Positions 1 to 64,000 of a DNA stretch of 64,000 nt are shown here, piece after piece. The notes under the pieces were generated by a model. It did not search any database and had not been told where the DNA came from. It saw only the letters and a list, made by a program, of their open reading frames with translations. The stretch spans positions 96,001 through 160,000 of the forward strand of contig CAWGPD010000004.1 in NCBI GenBank assembly GCA_963824385.1. Reading direction: 5' to 3'. The stretch comes from an uncultured Nitrososphaerota archaeon (GTDB lineage Archaea; Thermoproteota; Nitrososphaeria; Nitrososphaerales; Nitrosopumilaceae). Numbering within the stretch: the first letter of the stretch is position 1; each line of letters starts with the position of its first letter. The position numbers were made by a program, and so were the translations under genes.

Positions 1-2070
1 CTCAGAGTCCATATTCTGAATTTTTGCCCCATCCACTTTCCAGTCAACTTTAAGGCCGTTCAGAGGTACTTGTTTGTAGGTAGCAGTAATCTTAGCAGAC
101 AGTGGAACATTCGACTCTCCAAAATCAGCTGATTGCATAGTCACATCTGGCGTAATACTAATTACATTAATAACAGATTTTGACAAAGGAATTTCATTTG
201 CAAGAAGTGCAATCTCTGATGCGCCTCCGCTTTTTGCATAAACAGTAAATGTGGTGAAATAGGAACCACTGGGAATGGTTACACTGTCAGGCATTTCAAT
301 AACAGATGGATCGCTTGAAACAAGTTTTATTATCATATCATGATTTGAATATGTTGGCATTTGCTGACTGTCTAACAATTCAACTGAAAATGTATCTTGA
401 ATTCCAGATGTGATTTTTGCCGGATAATCAAACTCTAATGATTCTGGAGTGACCGACGTACCTTCGATTGAAAAGGTTGAAGCAAATTCAGGGGATATAA
501 CTGACAAGTTTTGCAGGCCATCTTTTAGTAATACACCATCGGATATCAAAATAGGTTGATCCTCGTGTATGGACAATGTATCTGTTTGAATAGAGTCAGA
601 TGGTGATACCATCAATGGCGTTTCGCCAGTAGAAAAACTAAGAGCGTTATTATTTGTCAGATAATATGCAATTGGGATTGTTGTATGCGTTAGAACGTTT
701 GCAAGCAATGAGTCGGCCACCAAGGATCTTAAATCGCTTTGAATTGAGCTTATGACAGGAGTTACAGTTTGAGGATTATCAGTTACAACATTAAGTGTAA
801 CAGGATTTGCCGTGTTGCCAACTTGTGCAAACACAAGTGCCTCTTGTGAACCTTGATCCATCTCTACATCAGGTATTGAAACTACAGAGGGATCAGAAGA
901 ATCGATTTGAATTTTAAGATTGTCCTTTGCAAGAAGTATGTTTCCTGCCGGGTCTTGAAGATGAAGTACACCAATCAATTCTTTTTGCCCAGTGGCCAGA
1001 ATTGGAAGTGCATCCATCCTAGCAGACTTTACATCAAGTAAGGTGTTATTGTTCGTACTGGTCAGTAGTACAGGAGGCGAGACTAGATTTCCTGCTGCAT
1101 AAGCAGTTACATTAAAAGTTCCAGTGGTTCCTGCTGTAACTTCCATTGGAACATATGTCCAATACGTTCCTTTTTTTATCACAGATTGTTCACCAATTTG
1201 AAATAATGGACTCTCATAGCTGGTGTTAATTTCACCAACACCGCTAGCGTTTGTAATTTGTACTTTTAAAGGAATATCATTTTTTGCAAGAACCGGATTT
1301 CCTGACGCATCATGCAGTTGTATAATGGCATATGCGGATGACTCTGCATACGCATTAATCGTTTGAGGGTAAACATAAAGTTGTACTGTATTTTGGGAAC
1401 TAATTTGATTAACAGTAATTGATGTTGAAACAGATTCCATTGATGAAGAAGAGGCTGTGATTTGTGCAGTTCCCGCATTATTTACTGTAACTTGACCAAC
1501 GGAATAATATTCTCCTTTCTTTATCACTAGAACGTTATCTACCGGGGTTACAATGTTGGCATCAGACGTAGATATCGAGATGGACATATCAGATGTCACA
1601 GGAGTTGGAACGTTGTTATCGTTAATGGTTTCTACAGCAATGTAACCAGATTTTGGGCCATTAGTTGCATATGTAGAAGGAGTTACTTTTATTACTAATT
1701 TTGTTGCAATGTTAGGATCAGTGTAAACCGTTAGATCAAACTCATTTGAAGAAAAACCCGGTGCCGCAAGTGCAATTTTAACATCACCAGCAGCAAAAGC
1801 CTTTATTTTTATATTAGATATCATATGAGTTTGGTCTTGTGCAATTCCCATTATTTGCACTATGGACGGATCAGATGATGTTGCAACCAAGTTGTCAACT
1901 GGAATATCATCCGTTTGTGAATAAACCTCTATAACCCCTTCTGTATTTTCTACAATCTTTCCTGGAATTATCTTCATTTCAAGAGCTGCTGGAGTTGAGA
2001 CATCAGCATATGCTGGAAAAACTAAAGATGTCATTAACAGCAACACAAGCAGATATCTCAAATTATCCAT
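1..2070 (-). CDS. Large secreted/surface protein with repeated Ig-like beta domains (3' end outside window)
   Basis: Manual translation from ATG at 2070: MDNLRYLLVLLLMTSLVFPAYADVSTPAALEMKIIPGK (signal peptide, AYA-D cleavage). Recurrent 'SSDPS' segments. Absent from the ORF track, consistent with no stop before the window edge. Confidence 0.8.
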   Translation of the reverse strand, partial: MDNLRYLLVLLLMTSLVFPAYADVSTPAALEMKIIPGKIVENTEGVIEVYSQTDDIPVDNLVATSSDPSIVQIMGIAQDQTHMISNIKIKAFAAGDVKIALAAPGFSSNEFDLTVYTDPNIATKLVIKVTPSTYATNGPKSGYIAVETINDNNVPTPVTSDMSISISTSDANIVTPVDNVLVIKKGEYYSVGQVTVNNAGTAQITASSSSMESVSTSITVNQISSQNTVQLYVYPQTINAYAESSAYAIIQLHDASGNPVLAKNDIPLKVQITNASGVGEINTSYESPLFQIGEQSVIKKGTYWTYVPMEVTAGTTGTFNVTAYAAGNLVSPPVLLTSTNNNTLLDVKSARMDALPILATGQKELIGVLHLQDPAGNILLAKDNLKIQIDSSDPSVVSIPDVEMDQGSQEALVFAQVGNTANPVTLNVVTDNPQTVTPVISSIQSDLRSLVADSLLANVLTHTTIPIAYYLTNNNALSFSTGETPLMVSPSDSIQTDTLSIHEDQPILISDGVLLKDGLQNLSVISPEFASTFSIEGTSVTPESLEFDYPAKITSGIQDTFSVELLDSQQMPTYSNHDMIIKLVSSDPSVIEMPDSVTIPSGSYFTTFTVYAKSGGASEIALLANEIPLSKSVINVISITPDVTMQSADFGESNVPLSAKITATYKQVPLNGLKVDWKVDGAKIQNMDSE

Positions 2071-2121
2071 ATCTGACTTTAAATACAATATAAGATCAGG
2101 TATGACTTTTTTTATGACATA

Positions 2122-3591
2122 CTATGATGATGAGGGCTTGGACAGTATAGAACCAATATCAATTACATGCAATTGTATCATGCCAATTGAGAGCAGAGTA
2201 ATTATAGTAAGCAACATGGAAAATACAAATCCTCCAGAATAAGCCCCTTTAGTTATTTTACCAAGAAAAAGACCTGCAAGCCAGGCTTGAGCTACAACAG
2301 CTATTGATACTACCTCAAGTAATGAACTTGATTGTCCCGATGTTTCAGTATTATTATTTACAATATTTTTCCCTTTGTCAATTTCAGAAAAAGAATCTAT
2401 TGTAAGCAGTGTAGTAAAACCAGTAATAATTATCAGCATAAAACCAACCATCACATATGGTTGTAACATATCACGTTTATTTTTTGTAATATTTCGAATT
2501 TTTTCACTTGCATCAGTCAGAGAGTCAAGTGTATTTACATTTCCCCCTCCTGAAGATATTATTTCAAACAATATTCTAAAACTTACTAATACTTGGAAAT
2601 TTTTGATTTCTTTTTCAAGTGTTTCAAAAATATTGAATAGCGGTATGCCCCATTCAAGTTTGTTTGCAATGGTGTTTGCCACAATGTTAAATGATTTGAA
2701 GTCTTTTCTTTTGCATGCATGAATTATGCATTTTTCTGGTCCCATCCCAGCCTTTCTTGCTTCCGTAATATCTCGTAAGATTTGAGGTGTTGCCTCTTCA
2801 GCATGAATATTTCTGGTATAGATTTTTTTAAATTTCATAGTAGGCCATATAGATGCAATAACTAAAGATATGCCCAAAATGTATGGATTGGCGTGCATGT
2901 TAGAAAAAACTCCAGATATAATCAGAATTATGCCTACCAAAACAGGTGGCAATGCAAACTTTAGTATTTTTTTTACTTCAAGTTCTGGAATGTTAGAATA
3001 ATTCATTTTTTGCACCATTTTCATAAATCCAATAGAGACTATTGGAGAAAAGAACAATAGGGCATAAGGCGGTTGTGAAGGAGTATTATCACTTGAACCG
3101 CTAAGTGGGTTTGACCCGATTGCTGCTATGAGTATAAAAACAGCCAGTATGACTATTTGCATTGTAAGCCATCCGTGAACAACACCACTTAGTTTTTCAA
3201 CTGATTGTTTTTCAGCATTTTCAAGCCTGTCGTATGAACCAGTCATTTTACTTTTCAAGTAATTAACTACATTACCACCACTTTGAATAGCAGAAACATA
3301 TCCACTCAGAAATTCACCTAATGCTTTTGAAGAAGGCCTATCCTTTGCTTGGTCTAATGCGCTAAGCGGGTCTATTCCAAGCAAATCAATTCTTTTGATA
3401 ATCTTAATTATTTCTCCTTGAATAATAGGCAAGAGATTGATCTCTTTTATTTTCTGTAGCATTGTATAAGGACCAAGTCCACTGGACGCAAGTAAAGACA
3501 TTATAGTAATAAAATATGGTAACTCTCTATCGATCTTTTTGTTCTGTTTTTTTTCGTAATCTGCCTGATCAAGTTTTTTTAGTGAAATCAT
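2122..3591 (-). CDS. Type IV pilus/archaellum membrane platform protein (TadC/FlaJ, T2SS F family)
   Basis: Two T2SSF-like repeats (ELPYFITIMSLLASSG; PQILRDITEARKAG), multiple TM helices, directly downstream of the pilus ATPase. Confidence 0.9.
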   Translation of the reverse strand: MISLKKLDQADYEKKQNKKIDRELPYFITIMSLLASSGLGPYTMLQKIKEINLLPIIQGEIIKIIKRIDLLGIDPLSALDQAKDRPSSKALGEFLSGYVSAIQSGGNVVNYLKSKMTGSYDRLENAEKQSVEKLSGVVHGWLTMQIVILAVFILIAAIGSNPLSGSSDNTPSQPPYALLFFSPIVSIGFMKMVQKMNYSNIPELEVKKILKFALPPVLVGIILIISGVFSNMHANPYILGISLVIASIWPTMKFKKIYTRNIHAEEATPQILRDITEARKAGMGPEKCIIHACKRKDFKSFNIVANTIANKLEWGIPLFNIFETLEKEIKNFQVLVSFRILFEIISSGGGNVNTLDSLTDASEKIRNITKNKRDMLQPYVMVGFMLIIITGFTTLLTIDSFSEIDKGKNIVNNNTETSGQSSSLLEVVSIAVVAQAWLAGLFLGKITKGAYSGGFVFSMLLTIITLLSIGMIQLHVIDIGSILSKPSSS

Positions 3592-5143
3592 TTAGGCATT
3601 CCCTAATTCTATTTTTTGCAATAATGATTCTGGATCTCGGTAATATTTCCCGACTACTTCGGCCACTTTTTTATAATTTCGAATATCATTTTCAAGCATC
3701 CATTTAAGAATCATGATCCTTTTTTCATGTTCCTCAAGTAGTTCATTGAAATCACGACCTGACGCATCTGCCATTTTTTTAAACAGATTGCTATCTTTGA
3801 GATTGTCATCAAAATTATCAGTTTTTGGATTCCACAGAAAATGCTGGATACGAAGAGTTGGAAGATATAATTTCAGATACGGCAATAGCTCTTCTACTGC
3901 TTTGCCCCGTAGAATTTTCCTTTACTCTTTTTATGACAACTGCGCAATTCATTAGAGAGATATATGCAGGCGGAATGTCCATTGGCTTTTGTTGTAGTCT
4001 TTTTATTGCAGATTCAAGACCATCTGCGTGCATGGTACACAATCCACCGTGACCTGTGGCCATGGCTTGAAACATCACATATGCTTCAGAACCTCTAATT
4101 TCACCCACGACAATATAGTCAGGCCTATGTCGTACTCCTGCTTTTATCAAATCATACATTCCTATTTCACCTTCACCGCTCAAGCCAAATCCACTTCTTG
4201 AGACTAGAGTAAACCAGTTTTCATGATTGATATTAATTTCAGCAACATCTTCTACTGAGAAAATTTTGTAATCAGGGTGAACAAGACCTGTAATTGCATT
4301 AAGAATTGTTGTCTTTCCACTACCAGTTGAGCCTATAATTATAAAAGATTGTTTGGCTTCTACCAGCATCCAAAGATATGCTGCTATTGAAATGCTTATA
4401 GTTCCAAATTTTATCAAATCAATAACAGTATAAGGATCTTCTCGGAATTTTCTTATTGTAAAGCTTGTTCCTTTTGGAGTTACTTCCTTTTGATATAAAA
4501 CAGATATTCTATGATTTCCTTGTAGTGCCAAATCAGATATTGGAAAAGCCGTGCTTATGTGTTTTCCAGCTCTGAACACAATTCTAGAAACAAATGAATT
4601 CAATTGTTCATTTGATGCATACTGGATATTTGTTGGGATGCTGTCATAATTTCTATGCCATATGAAAATTGGTTTATCAGTTCCACTACAGCTTACATCT
4701 TCAATGTTTACATCATGCATTAGTGGATCAATTAGACCAAATCCTACGATATCACGTTTCAAATAATATTTCACCTTCTCCATGCTACTCATACTAGAGT
4801 GATTCAGAAACATCTTCTCGTTTTCCTTAAGAATTGCATTTAGATGACCTTCAAAATTTTGATTGCCGCCAGAGGTGGATGGAGATTCTAAACTTTCTTC
4901 AATGAGTTTGTAAAGCGTTTGGAAGATCAGCGTATCTTCTCGGTTTAGACGTAATTCATCTACAAAATAGAGATATGTGGACTTTTCAGCATTATACAAG
5001 ATATTTGCATAACTAAAGGGAGGCAGTAATGGATACTTTTTTACAATTTCATAACCGGAAGGAATTTGACTTTGGCCTTCATCCATGATTTGACTTGCCA
5101 GAAAAGTTTCAATTTCATTGGATTTATTTGATTTATTTTTCAT
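3592..5143 (-). CDS. Type II/IV secretion-system ATPase (FlaI/TadA/VirB11 family); one frameshift near 3840
   Basis: Walker A GSTGSGKTT, RHRPDYIVVGEIRG, ATGHGGLCTMHA. The C-terminus (LWNPKTDNF...) continues in ORF 3592-3885 after removing one base. Confidence 0.92.
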
Positions 5144-5193
5144 TTGTTAGCACCAAAAATAAAAAAGGAAAAAGGGTAGGCATTTTTTAGCCT

Positions 5194-5893
5194 CTATGAT
5201 TTGCTTGCAACAGTAACTGATTGCGGTGCGCCCACATTACCAGCATAGATTGCTACACTGCTTTGTGAACCAGCATCAACGGTACTCAAAATTCCGTTTG
5301 GAACTTCAAAGTATACTACTGCCCTATCACCTGGCTTCAAAGAAATTGGACCAGATGCTTGTGTGAAGCACATTGTTGGATTTGCACTTGCTAGACCAAA
5401 CTCATTGATATAAAATTGAGTTGGACTATTACTAACACACCCAGCTGGTGCAGCCGCAGCATAACTTTGCATCATACCGGATGGTACTAATGGATTAGTA
5501 ACACGGTAAGTATGATGTCGCAGTTCCAGTAAAGTTTAGCTGAGCCTGGAAGTTTGCAACAGTGACTTGAGTAGGATTACTGTCATAATACCAGCTTGCA
5601 AATGGTATTTGACTACCACGTACACTAATCTGGTCTACAGACAATATCTTGTCTCCACTATTTCTAATCTCTGCGGCACCCCACACATATGTTGGCGATA
5701 CACCAGTTGTAGCGTTTACCCACATCTGTGTACCTTGAGCCGTTACGCCGGATGATTGTGCACCTGTCTGGAATAGGCTTGTACCATATAGTACAACACC
5801 TGTTCCAAGAACAACTGACGCAACCAAGATGATCAGCGTAGTAAGCACGGCACTGATTGCCTTTCTGTTCTTTGTTCTAAGGAACATATTCAT
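5194..5893 (-). CDS. Type IV pilin, probable major subunit; one frameshift near 5505
   Basis: Class III signal KNRKA|ISAVLTTLIILVASVVLG. ORFs 5495-5926 and 5194-5475 join by a single indel. Confidence 0.8.
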
Positions 5894-5950
5894 TATTAGC
5901 AAGTATGATAGTGGAGAATATCTCACCTAGCATGTAATTTTGACTTACAC

Positions 5951-7502
5951 CTAGTCTGATGAGACCGTCTTGTATGCAGTAATAAATTTGGCCACAAGTT
6001 GTCCAAGATTGGAGGAGCCACGCATACTATTCCTAAAACGCTTTGAGGTGGATTTGGATACACCTATGGCAATTAATGAGACCCCTGATGCGTCAAGTTT
6101 TTTGGCAATTTTAGCAAGATGTTGATGTATTCTTTCATAACCCGATGGATGCCCATCTGTAATAATAAAAATATATTTTCGTTCTCGTGAGTCGTCTGAT
6201 AACATCCTACGAGCTAATTCTATTGCATCGGGTAATAACGACAACCCATTATTTTCTAACGAACCAATTCGTGCTTGCACTTCACGGCCATATTTTTCTT
6301 TAAAATCTTTTAGGATTTGTAAATTGTTATCAAAACTAAATAAAGCCCAAGCATCGGATTTTCCTGTCAGATCATTTGTTGCTTCAGCGATACAAACCGT
6401 AAATTCTTTAATTTGTTGAAATCGCAAACTCATACTTGCGCTATTATCTATCAAAATTACCCATGCGGCTTCAACTCGTTTTATTTCGTCTCGTTCAAAA
6501 ACATCAACGTATTGTCCTTCTGATGCAATAGACTGTATTGCCATTTGCATGTTAAGGTAACCCACCTCACCAATTTTTGGTTCGTCAAAAAGGTTTGTTA
6601 CCATTTGTATTTGTTGACGAATCCGCCTCAATAATGGAGTCACTTTTTCTTTGATTTGCAAAAAATCATGGAAATTTCCTTGAGGAATGGTAATTGCACC
6701 AAAATTAAGATCTTTCAAATTCTTTTCGTATCGTCTGAGCAATTTTGATTTGAATTGCTCATCTTCTAACCATAATTCATCAAGTCGTATAGCATTTTCA
6801 TTGAATGACCCACGTGGTTCAAAATCAGGACTATGTTGCTCAGTCTTCAATATTTGTCTCACATCATGTCTTTCATAGTAGGGAGGAACATCTTCGGGAA
6901 GTAATTCCCTGTTTTTATAAAGCAAGGTTGCAAACAAGAGCGCGTCATCCAGGGTATTCATCTCATGTGTTCTCATCTTTGTAATTTTTTCCTCATTAGA
7001 TAATCCGAAAAAGTTCAAATCGGCATCCCGAGAATTAAAAGAATTTTTTTGAGTTTTGGACATAGATTTGAGATTAATGTTTTTCATGTTTTCCCATACA
7101 TCAGAATCAGTATGAGAAATGTATCTTTCAACAGAAATATCCTCGATACAGTCTATCACACGTAAACAGACATCTTCTGTTTTTGATTTCTTCCAAGAAT
7201 CATATATCGAATATCTTGAGACACACGCATGAGCTGCAAGGTGATAGATTGTAGCTAAAAACAAGCACCAAAGATTTTGCCTACCATTTGGGGTGTGATC
7301 AAATAGTATGCCTTCAAACAGATATTTGTTGTCCTGTTTTCTTGGTAGAGGAATAATAATTTCTAGTTCAGAATTACATATTATCACTGGAAACAAGATC
7401 TTTTTTGAAAAAACAAGATTCAGACTGCCTGGTTTTATCTGAGAAAAATTGTAAAAAATATCTTCAGCTGAATTCTAAAAAACTTGATCCTTTTTCTTTC
7501 AT
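5951..7502 (-). CDS. VWA-domain protein (NorD/CbbO-like MoxR partner); frameshift near 7480
   Basis: MIDAS motif ILIDNSASM and IITDGHP; N-terminal HLAAH...IED region. ATG at 7502 overlaps the MoxR stop (TGATG). Confidence 0.85.
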
Positions 7503-8512
7503 CAGATTCCAGCTATTTTACAAATTATCTTTCTTACCATCCCTTGGACTTCGACATCATCACTAGTTAGTGAAATTATTGTTTCTTCTGCAGCGTCTTT
7601 TAGTGAAGCGCCATCAGAAATCAGTAATGCCCAGTTTAATAGATCACCTACAGATGGACCATAAGGAAGATCACCTGATTTGTATTGTTTTCGTAGTTCG
7701 GCCCCAACTCTGACTATTATTTCTGCATCTTGTCTGCTCAAGCCATTGGTTTTTTTAATTAAAAGATCAATCTCTTTTTCATCAATCTTTGAGCCCACAC
7801 TCATATAGTCAAAGTTTAACCAGACACTCATTCTCCTTCGCATTGCAGCGTTTATGGGTTTAGTGCCCGCAAATTCAGAAGATACCGGATTCATGCTGAT
7901 TATCAAAAAAGCATCTTTATGTCGTTGAATTATCTCATTATCTTTTTCTGTTAAAACCATATGACCTCGTTGATCCAAAATAGGATTAAGTCTTGTAGCA
8001 ATATCTTGTTTCATCATATTTGCCTCATCAAGATACAATATTCCGCCATATCTGCTCCAAGATGTTATTAATCCATCAATCCAATTTTCTTTTCCTAGTC
8101 CAACATATCTTCCAAAAAGATCAAAAACAGATGTTTGTAAACCACAGTTTATCTCCCATATTGGAAGACCGGCAAGCTCTGCCACTAGATAAACAATATG
8201 GGTTTTCCCGGTACCACTTGGTCCAATTAATGCACATTGTTTAAAAAATGATAAGGCTCTTGCAATTCTTTCTACATATTTTTCGCCATTATCAAGATAT
8301 GCAGGAGTATCTCTTGGTATGAGTTCAGATATCTCAGAGGAAAATGAAAATTTTTCTGGGTCAAGATATTTTTTCAGGTCATAATTTTTTGATAGGGCAT
8401 GTGTACTTTTTTTTAACGTGGAGACATGAATATTAAGAGTAAAATTCTCGTCATGGATTTTGGAATTTATTACTTCTTTCATCCTTTGATCAGGAGGATT
8501 TTTGATACTCAT
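7502..8512 (-). CDS. MoxR-family AAA+ ATPase (CbbQ/NirQ/NorQ/GvpN type)
   Basis: Walker A GPSGTGKT, Walker B ILYLDEAN, SMNP and AMRRR motifs. Confidence 0.9.
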   Translation of the reverse strand: MSIKNPPDQRMKEVINSKIHDENFTLNIHVSTLKKSTHALSKNYDLKKYLDPEKFSFSSEISELIPRDTPAYLDNGEKYVERIARALSFFKQCALIGPSGTGKTHIVYLVAELAGLPIWEINCGLQTSVFDLFGRYVGLGKENWIDGLITSWSRYGGILYLDEANMMKQDIATRLNPILDQRGHMVLTEKDNEIIQRHKDAFLIISMNPVSSEFAGTKPINAAMRRRMSVWLNFDYMSVGSKIDEKEIDLLIKKTNGLSRQDAEIIVRVGAELRKQYKSGDLPYGPSVGDLLNWALLISDGASLKDAAEETIISLTSDDVEVQGMVRKIICKIAGI

Positions 8513-8604
8513 ATGTTTTCATTAGACAAAGCACACTAAAATGCATGACATGTATCATCAAACTACATACAGGTGATTAAGTTTCATAATATTTTATCAT
8601 ATCT

Positions 8605-9111
8605 ATGAATTTAAGAATAGAGACAAACTCACTTGCATTTTCAAAATTAAAAAATGAACACGGTTTTGTTAAATACAATATTGAAGCGTCACTTGACGAA
8701 GTAGAAAACAGAGATTCCGAAGTTGTGTTAAAATTCAAGCTTATCCTTTTGTCAAATCCTACAAATGCCAAAATTTCAGTAGATGGTTTGGCAACACTTT
8801 ATGGAGACCAGGTTGAAATATCAAAGCAACTGAGTCCAGACGAAAAAAACATTCCAATAATTTTGAATTTAATATATCAAGAGATCTTTCCGTTGTTTTT
8901 TATCATGTCAAAGAGTATGCAGATACCATGCCCAGCATATAGGCTCTCACAGATGTCATATGCATCACAGACAGAAAAGATTGTCTCCGAATCTTCACAT
9001 GAATCAAATAATACCAACGTAGTTGGGTTTTCTAGTCAAAATGAATTGCATGAACAAGTCGAGATTGAGCCACCATCAGACCAAAAGCAAATCATCGAAC
9101 AGCAAATGTAA
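8605..9111 (+). CDS. Hypothetical protein
   Basis: 168-aa ORF filling the gap, divergent from MoxR. Confidence 0.7.
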   Translation: MNLRIETNSLAFSKLKNEHGFVKYNIEASLDEVENRDSEVVLKFKLILLSNPTNAKISVDGLATLYGDQVEISKQLSPDEKNIPIILNLIYQEIFPLFFIMSKSMQIPCPAYRLSQMSYASQTEKIVSESSHESNNTNVVGFSSQNELHEQVEIEPPSDQKQIIEQQM

Positions 9112-9235
9112 GCGTATTTGACATACGCAAATATCAATAATAGAACTTTTTGATAAAACATCAGATGTGTAATAGACGACTTTGCATAATTTTAAAATTC
9201 TCTTTTCATATTGACGGAAATTTTTAAAATCAGTT

Positions 9236-10921
9236 CTATCCTTTTTGAATCTCTACTAAAATCATCGGTGTGGGAATAGATGCCAATATTGTAGCACCGG
9301 ATGGATATGTAACCGGTAATGAACCATAAGTATAGCTTACTGTATAAGCAGTCCCAAATCCTTTTGCACCCATTGTGTTGACATATCCTAACACTGGCGG
9401 AATTGCATCTACAGTATTTGCTCTAAAAGTCGGTTGAGTTGTTGCTGCAGTACCACAAGTCCAAGCTTCCCAATAGAGTCCTTTAGTCAAGGTAATGGGA
9501 GTTCCAAATGTCAAAGTTTTAACTGATGCAGTAGTTGTAAATGTACCAACATCACTTCCAGTAACTAATGTTTGAGGATAGACATTGCCATTATCTCGAT
9601 AAATTCCTATATGACATGTTGTTGTTGTAGGATTTGCAGCAGTAGAAATTTCTGCCTGAATCTCATTAATTGTTAGTGTATGAGGAACTACCCAAGGAGT
9701 TGTTCTCAAAGTAGACGGTGTTGAAATAAGTATACTTGAATTAGTGGGATGTATCGCATTACCATACCATGCTGTTGTTGACCCTCTCATGAAATAATCT
9801 ACTGGTTCTGATGGATCAAATCCGATGGTTTTCCAGTTTGAACCGTCACTTATGACCTTGACTAGTTGATCTTGATGCGTGAGATTCATTGAACCAGAGG
9901 GAGAATAATACCCATCAATTGTTTGCGAAGCAGTGGTAAGGATTCTCACCATGTTTCCAGCAGAAACAGAACCGTCTCGTATAGTAAAAGTTTTGCCAGT
10001 GTGTCCAACTGAGTTTGGCAAAGTTACAATCGTAGTTGCAGATGTGGTATTGAAATTAACAGTATCTTCTGTATATAACAAAGTATGACTAGCAGAATAC
10101 GTGCTATATGCTTCCACAATTCCAGTAGTTGTTGAACCTAGTACAACATTTTGCGAGACAGTGTTATAGAGATAACCATTTTGAAGTGATGCTTGGAAAT
10201 TAGCCGTATATCCATTAGAGCCATTAATGTTATAATTCCACTGGAAAAATGTTTCAGCCCCATTGTTCAAAATTGGGTAAGAGGATGGAGTAGGGCCTGA
10301 AATCAGAGTAGCTTTGCCAACACCTGTCACATTACTAACTACCATATTTGGCACAATATTGGTAAGTGCTCCGCCATTTGTCATGTTGTTTGTTACGCCA
10401 AGAAGTAGAGTAGCGATAAAATTATTGGACCCAGTAGATGGTAACGCAAATAATTGTAAATATACTGGTGCTTGACTTGCAGAATTTACAAAAAACTCCT
10501 TGACGTTTCCACGCATAGTAACTAGTTTAAGGTCATATCCTTGAGTCGGCTTGGCATAAAGTGGGAGGCTTTGCCCTATCTGTGAAAGAGAATTTCCAGG
10601 GTATACAATTTGGTTAACAGCATATTTGGAAGTGCCCCAAGTGATATCGGTTTTATTCTCAACCCATAGTCTGTCAATAGTAATTGGAATGCTTCCTGAG
10701 TTTTGTACTGTAATATTGAATTTATTATTAGCTATAGTTACCTGAGTTATTGAAAATGTTTCATGGTTTGCATCTGCCTGGGCTTGACTTTTTGTTACAA
10801 ACGCACCAGTAAAATTATTCAGTAAATTCATATCATAATTAACAAAGGTTACAGCAGTTGTAAAAATTATAATAAAAAAAACAGCTCCAACTACAGTGCT
10901 TATGCCCCGTCTATTGTTCAT
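9236..10921 (-). CDS. Minor pilin/adhesin with large C-terminal extension
   Basis: Class III signal MNNRRG|ISTVVGAVFFIII, pilin-type LVTMRGN motif, Thr-rich beta domains. Confidence 0.8.
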   Translation of the reverse strand: MNNRRGISTVVGAVFFIIIFTTAVTFVNYDMNLLNNFTGAFVTKSQAQADANHETFSITQVTIANNKFNITVQNSGSIPITIDRLWVENKTDITWGTSKYAVNQIVYPGNSLSQIGQSLPLYAKPTQGYDLKLVTMRGNVKEFFVNSASQAPVYLQLFALPSTGSNNFIATLLLGVTNNMTNGGALTNIVPNMVVSNVTGVGKATLISGPTPSSYPILNNGAETFFQWNYNINGSNGYTANFQASLQNGYLYNTVSQNVVLGSTTTGIVEAYSTYSASHTLLYTEDTVNFNTTSATTIVTLPNSVGHTGKTFTIRDGSVSAGNMVRILTTASQTIDGYYSPSGSMNLTHQDQLVKVISDGSNWKTIGFDPSEPVDYFMRGSTTAWYGNAIHPTNSSILISTPSTLRTTPWVVPHTLTINEIQAEISTAANPTTTTCHIGIYRDNGNVYPQTLVTGSDVGTFTTTASVKTLTFGTPITLTKGLYWEAWTCGTAATTQPTFRANTVDAIPPVLGYVNTMGAKGFGTAYTVSYTYGSLPVTYPSGATILASIPTPMILVEIQKG

Positions 10922-11158
10922 AATATTCAGCCTTACATGATGAACATGATAATTCATAGAAATTATAATCTAAAGATATTTCATCATACCTCATATGATA
11001 AAAATAGTTTTTATCTTCGATAAAGGATTCTGGATGTCACATAAAATAATTACACGTTTAATGACTTCGATTTTAAACTATAAAAATTTATGAAAAAATA
11101 ATATTATGTTTTTACCGTGATACGTGTTAACCATTTATCTAAAAAGATGAAAAATGGA

Positions 11159-12601
11159 TCAATTGCGGAAATTTGTAAATGTGCATGTAGTTACTCCTTT
11201 AGGAACTGATACGGTGACTTCAGTTGTATTGGGCTGAGTATATCCGTTATTACAGCTAATACTCTGGAGGGTCCACCCAGGCGTAGGAGTTTCACCTACA
11301 GTATATTTTCCAGGATCTACAAAGAACACTCCAGAGCTTCCTGTTCCAGGGTTTCCAAGTTTTATAGATGTTGTAACTTGAATTTCAGAACTTGTCGTAT
11401 GACGTTCTGCATAAAAAAAGTCAAAAGGATACACATTTCCCAGGGTTATCCCAAGTTGGCTAGCTTGTGAATCCAAATTTATCGTACCTGCCGCTCCTGA
11501 ATGCACTCCTCCTAAATCTAAAGCAAGATGTTTGTTGATGAAGACCCAGACATCATCATCTCCCCAGAAATTAAAAGTCTCACCACCTTGATAGGTAAAT
11601 GAACTGTGTATCTCATATGTAAATCCAAAATTATGCCAGTTACCATTTGCATCCTGTCCACTGTTACCTAATAATTGATTATCAATTGGAAAGAACGACA
11701 TGTTGGAATATGACCATGTTTGCGGATTGGTATTTTGTGCAATCAATGTGATATTCAATTGTTTATGCATGTTAATAGTAGAATTATCATGAAACCACTG
11801 GTAAAACCATCTATACCCGTTGTTAAATGCAGAGGTGGTTTGATTGTTGTATACAGGTGTGCTATCATTACCAAGTATAGGCATGACAATGCCTGGAATT
11901 ACTCCAAACGGACAGGGACATACTTTTTCAAAATCAGGATCTGCGTAATGAGGAGCTGCTGAACCATTAACATCATGAATTGTTCCAGTTAGGACCAAAT
12001 TTCCATTTGCGTCAATATTGGCATTATTCTGGCTACCAGAAGTTGAGATGGAAAAACTACCCAAATCACCATAATAGCTAAAGTTGCCATCTGCTTGCCT
12101 TGCCACCTTATTTATTATCAACTGCCCATCAGCAGGGGTTCCAAGATGATGTGTAAAAATTGAGCCACGGTTAGTAATTAATGAGATATCAAGTGGGTCT
12201 CCTGCCCAATTATAATTTAGCAATTTGGAAAAAGTTGCACCAGGAGGAACCGCGGTTGAGGGAATTCTCAAATCTAATGGGTTTATTCCTTTAATTGCTA
12301 TCTCGGTAACATTGAGACCGTCAATACCCGTGTTAATAAAAGTGACATTGAGTTGCTTTTGTGCAGAATTATACCATTCATTTTGTGGAGTGATTGATTC
12401 TTTAATTTTATTGATGTTAGTAGAATAAGTATCATCTATGATACTTTCATTTTTATTTAGATTGTCTTTGGCCCATGAAACACCAATGATACCTATTAGT
12501 GAAAGCCCCGCAAGCAGAATCACTCCACTAATTACTGTTGACACTCCTCTTTTGTATAGATTGAAACAACTAAACGGATCATGCCTATTCCTTTTTCTCA
12601 T
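11159..12601 (-). CDS. Minor pilin/adhesin with fibro-slime (PA14-related) domain
   Basis: KRG|VSTVISGVILL signal. Fibro-slime signature HNFGFTYEIH...FWGDDDVWVFINKHLALDLGGVH...FYAERHT. Confidence 0.85.
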   Translation of the reverse strand: MRKRNRHDPFSCFNLYKRGVSTVISGVILLAGLSLIGIIGVSWAKDNLNKNESIIDDTYSTNINKIKESITPQNEWYNSAQKQLNVTFINTGIDGLNVTEIAIKGINPLDLRIPSTAVPPGATFSKLLNYNWAGDPLDISLITNRGSIFTHHLGTPADGQLIINKVARQADGNFSYYGDLGSFSISTSGSQNNANIDANGNLVLTGTIHDVNGSAAPHYADPDFEKVCPCPFGVIPGIVMPILGNDSTPVYNNQTTSAFNNGYRWFYQWFHDNSTINMHKQLNITLIAQNTNPQTWSYSNMSFFPIDNQLLGNSGQDANGNWHNFGFTYEIHSSFTYQGGETFNFWGDDDVWVFINKHLALDLGGVHSGAAGTINLDSQASQLGITLGNVYPFDFFYAERHTTSSEIQVTTSIKLGNPGTGSSGVFFVDPGKYTVGETPTPGWTLQSISCNNGYTQPNTTEVTVSVPKGVTTCTFTNFRN

Positions 12602-12714
12602 ATGTACAATGCGTGATTATCTTAATGGAGGATAATTAACAAGTGTCCGTATTGGAATATGACATATTTCATCCTAAGACAGTGCAAACATTTTTTTATT
12701 TTGCAAATTTATTA

Positions 12715-13203
12715 TCATGGAGATACATCATCCGTAATGACTGAACCTCGTGCAGTAGTTACTATTATGCTCAATGGAATTTTACTTGTCCAGCCAAAAG
12801 ATATCTTTGTAGAATTTGTTTGTTGAGCAGGGATGTTTCCATGTGTAATAGGAACATCTAACACATATGTAGAATTCTCAATTTTGATATCTGTAATAGT
12901 TATACCTGTAGAGCCAACGTTATACAGTGTAACATTAACGAATTTTGATGGAGTGATGCCAAACCAGGCATTTTCCATTACCAAATTTTCAGAAAACTGA
13001 TTTACATTTGTGGTATAAAGCGCAGTTGTAACTGATTTGGATATTGAAAAGCTACCGCTAGACCACATGACTACCGCTGAGCCAAGAATAACAGTGGTTA
13101 CAAGAAGTATCATTCCAGTAACTATCGAACTTAGTGCTCTATGACTATGAAAATTCCTCATTCGTAAATTTTTGATCATTTGGCTGCTAATATTGAGTGG
13201 CAT
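12715..13203 (-). CDS. Minor type IV pilin
   Basis: HRA|LSSIVTGMILLVTTVILG signal; C-terminal VTTARGS motif shared with neighbouring pilins. True start may be the ATG near 13161. Confidence 0.8.
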   Translation of the reverse strand: MPLNISSQMIKNLRMRNFHSHRALSSIVTGMILLVTTVILGSAVVMWSSGSFSISKSVTTALYTTNVNQFSENLVMENAWFGITPSKFVNVTLYNVGSTGITITDIKIENSTYVLDVPITHGNIPAQQTNSTKISFGWTSKIPLSIIVTTARGSVITDDVSP

Positions 13204-13426
13204 GTCTCGTCTAAAACTAACTAGTTGTTCAGAAATAATTTTTAGTAGTGAAGTTACTGGAAATAGAAAAGAACTTTCTGAAAAGAAAGATTTTGACAGT
13301 CAAAATACTTGAGATGATTTTGCATGAAGAATCAAAGATTTATTCCAAACATGAGTAATTCAAACCATATTGATAGTGTAACTTACAGATACATGCACAC
13401 CTTTTTGATACAAAAGTACTAATTTT

Positions 13427-13921
13427 TTGCATATGTCTGTACCAGACAATACAAATCAAGATGCGTTAGCATTAGCAGTAAAATCCATGGATGATCTTGT
13501 TGATGAGGCCATCCAGATTTATGAACTAGACAATGAAAAAACCAATTTAACTGATGAATTATACAATTCTTTAAGAACAATAACTAGTTACCTAGGATTT
13601 TCAATCGATGTTGAACCCGCATTATTGAATTTACCGCAAGATACAAGAATAATTCTCATGCCATCACTTGATTTACTTATCATAAAATCTAATTTTAAAT
13701 CAGAACAGAAAAGATTGGACCAGCTTAGTTTAGACGAAATATCAAATATTCTTAAAATGATCATTCCAAACATGATACACATGGCAAGATCAGATAGGAT
13801 TTTAAAGAATCAAAAAATTGTGTTTGTGCGGGAAGCTACAAAGAGACTAAAACGACTTCCAGGTTCAAATACAGAAGACATGATTGTCAATGACACTGCG
13901 TTACACATGGAAGGAGTATAA
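13427..13921 (+). CDS. Hypothetical protein
   Basis: 164-aa ORF, operon-like spacing with the next gene. Confidence 0.7.
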   Translation: MHMSVPDNTNQDALALAVKSMDDLVDEAIQIYELDNEKTNLTDELYNSLRTITSYLGFSIDVEPALLNLPQDTRIILMPSLDLLIIKSNFKSEQKRLDQLSLDEISNILKMIIPNMIHMARSDRILKNQKIVFVREATKRLKRLPGSNTEDMIVNDTALHMEGV

Positions 13922-13926
13922 TAGAC

Positions 13927-14463
13927 TTGAATGAGGAAGTTACGCATTTTCACTCAATTGAAGAGCTTCAATCACACCTTGGAAATCATCTAAAGATACT
14001 AAAGAAAAAATCAGAGGAATATTCAGAAGCAATAGGAGAGAAGATTAGGTTTGAAAATACAACAAATGATTCCACAGAGATTGCAGAACTTAATGCAAAA
14101 CTAGAAGGCACTACAGATCAAAAAAAGAAAAAAACAATAAAGAAAAGAGATCAAAAGTCTAATTGGTACGAATTAGGTCCAATTTCAGTCTATGATGGGA
14201 TAGGAACAAAAGGTGAGCTAGAAATTTATTTCAAGGCATTGGAGAAGGTAAAATCAAAAGTAGAAAAAATGGAGAAGATCAAAGGTGCAATAGATAACCT
14301 GATTTCCAAGGGGGTCAAAAGAGAGATTGGCTGTATTGTATTTCTAAATCAGGACTTTACACTTCAGATATGTTTTGTTAAGACAGGACGACCAAAGACC
14401 AAATTCTCATACAAGTCAATCTTTACCATTCCTAGTGAAATTATTCATGAAATCAAAATTTGA
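13927..14463 (+). CDS. Hypothetical coiled-coil protein
   Basis: 178-aa ORF; a GGAG Shine-Dalgarno-like sequence lies upstream. Confidence 0.7.
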   Translation: MNEEVTHFHSIEELQSHLGNHLKILKKKSEEYSEAIGEKIRFENTTNDSTEIAELNAKLEGTTDQKKKKTIKKRDQKSNWYELGPISVYDGIGTKGELEIYFKALEKVKSKVEKMEKIKGAIDNLISKGVKREIGCIVFLNQDFTLQICFVKTGRPKTKFSYKSIFTIPSEIIHEIKI

Positions 14464-14712
14464 TATTAGTACCAATATAATTGAAACAAATTCAATAATA
14501 GATAAATTAAATAAATTTCATACTATGCAAGATAGAATAATTCTTCTGTTAGAATAATTAGGTTTCCGGTCACTTTGATTTTAAAAATCTCAAGACATGA
14601 TTAAGAAAATGTGACGCCGTGTGACGTAACATGCTTCATATCATTTAAAGAAGTAAAAAAAGGAGACATACTTAATGAAATCAAAAATTTTTAGAACTAT
14701 GAGGAGAATATA

Positions 14713-15585
14713 ATGGATCCTCATTTAGAAATGAAAAATGATGTATTATCACCATCAATCTTTGATGCAGATTCTAGTTCTGTCATATATGAACAAAAAA
14801 TTACATGCGACAAACTAAAAACTGAACTTGCCAAATTTGGGCTCACCTCAAATCAAAGCAAGGTCTACATCTATCTGGGCAAATATGGCTCAAATACAGC
14901 ACCAGAAGTATGTAAGGCATTAAAGATGCCAAGAACTGAAACATATCATCTTTTAACCACTTTACAAAACAAAGGACTAGTATCGGCAACATTTCAGCAC
15001 CCTACTAGATTCTCTGCAGAGCCATTGAATAAGGCAATATGGGTCCTTGTTAACGCAGAAAAAGAACGGGTCAATACTTTAGAAAGTCAAGAAGGTGAGA
15101 TCAAGAAATTGTGGGATTCTATTCCAGAATTTAATGCAATTCAAGAAACAAGGGAGGACAAATTCCAAATGCTTCAAGGCGCCAACCAGATTAACAGTAA
15201 GATAAAAGAAATGATCAAAAGTGCAAACAGTGAGTTTCTCATACTAGGTGCAGAAAAAGACTTTTTGAAGTTCTATCATGCGAATCATCTTGAAAACTTT
15301 GAAAATTCAAAGATTAATTTTAAATTATTATCCTCTATTTCTGATAACGTACTATACATTTTTGATGACCTTGACAGTTCAAAAATCAAAAAAATTCCAT
15401 CAGGCGTACATGACAGTCTCTGTTTTATGATCAAAGATGGTAAGGAAATAATCCATTTTATTAAAAATGCAAACCAGACATCACAAGAAATGAATGCCAT
15501 GTGGACAGATTCAGAAACATTGGTTTATTCAATGAAGATGCTTTTTGATTCATTTTGGTTTATAGCTAAAAACATACATCAGTAA
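14713..15585 (+). CDS. TrmB-family transcriptional regulator
   Basis: N-terminal wHTH (FGLTSNQSKVYIYL...PRTETYHLLTTLQNKGLV) plus PLD-like effector domain. Confidence 0.9.
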   Translation: MDPHLEMKNDVLSPSIFDADSSSVIYEQKITCDKLKTELAKFGLTSNQSKVYIYLGKYGSNTAPEVCKALKMPRTETYHLLTTLQNKGLVSATFQHPTRFSAEPLNKAIWVLVNAEKERVNTLESQEGEIKKLWDSIPEFNAIQETREDKFQMLQGANQINSKIKEMIKSANSEFLILGAEKDFLKFYHANHLENFENSKINFKLLSSISDNVLYIFDDLDSSKIKKIPSGVHDSLCFMIKDGKEIIHFIKNANQTSQEMNAMWTDSETLVYSMKMLFDSFWFIAKNIHQ

Positions 15586-15587
15586 AC

Positions 15588-16328
15588 CTATGGCATCATT
15601 CGTGGATACATAATCTGAATACCCATTTCATTTAATTTTATTGGAAATATCTGTTCACTGTGTTTTGAGCCGCGCATTTTGAGAACTTGGATTGTTCGTT
15701 CCATTGAGTAATCTTTTCGCGCATGATATAACAATATAACACCTGATGACACATACCATTCAACAGGAGATTTTTCTGACGCGTCTACTTCTGAAATAAG
15801 TATAGACATACAGTGTTGATCTTCTAATGCATAAACCAGTCCTTGAAGACCCTGTCGGATATAGAAATTATTCACATATTGCATAGCAAGAACTGTGAGC
15901 GAGTCGATTACAACACGTTTTGCGCCTATTCTTTTGATGCTGCTGAGTATAAGCTGGGTGAGATGCATGAATGGAAGAGGTTCTCCCTGGTAAAGAGACT
16001 CGTCTAATGCAATAAAGCCCTCTTTTTTCTTGAAAGGTCTTGCATCAATAATTATCATCTGTCCTTCATCGATTAATTTTTGAACGTCCCACCCAAATGA
16101 TTTAAAGTCATTTTTTATTTCTGTGGGACTTTGTGAGAGAGTTACAAATATCCCAGGCTCGTCAAAATCTTTTGCTCCAGAATATAGAAATTGCATTCCA
16201 AATGTGGTCTTTCCACTACCAGGAGGTCCAGATAATGCAATTGACTTTCCTTGTCTAAATCCTCCTGATAATACAGTATCAAATCCAGGAATTCCTGTCC
16301 TAACTGTAATTACTTCCTCATCCATCAT
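15588..16328 (-). CDS. KaiC/RAD55-family single-domain ATPase
   Basis: TGIPGFD, GPPGSGKT, RVVIDSLT, KMRGSKH. Confidence 0.92.
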   Translation of the reverse strand: MMDEEVITVRTGIPGFDTVLSGGFRQGKSIALSGPPGSGKTTFGMQFLYSGAKDFDEPGIFVTLSQSPTEIKNDFKSFGWDVQKLIDEGQMIIIDARPFKKKEGFIALDESLYQGEPLPFMHLTQLILSSIKRIGAKRVVIDSLTVLAMQYVNNFYIRQGLQGLVYALEDQHCMSILISEVDASEKSPVEWYVSSGVILLYHARKDYSMERTIQVLKMRGSKHSEQIFPIKLNEMGIQIMYPRMMP

Positions 16329-16460
16329 GTGAAAATCTAGAAAATTGTATTTAAAGAGGTGGAAGATTTAACAAATAACAGAATGTAACATGGAAAAATA
16401 ACCAGACATGAACGCCATGTTATACTAGATAACTATTTTTAAAACAGATTGTGCAACAGC

Positions 16461-17615
16461 ATGATGACCAAAATTCTGGGCATAATTGGCGGGGGGCAGC
16501 TTGGAATGATGCTTGTAGAGGCTGCAAAAAAGATGCCAGAATACATCTCAGATGTAATAGTACTTGACCCAACTACAGAATGCCCCGCAGCTAAAGTAGG
16601 AGCCAAACAAATTGTAGCAGATTTCAAAGACAAGAATGCCATAGTTGAACTATCACTCCAATCAGATATCATAACTTATGAAATAGAATCCGGAGACAGT
16701 AAAGTGTTAGAATCATTACATGACGAAGTTTCGATCAACCCATCTCCTACTACTCTTAAAATAATTCAAGACAAGTATCTTCAAAAACAATTCTTAAGTC
16801 AAAACAACATACCTGTTGCAGAGTTTGAGAAGATTGAATCATTAGAGGATCTTGAGAAAAAAATCACTAAATTTCAATATCCTGCATTACTAAAGGCAAG
16901 ACGTGATGCCTATGATGGAAGAGGTAACTTTAGAATCGAAGATCACTCACAAATAGGAATTGGATATCAGCGTTTTCTTGGACGAGAGACCATGATAGAA
17001 AAATTTGTAGATTTTAAGATGGAAGTATCAGTCATAGCAGCAAGAAACATTCACGGCGAGATTGCCACATATCCGCTTGTGGAAAATATTCATAAAGACA
17101 ACATACTTGAATTTACAATTGCCCCTGCACGAGTTAGTGACAAGATTACATCAGAGGCAGACAATATTGCAAAAAAAACAATGGAAGTGTTACACGGTGC
17201 AGGAGTATTTGGAATTGAGATGTTTGTAACTAAAGATGACAAAGTATTGATTAATGAAATTGCTCCGAGAGTACACAATTCGGGTCACCATACTCTCCAA
17301 TCAACGGAAACATCACAGTTTGAACAGCATCTACGGGCAATACTTGGATTACCACTTGGAAGTACTAGATTAAAACACAATACAGTTATGTGTAACATTT
17401 TAGGACCAAGTGATTTTGTTGGAAGATATAAGGAAATCACACTTGAACAAAAAGAAGGAGTGTATCTGAAGATGTATCATAAAGATGAAGCAAAACCTCA
17501 GAGAAAGTTAGGTCATTTTAATGTCGTAGATGAAAAAGACACAAAAAATATCCAACTTTTAATTAAAAGGGCTCAAGAAATAAGAAACACCATCAAGTTC
17601 ATACCTCAAAATTGA
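16461..17615 (+). CDS. purK: N5-carboxyaminoimidazole ribonucleotide synthase
   Basis: GIIGGGQLG, YDGRGN, NEIAPRVHNSGH, RKLGH. Confidence 0.95.
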   Translation: MMTKILGIIGGGQLGMMLVEAAKKMPEYISDVIVLDPTTECPAAKVGAKQIVADFKDKNAIVELSLQSDIITYEIESGDSKVLESLHDEVSINPSPTTLKIIQDKYLQKQFLSQNNIPVAEFEKIESLEDLEKKITKFQYPALLKARRDAYDGRGNFRIEDHSQIGIGYQRFLGRETMIEKFVDFKMEVSVIAARNIHGEIATYPLVENIHKDNILEFTIAPARVSDKITSEADNIAKKTMEVLHGAGVFGIEMFVTKDDKVLINEIAPRVHNSGHHTLQSTETSQFEQHLRAILGLPLGSTRLKHNTVMCNILGPSDFVGRYKEITLEQKEGVYLKMYHKDEAKPQRKLGHFNVVDEKDTKNIQLLIKRAQEIRNTIKFIPQN

Positions 17616-17618
17616 GAC

Positions 17619-18179
17619 TTACTTTTTAACCAGAGCAAAAATTCCGCCTGCACCATATGCAACTGCAATCATAATTCTCGATGTGATTACTGCGGTTGTT
17701 TGATTAGAGATTAGCGAAGTATCAAGCAGTATTGCCAGAGGTATTGCTGCAAGAGATATTGTACCTACGATGATTTGTTCTGTATTTACAAGCCCGCTAT
17801 ATTTTCTCATAAATAGAAATGTCGAGGTATTACCAAGACCAATACCAAATAGAATCAAGTACTGATAAAAATGAGGAGCAATTCCTATAGCTGCAAATGG
17901 TGCCGCCCAGCACATGCCATTAATAGCTTTTACCATACGAGGCCATTTTACACTATTTTTCATCCTTCCCTTGATAGAAGAAAGCATCGTTCTGAATTTT
18001 CCAATAATAATTCCAAATGTTACCGCAAAACTACCAAACCAGATTATGGCATAGTAGAAAATTGGAACCTTATGCTCAAAGGCAATTTCACTTAGGATCG
18101 ATGCAGAGCCAACTGCTATTGCCACGCCTACAAATAAGACTCCAAATGCGCGTCTTGTTTCCAAAGGAGATTTTTGCAT
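17619..18179 (-). CDS. Hypothetical multi-pass membrane protein
   Basis: About 6 hydrophobic segments. Confidence 0.7.
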   Translation of the reverse strand: MQKSPLETRRAFGVLFVGVAIAVGSASILSEIAFEHKVPIFYYAIIWFGSFAVTFGIIIGKFRTMLSSIKGRMKNSVKWPRMVKAINGMCWAAPFAAIGIAPHFYQYLILFGIGLGNTSTFLFMRKYSGLVNTEQIIVGTISLAAIPLAILLDTSLISNQTTAVITSRIMIAVAYGAGGIFALVKK

Positions 18180-18293
18180 ACCTAGACTTCAAATCCATCT
18201 CAGATATAATTTAAGAGTATGAATTTGATTAATTGAAAAATAACAGATACAAAACGCTGAGTTTAATTATTTAATTCAGGTTTGTTTTATTCT

Positions 18294-18866
18294 ATGACTT
18301 ATTCAAAAAAACCTCTTGTTGGAATCATAATGGGATCTAGCTCTGACAGCAAAGTAATGCATTCTGCTGCCACAGTATTAGATGAATTTGGAATAAAACA
18401 TGAAGATCAGATTGTTTCTGCACATAGAACGCCAACCAGATTATCAGATTATGCAAAACATGCTGAAAGTGAAGGATTCAAGGTGATAATTGCAGGAGCA
18501 GGAGGTTCAGCCCATCTTCCAGGCATGATTGCATCTCATACTACAATTCCAGTAATAGGAGTTCCAATAATGGTATACAATGATAAAGGAAACTCGGACA
18601 AGTTCAAGTTTTCAGCATTTGGTGGGCTAGATGCCTTACTATCAATATCAGAGATGCCAACAGGCTCACCAGTTGTGGCAGTGGGGGTAAACAAGGCGGC
18701 AAATGCAGGATTATATGCAATAAAGATTTTAGCAAATGAGTTTCCAGAATTGAAAAATAATCTAAAAAAACACAAAGAAATTCAACACAAATCAGTTTTG
18801 AAAGAATCTGATGAAATGAAAAAACTTGGTCTGGCAAGATTTGCAAGTAAGAAATTCAAAAAATAA
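18294..18866 (+). CDS. purE: N5-CAIR mutase
   Basis: IIMGSSSD, SAHRTP, AGAGGSAHLPGM. Confidence 0.96.
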   Translation: MTYSKKPLVGIIMGSSSDSKVMHSAATVLDEFGIKHEDQIVSAHRTPTRLSDYAKHAESEGFKVIIAGAGGSAHLPGMIASHTTIPVIGVPIMVYNDKGNSDKFKFSAFGGLDALLSISEMPTGSPVVAVGVNKAANAGLYAIKILANEFPELKNNLKKHKEIQHKSVLKESDEMKKLGLARFASKKFKK

Positions 18867-18905
18867 CTTAACATTAATTTATGACACTCCAAATAGAAGT
18901 ACATC

Positions 18906-19445
18906 TTGGAATTAAGTGAAATCATATATTCTGCAATCTCAGATTATGGAGAGCAGCGAATACTCTCAGATATAGTTCAAGGCGAAAGCCCAGATGTCAT
19001 AAAAGTCATTTTTGAGCATTGCATTTCAAATCTTGAAAAAATCGAGCCGGTTAAATCAGATACTTTTGGTTCAGTCGCAGAAGGCTTGTTGCATTACATG
19101 TTAACAGTATCCCTAATTCAAAGTCAGCGAAAGACTTTGTTCCAGTCTGTTGATATAGATATTGCAGTTCCAGATACTAGGACATTATCAGTCTCACCAC
19201 AGGATGTAATTGTGGTGTATTTTCCAAAAACAGATAATGCCGATAATATAAAATCTCAAATTGAAAAAATCAAAAAAATTCAACCAAACTCAAATAATAT
19301 TTGGGTAGTGCTTGAAAACAATGTACCAGTAGAGGCAAAGATCTATACTCTAAAAGATTCCATGACATTTGCAAACATAATAAACGACCTGATTAGTTTT
19401 TCATCTAACAAAAAACAGTCCAAGTTAAAGATTTTCAAGATATAA
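18906..19445 (+). CDS. Hypothetical protein
   Basis: 179-aa ORF with TTG start. Confidence 0.65.
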   Translation: MELSEIIYSAISDYGEQRILSDIVQGESPDVIKVIFEHCISNLEKIEPVKSDTFGSVAEGLLHYMLTVSLIQSQRKTLFQSVDIDIAVPDTRTLSVSPQDVIVVYFPKTDNADNIKSQIEKIKKIQPNSNNIWVVLENNVPVEAKIYTLKDSMTFANIINDLISFSSNKKQSKLKIFKI

Positions 19446-20128
19446 GAGATTTCAAATCAATATTTTTTTGAACGTTTGATATCATCATCTCAATATTCTG
19501 ATAATCTTTTACAAATGGCAATATCCCTAGAATCTGAATTTGTGTAATTTCGTATAAAGTTGAAGGAGAGTTTTTCTCTGCGGTGCCGCCTTTTTCATCA
19601 TAATTATTAACAATGATTCCTTTTATTGAAATTTTATAATCACGGCAGGTATTTACGGTCATCATTGTATGATTTAGAGTGCCCAATGTGGATCTGGTAA
19701 TAATTATAGTTTCAAGATCCATGTCTTTTATCAAATCTGCTACAAAATAACCTTGGGACAGAGGAGTCATTATTCCTCCAATGCCTTCTACAAACAACAT
19801 TTCATGTTTGTTCTTTAATTTCTTAAATTTTTCAAAAATTATATCTCTATCAAATTTAATCTCAAGTATTTTACTTGCATCATACGGAGAAGATGGTAAC
19901 GGCATAAAGACAGGATTTACAAGATCTTCAGCATCATCAACCCCACAGGCGTGGCATAAAACAGATACATCATGTGACTTGAAACCACTTTTTTGTGGAA
20001 TTCCGGTTGCCACAGGTTTCATAACTCCCACATCTACTCCAAGTTTTTTTATAGACGCAGACTAATGCAGCGGTAATTACAGTCTTGCCAACTCCAGTAT
20101 CAGTTCCAGTTATGAAATAGGATTTCAC
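19435..20128 (-). CDS. bioD: Dethiobiotin synthetase; frameshift near 20060
   Basis: GTG start gives MKSYFITGTDTGVGKT; downstream frame has MKPVATG, VEGIGG, LGTLNHT. Confidence 0.93.
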
Positions 20129-20218
20129 AAAATATAGTCACTAATGTTGTTTAATAATCCACCCTTAACGCAGAATTTTCTAATAACTATTTTGTACTAG
20201 CAATGTATTTCATATAAT

Positions 20219-20338
20219 ATGACTGAAAAATGCCAATGCGCCGAATGTCATTGTATCTCGCAACTTTTTACAGCAGATAAGGATGGAAAATACATCTGTT
20301 CTATTTGCAGACTAGGAAAACACCAACATAAAGACTAG
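20219..20338 (+). CDS. 39-aa Cys-rich putative zinc-binding microprotein
   Basis: MTEKCQCAECHCISQLFTADKDGKYICSICRLGKHQHKD; stop lies 1 nt before the KTSC ATG. Confidence 0.65.
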   Translation: MTEKCQCAECHCISQLFTADKDGKYICSICRLGKHQHKD

Positions 20339-20339
20339 C

Positions 20340-20552
20340 ATGGAAAGAATACGAGTCAAGTCAAGTAACATAAGATCAGTAGGATATGACGAATCTGCAC
20401 AAATATTAGAAATTGAGTTCCAACAAGGGGGAACTTATCGATACTTTGGAGTATCAAAGAAAATCTATGATAATTTGATAAAATCAGTATTATCACATGG
20501 AGAATATTATGAGAGATTCATCAAGAACAGATATAGACGTGAGAAGATTTAA
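20340..20552 (+). CDS. KTSC-domain protein
   Basis: VKSSNIRSVGYD...LEIEF..GGTYRY..V...SHGEYY...IK signature. Confidence 0.9.
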   Translation: MERIRVKSSNIRSVGYDESAQILEIEFQQGGTYRYFGVSKKIYDNLIKSVLSHGEYYERFIKNRYRREKI

Positions 20553-20559
20553 CGGCCAG

Positions 20560-20796
20560 TCATTTTTTTTTCTTTTGCGGAGTATATTTTTTTGGCTGCA
20601 ATTCCTCAAGTATGTCTTGAATATACACATAATCAGATTCAATACTGTCTCTAAGTAATTTTATAAGATTTTGAAAGGTTTCAGGCTTTCCGTCTTTGAA
20701 ATCCTGTTCATATTTTGAAATAAGTTCCTGAGATATTTTCTTTTTTGGACGATTGGCCAATCTTTCCAACATTTCAATAGCTCTTTTCATTGTCAT
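20560..20796 (-). CDS. Small hypothetical protein
   Basis: 78-aa ORF convergent with KTSC. Confidence 0.55.
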   Translation of the reverse strand: MTMKRAIEMLERLANRPKKKISQELISKYEQDFKDGKPETFQNLIKLLRDSIESDYVYIQDILEELQPKKYTPQKKKK

Positions 20797-21174
20797 GTGT
20801 AATCTTTTCCCTATCAGGCATCATTAAGATCTAATATTTTTTTCATTACATCATCTCTTTTGTCAAAATTGGTTTTCTTTTCAAAGTATAACTCACTATC
20901 ACATTTGTTTTGTTCTGAAATTAATTCATGCAATAGTGCGACAAGATCTTGTTTATTCACAATATCTTTTTCTCATTACTCCATCTAAACTCATCGATAA
21001 ATGATGTTTTCTAGACAACGATAGAATGTACACAACTTAAGTATGTCAAACAACAGCCATCATCATCAATGAATCTAACGATATGCCGTAATCATAAAAT
21101 TAAGAATAGAAAGACGGGTCAGAATTGAAAAGCATAATCAAAGTAAACAAGAACATTCTTGGAAAAAGGGTAAA

Positions 21175-21333
21175 ATGACAGAAAATAACAATGAACTGAC
21201 ATTAGAAGAAATGAAACAAATTATAGAGAAACATGTCAAAATAGATGGATTGAGTGTTCAAGGCATTCGCATAATTTATGAAGACATAAAGACACGTCAG
21301 GCAATTAAAAAACCCGAAGAAGATCAACATTAG
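21175..21333 (+). CDS. Small hypothetical protein (52 aa)
   Basis: MTENNNELTLEEMKQIIEKHVKIDGLSVQGIRIIYEDIKTRQAIKKPEEDQH. Confidence 0.5.
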   Translation: MTENNNELTLEEMKQIIEKHVKIDGLSVQGIRIIYEDIKTRQAIKKPEEDQH

Positions 21334-21353
21334 GAGAATTTGGAGGTTTAGAA

Positions 21354-21701
21354 ATGATAGAAAATAAACAGGCCCCAACTTACGAATGGAGAGACATAGG
21401 CATCATAACGGTAGATACTGGTAAAATAATCATTGCGGATCCTGCAAATGTACTTACACATAGAGAATTTGAAGAACTTCGTGAGAAAGAAAAAATAGCA
21501 AAATTCCCATTGTTTACAGATTTTAAACATGGTATAGTGTCAAAGACAGGATTCGGAGAGGGGCGTTATCACGCGTTTGCCAAGATCGGAGATTTTGGAA
21601 ACATGATAAAGAGAATTACAGAAATTAAAATTATTTTTGAGGACGAAGAAAATGACAAGGATTCTCAAAAAATGCAAGAAGAACCAGTAAAAACAAATTG
21701 A
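21354..21701 (+). CDS. DUF4241-like hypothetical protein
   Basis: IGIITVDTGKIIIADP and TGFGEGRY motifs; GGAGGT SD upstream. Confidence 0.65.
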   Translation: MIENKQAPTYEWRDIGIITVDTGKIIIADPANVLTHREFEELREKEKIAKFPLFTDFKHGIVSKTGFGEGRYHAFAKIGDFGNMIKRITEIKIIFEDEENDKDSQKMQEEPVKTN

Positions 21702-21759
21702 TCATCACACATGAAAAGAAAGATGATTTATCAAAAGGCGTTAAATTATAGAGTAGAAA

Positions 21760-21894
21760 CTAGTTTTTAGTCACAGATTTTAATTTCTTCTGTTCCCTTT
21801 CCTGATGGGCTATAACTGATTTTTTTAGTTCATCATATGATTCGAGATATTCTTTTTTCATTAGATTTTCAGGTTTACGTTTGATTTTTTTCAT
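21760..21894 (-). CDS. Small basic hypothetical protein (44 aa)
   Basis: MKKIKRKPENLMKKEYLESYDELKKSVIAHQEREQKKLKSVTKN. Confidence 0.35.
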   Translation of the reverse strand: MKKIKRKPENLMKKEYLESYDELKKSVIAHQEREQKKLKSVTKN

Positions 21895-22024
21895 ATGCTG
21901 TGATTACAGCAAACTAGTGTTTAGCAATTTCTATTTACCATATAGATAAAGTAAATTCAATAACAATTAATCAAGAAAGAATGATTTTGCTTATCGTTAT
22001 TAATCCGATAATCTAAAAAACTAC

Positions 22025-23338
22025 ATGGACAGTTTTGTCTGGCATCCATATACACAAATGAAAGACTGGCCAAAATTTGATGTAATTTCCAGCGGTAAAG
22101 GGATGTGGCTCTACGATAAAAGTGGAAATGCCATGATGGACGGCGTTGCAAGCATGTGGTGCAACGTATGGGGTCACTCTAACAAAGAATTGACGGAATC
22201 CATGATAAAACAGACAAAAAAGTTGCAACATTCATCATTATTTAATTTAACAAATGACAGAGCTGAAGAACTTGCAGAAAAATTGGTAAAACTAGCGCCT
22301 GAAATGCACCGAGTATTCTACTCGGATGATGGTTCCACTGCAATGGAAATTTCTGCCAAGATGGCATTACAATATTGGCAAAACACAGGAGAGAAGAAAA
22401 AGACCAGATTTGTCTCACTTGAGAACGGATACCACGGCGATACGGTAGGCACCATGTCATTAGGGTATGTACCATTATTCTTTTCAAAATTCAAACCAAT
22501 GTTGTTCCAAGTTTTAAGAACGCCATCACCTAATAAATATAGAATTCCCAAAGGATATTCTTTTGAAGACTATCAGCAATTCTGTCTTGATAAAATAGAG
22601 AAAACACTTACAAAAAATGACAAGATTGCAGCGTTTGTAATGGAAAGCGGTGCTCAGATAGCAGGAGGAGTAGTGATCTATCCAAAAGGTTTTCAGAAAA
22701 AGATTAGCAAAATGTGCAAAAAAAATAATGTTTTATTCATACTAGATGAGATTGCAACGGGTTTTGGAAGACTAGGGTCAATGGTAGAATATCAAACTCA
22801 GGAAAGTATTCCAGATATAGTATCATTTGGAAAGATGTTATCTGGCGGATATCTTCCTCTCACTGCCACACTTGCAACTAAAAAGATCTATGATTCATTT
22901 CTAGGAGATTATAAAGACATGAAACATTTCTTCCATGGACACACATTTACTGGAAATCCAATTGCATGTGCAACTGCACTTGCAAATATTTCATTGTACA
23001 AAAAATACAATCTTTTATCAAAGATCAAAAAACGTGCAATCCAAATCCAGTCACGTATTGATGAGATTTCTAATTTAGATCTAGTAGGAGATGTAAGACA
23101 CAGGGGATTGTTAATGGGAGTTGAGTCTGTGTCTAATAAAAAAACAAAGAGCCCAATATCACCACAGATGCGATTACCCCAGAAAATTTTCAGAGAGGCT
23201 AAAAAACATGGAATCTATCAAAGAACACTTGGAAATATAGTAATGGTGATTCCCCCACTTGCAATCTCTGAAAAAGAATTAGATTTTCTAATAGATGGTA
23301 CAATAAAGACAATCAAAAGTGTTTCAGTCCAAGTCTGA
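22025..23338 (+). CDS. bioA: Adenosylmethionine-8-amino-7-oxononanoate aminotransferase
   Basis: VWHPYTQM, YHGDT, DEIATGFGRLG, HGHTFTGNP. Confidence 0.95.
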   Translation: MDSFVWHPYTQMKDWPKFDVISSGKGMWLYDKSGNAMMDGVASMWCNVWGHSNKELTESMIKQTKKLQHSSLFNLTNDRAEELAEKLVKLAPEMHRVFYSDDGSTAMEISAKMALQYWQNTGEKKKTRFVSLENGYHGDTVGTMSLGYVPLFFSKFKPMLFQVLRTPSPNKYRIPKGYSFEDYQQFCLDKIEKTLTKNDKIAAFVMESGAQIAGGVVIYPKGFQKKISKMCKKNNVLFILDEIATGFGRLGSMVEYQTQESIPDIVSFGKMLSGGYLPLTATLATKKIYDSFLGDYKDMKHFFHGHTFTGNPIACATALANISLYKKYNLLSKIKKRAIQIQSRIDEISNLDLVGDVRHRGLLMGVESVSNKKTKSPISPQMRLPQKIFREAKKHGIYQRTLGNIVMVIPPLAISEKELDFLIDGTIKTIKSVSVQV

Positions 23339-23399
23339 GCAGATTAATCCCCAGGTAAAATTCTATAATCATCTTCGGAGTATATATTATGACTAAATC

Positions 23400-23555
23400 A
23401 TGCCACAGATTCGAATTTGCCCTACATGTAACAAAGTTTTACAGCCAGATGAGATACACAAATGTTCAAACCCCCTTTCAGAATACATTACATGTGAAAA
23501 ATGCGGTGAAACACACCTAAAGACCAGACCACATATTTGTCCCACAAGAATCTAG
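23400..23555 (+). CDS. 51-aa microprotein with two CxxC...HxC repeats
   Basis: MPQIRICPTCNKVLQPDEIHKCSNPLSEYITCEKCGETHLKTRPHICPTRI. Confidence 0.7.
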   Translation: MPQIRICPTCNKVLQPDEIHKCSNPLSEYITCEKCGETHLKTRPHICPTRI

Positions 23556-23641
23556 TTCCACAAATCAATGGTAAACCACAGTCAGATTCTAGGTTTACAA
23601 TCAAAATAATCTTAATTAATGGATTTACAAGAGGATAGATA

Positions 23642-24622
23642 TTGACTAGTGAAACTGATTTTATATCATCTTGCAGTGACAAGGTTCTAACAGGACATAG
23701 AATTTCTCAAGAAGAGGCTCAAAAATTAATTAACATATCAGATGATTCACTTCAGAATTTATCTGACGCGGCAAATGAAATTACTCGAAAATTATGCGGG
23801 GATGTTGTAGATGTAGAATCATTGATAAATGCTAAGAAAGGAAAATGCCAAGAAGATTGCTCGTTTTGCTCGCAATCAGCATTTTACAAAACTGAAATAG
23901 ATACATACAAACTATTGCCGCCAGAGACAATAGTACAAAATGCAATGCTTGCAAAAGAAGATGGCGTTAAAAGCTTTTGTCTTGTTTGCGCATGGCGTGG
24001 ACCCACAGAAAAAGACTTTGAGCAAATTTCTACAATAATAAAAAAGATCAACGATGAAGTAGGAATTGAAGTCAACTGTTCTCTTGGTTTTATCAATCAA
24101 GACATGGCAATAGAATTAAAAAAACTAGGAGTAAAGCGTTATAATCATAATCTTGAAGCACCAAGAAGCTTCTTTTCAAAAATATGCACAACCCACAGTT
24201 ATGATGACAGGATGCAGACAAATCTTATTGTTAAAAATGCAGGATTAGAATTGTGCTGTGGTGGAATTATCGGCATGGGAGAAACAAGAATGCAAAGATT
24301 AGAACTTGGTCTTGATCTTGCAGGGCTAAATCCAGAAGAATGTCCAATCAACATTTTAGTACCGCAAAAAGGAACGCCCCTTGAGCTTCAGACAAATCTC
24401 TCAATATCAGAAATACTAAGAACAATAGCAGTATTCAGATTTTTGATGCCAAGAACCATACTCAAGATTGCAGGAGGTAGAGAAGTATACTTTGCAAACG
24501 ACCAGGAAAAAGTGCTTCTCGGAGGCGCAAACGGAATTATCACAGGAGGATACCTCACAATAGGTGGCAATTCCCCTTCAGATGATTTTCAGATGATATC
24601 AAAAATAGGCCTTGAAGCCTAA
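23642..24622 (+). CDS. bioB: Biotin synthase
   Basis: Radical SAM CQEDCSFC, YNHNLE, CCGGIIGMGE. Confidence 0.96.
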   Translation: MTSETDFISSCSDKVLTGHRISQEEAQKLINISDDSLQNLSDAANEITRKLCGDVVDVESLINAKKGKCQEDCSFCSQSAFYKTEIDTYKLLPPETIVQNAMLAKEDGVKSFCLVCAWRGPTEKDFEQISTIIKKINDEVGIEVNCSLGFINQDMAIELKKLGVKRYNHNLEAPRSFFSKICTTHSYDDRMQTNLIVKNAGLELCCGGIIGMGETRMQRLELGLDLAGLNPEECPINILVPQKGTPLELQTNLSISEILRTIAVFRFLMPRTILKIAGGREVYFANDQEKVLLGGANGIITGGYLTIGGNSPSDDFQMISKIGLEA

Positions 24623-25739
24623 AGATAAATTCATTTTAGAAAAATTAGATCAAATCAAGAAGGCAAACCTGTATCGAAAACTGGTGGATAATAAAATCTC
24701 AGGTCCCTACATAACAATTAATGGAAAAAAATTGTTCAATCTATCATCAAATGATTATCTTGGAATTTCTTCCACATACAAAGTATCACAGACACAATCA
24801 AGTTCTAGATTAATTGCAGGAAATGATTTTTCATTTAAAGAACTTGAAATTAAACTTGCAAAACATAAATCAAAAAATGCAGCACTTGTATTCCCCACAG
24901 GGTACATGGCAAACCTTGGCGCAATCTCTATTTTAACACAAAAAAATGATCTGATATTAAGTGATGAATTAAACCATGCAAGCATCATAGATGCCTGTAG
25001 GTTATCTTATGCAAAAAAACTAGTTTACAAACATAATGATATATCAGACTTGGGGGAAAAAATACGACAAAAGGCCCACCGCAAGTTTGTGATAACAGAA
25101 GGAATATTTTCAATGAATGGTGATTTTGCAAAGTTAAAGGAAATTTCAAGAGTATGTCAAGATAATAATGCATTTCTTATACTCGATGATGCCCACGGAG
25201 ATTTTGTAGCAGGTCGTGACGGAAAAGGGTCTGCAGATCATTTCAGAGTTGCAAAAAACATAGACATCTACATCAGCAGTCTAAGTAAGGCCCTCGGGGC
25301 ATTTGGTGGATACATATCTGCTAGCAATGAAATTATCGAACTTGCGATTAATACTTCAAGGCCTTTTATCTATACATCTGCATTACCAGGATTTTTAGCA
25401 GATTTTGCATTGAGGAGATTCTTGACAAACAGAGAAAAGAAAAGACGTAGTTTGTGGGAAAAAATAGAACAATTCAGCAGAGGATTAAAGTCAATCGGGT
25501 ATACAATCCAATCCCAAAGCCAGATCATACCAATCATAATAGGAGATGAGAAGAAAACACTTGAATTTGCAAAATATTTGAGAAGTAACAAAATATTTGC
25601 CCAGCCAATACGCTATCCTACAGTAAATCTAGGTTCTGCCAGAATAAGAATATCTGTAACGGATTGGCTTTCAGAGAATATAATATCAGAATCATTAGAT
25701 ATTTTTGAAAAAGCTGGTAAAAAATTTGGCATCACATAG
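24612..25739 (+). CDS. bioF: 8-amino-7-oxononanoate synthase
   Basis: SSNDYLG, GYMAN, NHASIIDA, DDAH, SLSKA. Confidence 0.93.
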   Translation: MKPKDKFILEKLDQIKKANLYRKLVDNKISGPYITINGKKLFNLSSNDYLGISSTYKVSQTQSSSRLIAGNDFSFKELEIKLAKHKSKNAALVFPTGYMANLGAISILTQKNDLILSDELNHASIIDACRLSYAKKLVYKHNDISDLGEKIRQKAHRKFVITEGIFSMNGDFAKLKEISRVCQDNNAFLILDDAHGDFVAGRDGKGSADHFRVAKNIDIYISSLSKALGAFGGYISASNEIIELAINTSRPFIYTSALPGFLADFALRRFLTNREKKRRSLWEKIEQFSRGLKSIGYTIQSQSQIIPIIIGDEKKTLEFAKYLRSNKIFAQPIRYPTVNLGSARIRISVTDWLSENIISESLDIFEKAGKKFGIT

Positions 25740-25784
25740 TGCGAGTTTGAAAAATTAATTCTTAGAAATTAATTTGGGGCAACA

Positions 25785-26519
25785 TCAGCTCTGCCATGTA
25801 TCTTTTACAAAGCTGTTAAGAGTTGCATTTCCCATATAGAATGATTCTTTGTAAATGCCATCTGGGAAGAGTCTGTACGTATCATTGTATTGTATAACTG
25901 TGACCGTTGGTATGATTTGGTCATCTTGTTGCTGAAAGTCTTGAGGTTCTAGATTATACAAGTCACATGTTTTTAAGAATCGCATGTGCTTGTTAGAAAA
26001 GTCTACCATGCAAGTAGTTTCAAGATTCCATTGAGGAACAGTACCAAGAAAGACAGTATAGTTTCCTGTAGTCACAGGCAATCCATTTAGAGTATTGGAG
26101 ATGTTAGTAGTGAGATTTCCATATGTGGTTGTAGTAGGAGGTGGATTTACAGTATATGTGGTACTTGCAAGTTGTTTAATGTATCCAGGTTTTGTGACAG
26201 TGACATCTACTTCATAGGTTCCAGAAGTGGCCTGTATTGCAGATTGATATCTAAAGTTACCCTGATTGTCCGTAGTCGTAGTTACTGCCTCAGATCCAAA
26301 TAGAATGAACACATTTGCATTGGCAACAGGCCTATATGCTTGGTCGGTAACATTTCCCATTATAACCGGATAATCTCCTTGATTTATCGGATTATTTTGT
26401 AATTTCACATTAACAAGCATACTGTAAGTGAGCGCAGAATACGATACCTGGATGCTTGAAAAAGCCACAACAAAGACTAGAATTGCAACTGAGATTGACA
26501 TTATTTGAGTACTTTTCAA
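25785..26519 (-). CDS. Secreted protein with Ig/carboxypeptidase-regulatory-like domain
   Basis: Signal peptide; GNVTDQ..PVANA.V...TTDNQGNF..GTYEV pattern. Confidence 0.65.
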   Translation of the reverse strand: MKSTQIMSISVAILVFVVAFSSIQVSYSALTYSMLVNVKLQNNPINQGDYPVIMGNVTDQAYRPVANANVFILFGSEAVTTTTDNQGNFRYQSAIQATSGTYEVDVTVTKPGYIKQLASTTYTVNPPPTTTTYGNLTTNISNTLNGLPVTTGNYTVFLGTVPQWNLETTCMVDFSNKHMRFLKTCDLYNLEPQDFQQQDDQIIPTVTVIQYNDTYRLFPDGIYKESFYMGNATLNSFVKDTWQS

Positions 26520-26684
26520 CTCTCAGTACTTTTTATGTTCAGTGATAACCGATAAAATCTAACTTTTTTCCCTAGTGACTCAAATGTTTGGTACACGTTC
26601 AATTTTGAGAAAGAGTGTCAACATATTTCCAATTTGGAAGAGATTTGGAACAAGGTATTAATAAAAAAACAGCCATAAACAGGC

Positions 26685-27425
26685 ATGGTAGAACTAACCA
26701 TCGGAATTGCAGCCATAGCAGGATTGGGCTCATTTCTTGCACCGTGTATATTACCTATGATTCCGGCATTTCTTGCATACATTTCTGGCACTACACTTAC
26801 AGAAATTCAGAGAAACAATGGGACAGTCAATGTAGTTACAAGTAGAATCAACATCATACTAAATACGTTATTTTTTGTGGCAGGATTTACTATTGTTTTT
26901 TCGGTTCTCGGAGTAATTCTAAATAGTGTACTTGCGGCATCGGCCACATCACTACTTGCAGGATTTAATCACGTTGGAGGAATAATTATTATTGCATTTG
27001 GTGCATTCATGTTATTATCATCCAAGATTTCAAAACTTAATTTTGAGAAAAAGATTCTTCCAAATAGGACAAAGTCGAGCTATCCTCTTTCATTTGTGTT
27101 TGGTTTAGCATTTGCAACAGGTTGGACTCCATGCATAGGGCCAATCCTTGGAAGCATTTTGACACTTGCTGCTACCACTCCAAGTCATGCATTTATTTTA
27201 CTTCTTAGTTATTCAATGGGTCTTGGAATTCCATTTATCTTGATGGGAGTATTCTTTTCAAGATTTACAGGAATTATCAAATCAATGAGTAAACATCTCA
27301 AATACTATTCGATAATAATGGGTTCACTTATCATCATCTTAGGAGTTTTAGTATATACAAATCAACTAGCTGCTATTGCAAGTTTTCCGCTACTAAATAA
27401 CATACTATTAGGAGGATCATCATGA
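26685..27425 (+). CDS. ccdA: Cytochrome c biogenesis/DsbD transmembrane protein
   Basis: SFLAPCILP and GWTPCIGP. Confidence 0.93.
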   Translation: MVELTIGIAAIAGLGSFLAPCILPMIPAFLAYISGTTLTEIQRNNGTVNVVTSRINIILNTLFFVAGFTIVFSVLGVILNSVLAASATSLLAGFNHVGGIIIIAFGAFMLLSSKISKLNFEKKILPNRTKSSYPLSFVFGLAFATGWTPCIGPILGSILTLAATTPSHAFILLLSYSMGLGIPFILMGVFFSRFTGIIKSMSKHLKYYSIIMGSLIIILGVLVYTNQLAAIASFPLLNNILLGGSS

Positions 27426-28567
27426 GAAAAGAGATTAAAACCGCAGTAATTGGCGCGATAATCATAATCGCTGCCATCGGTGGGATTAGTGCTTTCTTTA
27501 CATCACTTGATAAAACTGTTCAGACTTCAGGCAATGAAATATTTTTGAACAAACAAGGACAATCGGTAAACAATACAACTTCTGGCAAGTTAATTTCATA
27601 TCCTGACGAAAATAATTTTCCATTAGCCCCCGACTTGGTTGGAATTGCAGCCTACATCAACACAACACCAGAAGAATTAAAATCTGAAATGAAAGACAAG
27701 GTGGTCTTGTATGATTTTTGGACTTATAGTTGCATAAATTGTCTTAGAACACTTCCATATCTTAAAGCATGGAATGACAAATATGCGGACAAGGGATTGT
27801 TAATCATTGGAGTACATTCACCAGAATTTGAATTTGAAAAAGATCCAAATAATGTAAAAATGGCCGCTCAAAAATATGGCTTGACATATCCAATAGTACT
27901 AGATAGTGATCACATGACGTGGGATGCATTTTCAAATAGATATTGGCCAGCAGAATACATAACAGATGATTTAGGCCACATACGACATACACATTTTGGT
28001 GAAGGAGAATATGATCAGACAGAACAAGTCATTCAGCAATTACTTGATCAAAGAGCAGAAAGACTAGGATTAAACATGACAGCAGATCAAAGTCTTGTCA
28101 ATTTGCAAGAACATCAATTTTCTGACATACAAACCCCAGAACTTTATTTTGGGTATGACTTTATACAAGACAGAAACTATCTTGGAAACCCAGAAGGATT
28201 CCAGCCCGAGAAAACAGTGAGTTATACAATTCCATCTGGCTTACAAAACGATCATTTCTATTTGGATGGTCAGTGGCAAAATCTCAATGACAGTATGAAA
28301 CTAATATCAGACAATGGCAAGATAGTATTACCATATTCTGCAAAAGATGTCCACATTGTTGCATCAGGAACTGGAGACAGCATACAAGTACTACTAGATG
28401 GTAATGCAGTACCAAGTGAGAATGCGGGGCAGGACCTCAAAAATGGGACGGCCATAATCTCAGATCATAGACTCTACAATCTAATCTCATCAGAGGAGCA
28501 GGGCTCACATACAATTACAATTATCGCTCATCCCGGCTTTCAAATCTATACATTTACCTTTGGATAA
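27422..28567 (+). CDS. Membrane-anchored thioredoxin-like protein (DipZ C-terminal type)
   Basis: DFWTYSCINC, GVHSPEFEFEK, GEGEY, TFTFG end; overlaps ccdA. Confidence 0.9.
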   Translation: MRKEIKTAVIGAIIIIAAIGGISAFFTSLDKTVQTSGNEIFLNKQGQSVNNTTSGKLISYPDENNFPLAPDLVGIAAYINTTPEELKSEMKDKVVLYDFWTYSCINCLRTLPYLKAWNDKYADKGLLIIGVHSPEFEFEKDPNNVKMAAQKYGLTYPIVLDSDHMTWDAFSNRYWPAEYITDDLGHIRHTHFGEGEYDQTEQVIQQLLDQRAERLGLNMTADQSLVNLQEHQFSDIQTPELYFGYDFIQDRNYLGNPEGFQPEKTVSYTIPSGLQNDHFYLDGQWQNLNDSMKLISDNGKIVLPYSAKDVHIVASGTGDSIQVLLDGNAVPSENAGQDLKNGTAIISDHRLYNLISSEEQGSHTITIIAHPGFQIYTFTFG

Positions 28568-28577
28568 TCAAGATATA

Positions 28578-28605
28578 ATATTGCAGAATTCGAATTTAGA
28601 AATAT
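28578..28605. repeat. 28-bp palindromic element, copy 1
   Basis: ATATTGCAGAATTCGAATTTAGAAATAT. Confidence 0.75.
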
Positions 28606-28721
28606 ATTAAATCACCTATTGTAAGACGCGACTGTAACCAGAGATGCATGTCACTATGGTTACACATCAACTAAGAACAAGGTTGTTTAAAATAACATTT
28701 GATACAAAGGCACAGCGTAAA

Positions 28722-29360
28722 ATGAACTTCACAAATAAATGGAATGTACAAAAAGAAAGTCTATCACAGAGAGTAATAGACAAGGTAAAACCAGATGCAC
28801 CACTAAAGCCAAAAATCGATGAGGCTCAGAAAAAATTACAATTACAAGTCATAAAATTAGATTCTATTTCAAGAAAATTAAAAGAAAAAGATGATTTTAT
28901 TTTCAAAAAAGTTGTAGATGCGGTAAGATCACATAATAAGGCATATTCCAACGCTTATGCTACAGAATTACATGAGATTAGAAAAATGAATAATATGGTA
29001 ACTAATGCAAAATTAGCCATGGAACAAATTCAATTAAGATTAAACACAATATCAGAACTTGGAGATGTAGTGGTGACACTCAGTCCTTGCATGTCAATAA
29101 TAAAGGGACTTGGAACAGGCCTAAATGGATTAATGCCAGCAGCAGACTCGTCCATGGCAGACTTGTCAAACATACTAGGAGAGATAATGTCAGGTGCCTC
29201 AGTAAGCGGAGAGAACAACTTTACTGTTGAGACGACAAATTCAGAGACAAACCAAATATTGGAAGAAGCTCAGTCAATCTTAGAAGGACATGTGAGACAG
29301 ACCCTTCCGGACCTTCCTCCATCACTTGGTTCTACAACTAAAGCGCCAGAGCCTATTTAG
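28722..29360 (+). CDS. cdvB: ESCRT-III/Snf7 family cell-division protein (CdvB paralogue)
   Basis: Snf7-like helical core: YATELHEIRK...AKLAMEQIQLRLNTISELGDVVVTLSP...ILEEA. Confidence 0.85.
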   Translation: MNFTNKWNVQKESLSQRVIDKVKPDAPLKPKIDEAQKKLQLQVIKLDSISRKLKEKDDFIFKKVVDAVRSHNKAYSNAYATELHEIRKMNNMVTNAKLAMEQIQLRLNTISELGDVVVTLSPCMSIIKGLGTGLNGLMPAADSSMADLSNILGEIMSGASVSGENNFTVETTNSETNQILEEAQSILEGHVRQTLPDLPPSLGSTTKAPEPI

Positions 29361-29667
29361 AGCGCTTTTTACTCAATTCTATAAAGCGTTTCTTTATTCT
29401 AGATATTGTGGGATAGCTATATCCTAGTTTTCTATAATTTGCAATCATCATCTTCCAGTTTTTTAGCCTCCATTGAGCCTGCTCTGATGTTACAGAATGA
29501 ATTTCTTTATTGATAATGCTTTTTCTTCCCACTTTGAGTACTCCAGCATCTTTTGCAGTCCATCTATTTTTGGCAAAATTTAGGCCCATCAAGATTTCAT
29601 CAACAGGCATTGCCGTAAAAAATTCCTGGATTTTTTGAATTTGAGATTCAGTGGGTTTTTTTGACAT
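29353..29667 (-). CDS. Basic hypothetical protein
   Basis: MSKKPTESQIQK... The track start at 29712 falls inside palindrome copy 2, so 29667 is preferred. Confidence 0.7.
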   Translation of the reverse strand: MSKKPTESQIQKIQEFFTAMPVDEILMGLNFAKNRWTAKDAGVLKVGRKSIINKEIHSVTSEQAQWRLKNWKMMIANYRKLGYSYPTISRIKKRFIELSKKRSK

Positions 29668-29684
29668 ACGTATAGCAATATCAC

Positions 29685-29712
29685 ATATTTCCATATTCGA
29701 ATTTTGAAACAT
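29685..29712. repeat. 28-bp palindromic element, copy 2
   Basis: ATATTTCCATATTCGAATTTTGAAACAT. Confidence 0.75.
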
Positions 29713-29847
29713 ACTATCTAATTAGTGTAGAGGTAAATCAGAATAGATCTTAGGTTCAAACTAAATTTTTTAGCCCAATAAACAGGTGATCTGTATTTCC
29801 ATTTTTGGCAGACTGTTTTTTTATACTACGGATGAGGGATATAATTT

Positions 29848-30072
29848 ATGGATAACCGTCTCACACTTGGTGGAAAATCTCCCTCATTCTCAGAAATATT
29901 TACAGAGTATCTTTCAGATATCTCACTTGAAGTAGAGGCAGTTAAACTAAGAAACATAAGAAATGATGCAGAAGGAGTAAATGAACACTTGGCTAGAATA
30001 GATAGTGCCCTAAAGGGAATAATGGATGCAAAACTAGCATTGGCAGAAAATCTTCGTAAATCTCAAAATTAG
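29848..30072 (+). CDS. Small coiled-coil hypothetical protein
   Basis: 74-aa ORF. Confidence 0.6.
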   Translation: MDNRLTLGGKSPSFSEIFTEYLSDISLEVEAVKLRNIRNDAEGVNEHLARIDSALKGIMDAKLALAENLRKSQN

Positions 30073-30114
30073 AATTAATCACTTGTGAAAATTAAGTTTT
30101 AAAGTATCAACGTT

Positions 30115-30862
30115 CTACTCGTCTAAAAATCGCTTCATACTCTCAAATTCACTTGCAGTAAAATTCTTGTCTACAGAATCCATTTTTTGCTTCATCTTGG
30201 CAAATTTTTCAGCAAGTAGGGAGAGGTCTACTGGCTGGGCTGTCTCTGCATTTTTTAATTCAACGTAATATTTTATTCGGTCTTCAAAGGCATCTGGTGG
30301 AACCTCCTTAATCAGAACTTCTCCAGTAGTCTATAATTTTAGCCAATTTTTCTCTTTGGCGGTTCTCCAGTTTCTTTTTTTCATTTTCTATCTTTTGCCT
30401 ATGATCCTCATAACCCGATTTCATGTCTTTTAGTTCAGTTTCCAATTTGCCAAGAACATCATTTACAGTTTCAAACATAACTTTTGCAGGTTCAGGATTT
30501 GGCGTATTCTTCATTGTTTGGGAATTAGTAGATTGTCCTCCAATGTGTAATTCTTTCAGGGATTCATCAGTAACCAGTTTTATAGATATTGTTTTGGGGG
30601 CTTTTTTTGCTATTACTCCAAATACCATAAGACCCACTCCAGCAACGCCTGTCCCCATAATCAAATATTGAAGAACAGGTAAGACTTGGTGCATTGAGGG
30701 ATACCCCATCTGCCGTAGCATTGACACAGAATTCACATTTCCAAGAGACATTGAACTAACAAATGTATGTACGGCATTAGACAACATGCCTGGCAAATAG
30801 TAATACATTGGAACTGACATCATTGTAAGTACCATACCGGCAATTACCAGTACAAATCTCAT
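30115..30862 (-). CDS. Membrane protein (2 TM) with coiled-coil tail; frameshift near 30330
   Basis: MRFVLVIAG... continues after one indel as TTGEVLIKEVPPDAFEDRIKYY...FLDE*. Confidence 0.7.
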
Positions 30863-30931
30863 TATACAACAGACTAGATTGAACTTGATATCCAGTTGTA
30901 TGTAATAATGACTGACAACTATCCATTCCAC

Positions 30932-30959
30932 ATATTTCTATATTCGAGTTTTGAAATAT
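30932..30959. repeat. 28-bp palindromic element, copy 3
   Basis: ATATTTCTATATTCGAGTTTTGAAATAT. Confidence 0.8.
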
Positions 30960-31057
30960 TCTTCTAAATTACGGAAAACAGAATTTTCAGGTCAAAATGC
31001 TTCTAAGAATACCATCAAGAAAATAATTAAAAAATACTAGAATTACTAACACATGAC

Positions 31058-31354
31058 ATGGATGAATTGGACATACCTGCAAATAGAATTCCAAAAGACT
31101 CTGTTTACAAGAAAAGAAATTGTGATAAAGAAAAGTGTGGCAAAGAGGGAAATTATTCTTCAAAACGAGGGTACTTTTGTTTGGAACACATTCTAGATTA
31201 CGATATGCCATGCCCCAATGATAACTGCCCAAGAAAGGGCCTTGCCATGGATAAACTAGTTCCCGAAGTTAAAAAAGACATCAAGGGAGATTTGCACCAG
31301 ATTTTTCTATGCCAGTCCTGTGGGTATAGACATGATCATACTGTGAATGTTTAG
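31058..31354 (+). CDS. Small multi-Cys/His zinc-binding protein
   Basis: Cx4C...CxxH and Cx4C...CQSCG motifs. Confidence 0.7.
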   Translation: MDELDIPANRIPKDSVYKKRNCDKEKCGKEGNYSSKRGYFCLEHILDYDMPCPNDNCPRKGLAMDKLVPEVKKDIKGDLHQIFLCQSCGYRHDHTVNV

Positions 31355-31553
31355 TCAAATTCCAAAAAATCAAAAGGTTTGAAAAAAATCCACCAAAGTA
31401 TTTACAATAATCTACTTGAAACTTAAGATATTACTGGGAGCAATTAGAGATGGCTACCCACAAACTGACCAAGCCTGTAGTCGTGAGGGTTTTTGTGATT
31501 CTCTCACGATAAAATTACTTCAAAATATTTCAAATACAAAAAACGGGTCTCGC

Positions 31554-31706
31554 CTAATTTTTCTCTACATATTTCATAGATTCGGGCATGATGTTATTGA
31601 TGGCTTTGGAGTCTTTCTTGCAAAGTTCGCATTCACAAACAAATAATCCTTGTTTACCCATACAATCATGATGTTTGTCTTCAAAGCATTTGTAACATAG
31701 AACCAT
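31554..31706 (-). CDS. 50-aa Cys-rich microprotein
   Basis: MVLCYKCFEDKHHDCMGKQGLFVCECELCKKDSKAINNIMPESMKYVEKN. Confidence 0.65.
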   Translation of the reverse strand: MVLCYKCFEDKHHDCMGKQGLFVCECELCKKDSKAINNIMPESMKYVEKN

Positions 31707-32204
31707 GGGATTCAATTCCTTATAGTAAAATGGTCTATTTCTACCCCCCTATTTTACACCAAACTTGTTAGATCAGAGCAATTTACCAAGTCAAAAAATT
31801 GATAAAAATGATAATTTCTCCAAAATATTGTAATTTTGGAATTTACGCTCAATGGTTAAACCCCCAGTTATTTTCTACTAATTAGGCATAATGTGATTTT
31901 TTCAAAATCGTCTAATTTTAGGGGGGGTGTAACACTTGTGCGTGCATATGCAAGCCAAGGGTCAAAACACCCCCATTACTCAGTAAGAGTTTCATTTTCT
32001 TTTAGCAATATGAAGAAAAGCTAAACCCTAGTTTTTTGTGGTGAATTTTCAAATTTTGAAATGTTACAAAATATCAATATCGGAGACAGGCACAGATAAT
32101 CCCTAAAACCAGGTAGTTCATGCCCTAAAACCCTGGGGTATTGGACTAGAAGTTGATAGAAAACGCTCAAAATTTTCAGGATAAATGTTAGTGGACTCTA
32201 TTTT

Positions 32205-32468
32205 TCAGACAATAGATGTCCTTGCCATTTCTGGAATTTTTTCTCTTGCTTGAACAATTTCTATCTCCACAGTTTCAATTGGCTCATCCACTACATTTCG
32301 TTTAATGGAGAACATCTTTGGCTTATCAAAATCTTTAGTGCAGTCGGGACATGCATAAACCAGAACCCTATATTCATTGGGAGCTTTTGGGTTTGAAAGG
32401 CGAGGGTAGTAAACTAACCTGCCTCCACAATCCACGCAATATCTATTTGCGCGTCTTGTTCTGGCCAA
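32205..32468 (-). CDS. Zinc-ribbon protein
   Basis: CVDCG...CPDC; AGGAGGT SD before the TTG start. Confidence 0.8.
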   Translation of the reverse strand: MARTRRANRYCVDCGGRLVYYPRLSNPKAPNEYRVLVYACPDCTKDFDKPKMFSIKRNVVDEPIETVEIEIVQAREKIPEMARTSIV

Positions 32469-32556
32469 TGTGGACCTCCTGCATATACCATCATGATATG
32501 ATCTATATTAGATCCATACAGTCTAATAGAATCAACCAATATGTGATCGCATTACA

Positions 32557-32584
32557 ATATTTCATAACTCGAATTTAGAAATAT
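32557..32584. repeat. 28-bp palindromic element, copy 4
   Basis: ATATTTCATAACTCGAATTTAGAAATAT. Confidence 0.8.
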
Positions 32585-32638
32585 ACGATATTGAAACCTG
32601 CAATTTCCTGTTCAAAGAATTACAGTAATCAAAAAGTA

Positions 32639-32666
32639 ATGTTTCAAAACTCGAATTTAGAAATAT
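32639..32666. repeat. 28-bp palindromic element, copy 5
   Basis: ATGTTTCAAAACTCGAATTTAGAAATAT, 4 bp from the tRNA-Asn 3' end. Confidence 0.8.
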
Positions 32667-32670
32667 TAAG

Positions 32671-32744
32671 CGCCGCCCGCCAGACTTGAACTGGCGACCC
32701 GCTGGTTAACAGCCAGCTGCTCTACCACGCTGAGCTAGGGCGGC
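32671..32744 (-). tRNA. tRNA-Asn(GTT)
   Basis: GCCGCCC acceptor stem, CTGG-CT-GTT-AA-CCAG anticodon arm, GTTCAAGT T-loop; no intron, CCA not encoded. Confidence 0.96.
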
Positions 32745-32789
32745 AACAGACTTGTTCGTAGGATAAGCGGATTTATTCTTTGCTGAAAT

Positions 32790-33348
32790 CTATTTTTCGA
32801 TCTTGTCGAGTTTCTCAAAAAGATAAAGTCCGTCAAGGAAGACTCGATGATCTTTATTTTTGACTTTGGTGTTTTGTTGCAATGCCCCAGCAGTCTGAGA
32901 TACATCAGTCAGAACTGGACCAGTGATTACCACATCATCACCTTTTGGAACTACTTTGGTGTCACCAAATATTCTAGAGACTCTAGCCTGCACGTTCTCC
33001 TTGAAAGTTTTCCACGTGAATGTGACCATCTTTTACTTTAACTGTGATTGGAAAGTGTGCATATACAATTTTCATTTTAAAAGTATAGCCAGTCTGAACG
33101 CCCTTGATCAGCGTATTTACAATAGATTCTGCAGTTTTGAATATAGCATAATCTCGTTTTCTATCACCTAGAGATTTTAGGATGATGTTTTTCCCATCTA
33201 TTGCCAAATCTACAGGTATTTTTTTGAAAGTCTTTCTTGTTTTCCCTAGTGGTCCCTGGACATGCAATATTTTGTGACTTACAGATGCTTTTACTGCATC
33301 AGGAACTGGAATTGTTACTTCGTGTATCTCAACTTGCTTAGTAGACAT
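32790..33348 (-). CDS. rpl6: 50S ribosomal protein uL6; frameshift near 32988
   Basis: VYAHFPITVKV..ENFQGER then ...KDHRVFLDGLY after removing one G. Confidence 0.95.
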
Positions 33349-33730
33349 ATCCTATCAATAGCCCTCCCAAGCCACTCTTTGATGCCTCGTGATGAGACAT
33401 TACTCCTTGATTAGTAGTTACAATCAACATACCACGCGAGTATGATGGCAGATATTGTTGTTCCCACTTTGCATAATCACCCTTCTTTACTTTGAATCGG
33501 GGTGTAATTGCGCCACATTTTGTAATTTTTGCCAACAATTGTATCTTAAACTTGCCACCTTTTTTATCATCTACATGTTCAAATTCTCCAATGTAATTAT
33601 GATGTTGAAGTGTCTTTAGCACATCAGTAGCAAGTTTGGATGTAGGTAAAACAAGACATTCTCCTTTTCTTCTTGCCTCCGTGTTATACAAGGTGACAAA
33701 CATGTTTGCTAGAATATTAGTTGCTGGCAT
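33338..33730 (-). CDS. rps8: 30S ribosomal protein uS8
   Basis: YIGEFEHVDD, KCGAITPRF, TTNQGVMSH. Confidence 0.96.
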   Translation of the reverse strand: MPATNILANMFVTLYNTEARRKGECLVLPTSKLATDVLKTLQHHNYIGEFEHVDDKKGGKFKIQLLAKITKCGAITPRFKVKKGDYAKWEQQYLPSYSRGMLIVTTNQGVMSHHEASKSGLGGLLIGYVY

Positions 33731-33736
33731 TTTATA

Positions 33737-33913
33737 TCACTTAAATTTCCTAAACCCTAAAGAGTTTGCGACTTCTCTAAAGCACCGTCTGCAAAGATCT
33801 AGATCATATTTTTGAATTACAGCATTATAATCACCGCATCGCTTGCACCATCTGGAACCTTTTCCAAATGTATGGACTGTTCTGCCTGTTACTTTGTAAT
33901 CACGATTCTTCAT
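33737..33913 (-). CDS. rps14: 30S ribosomal protein uS14 (Zn type)
   Basis: Manual translation: GKGSRWCKRCG...LCRRCFREVANSLGFRKFK (58 aa, below track cutoff). Confidence 0.95.
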   Translation of the reverse strand: MKNRDYKVTGRTVHTFGKGSRWCKRCGDYNAVIQKYDLDLCRRCFREVANSLGFRKFK

Positions 33914-33914
33914 G

Positions 33915-34445
33915 TTATACTACCTGAATTCCAAACTCATGGGTTAGAAATGCTTTTGCATCTTCAGCAGTGATGATATGTGTACGTCCCACACTTGCTT
34001 TGTGTTTGCTTCTAAATCTAATATTGAAACCTGGTCTTGTAAGTGAAATTGAGATATCCATACCCAAGATTCCTACTTGTGGATCATATTTTACTCCTGG
34101 AATGTCTATGTGTTCCTTAATACCAAATGAAAGATTACCAAAATTATCAAATGATGAGCCCTGAATTTGATTACCCTTTGCTGCAAATAGCCTCTTGATA
34201 AGTACAATTGCAGGTTCATCACGTATTGTTACTGCAACACCAATTGGTTCACCCTTGCGTACACCCCAATCACGATATGTAGCTTTGGCAGATCGTGTAG
34301 ATGGTTTTTGTCCTGAAATATGCTGTAGAGCAACCTTTGCTTTTTCAATTGGGTCACCAGATTTTCCTACACCCATATTCAAAACTACTTTAGCAATTGA
34401 AATTTTCTTCATTGGAGATTCTGTTTGTTGTGCCATATCTATCAC
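33915..34445 (-). CDS. rpl5: 50S ribosomal protein uL5
   Basis: KVVLNMGVG, FDNFGNLSFGIKEHID, YDPQVGILG. Confidence 0.96.
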   Translation of the reverse strand: MIDMAQQTESPMKKISIAKVVLNMGVGKSGDPIEKAKVALQHISGQKPSTRSAKATYRDWGVRKGEPIGVAVTIRDEPAIVLIKRLFAAKGNQIQGSSFDNFGNLSFGIKEHIDIPGVKYDPQVGILGMDISISLTRPGFNIRFRSKHKASVGRTHIITAEDAKAFLTHEFGIQVV

Positions 34446-35158
34446 TGAATTTGTATCACCGGTTTATCTGTACCTATTGCCATTACCAAATCAGATTGAA
34501 TTTCAATTTGTCTATCACCAAGATCAACATCTGCTCTTTTTGGTAAGACAAATGTTCCAGATTTTACCTCTGTAAGTTTGCCCATACGTCCTGCATTTAC
34601 TCCACTTGTAATCATAACTTGAACTCCTTCTTTGAGAGGAATAATATCAAGAATCTTAGTTTTTGGTGTTTCAATCACACATGTATCTCCAACGTTTACC
34701 TTTGCATCAGAAATTAGAGTTCTACCATCATGGAATCCTAATTGAGTTTTCTTGCCCCTAATAGTTACCTTTGAAGTGACTTTGAGTAATTTCTTTGTTT
34801 TATCAGATGAGTTAATCTTGATTGGTTTTAAGACAGTCAAATCTTTTGGAACAAGTCTGTAAATATCAGGAACACCATCAAGCTCTACAACATCCATCAA
34901 ACCAATTCCATGATGAAGTGATTTTCTTACAATGCCGTCTACTTTGACTTTACCTCCATATATGACAGATTTTGCTTCCCTTAACGATGTAGCAAGTTTT
35001 AGAGTATCACGGAGAAATACAGCAGTTGGAATTGATACATCTTTTTTATGACCACCGGGTTTTACTGTAACAACAAATCGTTTGTCTTTTCTTGTAATAC
35101 CCCAGAAAAGTGGAGCCATTTGTCTTTTTAGTTTTTTACTGCCAGAAATGCTAACCAT
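34442..35158 (-). CDS. rps4e: 30S ribosomal protein eS4
   Basis: LKRQMAP..W, VKVDG.VR, GLMDV, HDGR. Confidence 0.96.
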   Translation of the reverse strand: MVSISGSKKLKRQMAPLFWGITRKDKRFVVTVKPGGHKKDVSIPTAVFLRDTLKLATSLREAKSVIYGGKVKVDGIVRKSLHHGIGLMDVVELDGVPDIYRLVPKDLTVLKPIKINSSDKTKKLLKVTSKVTIRGKKTQLGFHDGRTLISDAKVNVGDTCVIETPKTKILDIIPLKEGVQVMITSGVNAGRMGKLTEVKSGTFVLPKRADVDLGDRQIEIQSDLVMAIGTDKPVIQIQ

Positions 35159-35685
35159 TACTTAGTCCCCTTTGGTTTTTCGGTTTGTGATTTATCTTTT
35201 TTATCAGTCATTTTAGTATCCTTTGTCTTTTCTTTGGCAGCCTCTTTTTGTTCTTTTGGTTTTGTCTCTTTTGGTTTTGTCTCTTTTGGTTTTGTCTCTT
35301 TTGGTTCTGCTGCAGTTTCAGACTTAGGAGTCTTTGTTTTTTGTCCCTCTAATCTGTTTTGTCTCCATTTGTCTTCAAGATTTAATGAAGTAATAACAAC
35401 ATTTGATGGATGAATGAAAATGTCTACATTTCCACCCTTGAGTTTTTCACGTTTTATTCCCTCTATAGCAATTCCCCTCCTTTCTGTAGAAACACGAGTA
35501 ACTTTACCTTCAATTCCTTTGAATTCACCACGTAATACTTTAACACTGTCACCTTCGATAACACGCATGCTTTTACAATGATGTTTTTCTTTAAGATCTT
35601 TAGCAAGGTGAGACCCAAGTTGTTTGCTAAGCAAGTGTTTTGATGCAGTGTAAAGCATTCTTTTTCGGATTGTTGTTGGCTTCAT
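35158..35685 (-). CDS. rpl24: 50S ribosomal protein uL24 with Lys/Glu-rich tail
   Basis: GDSVKVLRGEFKG, IHPSNVVITSL. Confidence 0.95.
   Translation of the reverse strand: MKPTTIRKRMLYTASKHLLSKQLGSHLAKDLKEKHHCKSMRVIEGDSVKVLRGEFKGIEGKVTRVSTERRGIAIEGIKREKLKGGNVDIFIHPSNVVITSLNLEDKWRQNRLEGQKTKTPKSETAAEPKETKPKETKPKETKPKEQKEAAKEKTKDTKMTDKKDKSQTEKPKGTK
35252..35306. repeat. 15-bp tandem repeat (about 3.7 copies) encoding PKETK
   Basis: TCTTTTGGTTTTGTC x3 plus a partial copy. Confidence 0.9.
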
Positions 35686-35686
35686 A

Positions 35687-36124
35687 TTATACCACCATAG
35701 ATGCCAAGTTTGCAATTCTTGGATACTTTTCAGCGGCCTCGACTGCTACTGGTCCTTTGATTTCAGTACCTTTGATTTCACCCTCTGGTGTTACAAGTAC
35801 TGCAGCATTATCTTCAAATGTTACACGTGTTCCATTCAATCGTCTTACCGCATATTTTTGTCTAACAATAACAGCACCAAATATTTGTCCTCTAAGTTCA
35901 CCAGGACCTTTCTTAACTACTACATTACAAAAGTCGCCAACAGCTGCTGCAGGATAACGAGCAACTCTAGTTTTTGTTTTTTGAACCATCACAATTTCAA
36001 GAATCTTTGCACCAGTGTTATCTGCACATACTACTTGAGCTCCTAATGGAAGTGCTCTTGTAACATATGGTCTGAATTCTTGAACTCCTTTTGCTGATAC
36101 TGCACGACTTTTTGTTTGAGCCAT
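35687..36124 (-). CDS. rpl14: 50S ribosomal protein uL14
   Basis: CADNTGAK, FEDNAAV, KGPVA. Confidence 0.96.
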   Translation of the reverse strand: MAQTKSRAVSAKGVQEFRPYVTRALPLGAQVVCADNTGAKILEIVMVQKTKTRVARYPAAAVGDFCNVVVKKGPGELRGQIFGAVIVRQKYAVRRLNGTRVTFEDNAAVLVTPEGEIKGTEIKGPVAVEAAEKYPRIANLASMVV

Positions 36125-36447
36125 TATGATACTACCTCAACTACAACAAAAGAGACACTTTTTGAAATTGGTCTGCATTCAGCTGTAAGAACAATGTCAC
36201 CTTCTTTTACATCAATGCATTGAGGTCTGTGTGCATGTAACTTGCTTTGACTTCTAGCATATCTCTTTAACTTGATATCAAATCTTGGGAATTCTTGTTG
36301 TACTACGACAGTTTTTGGAGCTTTGGCACTAACTACTTTTCCTTGAACTAGTTTACCTCTAACACTTAGAACTCCATGAAATGGGCACAGGTCATCGTTG
36401 CATTCTGATTTTGGTACTTTAACTTGCAAGCCTATGTTTTTGGTCAT
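36124..36447 (-). CDS. rps17: 30S ribosomal protein uS17
   Basis: CPFHG.LSVRG, ECRPISKSVSF. Confidence 0.96.
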   Translation of the reverse strand: MTKNIGLQVKVPKSECNDDLCPFHGVLSVRGKLVQGKVVSAKAPKTVVVQQEFPRFDIKLKRYARSQSKLHAHRPQCIDVKEGDIVLTAECRPISKSVSFVVVEVVS

Positions 36448-36710
36448 GCTTTTACTCCCATTCTTTCATATGATCTTTTTGAAATTGATTTTCCAGCTAC
36501 AATTGAAGTTACTCCATTTAGATTAAATTTCCACATGGAATTCATTTTTGGCATGTGTTTTATGCCAGTGGAGGTTTCAATAGCAAACATAGATTTAGTT
36601 TCATCGATTATTTTTCCATGTAATCCTACCACTTGAGAATTATTAGATTCTAAAATAGTGGTTTCAAGTCCAATTAATTCATGACGTGCTATATTTTCAG
36701 TTGTAATCAT
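36444..36710 (-). CDS. rnp1: RNase P protein subunit Rpp29
   Basis: NIARHELIGL, GKIIDETK; canonical position. Confidence 0.92.
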   Translation of the reverse strand: MITTENIARHELIGLETTILESNNSQVVGLHGKIIDETKSMFAIETSTGIKHMPKMNSMWKFNLNGVTSIVAGKSISKRSYERMGVKA

Positions 36711-36910
36711 TTGGTTTTCAGCTCATTTAATCTAGTTAATACTCTTGCGATGTCTCTTCGAAGTGGCTTTACTTTACCACTATCTTTTCGTAATGTTCCC
36801 TTGGATGCCTCGATTTTTAATTTAGTTAGCTCAGAACGTAGTTGACCCAGTCTATCCTTAAGATCAGTCTCGTTAAATTCTCTTACAGTCTTCATCTTTA
36901 TTCGGGCCAT
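36707..36910 (-). CDS. rpl29: 50S ribosomal protein uL29
   Basis: RRDIARVLT motif. Confidence 0.94.
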   Translation of the reverse strand: MARIKMKTVREFNETDLKDRLGQLRSELTKLKIEASKGTLRKDSGKVKPLRRDIARVLTRLNELKTK

Positions 36911-37671
36911 TACTTGAGCTCCTCTTCTACCTCTTCAAAGGTTTCCACTTTTTCAATTAATTTTTCTTCTAATTCAATAACTTCACTTTCTGTACGTGGT
37001 TTTGTTGGGTCAATTTGTGCTTCCTCTACAATTTCAATCTCCAATGGAACTTCCTCGACTATGGGTTTTGCTTCTTTCTTGATTGCCTTTAATTCAAATT
37101 CTGGAATGAATCTTTCTTTTCTTGCAATTCTAATTCTGACCCCAATAAGACCCATTTTTGTCTGAACATGTGCAATATCTTCTGAAACTATTACCTCTGC
37201 GGCATGACCAGCACGTGGAAGTATACCTTTACTATGTTTTTCAAAGCTAGAACGATCACCTCTTAATTTACCTGAAGTTGTGATTTGTACACCCATTGCA
37301 CCTGCTTCCATGATTGTCTGCATTGTCCACATTACGGCTCGTCTAAATGCAGTACCTCTTGCAAGGTGTTGTGACATTCTATTACACATTACGCTAGGTT
37401 CAAGTTCTGGTTTTACAATTTCAATTACAGATATCTGTGGATTTTTAAGACCAAAGTCTTTTTCCAAAACTGCAGTAAGATCTCTTATTCCACTTCCTTT
37501 TCTTCCAATTACTATTCCAGGTCTTGTAACGTGCAATCCAACTCTGGTTCCAGTTGGAGTTTTTTGAATATCAACTTCTGAAAAACCTGCTTCTTTGATT
37601 GCTTCTCGTAGATAATCCTTCAAGAGCATTAATTTGTAACTATCATTGATGACATTTTTGACTGATGACAT
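36910..37671 (-). CDS. rps3: 30S ribosomal protein uS3
   Basis: MSSVKN...RPGIVIGRKG, GAMGVQI, SGKLRGDR. Confidence 0.95.
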   Translation of the reverse strand: MSSVKNVINDSYKLMLLKDYLREAIKEAGFSEVDIQKTPTGTRVGLHVTRPGIVIGRKGSGIRDLTAVLEKDFGLKNPQISVIEIVKPELEPSVMCNRMSQHLARGTAFRRAVMWTMQTIMEAGAMGVQITTSGKLRGDRSSFEKHSKGILPRAGHAAEVIVSEDIAHVQTKMGLIGVRIRIARKERFIPEFELKAIKKEAKPIVEEVPLEIEIVEEAQIDPTKPRTESEVIELEEKLIEKVETFEEVEEELK

Positions 37672-37673
37672 TT

Positions 37674-38130
37674 CTACAATTCCTGAGCTACTGAGCTCAA
37701 CATGAGTAAGAATATCTATTTTGGGCGATGATCTTCCCATTGCACGTGGAGTAGATCTTTTAAGTTTTCTACCTTTGTGAACAGTCGCATTAACTATTTT
37801 TAATCTATCAAGATCCATACCGCGGTATTCAGCATTTGACTCTAAATTATCAAGCAGTCTGAGAAATTCATTTGCTGCTTTTTCTGGATATCTTCCAGAC
37901 ATCACACCAGTATCGGATTTGTGACCAACTTCATTATTATATCTCTTAAATGGCACAGCACGTTCCAATCGTGTAACAGACTGGAGAAAACTTCTTGCAG
38001 ATTCTATAGACATGCCTTTTATGTGATGCCCAATTTCTCTTGCATGTTTGTGAGAAATAGTTTTTTCTCTTAACGCAGAACGTACGTGTCTTGTTTTATC
38101 ATAATTTTGGAAAGCGTAGTCAAAATGCAT
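37674..38130 (-). CDS. rpl22: 50S ribosomal protein uL22; an extra base near 37695 removes its stop
   Basis: GRYPEKAA, NAEYRG, PRAMGR, THVEL. Deleting one base restores VAQEL* 2 nt before the rps3 ATG. Confidence 0.93.
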
Positions 38131-38135
38131 AGATA

Positions 38136-38531
38136 TCACTTTAATGGCACATACAAGCTAGACCTTGATGCTCCCACACCAGGTGCTCCATGAACGACTC
38201 TCTTGTTGGTTAATACAAACTCTCCAAGATAATGTCCAACCATCTCTGGTCTGATTACTACGGGTTTGAATTCTTTTCCTGAATAAACATGAATTGTAAG
38301 ACCTGTAAAATATGGCAAAATTATAACGTCTCTAAGATGGGTTTTGATTTGTGTGCCAGTCTTTCCAGCGTTTGCAGCTTTGACTTCTTCGAGAAGTTTG
38401 CGCTTACCGTCTGTAATTCCTCTTGTAAGTGATCTTCTAGCTCTAGATGGCAAGAGTTTAAAGAGATTTTCTAATGACAGGGCCTTTAATTCTTCGATCT
38501 GAAGACCTCGATACTTGTATTCTTTAACCAT
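38136..38531 (-). CDS. rps19: 30S ribosomal protein uS19
   Basis: MVGHYLGEF, HGAPGVGASRSS.YVPLK. Confidence 0.96.
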   Translation of the reverse strand: MVKEYKYRGLQIEELKALSLENLFKLLPSRARRSLTRGITDGKRKLLEEVKAANAGKTGTQIKTHLRDVIILPYFTGLTIHVYSGKEFKPVVIRPEMVGHYLGEFVLTNKRVVHGAPGVGASRSSLYVPLK

Positions 38532-38572
38532 TTATTCTCACCATTACTTTAGTTGATTCAAGACTGACCATA

Positions 38573-38839
38573 TTATAGCATTCCTATCTTTGTAGCCAAG
38601 TCTCTTGCCTTTTCAACTGTCTGAAATTTTACAAATGCTTTTTTGCCATATATTGTTCTGCAGATATTTACCCTAATTGGATCCTCTTTGTAAAGAAGAG
38701 TTATTGCCTCTACAATTTTTGGCTTGGTTGCTTCTTCTTTTACCAGGAAACAGATTCTGCTTTGATTTTCAACTAGTGCAAATGTCTTTTCTGTAATGTA
38801 CGGTTTCAAAATTATGTGATTTGCTTCTTCAACATTCAT
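38573..38839 (-). CDS. rpl23: 50S ribosomal protein uL23
   Basis: PYITEK, KKAFVK. Confidence 0.94.
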   Translation of the reverse strand: MNVEEANHIILKPYITEKTFALVENQSRICFLVKEEATKPKIVEAITLLYKEDPIRVNICRTIYGKKAFVKFQTVEKARDLATKIGML

Positions 38840-39648
38840 TTTGTAGTCACCATAATTTCAAGATGAGGAGATTTTATTTTAGAAATTTCTTCAATGGCAC
38901 CCTTTGAAAATATTGTCAATCGGATTGGTCTTGCACCGGGAGCCAAGTCAAGTACGCTGACATTTTTTACATTTACTACATCTACTCCCAAAATAGAGCC
39001 TGCAGCTTTAGCAAGGTTCTTGGAATCTCTTACTACGAGCAATACACTCTTGCCTATCTTTGCTTGTCTGCCCCTAAGACGAGGTTTTCCTGTACGAGCT
39101 TTTCTCTCTTTTAGTCTATCAATATCTTGAGATAGATGTAAAGCATCGAAAATCTTTGCCAACTCTTTTGATTTGAATACAGATTCAATTTGATCAGAAA
39201 CAACTATTGGAAATGAATTTATTTTATCGACTTTGTGACCTCTAAGCTTTACCAAAGTAGCCGAAGTTGTTGCAGCCAATGCAGTACAAAGTGCAAGTCT
39301 ATTTTCTTTCTTGTTTAGCATTTTGTGTACTACTTTTTCTGAAGTTGGAGGATGCGCTTGTCTTCCCTTACGGGTCATTGCAACACCACCAGCTTGGCCT
39401 TGTCTTCCACCTCCACCGCCTGCCATTCTTGCAACTCTTGCTTGGTGATGACCGGTTGGAGGACTGTTTGATTCTGCAACCACATCCATACCTGCGTTTG
39501 GATATCTTCCTTGTCTTTGAAATCCGTGAGATTCCAAGTGGAGATATGCTTTGTGGATTAGCTCATTTCTAATTGGAGTTGAAAATACTAGAGGCAATTC
39601 AATGTCGCCATCGTTTGAACCCGTAGTTGAAAATACTGGAACTTTCAT
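38836..39648 (-). CDS. rpl4: 50S ribosomal protein uL4
   Basis: GRQAHPP, NKKENRLA, DLAPGA.P.RLT. Confidence 0.96.
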   Translation of the reverse strand: MKVPVFSTTGSNDGDIELPLVFSTPIRNELIHKAYLHLESHGFQRQGRYPNAGMDVVAESNSPPTGHHQARVARMAGGGGGRQGQAGGVAMTRKGRQAHPPTSEKVVHKMLNKKENRLALCTALAATTSATLVKLRGHKVDKINSFPIVVSDQIESVFKSKELAKIFDALHLSQDIDRLKERKARTGKPRLRGRQAKIGKSVLLVVRDSKNLAKAAGSILGVDVVNVKNVSVLDLAPGARPIRLTIFSKGAIEEISKIKSPHLEIMVTTK

Positions 39649-40643
39649 TTGTTAATCATAACCTCTAGTATTTTTGGTTGTGTAACCTTTGTTAATTTTG
39701 GTCTAACAGGAGCACGAAGTTTTACTAATCTTCTATAAGTTCCTGGAATTGAACCACGTATTACAACATAATCACCCTGAACTACTCCAAAGTGTTTGTA
39801 ACCACCTGTTGGGTTTATTTTTAATTCTTCATTTTCAGTGTTACTCATTATCATGATTCTATTATTATACTGAATTCTTTGATGGAAACCTCGTTGACCA
39901 GCTCTTGGAACAGTGTACATGATAGTTGAAGGACTGATTGGACCTAGTGTACCAAGAGCTCTAACACTCTTTCGTGATTTGTGTTGTTTCTTTTTGACAC
40001 CCCATCTTGTAATCGGACCTTCAATACCTTTTCCTTTGGTAATAGCTGCAATATCAACTTCGACCCCCTTCTGAAATACTTGATCAATTTTGACTTCTTT
40101 TCCCAATAGATTTTTTATAAACGCAAATTGTTTTAGAATGTCGCCACCTTTTACTGAAACTTCAAAAACATATGGCTTCTTTTGTTCAAGTCCTGCTTTA
40201 CGTGGAAGAATAGCTGCAATTGCAAAGAGTTCATCAATGTGATTAAGTAATTTTTCTGCTTTTTCAATTCCTTTTTCATCGGGTTTTGTTTTGAAAAGTC
40301 TTGAAAGTTCTTTTGGTAAATCTTTTGCATAAACATCAAAAGTTGAATCAACTCCATATCTATCTCTAGAATAACCGCGTATTCCAATTATAGACATTGG
40401 CGGTGTAACAACTACTGTACCAAGTCCGACAAGCTGTTTTCCAAAATTAGGAGTCTTTTCACGATCATCAATACTTGCTATACGCATACATGCTGCCTTG
40501 AAACCAGCATAACCTAATAGCTTTGGCTGATCTGCTTTGACATCTGGCCAAGTTCTAATTCTGGCTTCCATGCTCTTCGCTCTAGCCCTTGGTAAATATG
40601 CAAGGCTTCCCCTCCTAGGTTGACTATGCTTCCTATGACCCAT
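39645..40643 (-). CDS. rpl3: 50S ribosomal protein uL3
   Basis: PRRGSLAYLPR, TKGKG.EGP, VPRAGQ.GFHQR. Confidence 0.97.
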   Translation of the reverse strand: MGHRKHSQPRRGSLAYLPRARAKSMEARIRTWPDVKADQPKLLGYAGFKAACMRIASIDDREKTPNFGKQLVGLGTVVVTPPMSIIGIRGYSRDRYGVDSTFDVYAKDLPKELSRLFKTKPDEKGIEKAEKLLNHIDELFAIAAILPRKAGLEQKKPYVFEVSVKGGDILKQFAFIKNLLGKEVKIDQVFQKGVEVDIAAITKGKGIEGPITRWGVKKKQHKSRKSVRALGTLGPISPSTIMYTVPRAGQRGFHQRIQYNNRIMIMSNTENEELKINPTGGYKHFGVVQGDYVVIRGSIPGTYRRLVKLRAPVRPKLTKVTQPKILEVMINK

Positions 40644-40723
40644 AGATAAATGGCAATTGTCGAAAACCCCATTATAAGTCTATAAGCGAAAAAGAGTAAA
40701 AATTTGATTTTTAAATTGAGATC

Positions 40724-40828
40724 TTAGTGCAAAAAATGCATTATGCTTGAAATCATGACAATACTTCCAATTAGAATTCCTGCAACACCTGCAATAATTC
40801 CAAAAAGTAAAAATTTTTTTTTCTCCAA
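40724..40828 (-). CDS. 34-aa single-TM microprotein
   Basis: TTG start: MEKKKFLLFGIIAGVAGILIGSIVMISSIMHFLH. Confidence 0.5.
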   Translation of the reverse strand: MEKKKFLLFGIIAGVAGILIGSIVMISSIMHFLH

Positions 40829-40860
40829 TATTTTCTTACCAATCCAGATCCATATTAAAA

Positions 40861-41677
40861 CTAGTTACGAGTCAGAGTATTCAAGACTGCAAGAGTTCCA
40901 AGAATGGCCTCTTCCAGTCTGACAGTTTCTGTTGCTTGGTCTGGAAAGAAATTCAACACTTGCGATCTTGGGATATTGCCAATATTTTTTCCCAAGATTC
41001 TCATGAACCCCTTTTTTGGGAGAACCAAAAACAATCAAGACGTTTTCGTGAGAGATTTCGTCAAAATATTTTTGAGTTTTATGTATGATTTTGCCTTTTC
41101 TTGATGTAAGTATAACAGGTGAACCCCAAGTGCTAAGAAAATTAGCAAGATTGGATATCTCTTTTACATCATAGCCCCAATACTGTGAAATCTCTTCTTT
41201 TCCAATCTGTTTTATGGAAAATTTTGGATACCCTTCCTTGAATTGAACTATAATCCTCTTTCCTTCTTCGTCTTTGCCATAATATGGGATTAATTCTTCA
41301 AAACCAACGTTTACAAATTTTCCTCCTCTTGAATATACAACAACACCATCTCTGATATCTCGTGCTTTGACTTTTTTTGGATCAGTTGTTTGTACATGGG
41401 ATGGAATCTTGAGCGGGCTAAGACTGCCAGCAAATTGCAGGTCACTGCTCATAGGGTAAAGCATTCTGCGAAGATATTGTGGTGTTTCAAGGTAACGAAG
41501 TATAGTTCTAAGTAATGATCTATCTCTGTCAGAGCCGCTAGATTCTTTGTAGATGTAAATTTCGTTTACATGAAATATTGAACAAGCCCTTGCAATCTGA
41601 GATATCTTCATTGCTTTGTCAAGAGGAGTGGGCTCTTCAGATAGTGACGAATCAGGAAGCGCTATTGAAATTTTCAA
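40861..41677 (-). CDS. SPOUT RNA methyltransferase (DUF171 type); frameshift near 40995
   Basis: IARACSIF.V.EI, YLETPQYLR, VFGSP; C-terminal PDQATETVRLEEAI in the shifted frame. Confidence 0.9.
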
Positions 41678-41715
41678 TGTGTACTCTAGATCGTTGCGTT
41701 ATAAAATATTAGGTG

Positions 41716-42453
41716 CTACTTTGGTCTCTTGGCGATATTGTCTTTTGCCTTGGAAGCAAATTGTTCAATATCTTTCTCAGATGTTCTTGTTAGCATTTTT
41801 GTAGCAGTGGGAATTTGAGCCATCTTGATGTGTTTTACACCTTCTTTTTCTTCGCTTACTAGATAGATTGATTCTATTGCCATGGCTGCTGCTTCTTCAA
41901 CTGACATGTCTTTCTTGTAATTCTTTTCTAGAAATTCGGTAACTTGATCTGCACCTGCACCAATTGCTACTGCATCATATGAGATGTATGTGCCACTGGG
42001 GTCAGTAAGATATATCGTGCTACCACTTTTGTCAATTCCTGCAATTATGAGTGCGACACCAAATGGTCTGACACCTGCATATTGAGTATATTGCTGTGCT
42101 TGATCTGCCAAGTGTTTTGCAACTGCTTCTACTTCAATTGGTTCGTCATATATCATTCTGTTACTCTGTGAAAAGAATCTGGCATTGTCAACTTGTGATC
42201 TTGCATCTGGAATGTAGCCTGCTGCTGCAACTCCAATGTGATCATCTACTTGGAATATTTTTTGAGTGATATCAGAATTTTGTAATTTTCGTGGTTTTTC
42301 TTCTACTGCAAGTATGATTCCATCTTTGCTCTTGACACCTATTGCAAGAGTGCCTCTTCGTACTGTCTCTATTGCATATTCAACTTGATAAAGTCTACCA
42401 TCAGGCGAAAAGACTGTAATTGCTCTATCATAACCCGCAGCTGCTGGAAGCAT
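41716..42453 (-). CDS. psmA: Proteasome subunit alpha
   Basis: YDRAITVFSPDGRLYQVEYA, RPFGV, TDPSG. Confidence 0.97.
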   Translation of the reverse strand: MLPAAAGYDRAITVFSPDGRLYQVEYAIETVRRGTLAIGVKSKDGIILAVEEKPRKLQNSDITQKIFQVDDHIGVAAAGYIPDARSQVDNARFFSQSNRMIYDEPIEVEAVAKHLADQAQQYTQYAGVRPFGVALIIAGIDKSGSTIYLTDPSGTYISYDAVAIGAGADQVTEFLEKNYKKDMSVEEAAAMAIESIYLVSEEKEGVKHIKMAQIPTATKMLTRTSEKDIEQFASKAKDNIAKRPK

Positions 42454-42504
42454 TTCAAATTTCATCCTTTGAAGGTTTAATTTAAGTTTATACAACTTGA
42501 GAAC

Positions 42505-42921
42505 ATGCGTTTTGAGATCTCATTTCGCGGTCACAAAAATGTAAGATCACTTCATCCAAAATCAATTGAGATAACAACTCAATCAGAACTTACAGTAAAT
42601 GGAGATTGCATAGTAGGTGTTAGTGCATCGTGCGGTTGCCTTGGAATTCCAGATGAAATGAAAACAATGTTGAAAAAACCTCAATCAGAGGTTACATGTA
42701 CTATACTAGTTGGAGACTTTTCATTCAAAGTAAAAGGTAGAGGCAGCGAAAAACTTAGTTTGACAAACCCGCATGATATTGTGATTAGAAAAAGCAATTT
42801 CACATGCCCGAGAACTTTGTCAATTGGATGCGATACTGCATCAGATTCAATTCCACGACAAATAGTAGATGCTTTACAAAATCCTGATACTGTTGGAATT
42901 TTCAGAATAGAAATAAAATAA
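42505..42921 (+). CDS. DUF371 family protein
   Basis: GHKNV...H..SIEIT, GDCIVGV, VIRKS.F.CPRT. Confidence 0.88.
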   Translation: MRFEISFRGHKNVRSLHPKSIEITTQSELTVNGDCIVGVSASCGCLGIPDEMKTMLKKPQSEVTCTILVGDFSFKVKGRGSEKLSLTNPHDIVIRKSNFTCPRTLSIGCDTASDSIPRQIVDALQNPDTVGIFRIEIK

Positions 42922-42926
42922 AAAAT

Positions 42927-43463
42927 TTATTTCTGAAGATGTAGTGAAGAGTTACTTTCAAACACCTTAGTCATTGCGCGATTAACTATTTCCATCACAA
43001 CATGTTCTTCATAATTTGATTCTAGAGAAGTATTTTTTGGACTTTTTTTCTTTATTTTAGAACCTACATTTTCAGAGATGTTTTTCATAACCTTCTCCAA
43101 TTTTACAGATGTTTCTGTAATCATCTTTGAGAATTCAGTTTCAAAGTTGGCTGGAAGTTTGTTGCCCATCAATCTAACTGATGTTCCATAATATTTTAGA
43201 ACAGCACCTCGCACTTCTTCCATTTTTACAATTTCAATTAGCCCTGCATTTTTTAAAACATCGATATGATGTCTTATTGTAGTGGTTGCTTTTTTGTATC
43301 CCATTTTGTTTAATTCTTCTACGATTTGTTCTGTTGGAAGTTGCTTGTGGTATAGAATCTGGAGAATTTTAATTCGCGCAGTATCATCAAGTGCTTTTGC
43401 TTGGTCTGCATTAGTAGTGAGTATCTTGTTTATTTTTAGTTCTTTTTGTAATAGTGTGGACAT
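42927..43463 (-). CDS. ArsR-type wHTH transcriptional regulator
   Basis: KALDDTARIKIL, TTIRHHIDVLKNAGLI. Confidence 0.85.
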   Translation of the reverse strand: MSTLLQKELKINKILTTNADQAKALDDTARIKILQILYHKQLPTEQIVEELNKMGYKKATTTIRHHIDVLKNAGLIEIVKMEEVRGAVLKYYGTSVRLMGNKLPANFETEFSKMITETSVKLEKVMKNISENVGSKIKKKSPKNTSLESNYEEHVVMEIVNRAMTKVFESNSSLHLQK

Positions 43464-43800
43464 ATTCTGACTTCATCTTTTCTAGTAATCCTAAAAGATC
43501 AAGAGATCATATTTTTTTGTCTATTACGTAATTTTATTTTATGTTCCATGTTTGATCAATCCGTCGGAATATTTCTAGTCACAATACAATACACGACAGA
43601 ACATACCGATGCACATCATAGCGCAAGTATCAAATCAATAACAGTTGTACCAATATCATACCGTTATCATCATTATTGTACCGGTACAAAAAATACTAAA
43701 AATTTTAAAAAAAGATAAAATTTGGAAAAAATGTTTCCCCTGTGGGTCAAATGTGCGACAGGAAGGAAGAATGTAGAAGAGCTTGAATTTAAAATTCGAG

Positions 43801-44640
43801 TTAAAACTTGATTCCAGTTATCTTTTCATACGCTATAATGTATCTTGACGACAATTCGTTGCACAATGCATCAGACAATTGTGGTGCAATAGGTTCTTTT
43901 CCCTCGTTTCTATCGTCTTCAAACTTTTTTTGATATCCGTTTGCTGCAAGCCAGTCACGTAAGAGTTGCTTGTCAAAACTTTCTTGAATCTTTCCAACAC
44001 AGTAAGACTCCTTTGGCCAGAGGCGGTATTCATCAGGTCCAATAGAGTCACCAAGTACAATATCATCCCCTATCTTCCCAAATTCTAATTTCAAGTCAGC
44101 CAGTACAAATCCTGCTGCATCAGCTGCCTTGAACATTTGTTGATAAATCTCAAGGGATGTCTTTTCAAGCCATTCAAATTCATTTTTAGTTACAAGGCCC
44201 TTGTCAATTGCATCTTGTTTTGATATTGGAACATCATGGGTTTCAGATTTTGTGGTAGGATCAAATATTGGAAGTGGTAGTTTTGCGGCAAGTTCTGGAA
44301 TTGAGCCATCTGGTAACTTGGCCTTACCATCTTTCCATCTGTGTACAAGACTTCCATAAAAATACCCCCTAACAACACATTCAATTGGAATCATTTGCAT
44401 TTTTTTAACAACAATTTTGTCATTGCCCTCTGTTCTGACATAGTGGTTTTTGATGGGTAGTTTTTTGAACCAGAATTCAGCAAACCTGCACAGCACCTCA
44501 CCTTTTTTAGGAATTGGAGTTGGAAATTTTACATCAAATGCAGATACCCTGTCTGAGAAATGAAATAAGATATTCCCATCAGGAAGCTCGTAAATGTCCT
44601 TTACCTTGCCTGAGCGTAAAAACTTCAAACAGGCGGTCAT
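43801..44640 (-). CDS. purC: SAICAR synthase
   Basis: SGKVKDIY, SDRVSAFD, DLKLEFG, SFDKQ. Confidence 0.96.
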   Translation of the reverse strand: MTACLKFLRSGKVKDIYELPDGNILFHFSDRVSAFDVKFPTPIPKKGEVLCRFAEFWFKKLPIKNHYVRTEGNDKIVVKKMQMIPIECVVRGYFYGSLVHRWKDGKAKLPDGSIPELAAKLPLPIFDPTTKSETHDVPISKQDAIDKGLVTKNEFEWLEKTSLEIYQQMFKAADAAGFVLADLKLEFGKIGDDIVLGDSIGPDEYRLWPKESYCVGKIQESFDKQLLRDWLAANGYQKKFEDDRNEGKEPIAPQLSDALCNELSSRYIIAYEKITGIKF

Positions 44641-44694
44641 TGAACTGGCTTGGATTTAAACTGATATACCGTTTAGAGTTTAGATAGAAATTAC

Positions 44695-44940
44695 TCATTT
44701 AGTAGGTTTGCCAGCAAGTGCAGGCAGAGTAGTAGTTGAGAGAACATTTGGCACAAGACGGATTTTTTTGGTAACTATTTTATCAAGTTCTGCTCTTGTA
44801 TTGGCTTGAACTTTGACAAATATATCATACTGGCCAAATGTTCCTGTGGCTTCCTTTACTCCATCAATTTTGAGAATATCATTCATGACATCCATCTCAT
44901 GTCCCATCTTGCTTTTTACCAAGACAAATGATAGTTCCAT
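44695..44940 (-). CDS. Stand-alone Lrp/AsnC ligand-binding domain protein
   Basis: MELSFVLV...TFGQYDIFVKV...IR.VPNVLSTTTL. Confidence 0.88.
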   Translation of the reverse strand: MELSFVLVKSKMGHEMDVMNDILKIDGVKEATGTFGQYDIFVKVQANTRAELDKIVTKKIRLVPNVLSTTTLPALAGKPTK

Positions 44941-44941
44941 A

Positions 44942-46377
44942 TTATTCCCCTTTGATTTCTGCCCGGGTTTTAAACATAGGCTTGATTCCCAGTGTGGAAT
45001 AATCTCCGCTTGAACATGTAAAACACATAGAGTCATGCTCCATTCCAACTGCAGCCGCCAAGTTCTTTGCATCATTATACCCAAGAAAGTCAGCCCCAAT
45101 GAGTTGTCTTACTTTTTCTGTAATCTCATCTTCTGTGTATTTCTTGCCGTCTCCCATGAATGTCACAAGTTCGTCTTGTGAGGGAAAGTCAATTCCCGCA
45201 TAACAAGGGAATTGAATTTGTGGAAATGTAATTACCATGCTTATCTTTTTTGCACCAGCTCTCGCAATGCCTTGATGATTGCCTTTGAGCTGGTTCCTCT
45301 AACAAGGCTGTCATCTACAACAACCACATGTTTTCCAGAAATTACTTGGGTGATTGGAATTATCCATCGGTTTATCTCTACTCGGTCTGCTTGATGTGGT
45401 TCAATGAAACTGCGCAGGGGTCCTTTTCTACTGTATCTATCCTTGAGTAGCCCTTCTTCAAATGGAACCCCAAGCTCTTGGGCATACCCCAAGGCAGCAG
45501 GTCTTGCAGAATCTGGAACTGGAATTACAATGTCAGCATCTTTTATTGCAAACTTGCGGGCAAGAAATTGTCCAATTCTTTTTCGTGCCAAGTAAATGTT
45601 AGAGCCCTCCATCACACTTGATGGATGTGCAAAATAAGTAAATTCAAAAGAGCAGTGAGCTGGCTTTTTTACTTCGGAAAACATTTCGGATTCCATTCCA
45701 GCATTACTAATCTTGATTAGTTCTCCAGGTTTTACATCTCGGACAAGTTGTGCCCCCACTGCAGAAAGTGCAGCCGACTCGGAAGCAACAATGTAAGTGT
45801 TATTGTCTTTTCTATAACCAAGAACCATTGGTCGAAAACCTTTTGGATCACGTGCTGCATAAATTGCATTATCGTCAGATACAAATGTAAAGCAAAACGA
45901 GCCAACCATTTCATTTTTCAAAATAGATAATGCATTTCCAAGTTTTCCATTATCGGCCATCAATGTAACAAGCCTCTGAGCAGCAACAAGTGTATCACTT
46001 ACATTTTGTGGAGTAAATGTACACCCACCAACCATTCCAGTTAGTTCCTCTACATTTGATATTGTGCCATTATGAGCAATGCATAGATCCTTTACTTTAA
46101 GCGGTTGTGCGTTTTCGAGGTTACTTTTACCCATAGTAGAATACCTGACATGTCCTATTGCCGCAGGAGATATGTAATCACGTGTAAGTTTATCAAATTC
46201 AGTTATGGCTGAAGATACAAGCCCCAGTTGTTTGTATGGCTGTTTCTTTGGTATTGCAACCCCCCATGCTTCTTGACCTCTATGCTGAAGTGCCCTTAGT
46301 GAATCAATTATCATCGGAATTACGTTTGCGCCATCCAAGCTAAAAATTCCAACTACTCCACAGTTTTCTTTAACCAT
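44942..46377 (-). CDS. purF: Amidophosphoribosyltransferase; frameshift near 45255
   Basis: ENCGVVG, LQHRGQE, GHVRYST, VVVDDSLVRG; the C-terminal PCYAGID ORF joins by one indel. Confidence 0.95.
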
Positions 46378-48535
46378 GTGTTACAAGCGCCTCCAACGAG
46401 TTTAACCATTTTTCTTGTGCTTTATCAACCCTTATGCAAGTAACAATTTTTGATTTTTCTTTGAATGTCATACTTTTACCAGAAAAATTACCAATACGTG
46501 CATGTGTTATTCCTTTTTTTTCAAGAAGTGACATTACTTTCTTTTCATCTTGTTTGGATATTACAAGTAAAAATCTAGAGTGGGATTCAGAGAACAATAG
46601 CTCGTCTAGTCGTAATTTATCTGATGGAATTTTTTCAATAGATATCAAACATCCAATTTCATTTGAGATGCATAGTTTTGATATTCCTACTCCAAGTCCT
46701 CCCTTGGAACAATCATGTGCAATTTTTACAATACCCTGGTGTATTAGTTCCAAGACAGCATCTTGAATTTTCTTGGACGATTTCATATCAACCACAGGAC
46801 ACTTTCCACCAATTACTCCATGTATGTATTCATAATATTCAGAACCGCCAAGTTCGTCTTTTGTCACACCCAAAATTATCAAAAGATCACCATTTTCAAT
46901 TTTCTTTGGAATCAAAGGTTTTCCTTCATTTAGGCCAAGAACTCCAATAAGCGGAGTTGGCTTGATTGGTCCCTCATCAGTCTCATTGTATAGACTCACT
47001 TTGCCTCCAACACAAGGAATTTCAAAATATTTTGCATAATCAGTTATAGCCAGAACTGATTCCTTGAATGTCCAAAATATTTCAGGATCTTCTGGATTTC
47101 CAAACTGGAGATGATCAACCATTCCAATAGGTTTTGCTCCAGTACAGATTACATTTCTACAGGCCTCATCAAAGCATCCAATCACACCCTCCCTCGGATT
47201 TATGTAACAGTGCTTTGAATTTCCATCAATTTTTACAGATAGGAACTTGCCGTTGTCTAGTCGAAGAGAGGCACCATCGCTGCCAGGTTTTACAACTGTT
47301 CGTATACCTACCTCATGGTCATATTGAGTATAGACCCAGTGTTTGCTTGCAATGTTGGGATTTGAGAGCATCTTCAAAAGTGTCTTTGAGATATCAGTTG
47401 GCATTTTGGGTTTTTTGACTTGTCCAAGTGCACTTAGATATTTTGGTTTAGATGATGGCCTGTCAAGAAGTGGTGCATTTGCAACAATTTGACTTGGAAG
47501 TTTTGCAATGGTATCTTTGTCTAGTTTTACTTGCATGATCTTGTCTTCATGAACTCTTCCAATAACAGAATATGGCACTCGGAATTTTTCACATATTTTT
47601 TTAAGCGTTGCAAGTTTTGCAAGATCAGTGATAACAAGCATCCTTTCCTGGGATTCAGATACCATCAGTTCAGATGGCGACATGTTTTGTTCCCTCTTGT
47701 GAACAAGTGACAAGTCAATCTCAATTCCTACACCAAGTGCATCCGCAGTTTCAGATATTGCACATGATAAACCTCCTCCTCCGAGGTCTTTCATTGCCTT
47801 GATGCATTTTTGATTCCTTGCCTCCAAAATTACTTCGATTACTAGTTTTTCAATAAAAGGATCTGGTATCTGCACCGCTGAGCGATTCTCTGCATCAAGA
47901 CTATCAGAGGCAAACTGGGAGCCACCAATTCCATCTCGTCCAGTAGAGCCCCCAATTAGAACAACATAGTCTCCCTTTTGAGCCCTATTTTTTATGAGAT
48001 TTTCTTTTTTGCCAAACCCAATTGCTGCTACATCCACTAGAGCATAATTTGTAAAACACTTGTCAAATTCTATCTCGCCACCTACTGTTGGAATGCCAAG
48101 ACAGTTACCATAATCTGCAATTCCCCTTACAGCATTTTTGAATAGCCATCTTGCATGAGTATCTTTTTCGATATTTCCAAATCGCAGTCCATCCAAAATT
48201 GCAATTGGTCGAGTTCCTGCAGATAGTATATCACGAATTACTCCACCAACACCAGTTGCAGCTCCACCATATGGTTCCACTGCAGATGGGTGATTATGAC
48301 TTTCAATATGCACAGTAACAATATATCCATCTCCTACATCCAAAACACCCGAATCATATCCAGGACCAGATATGACACGTTTTCCTTCCTTTGGCAAGAT
48401 CTTGAGATGTTTTTTTGAGGACTTGTAGGAGCAGTGCTCAGACCATTCAGCTGCTACAATCTGAAATTCCAAGGGGTTTGGCTTTCGGCCTATCTTTTCT
48501 TCAAGATATTGAGACTCTTGTGGAGTCAGACTCAT
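46370..48535 (-). CDS. purL: FGAM synthase subunit PurL
   Basis: WSEHCSYKSS, ESHNHPS, SESQERM, GGKVSLYNE. Confidence 0.97.
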   Translation of the reverse strand: MSLTPQESQYLEEKIGRKPNPLEFQIVAAEWSEHCSYKSSKKHLKILPKEGKRVISGPGYDSGVLDVGDGYIVTVHIESHNHPSAVEPYGGAATGVGGVIRDILSAGTRPIAILDGLRFGNIEKDTHARWLFKNAVRGIADYGNCLGIPTVGGEIEFDKCFTNYALVDVAAIGFGKKENLIKNRAQKGDYVVLIGGSTGRDGIGGSQFASDSLDAENRSAVQIPDPFIEKLVIEVILEARNQKCIKAMKDLGGGGLSCAISETADALGVGIEIDLSLVHKREQNMSPSELMVSESQERMLVITDLAKLATLKKICEKFRVPYSVIGRVHEDKIMQVKLDKDTIAKLPSQIVANAPLLDRPSSKPKYLSALGQVKKPKMPTDISKTLLKMLSNPNIASKHWVYTQYDHEVGIRTVVKPGSDGASLRLDNGKFLSVKIDGNSKHCYINPREGVIGCFDEACRNVICTGAKPIGMVDHLQFGNPEDPEIFWTFKESVLAITDYAKYFEIPCVGGKVSLYNETDEGPIKPTPLIGVLGLNEGKPLIPKKIENGDLLIILGVTKDELGGSEYYEYIHGVIGGKCPVVDMKSSKKIQDAVLELIHQGIVKIAHDCSKGGLGVGISKLCISNEIGCLISIEKIPSDKLRLDELLFSESHSRFLLVISKQDEKKVMSLLEKKGITHARIGNFSGKSMTFKEKSKIVTCIRVDKAQEKWLNSLEALVTHG

Positions 48536-49221
48536 GCTACTACGCCCAATGTGTTTAGAAGCGATTCAAAGATTAATGATGCAGGCTTTGCGTTTTTTGG
48601 ATTTATAATTTGTTCAGCAGACCTTTCAGGATGTGGCATCATACCAACCACATTTCCTGCCTTGTTACATATTCCAGCTATGTCAAGAGATGCGCCGTTA
48701 ACGTCTTCGGCATAAGTAAAGACAATTTGATTATTTTTCTTTAAAGATTTCAGAGTTGCATCATCTGCATAGTATCTTCCCTCCCCATTTGCTATGGCAA
48801 TAGGGATTCGCTGATTTAGTTTGAATTTGTTTGTAAATGGAGTCGTATTGTTTTTTACAATTATCTCAGTCCACTTGCACATAAAATTAAGAGAGGTATT
48901 TTTGAGAAGAGCTCCTGGTAGAAGACCAGATTCTACTAGTATCTGAAAACCATTACACACGCCAAGAACAGGCATGCCTTTCTCTGCCATCTTTTTGACA
49001 TCTTTTATGACAGGGCTATGAGCTGCAATTACCCCTGCTCGTAGTCTATCGCCATACGAGAACCCACCTGGTAATACAATAGCATCAATGTTCTTTGGCA
49101 ACTCATCAGTATGCCATACAAGTTGTGATTGAAGATGAAAAACATCTGTTAGAACATGGTGCATATCTCGATCGCAATTACTACCAGGGAAGACTATTAC
49201 TGCAACCTTCACATCCTTCAT
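48532..49221 (-). CDS. purQ: FGAM synthase glutaminase subunit
   Basis: FPGSNCD, GGFSYGD, GVCNGFQ, MMPHPER. Confidence 0.97.
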   Translation of the reverse strand: MKDVKVAVIVFPGSNCDRDMHHVLTDVFHLQSQLVWHTDELPKNIDAIVLPGGFSYGDRLRAGVIAAHSPVIKDVKKMAEKGMPVLGVCNGFQILVESGLLPGALLKNTSLNFMCKWTEIIVKNNTTPFTNKFKLNQRIPIAIANGEGRYYADDATLKSLKKNNQIVFTYAEDVNGASLDIAGICNKAGNVVGMMPHPERSAEQIINPKNAKPASLIFESLLNTLGVVA

Positions 49222-49383
49222 TATCTTTTAGAGATATTAAATTGAATCGGCAATAATTTTTTTAAAACTAATTTGCGATTATATCATCCTACAGACTGGT
49301 TGATCGCATATTTGATGCAGCGATCATGTCTGGATGTATTTGCGTCCTTATCGTTTTATTACAGCAATAGTTCCCAAGAACAG

Positions 49384-49983
49384 ATGTTAAAGTTAGGAAC
49401 TCCGCCTCCTGTTACCACATCTCTTGTAATCATAAATACAGCAATTTTTGCATACGGAGTTCTAAGTAATACCCAGAATGCAATAATTTCCAATTATGGG
49501 TTTGTTCCAAATGGCTTGTTCAAGGATGGCTATCTCCTGGATGGCATTTTGAGAATGTTTACATCAATGTTCATCCATGCAGGAATTGCCCATATTGCAT
49601 TTAACCTGTTTGCACTGGCATACATGGGAGGATATGGAGAGAGGTCAATAGGCAAACGAAAGTTTATCTCAATTTACATAATTGCAGGACTTGGCGGAGC
49701 ACTATTTCATGGAGTTATTGCGTCATACATACTAGGAAACGGAGATTCTGTACTCATTGGGGCATCAGGTGCAATCTCTGGCGTTCTTGGAATCTCAGCA
49801 GCGATGGGAGATATCAGAGGATATTACTGGCTTGCAATCCAAGTGCTTTACGTATTCATCGGTTCTGTCACATCACTTACTATAGCATTTGCAGCTCATG
49901 TTGGTGGATTTATTGTAGGACTTGTACTGACAAAATTACTCATCAACCTTGAACGTCGCAAGAGAAACTTGTACAGAATTTGA
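49384..49983 (+). CDS. Rhomboid intramembrane serine protease
   Basis: H...HIAFN, GASG, AHVGG; frame is open from 49273, so the start is uncertain. Confidence 0.9.
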   Translation: MLKLGTPPPVTTSLVIINTAIFAYGVLSNTQNAIISNYGFVPNGLFKDGYLLDGILRMFTSMFIHAGIAHIAFNLFALAYMGGYGERSIGKRKFISIYIIAGLGGALFHGVIASYILGNGDSVLIGASGAISGVLGISAAMGDIRGYYWLAIQVLYVFIGSVTSLTIAFAAHVGGFIVGLVLTKLLINLERRKRNLYRI

Positions 49984-50122
49984 GTTGATTTAATTTTCTA
50001 GTTTTTTATCAAATTATAGAATAAAATTAAAAAAAATACAAATCTTGTAAAAGACACTTTCATTTGGTTTTATTTTAGAAAGGTAGAATCGTTTTTATGC
50101 TAATATTTGGAGCTGCTCAGCT

Positions 50123-50563
50123 ATGGGACTAGTTCGCGATATAATGATTCGCTCGGTAATAACTATAGACCATGACAAGACTGCAAAAGATGTTGCATTG
50201 CTTTTTGCAGAAAAGGCAATAAGTTCCCTTGTCGTTGTAAAGGACGACAAGCCAATTGGACTTGTAACCGAAAGAGATCTTGCCCGCAAAGTCTCAACAA
50301 CTGATAGAAAAAGCATCGAAGTTCCCCTATCAGAGATAATGTCGGCCAACTTTAGATGGGTAGAGCCAATGACTCCAATAGAGGACGCGGTTCAAAAGAT
50401 GCTAAACAAGAATGTCCGAAGATTGCTGGTATTAGAAAACGACAAGCTAGTAGGAATTATAACAGAGACTGACCTTGCAAAATACTTGCGTAGTAAGTTG
50501 TTAATCGAGGGGGCAGTAGATGATGTCACGGCTCTTAACAGAAAAGTAGTAAAAACAGGTTAG
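50123..50563 (+). CDS. CBS-domain pair protein
   Basis: IGLVTERD and VGIITETD. Confidence 0.92.
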   Translation: MGLVRDIMIRSVITIDHDKTAKDVALLFAEKAISSLVVVKDDKPIGLVTERDLARKVSTTDRKSIEVPLSEIMSANFRWVEPMTPIEDAVQKMLNKNVRRLLVLENDKLVGIITETDLAKYLRSKLLIEGAVDDVTALNRKVVKTG

Positions 50564-50820
50564 ACTTTTAGAGTCTCAACTGAGACCTTGCTCACAAGTG
50601 GATTGTATATTCTAAATTCATTGCATGCATCCAAGACAGATTTTTCGGCAGATTCCTTGCTTTTTGCATCAATTACAAATCGAAGCATCTTGGCAGAACG
50701 GACCTTTTTGATAGTTGTTTTTTTGTCCTTTAAAATCAGGTCGTTTAAAATTGTATCACCCTCAGGGTCTACAATTTCAGGCTTATTTTCAATTATTACA
50801 TTGACTTTAAAGGAAGGCAT
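50560..50820 (-). CDS. purS: FGAM synthase subunit PurS
   Basis: KPEIVDPEG, YNPL. Confidence 0.9.
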   Translation of the reverse strand: MPSFKVNVIIENKPEIVDPEGDTILNDLILKDKKTTIKKVRSAKMLRFVIDAKSKESAEKSVLDACNEFRIYNPLVSKVSVETLKV

Positions 50821-50868
50821 AAAATGCGTTCAGCTATAATCAATTTAAGCTTTGAGAAGTCTGTGAAA

Positions 50869-51714
50869 ATGAAACCAATTTTTGATCCAATCCAATACAA
50901 AATTACTACCAAGGCAAACTGGAATACAGTAGCTCCCGAGTATCATTACAATTGGGCAGACCAAAAAATAGGACCATTCAAGTCTACTACAGAACTTGTA
51001 AAGATATCTGACATCAGACCTGATGACAAGGTATTGGATGTTGCATGTGGAACAGGTGTTGTTTCAAAAGAAATTTCACGGTGTCTAGGTCCAAAAGGCC
51101 TCTTGGTAGGAATTGATCTGTCAAGAACTGCGTTAAAGATAGCCAAGGGAACAATTACTTTCCCTAACACAAATTTTTTAGAAATGGATGCAGAAAATAT
51201 GGGATTTAATTTCAAGTTTGATAAAATCACATGCCAGTACGGGATAATGTTTTTCCCAGATTCGCACAAAGTTTTCAAGTCAATTAAAAAAATTCTAAAC
51301 CACAAAGGCATGCTGGTAGTTGCAGTGCACGGGCTGGCAGAAGACGTACCATATTTTAGTACTATAATGAAGCCCGTCCTAGAACACATTCCAGACATCA
51401 GACCTGATGGAACACCAACTGTGCACAGGTTTGGCAACCCCAAAGATTTGGAGTCAGAGTTGACAAAGGCAGGTTTTGTAAATATCAAAGTTGCAAGACA
51501 TGAATTTGTCTACAACCCAGGAACCTTTGAAGAATATTGGGAGGACTATATGCGGTCTACTGCAAACTCAATTAGAGCCAAGTTAGAAAGCCATGGAAAA
51601 GAAATCATGAATGAAATAAAACAAGATGCCAAAAATAATGCCTCAAAATATGAGAAGAATGGTAAGTTGGCATTTCCTTGGACTATACTGATTGCGTCAG
51701 GGTTTAATGACTAG
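50869..51714 (+). CDS. Class I SAM-dependent methyltransferase
   Basis: VLDVACGTG, GIDLS, MDAE, FD...CQYGIMFFPD. Confidence 0.9.
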   Translation: MKPIFDPIQYKITTKANWNTVAPEYHYNWADQKIGPFKSTTELVKISDIRPDDKVLDVACGTGVVSKEISRCLGPKGLLVGIDLSRTALKIAKGTITFPNTNFLEMDAENMGFNFKFDKITCQYGIMFFPDSHKVFKSIKKILNHKGMLVVAVHGLAEDVPYFSTIMKPVLEHIPDIRPDGTPTVHRFGNPKDLESELTKAGFVNIKVARHEFVYNPGTFEEYWEDYMRSTANSIRAKLESHGKEIMNEIKQDAKNNASKYEKNGKLAFPWTILIASGFND

Positions 51715-51717
51715 ACA

Positions 51718-52179
51718 TCATTTGATTTTTTTAGCATACGATACAAAATCAGATTCATACCAGATTGTCTGGGCCTCTTTTGCATTGTCTGTAAATATGT
51801 TAAATGCAATATGGGTAAAATTTTTGCCTTGCAGAGCACCATGCCAATGAAGAACATTTTTTGGAATAAACGCAACATCCCCCTCTTCGAGGTTTTCCTG
51901 AGATGATTTTTGTATCCTTACAGTCTCTTTTTTGATACTTGTTTTTTTGTAAATTACAAGCATTCCTTTGCCTTTTGTTACCACAAGAACCTGTCCGCCC
52001 TGATGATAATGTACCTTGGTTCTTGCACCATTATTAAAATTTGCAAGATAGACTTTTTCTCCTTTAATTTTTAGTTTAACAGAAATATCATTCAGCCACG
52101 CATTACCTACAAAATATCTTTTTTTGCTTTTGACAAGTGCTTTGTCAGATTTTAATTTGGAGATATTTAGTTTTGTCAT
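51718..52179 (-). CDS. Cupin-domain protein
   Basis: HYHQGGQVL..TKGKG, GD...IP...HWHGA. Confidence 0.88.
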   Translation of the reverse strand: MTKLNISKLKSDKALVKSKKRYFVGNAWLNDISVKLKIKGEKVYLANFNNGARTKVHYHQGGQVLVVTKGKGMLVIYKKTSIKKETVRIQKSSQENLEEGDVAFIPKNVLHWHGALQGKNFTHIAFNIFTDNAKEAQTIWYESDFVSYAKKIK

Positions 52180-52193
52180 TTCTATCTAACTAC

Positions 52194-52835
52194 CTATAAT
52201 CCGTCAAATTCATAAGATGATGGAATTGATGGAGGCACATTACCAGATACTATAACAATCTCATCATGAGCATCTAGTTGGATTTTGTCAAAACTATCTT
52301 TTACTTCAGTTCCATTTACAAAGACTTTGAGATTTGTGTCACCATTTGTGGCTTCTTCAAAACTTGGAGATATGCCAGGCGTATTATCCCAGACCTCCAT
52401 GAATTGTGCTAGTGTAAATGTTATTTCGCGTGGAGCCTCTATGTGTATCACACCTGATGTGTTATGAGTATGCAGCCAATAGAAACATACGTTTGGTTTT
52501 ATCCCTATTCCTGCTGGAACTGTAACAGATTTTTCATTAACTATAACATCAAGATGTGCATGAATATGAAATATCAAAGCCTCTACAGGCTCACATTCAA
52601 CCCCTTGTATTGGATTTCTAGGAGAGGATTGATTCTCAGAAAAATATACGCCTGCTACAAGGGCTATTGCAATAGCAGCTGCAATTCCAGTTGCCTTGTA
52701 CCTAGAAGATTGGGATACTGTTCGCCTAACCTTTGCGGGTTTATTCTTGTGAGAGTCTAGCTTGTGTTGATTTAATTTATCAGAAGTTTCAAATGCCTTG
52801 CCGCAGATATCGCATTTTTTTTCAGGGTTGGCCAA
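52194..52835 (-). CDS. C2H2 zinc finger + TM + extracellular His-motif domain protein
   Basis: CDICGKAF..LNQHKLDSH; TM helix; HIHAHL and LHTH..SGVIHIE. Confidence 0.8.
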   Translation of the reverse strand: MANPEKKCDICGKAFETSDKLNQHKLDSHKNKPAKVRRTVSQSSRYKATGIAAAIAIALVAGVYFSENQSSPRNPIQGVECEPVEALIFHIHAHLDVIVNEKSVTVPAGIGIKPNVCFYWLHTHNTSGVIHIEAPREITFTLAQFMEVWDNTPGISPSFEEATNGDTNLKVFVNGTEVKDSFDKIQLDAHDEIVIVSGNVPPSIPSSYEFDGL

Positions 52836-52954
52836 TGCGAAGAGTCTTAGATCTGGATATAAATTCGGTGTGGTCTTAATTTAAGAAACTCGTATTCTGA
52901 TCGTTTCCAAGTGTGACAACATTTTAAACCACCTTGTAAAACCCATAACCACAT

Positions 52955-53029
52955 GCCAACGTAGCTCAGCCTGGCTAGAGCATCTGACTTGTAATCAGAA
53001 GGTCGAGGGTCCAAATCCCTTCGTTGGCT
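52955..53029 (+). tRNA. tRNA-Thr(TGT)
   Basis: GCCAACG/CGTTGGC acceptor stem, TCTGA-CT-TGT-AA-TCAGA anticodon arm. Confidence 0.95.
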
Positions 53030-53142
53030 TTTAAAATATCTCAAATTTCCACATATCACACCTGCTACAAATATAGCAGTGTAGCTGTCTAAAACAGATA
53101 GTTTCTATCCCATACAACAATGCAAATTATAGAAATTAAATC

Positions 53143-53237
53143 GGTAGCAATACACGAGAATTACAGAGTAATCCTCAGACCACTCATCCACCGATCCGGC
53201 ATAGGCGCGTCAGTGTATCATCTCAGTGGTTGCTACC
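53143..53237 (-). ncRNA. Candidate structured ncRNA (three-way junction)
   Basis: Four nested helices; G-U wobbles work only on the minus strand; GC-rich island in AT-rich intergenic DNA. Confidence 0.5.
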
Positions 53238-53351
53238 TGGAATTAATACAACTTCATAAAATAAAAAGATGATCTCAGATGGTTCTGTCAAGTCTGCATC
53301 GGATTTTCCGATACGATTCAACCTATATAGTTTGATGACGTATAGTATTAA

Positions 53352-53555
53352 ATGAAGAAGAATGTCTCTGATGCAGAATTTGTAAACGAATCAGTGGAAT
53401 TTTTCAACGAGCGAATTGATCAAATAATTGCTCAACTTCATGAATCTGCTCTAACAGCGCAGCAAAAAACCACACTAGAAAGTGAGAAACAAGTAATCAT
53501 AGAACGAAGAAACTATTGGAAGACTGAGCAGACTAGATTACAATTATGCGATTAA
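53352..53555 (+). CDS. Small coiled-coil hypothetical protein
   Basis: 67-aa ORF with TATA-like CTATATA about 25 bp upstream. Confidence 0.6.
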   Translation: MKKNVSDAEFVNESVEFFNERIDQIIAQLHESALTAQQKTTLESEKQVIIERRNYWKTEQTRLQLCD

Positions 53556-53600
53556 ATCTCTCGTTTGTTTTTTCATTTTATGTGCCTAGTCTGTGAAGAA

Positions 53601-54146
53601 TCAGGGACGTATCAAAGAAATATCAACTCTGTTTAGGATAAAGACTAGAAATTCAGATAATGATTTTTTTAACCAATGTTTTTTGTTCCATTCCAAAACT
53701 AGGTCATGATAAAATTTCCATTCATCTTCGTCTTTTTTTAGATGCAATACCATCATTTTTTCAAATTCTCGCGTATCCCAGTCAACTGGGCATAACTTGT
53801 CACTCATCTGAACTAGTTTACCATCTTGCATCTGAAACGGATATGATTTACATACGCCAGGTTTGAAATCATTTACTGTACAACGAAAGAATTCTCCTGA
53901 TTCTACAAGAAATGTGCATGCGTTGCTTTTTTGTTTTAATGCAAGATCAATTAATCCCTCTTTTACCTTTATGCCAAGATCAAAGTCCTTTGCACCATAA
54001 ATCTCAAGAAAGGTCTCAGGCTCAACACCCAGTCCGTGTACAAGCCGGTAGACATCATGCGCGTTAACAAATATAGTATATTCTTTGCAGCAATTAGTAT
54101 GACAGGAAATACAAGGATAAACTGCAACATCTCCAGAATTAGTCAG
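53601..54146 (-). CDS. YkgJ-family cysteine-cluster (Fe-S/Zn) protein
   Basis: The frame of track ORF 53601-53831 extends upstream: CISCHTNCC...CTFL...CTV..FKPGVCKSYPF...LCP. First plausible start is CTG at 54146. Confidence 0.85.
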   Translation of the reverse strand: MTNSGDVAVYPCISCHTNCCKEYTIFVNAHDVYRLVHGLGVEPETFLEIYGAKDFDLGIKVKEGLIDLALKQKSNACTFLVESGEFFRCTVNDFKPGVCKSYPFQMQDGKLVQMSDKLCPVDWDTREFEKMMVLHLKKDEDEWKFYHDLVLEWNKKHWLKKSLSEFLVFILNRVDISLIRP

Positions 54147-54285
54147 GTTTTACTTTGTTTTCTTGCGTGCTTTATGCGTATGTCTTTTTCAAGTTTTAAT
54201 TTGGATACAAATTACATCCATGATAAAAAATGCTTTTTTAGAAATAATTGACAAAAGTTAAGTAACGTAAAACAGACAAAAAAGT

Positions 54286-54528
54286 GTGGAAAAGGGATTT
54301 GTTTTAATCAACTGCGAACTTGGAGCAGAAGATTACATAATTGAAGAACTCAAACTAATACCACAGGTAAAAAACGCAAATGTCACATTTGGAGCCTATG
54401 ATGTAGTAGCAGAAGTTCAGGCAAATAATTCCCAAGAATTTGATCAGACAGTATCTCAAAAGATACGAACCTTATCCCAAGTGGTAAGTACAATGACCCT
54501 AAAGGCTACAACCCAAGAATCAAAGTAA
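54286..54528 (+). CDS. Stand-alone Lrp/AsnC ligand-binding domain protein
   Basis: FVLINCELGAE, TFGAYDVVAEV, STMTL. Confidence 0.9.
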   Translation: MEKGFVLINCELGAEDYIIEELKLIPQVKNANVTFGAYDVVAEVQANNSQEFDQTVSQKIRTLSQVVSTMTLKATTQESK

Positions 54529-54643
54529 ACAGTTTCTTTGTAGAAGTACAATTTAGAAAATAATAGTAAAAAGTTGTCAAACATAGCTTGTTCAATTTGG
54601 CGCTCCACAAATTCAAGTGTGTTTTGGTTTACAATACAAAGTA

Positions 54644-55141
54644 ATGTCAAATTCATTCATGACTGCAATTGATGCCATAGATCGTAGAATTATAGAACTA
54701 CTCATGGAAAATGCAAGAACCCCATCACGGCAGATTGCAAAAAAACTCAGAGAGGAAGGTCATGACATTCAAGACCGAGCAGTTTCATATAGAATAGAAC
54801 GGCTTGAAAAAAGGAAGATAATAACAGGATACGAGGCCATACTTCATAAATTACTAGTTGACGATTTTGAGGCGCTATATTTGAAATTTAAGACAAACAA
54901 ACCATCAGATGTCTTGTCAGAAGAGATCTGCAATTTTGTCAAGGAACTGCCAAACTGTCTACTAACTGCTTCAGTCACTGGAAACTGGAATCTACTAATA
55001 TTGACTGCAAAAGACGAGGTGGGCAAAAAATGTGAGCGACAAATAATTGAAAAGTTTTGTGAACACATAGAGGATTACAGAGTTGGCAATTTGAAATTTC
55101 AATCAATTAACAAATTTAACATGCAATCAGTGATGATATGA
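54644..55141 (+). CDS. Lrp/AsnC-family transcriptional regulator
   Basis: IDAIDRRIIELLMENAR...VSYRIERLE..KIITGY. Confidence 0.9.
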   Translation: MSNSFMTAIDAIDRRIIELLMENARTPSRQIAKKLREEGHDIQDRAVSYRIERLEKRKIITGYEAILHKLLVDDFEALYLKFKTNKPSDVLSEEICNFVKELPNCLLTASVTGNWNLLILTAKDEVGKKCERQIIEKFCEHIEDYRVGNLKFQSINKFNMQSVMI

Positions 55142-55677
55142 AAATTCCAGTAGATGAAAACACTAACAATGGAATCACCGCCATAGTAATAGATGATGAT
55201 GCTGACACGGTTGCTTTTCTTTGTGAACTTTTGAAGATGAAGGGCATCAATGTCATTGGCAAAGGATATGATGGGATGGAGGCAGTCAAGCTATTCATGA
55301 AACTCAGACCAACCATAGTATTTCTGGATGTAACAATGAAAGATCATGACGGGTTTTTCTCATTAGAAAAAATAAGAAAGATCGAACCAGACGCCATTGT
55401 CATATTGATAACAGGAGACTTGTCAGAAGATACCCAGAAAAGATTGATTGAACTTGATGCATCGTCTATAATCTACAAGCCTTATGACATAAATGAAGTG
55501 ATTCGTCAGACAAATGGATTGATTATCAAACTAAAACAAGAGTTGATGCAAGATATTGCAATTAAGAAAGCTCGCCTAGAAAAGCTAAATGTAATACTTG
55601 GGAATCGACTGCGTGAATCAGATATTGATACAATTCGCAGGGCGCAGTATTTTGATGATAAAGAGAAGCTAGTCTAA
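55138..55677 (+). CDS. Response-regulator receiver protein with helical C-terminus
   Basis: IVIDDD, VFLDVTM...DG, ITG, YKP. Confidence 0.9.
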   Translation: MKIPVDENTNNGITAIVIDDDADTVAFLCELLKMKGINVIGKGYDGMEAVKLFMKLRPTIVFLDVTMKDHDGFFSLEKIRKIEPDAIVILITGDLSEDTQKRLIELDASSIIYKPYDINEVIRQTNGLIIKLKQELMQDIAIKKARLEKLNVILGNRLRESDIDTIRRAQYFDDKEKLV

Positions 55678-55682
55678 ATCAA

Positions 55683-56744
55683 TTAAGCGGTATTCTCTAT
55701 TTTTTTGTATTTGTAGACTGTAATTGAGACAAGCCATGAGATCACAAAGATTGCAATTATTCCATATCCCAAAGTCTCAAAATCAAGATTGTTAAGCCAA
55801 TTCCAAAATGCCCCAGTGAATTTGAGTTCACCAGAAAGTACCTGCAATATCTCTACACTGCCTATTACAAAAGCAACTAGTATTGAGATTATTGTTATTG
55901 TCAGGTTGTAGTATATTTTTCGAATAGGCTTGTGAAATGCCCATCCATATGCCATTCGCATTGTAATCGAGTCCGTTGTATCAACTAGTACCATACCACA
56001 TGTGAACATAAACGGCAGAACAAGAATCATCCATATTGGAATAGAAGAGGTTACACCTATTCCAACACTAATGGCAATAAGGGCAACTTCACTTGCCGTG
56101 TCAAAGCCAAGACCAAATAGCACCCCAATAGGATAGATTTGCCAAGGTTTTCGAACAATTTTAAAAAGTGGAGTAAAGTATCTATTAAGAAATCCACGCT
56201 TGTTTAATTTCTCCTCAAGTTGTGCTGGATCAAGTTTGCCAGCCTTGAGTTCTTTGTAAATCTTGTATATGCCAAAGACAATTACTACATTAATCAGTCC
56301 AACAATCCACAGAAATGTACCTGAGACACTAGTCCCAATTATCTCTCCAACATTTTGGAGATTTGGAATAGAGCTTGCAATGACGCGAGTTGAAATGACC
56401 AAGGCAATAATCATAAGGATGACTATTGTAGAATGACCAAGTGAAAACCATGTGCCAACTGTAAGTGGTTTTTTTCCTTCTTGCATTAGTTTTCTTGTGG
56501 TATTATCAATAGCTGCAATGTGATCAGCATCTACACCATGTCTCAATCCAAAGACATATGCTACAATTCCAAGACCTGCCAAGGGAATTGATATGCTACC
56601 AATTATAGCAGATGCGGCAAATCCAAATAGCGTAGCAGCTATTATGGACACGTAAATAATAACAATCTTTGTTTTCTCACCAGCTGAGAGCCCCAATAAG
56701 GACACTCTGGGTTTCAGATTATCAGAATTATTATCATAAGACAT
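55683..56744 (-). CDS. HoxN/HupN/NixA (NiCoT) nickel/cobalt transporter
   Basis: RHGVDADHIAAID, FSLGHSTIV, LGFDTASE. Confidence 0.95.
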   Translation of the reverse strand: MSYDNNSDNLKPRVSLLGLSAGEKTKIVIIYVSIIAATLFGFAASAIIGSISIPLAGLGIVAYVFGLRHGVDADHIAAIDNTTRKLMQEGKKPLTVGTWFSLGHSTIVILMIIALVISTRVIASSIPNLQNVGEIIGTSVSGTFLWIVGLINVVIVFGIYKIYKELKAGKLDPAQLEEKLNKRGFLNRYFTPLFKIVRKPWQIYPIGVLFGLGFDTASEVALIAISVGIGVTSSIPIWMILVLPFMFTCGMVLVDTTDSITMRMAYGWAFHKPIRKIYYNLTITIISILVAFVIGSVEILQVLSGELKFTGAFWNWLNNLDFETLGYGIIAIFVISWLVSITVYKYKKIENTA

Positions 56745-56806
56745 CTATGACTTGTCCCTAATAGTAGAATTTAAAATCATTTAATGTTTTGAACACAAAC
56801 TTGTCT

Positions 56807-57604
56807 TTATTTTAGAATTTTTTCACTTTCAGGATGTCTGCCTTTTCTTGCACGTGCATATGTGAATGTACAAACTAGCACTCCTACTGCCAAGACAGGT
56901 CCAGTATATTCTGGAACTATAGTAGAATTAGTTATACTTTCATACATTGCAGAGCCTGCTATTATTAATGCAGTTGAGCTTAATGCATATGATAGATATC
57001 TAAAACCTGTAGTGCCCAATGTTTTGATAAATGCGGCCCTAAACAATACACTGTCCAGAGTGTCCATTGCCACCATACCGACACCAAACACTGCCATCAT
57101 TCCAAGTGCAGTTGTTATTCCTGCAGCGACTGATGTAGCAGCAGCCATGCCGATAGCAGCAAGCTGCGTTGCAGTATCAAATCCCAAACCAAAGACAATG
57201 CCAACAATGAAAGATGAACCCATTGTACCCATGAATTTAGTACGTGGAAGAATCTTGCCTACCAATATGGTAGCAGAAGTTTTGCCATATTTTTTCATGG
57301 CATAAAAGTTAACTAGGCCGATAAATCCTAATGCCGCGGCTCCGAGTATTCCGGTAGACAAGGAAAATACACCGCCTCGGTCTATTACACTTGCGGCAAC
57401 AAATATCATGAGAATCATTTCTGCAAGAACTGCCACCATATGACCTGTGCTAAATCCAGTCCCTACCCATCTTGCTCTTTTTGATGCATTATTGAATCGA
57501 ATGAGGTTGTCTATTGCAGTGATGTGATCCACATCAAGCGCATGACGCAGTCCCATCGCAATCAAGGTTAAACCGCCTACTATCCATACCCAGTCATATG
57601 TCAT
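56807..57604 (-). CDS. Second, shorter NiCoT-family transporter
   Basis: RHALDVDHITAID, FSTGH, LGFDTAT. Confidence 0.88.
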   Translation of the reverse strand: MTYDWVWIVGGLTLIAMGLRHALDVDHITAIDNLIRFNNASKRARWVGTGFSTGHMVAVLAEMILMIFVAASVIDRGGVFSLSTGILGAAALGFIGLVNFYAMKKYGKTSATILVGKILPRTKFMGTMGSSFIVGIVFGLGFDTATQLAAIGMAAATSVAAGITTALGMMAVFGVGMVAMDTLDSVLFRAAFIKTLGTTGFRYLSYALSSTALIIAGSAMYESITNSTIVPEYTGPVLAVGVLVCTFTYARARKGRHPESEKILK

Positions 57605-57761
57605 ACTATGTCTTTCTCCTCTGATCTGTCTTGACTGAAATCATTGAAATTCACGTATTAAATTCCAATAGCATATCATTTAAATTATTGGACGGTTTAT
57701 CCAACTCAAAATTAATTTGAGATCTACATAAATACAGTTCAAACTTTTTGTATTACACAAG

Positions 57762-58401
57762 ATGCACCATAGTGATTCGACTACTATCCAAAGTTACAGA
57801 CAGGTATGCACCAAGCAGGATTCTAAGCTTTGACATGGCGCATGTCTTTAAAACCATGCAGATGATGGAAACAGGAAAAATGAGTAGAAGTAAACTTGTT
57901 CAAGAGATGGGACTTGGGGAAGGCTCTATCAAGACACTGGTAAAACATCTAAAGATGAATGGTTTGATAGAAAACTCCAATGCTGGAATGTGGCTAACAG
58001 GCAAAGGAAGAACATGTACATGAAACTATGTGCAGTCATACCTTCAGAGACAGACATTCCAAAATGCTCTATCGTATTAGGCAGATTCAATCATGCCATA
58101 CTGATTAGGGGTTTTGCATACAGTGTAAGAACAGGAATTGAACAGAGAGATATTGCAATTAAGAATGGAGTCCATAGGTGCAACTACCTTGACATTCAGA
58201 GACCGCAAGTTGACAATGCCAAACAAGAGTCAAGATGCTTTAAGAAAAGAACCAAAAATATACAATCTTATAATGTCACATTTGAAGCCAGAAGATGAGG
58301 ATGTCATCATAATAACCAGTGCAGATGATAAAAAAACAGCAGAAATGTCTGCCAAAAGTACTGCGTTACAAATCATTTCAGAGCATGAGAAACATTTTTG
58401 A
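57762..58401 (+). CDS. wHTH regulator of DUF4443/DUF2111 type; 2-3 frameshifts
   Basis: MSRSKL..EMGLGEGSIKTL, GIEQRD.AI, GATTL are spread over ORFs 57748-58023, 57990-58298 and 58138-58401. Confidence 0.75.
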
Positions 58402-58433
58402 TTCAAGATAGTTTACACGAAATATTTTACGCC

Positions 58434-59251
58434 CTACACTAGGTTTACAAGCCAGCCAAGCGCAAACCCGATAAAAATTCCCATATAGATAGCTCGCTGG
58501 GTTAATACGTGTAGTAGAGTATGGTGTTTTTCTTTTGAGCCATGCGGTATTTCAGCAATAATCTGTGCTGGTTCCTCACGCGGTTCTCTGAAAAGTATTC
58601 TAAACATTGGAAGTATTACATATAGTATAGTACCTATTGCTATGCCATTGAACAGTACATCAAGGACATTTGAATTGTAAACATATCCAATGCCACCACC
58701 AAGTATTGTTGGAATACTTCCTATTAGGAACATCAAACACAATATGCGCACTTTCTTGTCCAATTTGCCTGCCATCGGGGCAGCAATTGGAAAGCCTTCT
58801 GTTAAATTCTGAATTGAGAAACCTGCTAGTATTACAAACGTCTCACCCACAAGTCCATACTTTACACTTGCAGCTCCGAAGACTAATCCTTCAGTCAAAT
58901 TCTGGAATCCCATGGCAATGGCAATTATCAGAGCCAGTTTGATAGGCGATAACCCGTGCTTTGATCTGTGTTCCAAGAAATACAAGACAAGAAATCCACC
59001 AGTACAGATGCGCCAAATACACCATCAAAAAATGGCGATGTGCCATATCCTTGCAAGGAACCATCACTTAACATCGGAGCGACATCAGAATAGATGTCTG
59101 CCATCAGAAAGACAAGAATGCCAACCGCTACAGAGTTGAAAAATACGATTTTTCTATTACCCAGTTTTTTGCGGAGAACAAGTGGTAGAGAAAGAAATGT
59201 AGAGAGACCCATGACCGCACTGAGTATCAGTGTCGTTGTAAAGTCAACCAA
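58434..59251 (-). CDS. ZIP-family metal transporter; frameshift near 59000
   Basis: AVGILVFL; duplicated QNLTEG motifs; His-rich loop HGSKEKHH. Confidence 0.88.
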
Positions 59252-59455
59252 TTTTTTTACCCCCTAATGAGATCCATAAAAAAAGAGCCCGTTACAGAAC
59301 ATGATGACACAATTATCAATTTGCGTGCACATTTAGGTCAAGCTAATAACAGCATTTTAACTGTATGATAGAAACAATTCGTAAAAACAAATGTTAATTC
59401 TAACAATTTGGAATATTGTTATTAAGTGAAAATAGACCCTTACACCAGGACAAAC

Positions 59456-59995
59456 TTAGAATTTAAAACGAATCTTGGATAATCCGATTATGGAAATGAC
59501 TGCAATTACTAACATGATAGATGCTAAGGATCCAAATTCTGGAACCATGTACGTACCTTTAATTTCAATTGTATTACTTCCAGCATTCAATGGTATGGTC
59601 AGTGTTCTATTATCAGGAGTATCAACGGATTTATACGAAGTTCCATGGTTTTTGTTCATTACCACAAAATGAGATTCGTTGCTTGATTCATGTAGATATC
59701 CAGGTTCTAGAGACGCATTTTCATATGCATCAATAAGTCGGTTTGGCAAAGTTATTGTCAGGCTTCCTCCATTTAGAGATTGTACGCTAACATCTATTGT
59801 TTTTGCATCAGTATCGGCTTGAATCAAAGTAACAGTTCCCCCTGTAGCACCATATGGAATTGCAAAACTTGTGCCATTTACTATCATTACATTTTGAGGA
59901 GGCGTAAGAGTAGATATTTCGCCATATGCACAAAGTTGAGATTGTCCAATGATAGATGCCATTATCAATATTAAAACCAAGAATGTGATCTTCAC
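59456..59995 (-). CDS. PEFG-CTERM sorting-domain surface protein
   Basis: Signal peptide; C-terminal VPEFG + TM + basic tail. Confidence 0.9.
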   Translation of the reverse strand: MKITFLVLILIMASIIGQSQLCAYGEISTLTPPQNVMIVNGTSFAIPYGATGGTVTLIQADTDAKTIDVSVQSLNGGSLTITLPNRLIDAYENASLEPGYLHESSNESHFVVMNKNHGTSYKSVDTPDNRTLTIPLNAGSNTIEIKGTYMVPEFGSLASIMLVIAVISIIGLSKIRFKF

Positions 59996-60085
59996 GACAA
60001 ATGCTGGAAATTTTCTCTCATAAAAACTAAATGCATTTTAATTTATTTTTTTGTAAAAAAATTAGAAAAATAATTTTAATGATAT

Positions 60086-60615
60086 CTAGTCTAACGTGTG
60101 AAGTAAATCCTTTGTTCCTCTGGTTATCTTTTCCTTTGGTTTTTCGTCTTCATGACCTATTGGAATTATAGTTACTGGCCTCTGACCTTGTGGAAGATGC
60201 AATATTTCTGAGACTTTTTTTTTCATCAAATGCACCAATCCATACAGTAGATAATCCAAGTGCGTGAACTGTTAGTTGAGCATATGCAGCCGCAATAGTA
60301 GTATCTTGTACAGAGAAGAACTGGGATCTCTTCTCCGAATAGTTCAACAGAGCGAGATGGATTGGCACAAAAAACAAGTAATAACGGGGCTTGAGCAATT
60401 AGAGTCTGGTCTTTAGCAGCTAAAACAAGTCTTTCTTTGATTTCCTTGTTTTTTATATGATATATCTCAAATGTCTGTAATCCACCAGAAGATGGAGCCA
60501 GGTTACATGCTTGTAATATTTTGGACAGTTTAGATTCATCAATTGCATCATCTTTAAACGCCCTAATTGAGCGTCTTGTGGTCAGAAAATCAAGAAATAC
60601 ATTCTCATCCAACAC
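60086..60615 (-). CDS. Nitroreductase family protein; two frameshifts (about 60330 and 60220)
   Basis: RRSIRAF, APS, LGLSTVWIGAFDE; three frames join. Confidence 0.88.
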
Positions 60616-60737
60616 AACTCGCCCGATGCATCAAGACCAGGACCAATAGTTCAATGGGATTTGTTATAATGGCGTCGAAAAATATCAAACTTGAGAATCA
60701 TCATACAAGATACTTTTTTCACATTAATTCCAAACTG

Positions 60738-61670
60738 TTATTTTTTGCCCAGGATATACAATTCAGTCAAAATTCCACCAACAAATCTATTATGTTTATT
60801 TTTGGCAATCTGTTGATTTGCAAGATTTGAGATCTCACTTGTCAAGTCATCATCTCCAGATAACATCAGTTTCAAGGTATTGTAATGAGTCAAAACAGCA
60901 GAATCATTTTCTCCAGAGGTAATCTTTGCTACAAGTTTTTTTACAGCATCAATTCTAATTTTGGAGGACATTTTTGGAAAACAGTATCGTAGTACATCTT
61001 CTACAATTTTTCGATGTTCATGCCCAACTGTTATGTTGAGCCTAAATTTTGGAATACCAGACATGTCTTTGATTAAATCCGAAAAAGGAGATTCCGAATC
61101 AGCACAATATTTTCCCACAAGGGTAACAAACTGTGACTTTGTAATATCATCGAGTGGATAAGAAGACTCTAGGCTCTTGCTTGCCTCAATTGTAAACTCT
61201 GTTACAAGAAAGAGAAGTTCCAAAGGGTCATTGATTGCACGTTTACTGTATAGTACTGGATGGCTGACAAACATTTGATTTATCCTGGCAAGTATTTGGG
61301 CAAAGACCAGACTTTTTTGTGCTCCATCTTTTAACTTGCGAGCAAGTTTGAAGCAGACTACCATGAAAAGAACATACTCTTTGATGGCTACATTTAATGG
61401 AAGAGCAAATGCCTCAAATTCATTTGTAAATCGCTCAAGAACTTTGAGTATTCTTTCTTGCTTGTCCATTCTGCGCAGATCAAGTCTGCCTTCTGAGCGC
61501 GTAGAACTATCAGTGATCTCTCCTGCCATCAAAATTCCCTTATCTTTGACATTTAAAAAAATTGGACTGCCCTGTTTTAGTACACTTAGAATGTACTCTA
61601 ATTGTCCTATCCCAGATCTCTTGCGATTGATGACAAGTTCTTCGATTGATTGTATCAGATCTTCAGACAA
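60738..61670 (-). CDS. Hypothetical helical protein
   Basis: 310-aa ORF, no recognised motif. Confidence 0.7.
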   Translation of the reverse strand: MSEDLIQSIEELVINRKRSGIGQLEYILSVLKQGSPIFLNVKDKGILMAGEITDSSTRSEGRLDLRRMDKQERILKVLERFTNEFEAFALPLNVAIKEYVLFMVVCFKLARKLKDGAQKSLVFAQILARINQMFVSHPVLYSKRAINDPLELLFLVTEFTIEASKSLESSYPLDDITKSQFVTLVGKYCADSESPFSDLIKDMSGIPKFRLNITVGHEHRKIVEDVLRYCFPKMSSKIRIDAVKKLVAKITSGENDSAVLTHYNTLKLMLSGDDDLTSEISNLANQQIAKNKHNRFVGGILTELYILGKK

Positions 61671-61860
61671 TGCATTTAGGATAAATTATCCAATAGATAA
61701 ACTGACAAGATATTTTTTGCACTACTTTTACTGCGTCAAATACATATAAAAAATTATTCGGCCAATCTGAAATGATTTGAAATTAAGACAAGATGGTTTG
61801 ATTATCACTGGAATAAATAAGTCTAGAAAACTTATCTTGAAGAACAGTCATAAATTTAGC

Positions 61861-62229
61861 ATGTCGTCTTATGTTGTAGAGAGAAACTTGGGCAAATACA
61901 TTTTCTTTATGGATGTTTCACCCACATGGTGGCTAAATCATAGGTCAAGTGATGAAAAAATAATAAAATATGTAATAGACAAGTTTGGTCGAGACTATTA
62001 TCCTAGGACTATATTGTTATCAAGAAAAGAAGTAGGTCTTGATGATCTTGGCAACTCTCTTAGTAGATACATCAGGTCAGAGATTAGAAATGCAGATTTT
62101 TCATTCGAGTTTTTACCTGAAGAAGAGATATACAAATCACACTATACCATAAGAAATGGAAACATAATCTTTGAAAACAACCTAAGAAGACAAAATGCAA
62201 GGCTGAAAATATCTGTCAGAACACACTAG
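61861..62229 (+). CDS. Hypothetical protein
   Basis: ORF open from 61777; ATG at 61861 preferred. Confidence 0.55.
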   Translation: MSSYVVERNLGKYIFFMDVSPTWWLNHRSSDEKIIKYVIDKFGRDYYPRTILLSRKEVGLDDLGNSLSRYIRSEIRNADFSFEFLPEEEIYKSHYTIRNGNIIFENNLRRQNARLKISVRTH

Positions 62230-62232
62230 ATT

Positions 62233-62466
62233 TTATTTTAAATTTTTATGAGTACCATCGCAGAATGGTCTGTTTTTTGATTGCTGACAACCGCATGCGT
62301 GAATGATAGTCTCTTTATCATATGTCATAACTTTGGGTATAATTCCAGAGTCCTTGTGTGAGCCATCACAGTATGGACCGTTCTTTGATTTTCCACACAT
62401 GCAAAATGCAATTGTCTCTCCTGCCTTTGCTTTAATTTCAAATGGATGGTCTTGCCAGCCAGTCAT
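62233..62466 (-). CDS. Tandem CDGSH iron-sulfur domain protein
   Basis: CMCGKSKNGPYCDGSH and CGCQQSKNRPFCDGTH. Confidence 0.93.
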   Translation of the reverse strand: MTGWQDHPFEIKAKAGETIAFCMCGKSKNGPYCDGSHKDSGIIPKVMTYDKETIIHACGCQQSKNRPFCDGTHKNLK

Positions 62467-62524
62467 TATATGCTTGATTATTTCACAGTATTTAGGATTT
62501 ATTCATTATAAGCACCTAATGGTT

Positions 62525-62659
62525 CTAAAGTGGCGGAGCAGATGCAGTACCGCCACATCTAGTACACGGTCTTGATGTGAACGGCTCTCCAAGCTTCATA
62601 GTTACTTTAAACTGAGTTTTACATTTGCCACATGTGTATGGAACTTGGACTGTTGTCAT
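62525..62659 (-). CDS. Small zinc-ribbon protein
   Basis: YTCGKC...PCTRCGG (44 aa). Confidence 0.7.
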   Translation of the reverse strand: MTTVQVPYTCGKCKTQFKVTMKLGEPFTSRPCTRCGGTASAPPL

Positions 62660-62752
62660 GTTGTATAGAAAAAATTCTTTTGTTGGTATAAGTGTTAGGA
62701 AGAGAGTCAAAGGAACTTTATAAATAAAATTAAACTGGATTTACTCTCAGAC

Positions 62753-63073
62753 CTATTGTCCTGAAAGCATCTTTGCAATATGCTCATCTTGCTCCAATGC
62801 GGATTTTAATGATTGTAGTGGAGTAACTTTCCATTTTACCATTCCCCAAAACGGAATATCTCTTAGCATTTTTCCAAGTTCTTCAGGAGATGATGCGTCC
62901 ATTACAAATGCGCCTGCTCGTTGTCCTGCCAAAAGTCCTCCTTTAATCTTGTTTTCTGATTCCAACTTTATTAGTTGTTCATAGCTTGGAATCACTATAT
63001 GGTTGATGTAATCTGGCACATCCTTCATTGGAATTAGGCCATCTATGTTCTCAGATTCTACCAGAAACTGCAT
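62753..63073 (-). CDS. Muconolactone-isomerase-like dimeric alpha/beta protein
   Basis: MQFLV...DASSPEEL..L..IPFW...W.VTPL pattern. Confidence 0.7.
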   Translation of the reverse strand: MQFLVESENIDGLIPMKDVPDYINHIVIPSYEQLIKLESENKIKGGLLAGQRAGAFVMDASSPEELGKMLRDIPFWGMVKWKVTPLQSLKSALEQDEHIAKMLSGQ

Positions 63074-63221
63074 GCAATATCATGGTATCAAGATTAGATA
63101 AGACTTGCTTGTGACAGTATAAATCATGTAAATTAATTCAAAAAACTAGGATTAAATTTTTGACAATAATTCTAATTAATCACAATAGGAATATGTGAAC
63201 AGTTGAAAATTTGACTTTCAA

Positions 63222-64000
63222 TTACTTTGAGTTATTCTTAACTGATGCTGTATTAACTACAAATGTTTCAGAGCCACTACCAGAGATGTATCCAGATTTT
63301 GTTGCAGTTGCACTTGCAGTATATGTACCAGTTGGGGCAGATTTTGAAATTGAATATGTGAAAGTTAATTGTCCGTTAGCGCCAGTCGTTCCAGTTCCTT
63401 GCGCTACACTTCCATTTGAAGCTGTTACCTTTAATGTAACTGATGCTCCACTAACTGGAGTTGAATTACTGGTAACTCCTACAGTAAAAGTATCAGTAGA
63501 ACCTTGTGTAAATGTTCCAGCAGATGTAACTGAAACAGATAGTGATGGAGTTATTGTAACTGGGATAGAAACTGAATTAGTTAGGGTGCCATCAGTTCCA
63601 GATATTGTGATTGTAGTAGATGCAGTGGGTGTAAAACTAAGAGTTGTAGTAACACTTCCGGAAGCAGGTACAACAACAGAAGTTGGACTAATTGAGCCAG
63701 ATGAAGGAGTCAGTGTAACAGTTCCCGTATAACCACCTATTGATGTAACAGCAATAGTTGAAGTTTGAGGTGTGTTAGGAGATACTGTAAAGGATGAAGG
63801 ACTTGCAGAGATTGTAAAGCTAGGCGTTGGCGGAATTGTAAGATGTGAAATTAAATTATTTGCCTGTGGACTGCCAAGACCTGTTACTTCGTCATAACCT
63901 ACTGCTGCATTACATACTGCGCCACAGTTTCCGTTGCTGCCAGATGTAATATCATGATAGTTAGTGCCATACAAGCTACCTACTGCAGAACCATACAAGG
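63222..64000 (-). CDS. S53 (sedolisin)/subtilase-type protease, C-terminal part with Ig-like domains (5' end outside window)
   Basis: YHDITSGSNGNC...GYDEVTGLGSP Ca-site motif followed by Ser/Thr-rich beta domains. Confidence 0.8.
   Translation of the reverse strand, partial: LYGSAVGSLYGTNYHDITSGSNGNCGAVCNAAVGYDEVTGLGSPQANNLISHLTIPPTPSFTISASPSSFTVSPNTPQTSTIAVTSIGGYTGTVTLTPSSGSISPTSVVVPASGSVTTTLSFTPTASTTITISGTDGTLTNSVSIPVTITPSLSVSVTSAGTFTQGSTDTFTVGVTSNSTPVSGASVTLKVTASNGSVAQGTGTTGANGQLTFTYSISKSAPTGTYTASATATKSGYISGSGSETFVVNTASVKNNSK

Follow-up and report, generated by a model that had tools for sequence, protein, structure and literature searches.

Why does an archaeal pilin end in domains that look viral, and from where could such an ending be acquired? 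The question is raised by one gene in the window, by which we mean the whole 64,000-nucleotide stretch of DNA, from an ammonia-oxidising archaeon of the Nitrosopumilaceae, that was analysed. The gene encodes a protein, P0001 (Table 1), that the original prediction had read as a pilin and an Ig-like domain joined to viral receptor-binding domains recruited as a pilus adhesin.

The N-terminus of P0001 has an archaeal pilin fold. A class III signal peptide (RRG/ISTVVGAVFFIIIF) is followed by a hydrophobic helix (residues 4-52), and structure comparison matches this module to the Pyrobaculum type IV pilin 8fk7 (Z 12.3, rmsd 3.4, 131 residues) and to 6w8u (Z 8.9). A phmmer search of P0001 against the PDB gave a single match, again 8fk7 (E 0.015). 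Residues ~150-263 resemble Ig-like sandwiches (Z 9-11). The pilin and the Ig-like domain were therefore predicted correctly, and the motifs quoted in support all occur in the gene; the stretch TTIVTLP...SDGSNW corresponds to residues 296-363 (about 10036-9833), inside the predicted interval of 10105-9830. Residues 1-263 were modelled from 79 sequences (pLDDT 83), and residues 264-561, hereafter the tip, were modelled as two domains from 114 sequences (pLDDT 93). Folded modules added C-terminally to a pilin give P0001 the architecture of a modular pilin.

The named homologues of P0001 are Nitrosotalea proteins, and Ca. Nitrosotalea bavarica has a collinear orthologue that is 90% identical, in the tip likewise 90%. 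An in-frame ATG lies upstream of the ORF at 10957. Pfam returned no family match for P0001 or for the tip, PHROGs none for the entire protein or for the Ig domain, and the sole NCBIfam match to P0001, ArlF, fell below the cutoff. The GC content of the tip domains (38.5-39.7%) carries no foreign signal when set against that of the Ig domain (38.3%). A metatranscriptome contig of 182 bases matches 9278-9459 exactly at depth 3, which falls short of proving transcription; in an expression check, two runs contained just 7% of the words.

The gene belongs to a pilus locus with an assembly ATPase, a platform protein, four class III pilins counting P0001, and TrmB and KaiC-type genes. Neighbours of the locus, recognised by eye, are presumably purK/purE-like and biotin-type genes. 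An A24 prepilin peptidase gene lies outside the window and ends some 0.7 kb ahead of its first position. Archaeal type IV pilus loci are accompanied by MoxR AAA/vWA pairs, according to the accessible part of PMC4858521. The locus is syntenic in genomes G010 and G218, so P0001 is not a provirus gene; we rejected a provirus or mobile-element origin of the gene on the basis of this synteny, the conserved chromosomal location and the absence of viral or integrase neighbours. P0001 is probably a minor pilin of a chromosomal type IV pilus, located at the pilus tip.

Two other proteins of the locus deserve mention. In more distant loci, the PA14 pilin neighbour has a short version without the PA14/fibro-slime and SpaA-like domains. 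After pilC, a large secreted Ig-repeat-like protein (1-2088, minus strand) runs beyond the window edge and is possibly an S-layer-like or adhesin component of the pilus locus.

Table 1. Features of the pilus locus in the window and modules of P0001.
Feature	Position	Strand	Evidence
PilC/TadC platform protein	2122..3591	-	
PilB-type assembly ATPase, frameshift-split in the assembly	3592..5143	-	
Probable major pilin, frameshift-split in the assembly	5194..5926	-	
MoxR/CbbQ-type AAA ATPase and vWA partner genes	5951..8512	-	
Conserved 168-aa gene, the downstream synteny anchor	8605..9111	+	
Downstream intergenic stretch exchanged with the tip; homology returns near 9010-9112	9112..9235		blastn
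Modular type IV pilin gene, 561 aa (P0001), intact	9236..10921	-	ORF; collinear orthologue
CBM-like beta-sandwich, A4 gp25 relative, residues 368-561; probable binding head	9239..9820	-	
XD1-type module (T4 gp9/gp10, CBA120 TSP4), residues 264-367; probable trimer spacer	9821..10132	-	
Ig-like domain (putative stalk), residues 151-263, kept together with the pilin	10133..10471	-	
Tip-swap breakpoint, residue ~260; DNA homology to other-tip orthologues ends	10139..10145		blastn
Class III signal peptide (RRG/ISTVVG) and archaeal pilin module, residues 1-150	10472..10921	-	
Modular pilin upstream of P0001, PA14/fibro-slime and SpaA-like domains	11159..12601	-	
Small pilin, weakly UpsA/UpsB-like	12715..13203	-	

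The two halves of the protein have separate histories. Across 111 homologues the pilin and Ig-like domain are conserved and the remainder is variable. The conserved pair is present in 33 of the 61 genus genomes searched. Of 77 proteins with the pair, among them a few that appear as both a protein and a locus record, 76 can be assigned to one of five tip classes that are unrelated to one another (25, 24, 22, 3 and 2 members). Even at a carrier identity of at least 75%, the 11 genus loci returned were divided between an XD1+CBM tip (5/11) and a ~140-aa tip (6/11), and the same PA14 pilin adjoins all 11. Homology in blastn stops at 10139 with G010, at 10144 with G188 and at 10145 with G200, and DNA similarity is unbroken across the junction with three same-tip loci. 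The carriers of P0009 and P0010 are 98% identical, their tips 38%. The C-terminus is thus not inherited vertically with the rest of the gene, and the domain swapping anticipated among orthologues has a sharp breakpoint.

Phylogenetic tests agree. A carrier tree thinned to nine rows for each of the two large tip classes requires 16 changes of tip (minimum 9). The XD1+CBM pilins are rejected as a single clade on the tip tree (AU p 0.00018) and on the carrier tree (p 1.4e-54). The carrier tree likewise rejects monophyly for each subtype of the ~140-aa tip (p 0.00018 and 5e-33). Monophyly of five close XD1+CBM carriers is not rejected (p 0.24), so we claim no second transfer into P0004. The pilin and Ig-like domain are a constant carrier; what follows residue ~260 is a cassette with a history of repeated replacement. 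The source genome (86% complete) contains no second copy of the tip, no recombinase family was detected among the 13 locus proteins scanned, and positions 9000-10400 have short chance-level repeats and no sfx-like recombination repeats. Replacement most likely would occur by ordinary recombination with foreign DNA rather than by a programmed switch. Several genomes of the genus hold two or three paralogous pilin+Ig loci; paralogues in L066-L082, at 37-49% identity, have LamG-type tips or tips of ~170-200 aa.

Both domains of the tip have viral proteins as their best structural neighbours, and not cellular ones only. The XD1 module matches the tailspike of Acinetobacter phage Solidus (Z 12.8), residues 79-181 of CBA120 TSP4 (Z 12.4, rmsd 2.0, 97 aligned), a KP1 baseplate protein (Z 10.5) and the Pa223 capsid spike (Z 9.7). 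It matches PHROG 972 (tail fibre proximal subunit) at E 0.0076 only. The cellular matches, CpaA (6o38, Z 8.8) and StcE (Z 7.4), are those tabulated in the accessible part of PMC8825819, which gives T4 gp9/gp10, CpaA (6O38) and StcE as homologues of the TSP4 XD1 and describes that domain as one that appears to act as a spacer. A phage tail-fibre repeat had been predicted here; the phage-like fold holds, and the repeat does not, the module being a single-copy XD1 spacer. The same spacer assignment, with its cellular relatives CpaA and StcE, speaks against XD1 as a recruited receptor-binding domain.

The closest solved structure to the CBM-like domain is 9jwb_Z (Z 20.3, rmsd 3.8, 197 aligned), which a profile of 114 tip homologues also finds at E 9.5e-14, making it a homologue at the sequence level. 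We infer that this chain is cyanophage A4 gp25, since it is present as a single copy in the asymmetric unit. The accessible part of PMC12002296 describes A4 gp25 as a trimeric capsid cement protein whose CBM 'might' bind host receptors; the CBM label is based on structural resemblance, and the receptor role is a proposal. The next matches are the Bxb1 tail tip (Z 14.0) and then the cellular Cwp84 lectin-like domain (Z 11.2), and the domain also matches PHROG 25864 (unknown function; E 4e-5). A resemblance of the last ~190 residues to phage minor tail proteins was thus right as to a viral beta-sandwich, with a capsid cement protein as the closest solved relative instead of a tail protein. Of the language-model neighbours of the CBM, 77-96% are viral, as are most of those of XD1 (scores 0.93-0.94 for both domains); this is consistent with the predicted viral recruitment, and the phage likeness of the tip exceeds chance. 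A viral fold library gave 414 matches at E<=0.001, which we set aside for questions of provenance because it has no cellular counterpart. Arthrobacter phage Zucker gp26 (L003:3060-5450) is a glycoside hydrolase with this CBM-like domain at its end, in keeping with a glycan-binding role.

Three copies of the tip model as a homotrimer with a score of 0.89 against 0.00 for the best of three controls; in the calibration, which used two copies where this job used three, 20 of 30 solved pairs scored as high, as did 1 of 23 single chains. The runs had at least 80% contact agreement and pLDDT of at least 89. The score may stem from likeness to solved trimeric phage proteins. On this modelling, the tip is predicted to form a homotrimer.

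Where do such tips occur? The family has 1,902 representatives at E<=0.001, and the 23 metagenome loci with tip homologues include several tailed phages as judged by their neighbours (L015, L022, L025); in L022 the homologue is flanked by Dit and a minor tail gene. The CBMs of such phage-context contigs group apart in the tree (97/93), and the nearest relatives of the tip appear to be fibres of archaeal-virus and host-chromosomal type. Bacteriophage fibres, the source implied by the original prediction, are more distant.

Among viruses, a fibre with both modules belongs to NTT1, of the family Nipumfusiviridae (PMC12451623, accessible part), whose type comprises spindle-shaped viruses of ammonia-oxidising archaea. 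Its ORF60 (L002:3247-6285, BK067791), unannotated in GenBank, is a large signal-peptide fibre with XD1 and a CBM that is interrupted by a ~170-aa insertion; identity to the window's tip is only 30-31%. It lies five ORFs after ORF65 (89 aa, two helices), a putative capsid protein. NTT1 is the only one of the five Nipumfusiviridae genomes examined with XD1/CBM. NTM1 ORF56 (L097:18674-20326), also unannotated in GenBank, is a fibre with a related N-terminus and no XD1/CBM, so the viral fibre appears from these sequences to vary its tip too; the three other genomes have neither the ORF60-type N-terminus nor XD1/CBM. Searched with HMMs of the other tip classes, the five genomes gave nothing but the shaft repeat. 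ORF60 and ORF56 are candidate fibre or receptor-binding proteins of terrestrial Nipumfusiviridae. Contig L013 is viral because its other two genes are of Nipumfusiviridae type (E 2e-51 and 2e-26). L008 is only probably viral, as its ATPase has weak Nipumfusiviridae matches (E 1e-4 and 3e-5) and none among annotated phages. An ORF60-like fibre, P0116, was seen on contigs of 56.7 and 56.1 kb, against 27-38 kb for known Nipumfusiviridae; these contigs are possibly a new virus of ammonia-oxidising archaea.

Host chromosomes also encode a family of secreted tail-fibre-like proteins (L085:7613-9235 in G010, L086:6653-8539 in G058, L011:3178-4833, L039:1510-3075). The family has a conserved N-terminus and swappable tips and is located in a variable island of surface-protein genes close to cdvB; P0074 and P0123, for example, have the N-terminus in common and tips of different lineages. 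The family looks like an archaeal equivalent of the MAT fibres. The gene is absent from its cdvB-side site in the source genome.

These chromosomal genes are the basis of the strongest competing explanation, in which tips pass to pilins from host to host out of secreted fibre genes, viruses are recipients or bystanders, and the viral look reflects an ancient and widespread domain family. XD1+CBM fibre genes do sit amid housekeeping genes, mostly beside cdvB (G010, G058, contig L011). Our tip trees, unrooted LG+G4 trees of hand-picked rows (48, 32 and 51) out of 235 hits, place pilin-borne XD1+CBM tips in at least three lineages, and two sister groups in them are chromosomal: the tip of pilin P0013 with P0125 (100/99), and CBM-only pilin tips, a fourth lineage, with a gene of G245 (100/100). 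Chromosomal genes in L040 and L048 terminate in the ~140-aa tip as well. That tip has one weak phage match (E 1e-3), and P0029 has none. The N-termini of P0046-P0051, close relatives in the tip, resemble chromosomal genes, and XD1/CBM is confined to one of the five Nipumfusiviridae genomes examined. Against host shuffling stand the viral language-model neighbours of both domains and the interleaving in the tree of virus-type and chromosomal-type tips, which change type eight times in ten virus-type rows and nine times in ten chromosomal-type rows. Exchange with viruses in some direction must therefore have happened. In the trees, the viral L013 fibre and the tip of pilin P0028 pair as sisters (100/97; 98/80 in a second tree), and the tips of pilins P0029 and P0037 start with the ~45-aa shaft repeat of ORF60-like proteins. 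Host shuffling as a full account seems plausible to us, although we lean slightly against it; it differs from the explanation we prefer in donor and direction only.

The window's own tip groups with P0030, P0046, P0034, P0074 and P0112 (99/98). Its nearest relative is P0030, with 68% identity in the CBM and 47% in XD1. The CBM is 82% identical between virus-type P0112 and chromosomal-type P0034, types that for these two and P0046 were assigned from N-terminal similarity and not from contigs. A viral contig collection searched for the tip, P0030 and P0112 gave no close relative, only 26-34% matches; a genome contig search gave six loci, none with a context for P0030; and P0030 matched 5 of 251 order-level genomes, none closely except the source genome. 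Sharing of modules between viruses and hosts is well supported by sequence comparison. Since the trees are unrooted and several labels come from N-terminal similarity, they speak for a shared pool and repeated exchange, not for a donor, and this suggests that hosts and viruses take sticky tips from a single pool. The tip modules are likely viral in ultimate origin; that a virus was the immediate donor of this tip falls somewhat short of likely.

In the mechanism we favour, and consider likely overall, P0001 sits at the pilus tip as a trimer, and its CBM-like head, renewed by recombination from a virus-host fibre pool, determines the target of the pilus. Prepilin peptidase would cut the protein after RRG, the pilin helix would enter the filament, the Ig domain would serve as a stalk, and three XD1+CBM tips would assemble into a fibre-like trimeric head. 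The CBM-like domain would bind a surface glycan, either of neighbouring archaeal cells or of soil or biofilm polymers. The tip cassettes occur on two other carriers besides the pilin, the large Nipumfusiviridae-type fibre and the signal-peptide fibre genes in host chromosomal islands. It is tempting, if doubtful, to go further and propose that three-way tip exchange between viral fibres, chromosomal secreted fibres and pilins gives the pilus a virus-evolved specificity for archaeal glycans, used in strain-specific recognition or aggregation. If so, pilin tips would also report the receptors of Nipumfusiviridae.

The tip could instead be an assembly cap, or a protein adaptor that anchors a secreted partner in the manner of CofB, for which there is precedent (PMC6048534, accessible part). 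The main role of A4 gp25 is that of a trimeric capsid cement, and the conserved aromatics of the tip are known as column conservation only. We regard this role as unlikely: five structurally unrelated-looking tip classes and the LamG tips of paralogues interchange, which fits a part that chooses ligands better than a fixed part of an assembly, and the source genome (86% complete) yielded no stand-alone XD1/CBM fibre that could be a partner.

Archaeal viruses often use pili. Tip turnover might accordingly be an escape from such viruses in which any compatible trimeric domain is tolerated and binding specificity is secondary. Turnover of alleles is rapid even among related ~140-aa tips, as the rejection of both subtypes as clades indicates. 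We find this quite improbable, because the replacements are repeatedly adhesin-type fibre ends and the accessible parts of the literature cited here name no receptor for Nipumfusiviridae-type viruses.

Finally, a chimeric assembly or a decayed locus, which the split major pilin and PilB might suggest, is extremely improbable and is largely refuted by independent genomes: G169, G290 and G218 have this fusion in intact form, the G169 locus matches the isolate record of Ca. N. bavarica in which both genes are unbroken, the ATPase is unbroken in L088 and L090, and frameshifts in unrelated genes (4 of 16 tested loci are split, those of glutamate racemase and, on C2, of a cdvB paralogue among them) make assembly indels the likely cause.

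We found no description of this modular pilin and tip family in a literature search of main texts that covered few subscription journals. The archaeal pilus surveys PMC4858521 and PMC13705601 mention predicted adhesins, and their accessible parts describe neither the family nor a viral link ('phage' and 'viral' have no occurrences in that of PMC13705601); the gene may figure among the predicted adhesins of their arCOG tables. The accessible parts of PMC11849493 and PMC6563490 hold nothing further on the novelty of the family, and Ni et al., in the part available, report NYMAG-47 proteins as lacking similarity to SSV19 tail proteins. The family gives evidence that modules pass between an appendage of the host and viruses of that host's own group. 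Its candidate binding heads are soluble and modelled well, and swapped alleles of them occur in nature; this opens to testing both the attachment of soil ammonia oxidisers and the targets of their viruses.

Several known systems share parts of this design. The IncI PilV shufflon has a constant pilin N-terminus and alternative C-terminal adhesin tips. P0001 likewise combines a constant pilin part with alternative tips; unlike in PilV, the variation lies between genomes, and membership was rejected, as the 13 locus proteins and the 86% complete genome have no recombinase, sfx-like repeats or silent cassettes. The modular type IV pilins of bacteria, such as PilB and PilC of S. sanguinis (10.1101/2021.01.27.428410), are pilin carriers with grafted modules, some of them lectins, that are presumed to be exposed at the tip. 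P0001-type modules differ from those of that survey in that they swap between close orthologues and are common to the viruses of the host group; the survey covers bacteria, and 'archaea' and 'phage' have no occurrences in its accessible part.

ETEC CofB and V. cholerae TcpB (PMC6048534, PMC7248040, accessible parts) form homotrimers at the pilus tip and consist of a pilin, a linker and a lectin-like C-terminal domain; P0001 has a comparable build, its trimer being a prediction. They have beta-repeat and H-type lectin folds, both absent among the 50 fold matches listed for the P0001 tip, whereas P0001 has XD1 and a gp25-like CBM, is archaeal and has an interchangeable tip. The lectin-like trimer of CofB does not bind GalNAc and anchors a protein instead (PMC6048534). 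The same folds as in the P0001 tip, both trimeric, are found in A4 gp25 (PDB 9JWB) and in the XD1 of T4 gp9/gp10 and CBA120 TSP4, which are virion components of tailed phages and only 16-22% identical to it. NTT1 ORF60 shares XD1 and the CBM at 30% identity, on a signal-peptide carrier rather than a pilin.

The MAT fibres of Bdellovibrio (PMC10769870, accessible part) are also cellular, phage-fibre-like trimeric adhesins with mosaic tips, one of which binds prey glycans. They begin with a signal peptide and a conserved ~130-aa beta-rich anchor; P0001 begins with a pilin and for this reason was rejected as a MAT. The stand-alone Nitrosopumilaceae fibre genes are closer to MATs than P0001 is. 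By analogy, P0001 would work like the modular pilins, the CofB-type trimeric tips and the MAT fibres, extending the principles of modular pilins and phage-fibre adhesins to archaea.

Follow-up and report, generated by a model that had tools for sequence, protein, structure and literature searches.

A 28-bp palindromic site forms one compact cluster per genome in four families of ammonia-oxidising archaea, across the chromosome from cdc6. From comparison of the sequences, the cluster is tentatively read, with slightly under even confidence, as a terminus-side landmark of the matS or parS kind with an autoregulated binder. The site was found in the window (the whole 64,000-nucleotide stretch analysed here), and a 113-aa protein encoded within the cluster is the best candidate for its binder.

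Sequence of the 28-bp site

The five palindromes reported in the initial annotation are present in the window, and in each of them 22 of 28 positions agree with the reverse complement (Table 1). A leave-one-out PWM gave the five window sites 31–38 bits, compared with at most 22.6 bits in three dinucleotide-block shuffles of the genome, which was scanned as a 1.68-Mb assembly. With a refined PWM built on relatives, the sites scored 34.9–41.6 bits and the next best place scored 4.3 bits, so that the claim of no other full copy in the window holds for the entire assembly. The weak copy suggested near 43785 scored −12 and is not a site. The positions given for site 1 (116 bp from the cdvB start) and for site 5 (at the tRNA-Asn 3' end, 3 bp away) were correct. 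However, not all sites are intergenic. Homologues of the gene whose start had been placed at 29667, 17 bp downstream of site 2, align from the ATG at 29694, inside the palindrome, and the encoded protein is therefore 113 aa long rather than 104 aa.

Table 1. Palindromic sites and neighbouring genes in the window
Feature	Position	Strand	Description
Site 1	28578..28605		35.2 bits; begins 10 bp after the DsbD/thioredoxin operon's stop codon; the cdvB start follows 116 bp downstream
CdvB/ESCRT-III homologue	28722..29360	+	best model CdvB1/B2, below that model's cut-off
Candidate binder, 113-aa basic protein	29353..29694	-	belongs to no known family; ammonia oxidisers have a single copy
Site 2	29685..29712		34.9 bits; covers the start codon of the candidate binder (29694), likely also the transcription start
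Site 3	30932..30959		37.8 bits; between divergent genus-specific genes
Zn-ribbon protein	32205..32468	-	conserved in the window's family
Site 4	32557..32584		39.3 bits; upstream of the Zn-ribbon gene, 88 bp from its start
Site 5	32639..32666		41.6 bits; 3 bp past the 3' end of the tRNA-Asn that closes the large ribosomal-protein operon
tRNA-Asn(GTT)	32670..32744	-

The site has an 11-6-11 layout, with a 6-bp spacer between 11-bp arms, and carries 37 bits of information. The spacer is its most conserved part. Among 125 sites, the spacer was TTCGAA in 68, CTCGAA in 36, CTCGAG in 12 and another sequence in 9, and the central CG was kept in 124; it is palindromic in 80 sites and asymmetric in 45. 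The two arms vary almost independently and hardly covary once family-level differences at positions 8–9 are set aside. The flanking sequence holds only about 0.1 bit per base, and the site stays AT-rich even where the GC content of the locus reaches 62%. The proposal that a dimeric DNA-binding protein recognises it gains support from the information content, the near-independent arms and a candidate predicted to form a homodimer. A protein very probably binds the site.

Distribution across archaea

The site was detected in 162 of 166 genomes of the four families (f1, to which the window belongs, f4, f9 and f15) and in none of 133 genomes of 15 other families. A reversed-pattern control matched in 4 of 301 genomes, and a single f17 match obtained with the first pattern was not confirmed by the second. 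The amoA gene was present in all eight tested genomes of f4, f9 and f15, and in none of 14 other genomes. There is one cluster per genome: the loci of 39 of the 40 genomes read hold 2–5 copies, and the remaining genome has 4 copies spread over two loci. The clusters span 2–22 kb (4.1 kb for the five sites of the window), and the closed genomes searched contained no copy outside the cluster. The genome scan that had been suggested as a check, run here and on other archaea, thus found sites that are unique in the genome and conserved across four families.

Chromosomal position of the cluster

The position was measured relative to cdc6 as a proxy for the origin. In 27 of 27 closed genomes the cluster lies 143–177 degrees from cdc6 (0.397–0.492 of the genome), and with one cluster per genome this lends support to the suggestion of a chromosome-organisation array. 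The comparison gene for topoisomerase IB lies at 0.12–0.50 in 17 closed genomes. In 24 of the 27 closed genomes, rps8 and the cluster are no more than 20 kb apart, and the distances of rps8 from cdc6 span almost the same range, so synteny explains much of the cluster position. In the other three, the cluster is 43–400 kb from rps8. In G314 the cluster is still at 0.49 with rps8 relocated to 0.31, and in G136 and G038 it is at 0.42–0.45 although the candidate binder gene has relocated 250–426 kb away; clean decoupling of the cluster from linked genes was seen in one genus only.

One basis for taking cdc6 as the origin is a set of ORB-like boxes. The strand skew has no switch at cdc6 on contig C2 and does not place the origin there; in the window's genome a switch occurs about 85 kb from the cluster. 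The other basis for equating cdc6 with the origin is a single replication origin reported for one species.

The candidate binder

The gene of the 113-aa protein was found in 39/39 genomes of f1, 6/6 of f4, 9/10 of f9 and 36/38 of f15, and in 0/57 other genomes. This distribution is that of any ammonia-oxidiser core gene. The site is present at the start of the gene in all 17 genomes of f4, f9 and f15 and in 10 of the 24 of f1 (14 lack it); if the protein is the binder, these promoter copies are autoregulatory sites. The promoter copy either adjoins a TATA-like box on its upstream side or spans the start codon, and both placements are repressor positions. The gene is convergent with the cdvB homologue in nearly all loci read.

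The predicted homodimer scored 0.43 (best control 0.00), which is only just above the mark of 0.42. Of 30 known dimers 20 attained this mark, as did 1 of 23 single chains. The runs agreed in at least 95% of contacts, with pLDDT of at least 73. The predicted interface is an N-terminal strand-helix-helix (residues 3–45) with symmetric helix contacts. The monomer model has no strand, and no ribbon-helix-helix structure matched. At the C-terminus, a conserved three-helix, HTH-like end is predicted, and its HTH likeness is weak (Pfam E 0.09–0.12, without a fold match). Sequence searches with the candidate gave no match in Pfam, NCBIfam or PDB, and fold searches gave no clear match (best Z 5.6; Atlas matches below 0.9). 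The shared distribution, the own-promoter site and the modelled homodimer with its HTH-like end together make this gene the best candidate. Binding of the site by the 113-aa protein, with repression of its own gene via the copy at the promoter, is moderately probable.

G073 (96% complete), the one amoA-positive genome that has no site above chance but did yield a cdvB orthologue, has no candidate gene either, which speaks for the pairing. G041 speaks against it, as it has two sites, with the candidate gene and the cdvB orthologue both not found. Linkage confounds the co-absence of site and candidate gene. Two other proteins were rejected as binders. Topoisomerase IB is present in 104 of 111 genomes, site-less families included. 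The ParB-like protein of this genome (C3:112636-113499) is patchy (16/25 in f1), has relatives in site-less families, was not found in the closed genomes G148 and G110, and has no site near its gene.

Sites in viruses and small circles

The site also occurs in 33 of 75 small marine circles and in 1 of 11 spindle-shaped viruses. In the circles it sits exactly between two divergent promoters, in a gap of 84 bp, compared with 54 bp in site-less relatives. Two unrelated virus groups gained the site independently, and the viruses that carry it likely infect ammonia oxidisers. No integrated small circle was found in the genome contigs (one weak 36% match only); metagenomes yielded at least 77 circle loci, which among the matches listed were all at most 6.2 kb and in no case integrated. 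A recombination hot spot in the circles was rejected, as the residual r2 at the site was −0.006 (range −0.047 to +0.083) in a linkage analysis with flanks judged by eye. The model of the circles' 127-aa protein was unusable (pLDDT 38), and no PHROG families matched the circles at useful E-values. The Charybdis elements (bioRxiv 10.1101/2025.08.03.668216) resemble the small circles in being marine, 4–5 kb and without a recognisable Rep or hallmark gene. In contrast to the site-bearing circles, Poseidoniales are named as their hosts, and the text does not contain "palindrom", "Nitroso" or "inverted repeat".

Gene context and alternative functions

A cell-cycle regulon, one branch of the initial proposal, was not borne out by the loci read: the site is upstream of cdvB only in the window's genus and its nearest relatives, the flanks differ between families, and no gene set with sites in its promoters is common to the families. 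The gaps holding sites were 10 convergent, 18 divergent and 58 tandem (genome-wide 14/26/60%). Because the flanking genes vary and convergent gaps are as frequent as expected by chance, the sites do not form a simple regulon. They could still be operators only, through which a dimeric repressor or activator, probably the 113-aa protein, regulates its own gene and a handful of neighbours; the cluster would then be a by-product of local gene order, and the viruses would use a host factor to time their structural genes. We consider this unlikely, although the fixed site-to-start spacings (88 bp and 28–37 bp) look regulatory and count against the landmark reading. The 88-bp spacing is kept in 16 of the 23 loci having the Zn-ribbon gene, the small-circle start codons are 27–28 nt from both site ends, the site of the spindle-shaped virus is about 60 bp upstream of an operon, and at the candidate's promoter and in the circles the geometry is like that of archaeal palindromic operators overlapping BRE/TATA. 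Such operators differ, however, in that the present sites have no regulon and form a single chromosomal cluster, some copies of which lie in convergent gaps or next to 3' ends. One site conserved in at least six genera lies 0–16 bp behind a stop codon, and several loci hold a site in tight convergent gaps (e.g. 11/2 bp and 1/9 bp). Upstream elements survive loss of the site, as at the Zn-ribbon gene, and site 3 is missing in some close relatives although both flanking genes are retained. The 37 bits would also exceed what a local operator needs. The placement at gene ends could alternatively point to a roadblock, comparable to a non-polar Ter or a terminator-binding factor, which when bound halts read-through transcription or replication forks downstream of the ribosomal-protein operon. 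Consistent with this, 47 site ends have the 3' end of a gene or tRNA no more than 12 bp away, some copies are placed convergently, a site adjoins the tRNA-Asn that ends this operon in many loci of f1 and f4, and the cluster is on the terminus side. A symmetric site, however, would give no polarity, the skew switch is distant, the clusters of the three closed genomes above remain far from rps8, and the viral copies are placed upstream of promoters; such a role is very unlikely.

The comparison with the Xer dif site (XerCD; archaeal XerA), raised in the initial annotation, held in part. The length of 28 bp, the 11-6-11 inverted repeat, the location far from oriC, in the termination half, and the presence on small circles agree with descriptions of dif. 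The multiple copies, the conserved palindromic spacer and the lack of any conserved recombinase, integration or active inversion in what was seen do not; dif is defined as 28 bp, single per chromosome, with an asymmetric, direction-setting spacer whose own letters are not recognised. If the site were dif-like, an unrecognised or borrowed tyrosine recombinase would resolve chromosome dimers, and the circles would use it for resolution or integration. This is quite unlikely. A palindromic spacer would give no direction, and copies flanking cdvB and bio genes would lead to their excision. The closed site-bearing genomes G058, G166 and G181 had no match to PF00589, PF16795 or PF00239, models that may miss a very divergent recombinase, and the window's assembly had none to PF00589. 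Old inversions do have ends at sites; short repeats could yield such rare events without a dedicated enzyme, and gene orientation between sites is constant in the window's genus (6 loci) and in six other genera (12 loci). Four sequencing runs, examined as contigs, which cannot show rare events, gave no recombinant joints; a single joint, having one side of 25 letters and a gap of 19, was interpreted as the site of a relative aligned to another copy. There was no host-virus junction among the 126 site-bearing viral loci listed, linkage does not fall at the viral site, and a recombinase is encoded by 10 of 11 spindle-shaped viruses with the site in only one. Because the spacer is conserved and palindromic, the copies are multiple and three closed genomes have no recombinase match, the site is probably not dif. 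A protelomerase-type hairpin site was rejected on the 45 asymmetric spacers and on chromosomes that are single closed contigs, which would not suit it. An RNA hairpin or known ncRNA was also rejected, as Rfam matched the tRNA only and the arms covary little. A selfish or structural repeat (REP/MITE-like or RNA hairpin) without a dedicated binder is hardly credible: the consensus is perfectly palindromic and copies are gained and lost among close relatives, but the site is near-invariant in four families, its flanks are unconserved beyond the level given above, and the single cluster at a fixed location excludes uniform scatter.

Discussion

In the landmark reading, a dimer of the 113-aa protein would bind the 28-bp sites of the cluster, with its N-terminal dimer part centred on the dyad and an HTH-like end on either side reaching the outer TTTC/GAAA blocks. 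The bound cluster would mark the terminus side for organising or segregating the chromosome. The binder would repress its own gene through the promoter copy, other copies would be tucked against gene ends, thereby sparing promoters, and viruses would acquire a copy in order to attract the host protein or titrate it away. Whether chromosome organisation, rather than gene control, is the main job of the site appears evenly balanced.

Known systems share some of these features. The matS site is short and occurs in an array over hundreds of kilobases (800 kb), and the outer arms of the present site may resemble parS/Noc half-sites. Like MatP/matS, the Ter macrodomain organiser of E. coli, the sites are palindromic and on the terminus side, and a link to division is suggested by the adjacent cdvB gene; in contrast to matS, the 28-bp site occurs in 2–5 copies within 22 kb and not elsewhere. 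MatP ties the terminus to the division ring and unloads SMC, and for a comparable role here the adjacency to cdvB is the one indication. MatP is a ribbon-helix-helix dimer with a helical DNA-binding bundle, according to PMC12756933. The candidate is likewise predicted to have a dimer part and a helical, HTH-like part, but it has no sequence match and no clear fold match to MatP, its domain order is reversed, and its own gene carries the site. A few clustered palindromes beside the gene of a candidate dimeric binder, likely autoregulated, also resemble ParB/parS and archaeal SegB or AspA sites; SegA/SegB is described for Sulfolobus in PMC7617429. Here the cluster is opposite the origin, the site is longer, no ParA/SegA-like gene was recognised in the loci read, and the ParB-like protein lies away from the sites. 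No published description of the site was found in the main texts searched, which take in only some subscription journals.

Chromosome segregation in archaea is called an open question in PMC7617429, and ammonia oxidisers are said to lack XerA. A more speculative and rather doubtful extension is that they evolved their own terminus system, in which a lineage-specific dimer acts on a compact array opposite the origin, its gene lies tail-to-tail with an ESCRT-III gene, the last-replicated region is coupled to the Cdv ring, and two unrelated virus groups captured the site as a means of recruiting or titrating the protein. The analysis thus yields a cis site that is defined, its fixed address on the chromosome and, as candidate binder, a specific 113-aa protein. 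As a host marker, the site points to ammonia oxidisers as the hosts of an unassigned group of 4.2-kb marine circles.

A conserved 28-bp palindrome in a single cluster

A conserved 28-bp palindrome (11-6-11) is established here, which forms a single cluster at a terminus-side address, has a promoter copy and has been captured by viruses. All five copies reported in the initial annotation are present, each with 22 of 28 positions self-complementary. They score 31–38 bits in leave-one-out scoring (maximum of three shuffles 22.6) and 34.9–41.6 bits with the refined matrix, with 4.3 bits for the next-best place anywhere in the source assembly (1.68 Mb, five contigs, 86% complete). The proposed weak copy near 43785 scored only −12 and was discarded. 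The sites had been described as intergenic, which is correct except for site 2, which overlaps the start codon of a gene for a 113-aa protein. Proteins of the window, which spans C4:96001–160000, have named homologues from Nitrosotalea. Surplus bases at two window positions and the split topoisomerase IB gene are probably assembly errors.

Of the 301 genomes scanned in the order, 164 contain a degenerate form of the pattern (≤2 mismatches) and 4 its reversed control. Positive genomes were 73/73 in Nitrosopumilaceae (f1) and 9/9, 10/11 and 70/73 in families f4, f9 and f15. Family f17 gave a single weak match, and 15 other families gave none at this threshold (0/133 genomes). When amoA was tested in f4, f9, f15 and other families, f1 being outside the test, it was present in 8/8 genomes of these three and 0/14 others. 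Among the four pattern misses, G263 has degenerate sites; G140 and G272, where no cdvB orthologue was recovered, are probably without the site-bearing region. The consensus of 125 sites (41 loci, 40 genomes; loci picked around known matches) is ATATTTCTAAATTCGAATTTAGAAATAT, with 37.4 bits of information that peaks at C7, the central CG and G22. The 2–5 sites of a locus lie within 0.5–12 kb (up to 22 kb in genome G164), and clusters persist where local DNA is 55–62% GC.

Coordinates of the features (window numbering unless a contig or locus is named)
Feature	Position	Strand	Remarks
Sites 1–5 (starts)	28578, 29685, 30932, 32557, 32639		
cdvB	28722–29360	+	
Candidate gene (113 aa)	29353–29694	−	convergent with cdvB
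Small unassigned genes	20340–21701		include a KTSC-domain protein; break biotin cluster between bioD and bioA
Surplus bases	30330, 32987		one each versus 3/4 runs
ORF	30308–30931		shortened by surplus base
rpl6	32790–33348		split by surplus base
88-bp stretch 5' of Zn-ribbon gene	32469–32556		short GATC-containing blocks kept across genera, even after site loss
Large ribosomal-protein operon	32790–41677		
Skew switch	~C4:41 kb (27–46 kb)		fourfold sites
Split topoisomerase IB gene	C3:253075–253765		
ParB-like protein	L354:2637–3500 = G000:C3:112636–113499		HTH-like middle, no parA neighbour; close orthologues in ~half of f1, missing from some closed genomes
Histone-H1-like frame	L037, L038, L049, L050, L083, L084, L086		small, Ala/Lys/Arg-rich; converges on conserved site 3' of pyridoxamine-oxidase-like gene
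Best cdvB match of G073	L381–L382, G073:C24		adjoins cdvC-like ATPase gene, ~8 kb from cdc6
Marine circles (4.0–4.8 kb)	L051–L075, L097–L164, L222–L298		five shared genes, no PHROG family
Site in BK067785.1	L389:10325–10352		31 bits
190-aa tyrosine recombinase	L389:15879–16457		unnamed in records
Weaker site matches	L192 (28-kb IMG/VR contig), L199 (2.8 kb)		25 bits

Chromosomal position of the cluster

In 27 single-contig genomes (f1, f9, f15), which are kin, the cluster lies 0.397–0.492 genome from the main cdc6, at an angle of 143–177 degrees (median 163). The comparison gene, topoisomerase IB, lies at 0.12–0.50 in 17 of them. The ribosomal-protein marker rps8 is ≤20 kb from the cluster in 24/27 and has a similar range from cdc6 (0.31–0.49), so much of the cluster position is synteny. 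The address is kept where gene linkage is broken: the cluster is at 0.49 in G314 though rps8 is at 0.31, and at 0.42 and 0.45 in G136 and G038, where the candidate gene is 426 and 250 kb off. Upstream of cdc6 in the source assembly are an AT-rich stretch and G-string boxes, which we take to resemble ORB. N. maritimus has a single origin (review, PMC4010727). In the source assembly, the fourfold-site skew switches ~85 kb from the cluster and not at cdc6 on contig C2, and the cluster is thus terminus-side but off the exact meeting point. The earlier suggestion of a chromosome-organisation array gains support from this address. The large ribosomal-protein operon and its relatives lie 112–177 degrees from cdc6 in 27 closed genomes of ammonia oxidisers, unlike in bacteria, where a position near the origin is usual.

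The 113-aa protein as candidate binder

The candidate gene is single copy in 39/39 f1, 6/6 f4, 9/10 f9 and 36/38 f15 genomes, without a match in 57 further genomes. Core genes of these families in general are distributed likewise, which counts against the candidate. The protein had one weak outside match in a class-level search and 48 matches among 1.84 billion representatives, and family searches assigned it to no known family. A site lies at the gene start, directly upstream of a TATA-like box, in 17/17 genomes read from f4, f9 and f15, and over the start codon in 10/24 f1 genomes, all of the window's genus. Against the candidate, the promoter copy is missing in 14 f1 genomes, and G041 has two sites but the gene was not found. 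Topoisomerase IB and a ParB-like protein fitted more poorly as binders.

The monomer model has pLDDT 87 and pTM 0.49. The two-copy model scored 0.43 versus 0.00 for the best control (contact agreement ≥95%, pLDDT ≥73), and the score mark was reached by 20/30 known dimers and 1/23 single chains. The predicted interface comprises residues 3–45, with one strand-like stretch and a pair of helices. Two invariant segments remain outside it: GRKS, and RxxGYSYPTIxRIK, which is weakly HTH-like. This predicted architecture would parallel the ribbon-helix-helix and helical bundle of MatP (PMC12756933), which the candidate matched in neither sequence nor fold.

The amoA-positive genome G073 (96% complete, 30 contigs) has no candidate gene and no site above control, and possibly represents a state preceding the origin of the site system. 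Its amoA is the most divergent of those tested.

Viruses and small circles

The exact pattern occurs in 25 IMG/VR contigs of 4.2–4.8 kb. In an unbiased circle set, gathered by shared protein with one 699-base fragment excluded, 33 of 75 have the site, as a single copy in 32 and as two copies in 1; the other 42 lack it. It lies between two divergent operons, with start codons mostly 27–28 nt from its ends; the gap is ~84 bp with it versus 54 bp without. Site presence is scattered on the circle tree (16 changes versus a shuffled mean of 18.6), and the divergent promoter module appears as two-state, with or without the host site, moving freely across the tree. The circles have no recognisable gene for replication or for a recombinase, no linkage drop was found at the site, and no integrated copy was found in genome contigs or among the metagenome matches listed. 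Host junctions, judged by eye, numbered 0 in 126 site-bearing viral loci, duplicates included. The site alone suggests that the circle hosts are probably Nitrosopumilaceae; Charybdis elements are similar in size but are reported to belong to Poseidoniales.

Among Nitrosopumilaceae spindle-shaped viruses, 1/11 (BK067785.1) carries the site, where homology to close relatives stops, and 10/11 encode a 190-aa tyrosine recombinase. The passages covered of the paper describing them (PMC10866085) mention no palindrome.

Discussion

The site as an operator only is an unlikely explanation, though the strongest of the rivals. The spacings of 88–89 bp to the Zn-ribbon start (16 loci) and 28–37 bp to several other starts are regulatory-looking, and the 88-bp stretch itself may hold a second regulatory element. 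Which genes flank the cluster depends on the family. In f1 they are Zn-ribbon, pyridoxamine-oxidase-like and small membrane genes; f15 has bio and sugar-nucleotide genes in their place, and f9 has yet others. The cell-cycle regulon once proposed was not borne out, the neighbours being family-specific and the cdvB-upstream site being confined to the window's genus, genus g9 and one f15 case and absent from other loci read. For 86 non-independent sites the nearest gene on each side is no more than 250 bp away. The gap around them is tandem in 58 cases, divergent in 18 and convergent in 10; of all gaps in the source genome, 60% are tandem, 26% divergent and 14% convergent. For a roadblock, which we consider improbable, speak 47 site ends ≤12 bp from a gene or tRNA 3' end. 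One site, kept across at least six genera, lies behind a stop codon (gaps down to 11/2 and 1/9 bp), which speaks against an operator. That the site is just a repeat is scarcely credible: its flanks hold ~0.1 bit, and no comparable match lies beyond the cluster in the closed genomes searched.

A recombination site is rather less probable than an operator. The layout resembles dif, blocks are inverted between genera with sites at both ends (f9) or at one or both ends (f15), and most genomes encode some tyrosine recombinase, of kinds that travel on mobile elements (PMC6563490). Thaumarchaea are without xerA and perhaps recruited another recombinase (Cortez 2010). Unlike dif, which is single copy (PMC8371274), there are several sites per locus; the spacer is palindromic rather than directional in 80/125 sites, TTCGAA in both sites flanking cdvB (1 and 2); and no conserved recombinase was detected with the models used, the closed site-bearing G058, G166 and G181 having no match to PF00589, PF16795 or PF00239. 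Gene orientation is constant in 6 loci of the window's genus and 12 of six other genera; among f1 loci, L044 shows a rearrangement. A single doubtful joint came from four runs available as contigs only.

We tentatively favour a candidate-bound cluster as a terminus-side landmark. A dimer of the 113-aa protein would bind with its centre over the dyad and its HTH-like ends on the outer blocks, and the promoter copy would keep its level low. The cluster would mark a late-replicating region for organisation or partition, in which the adjacent CdvB perhaps takes part, and viruses may recruit or titrate the protein through the captured site. A literature search gave no description of the 28-bp site; it covered passages of PMC8371274, PMC4588119, PMC6563490, PMC4010727, PMC7617429, PMC2958812, PMC12756933, PMC8970359 and PMC10866085. 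The site differs in tested defining features from dif, matS and parS/SegAB, and also from a regulon. By analogy, the system would function in the manner of matS or parS, through a candidate binder of no known family.
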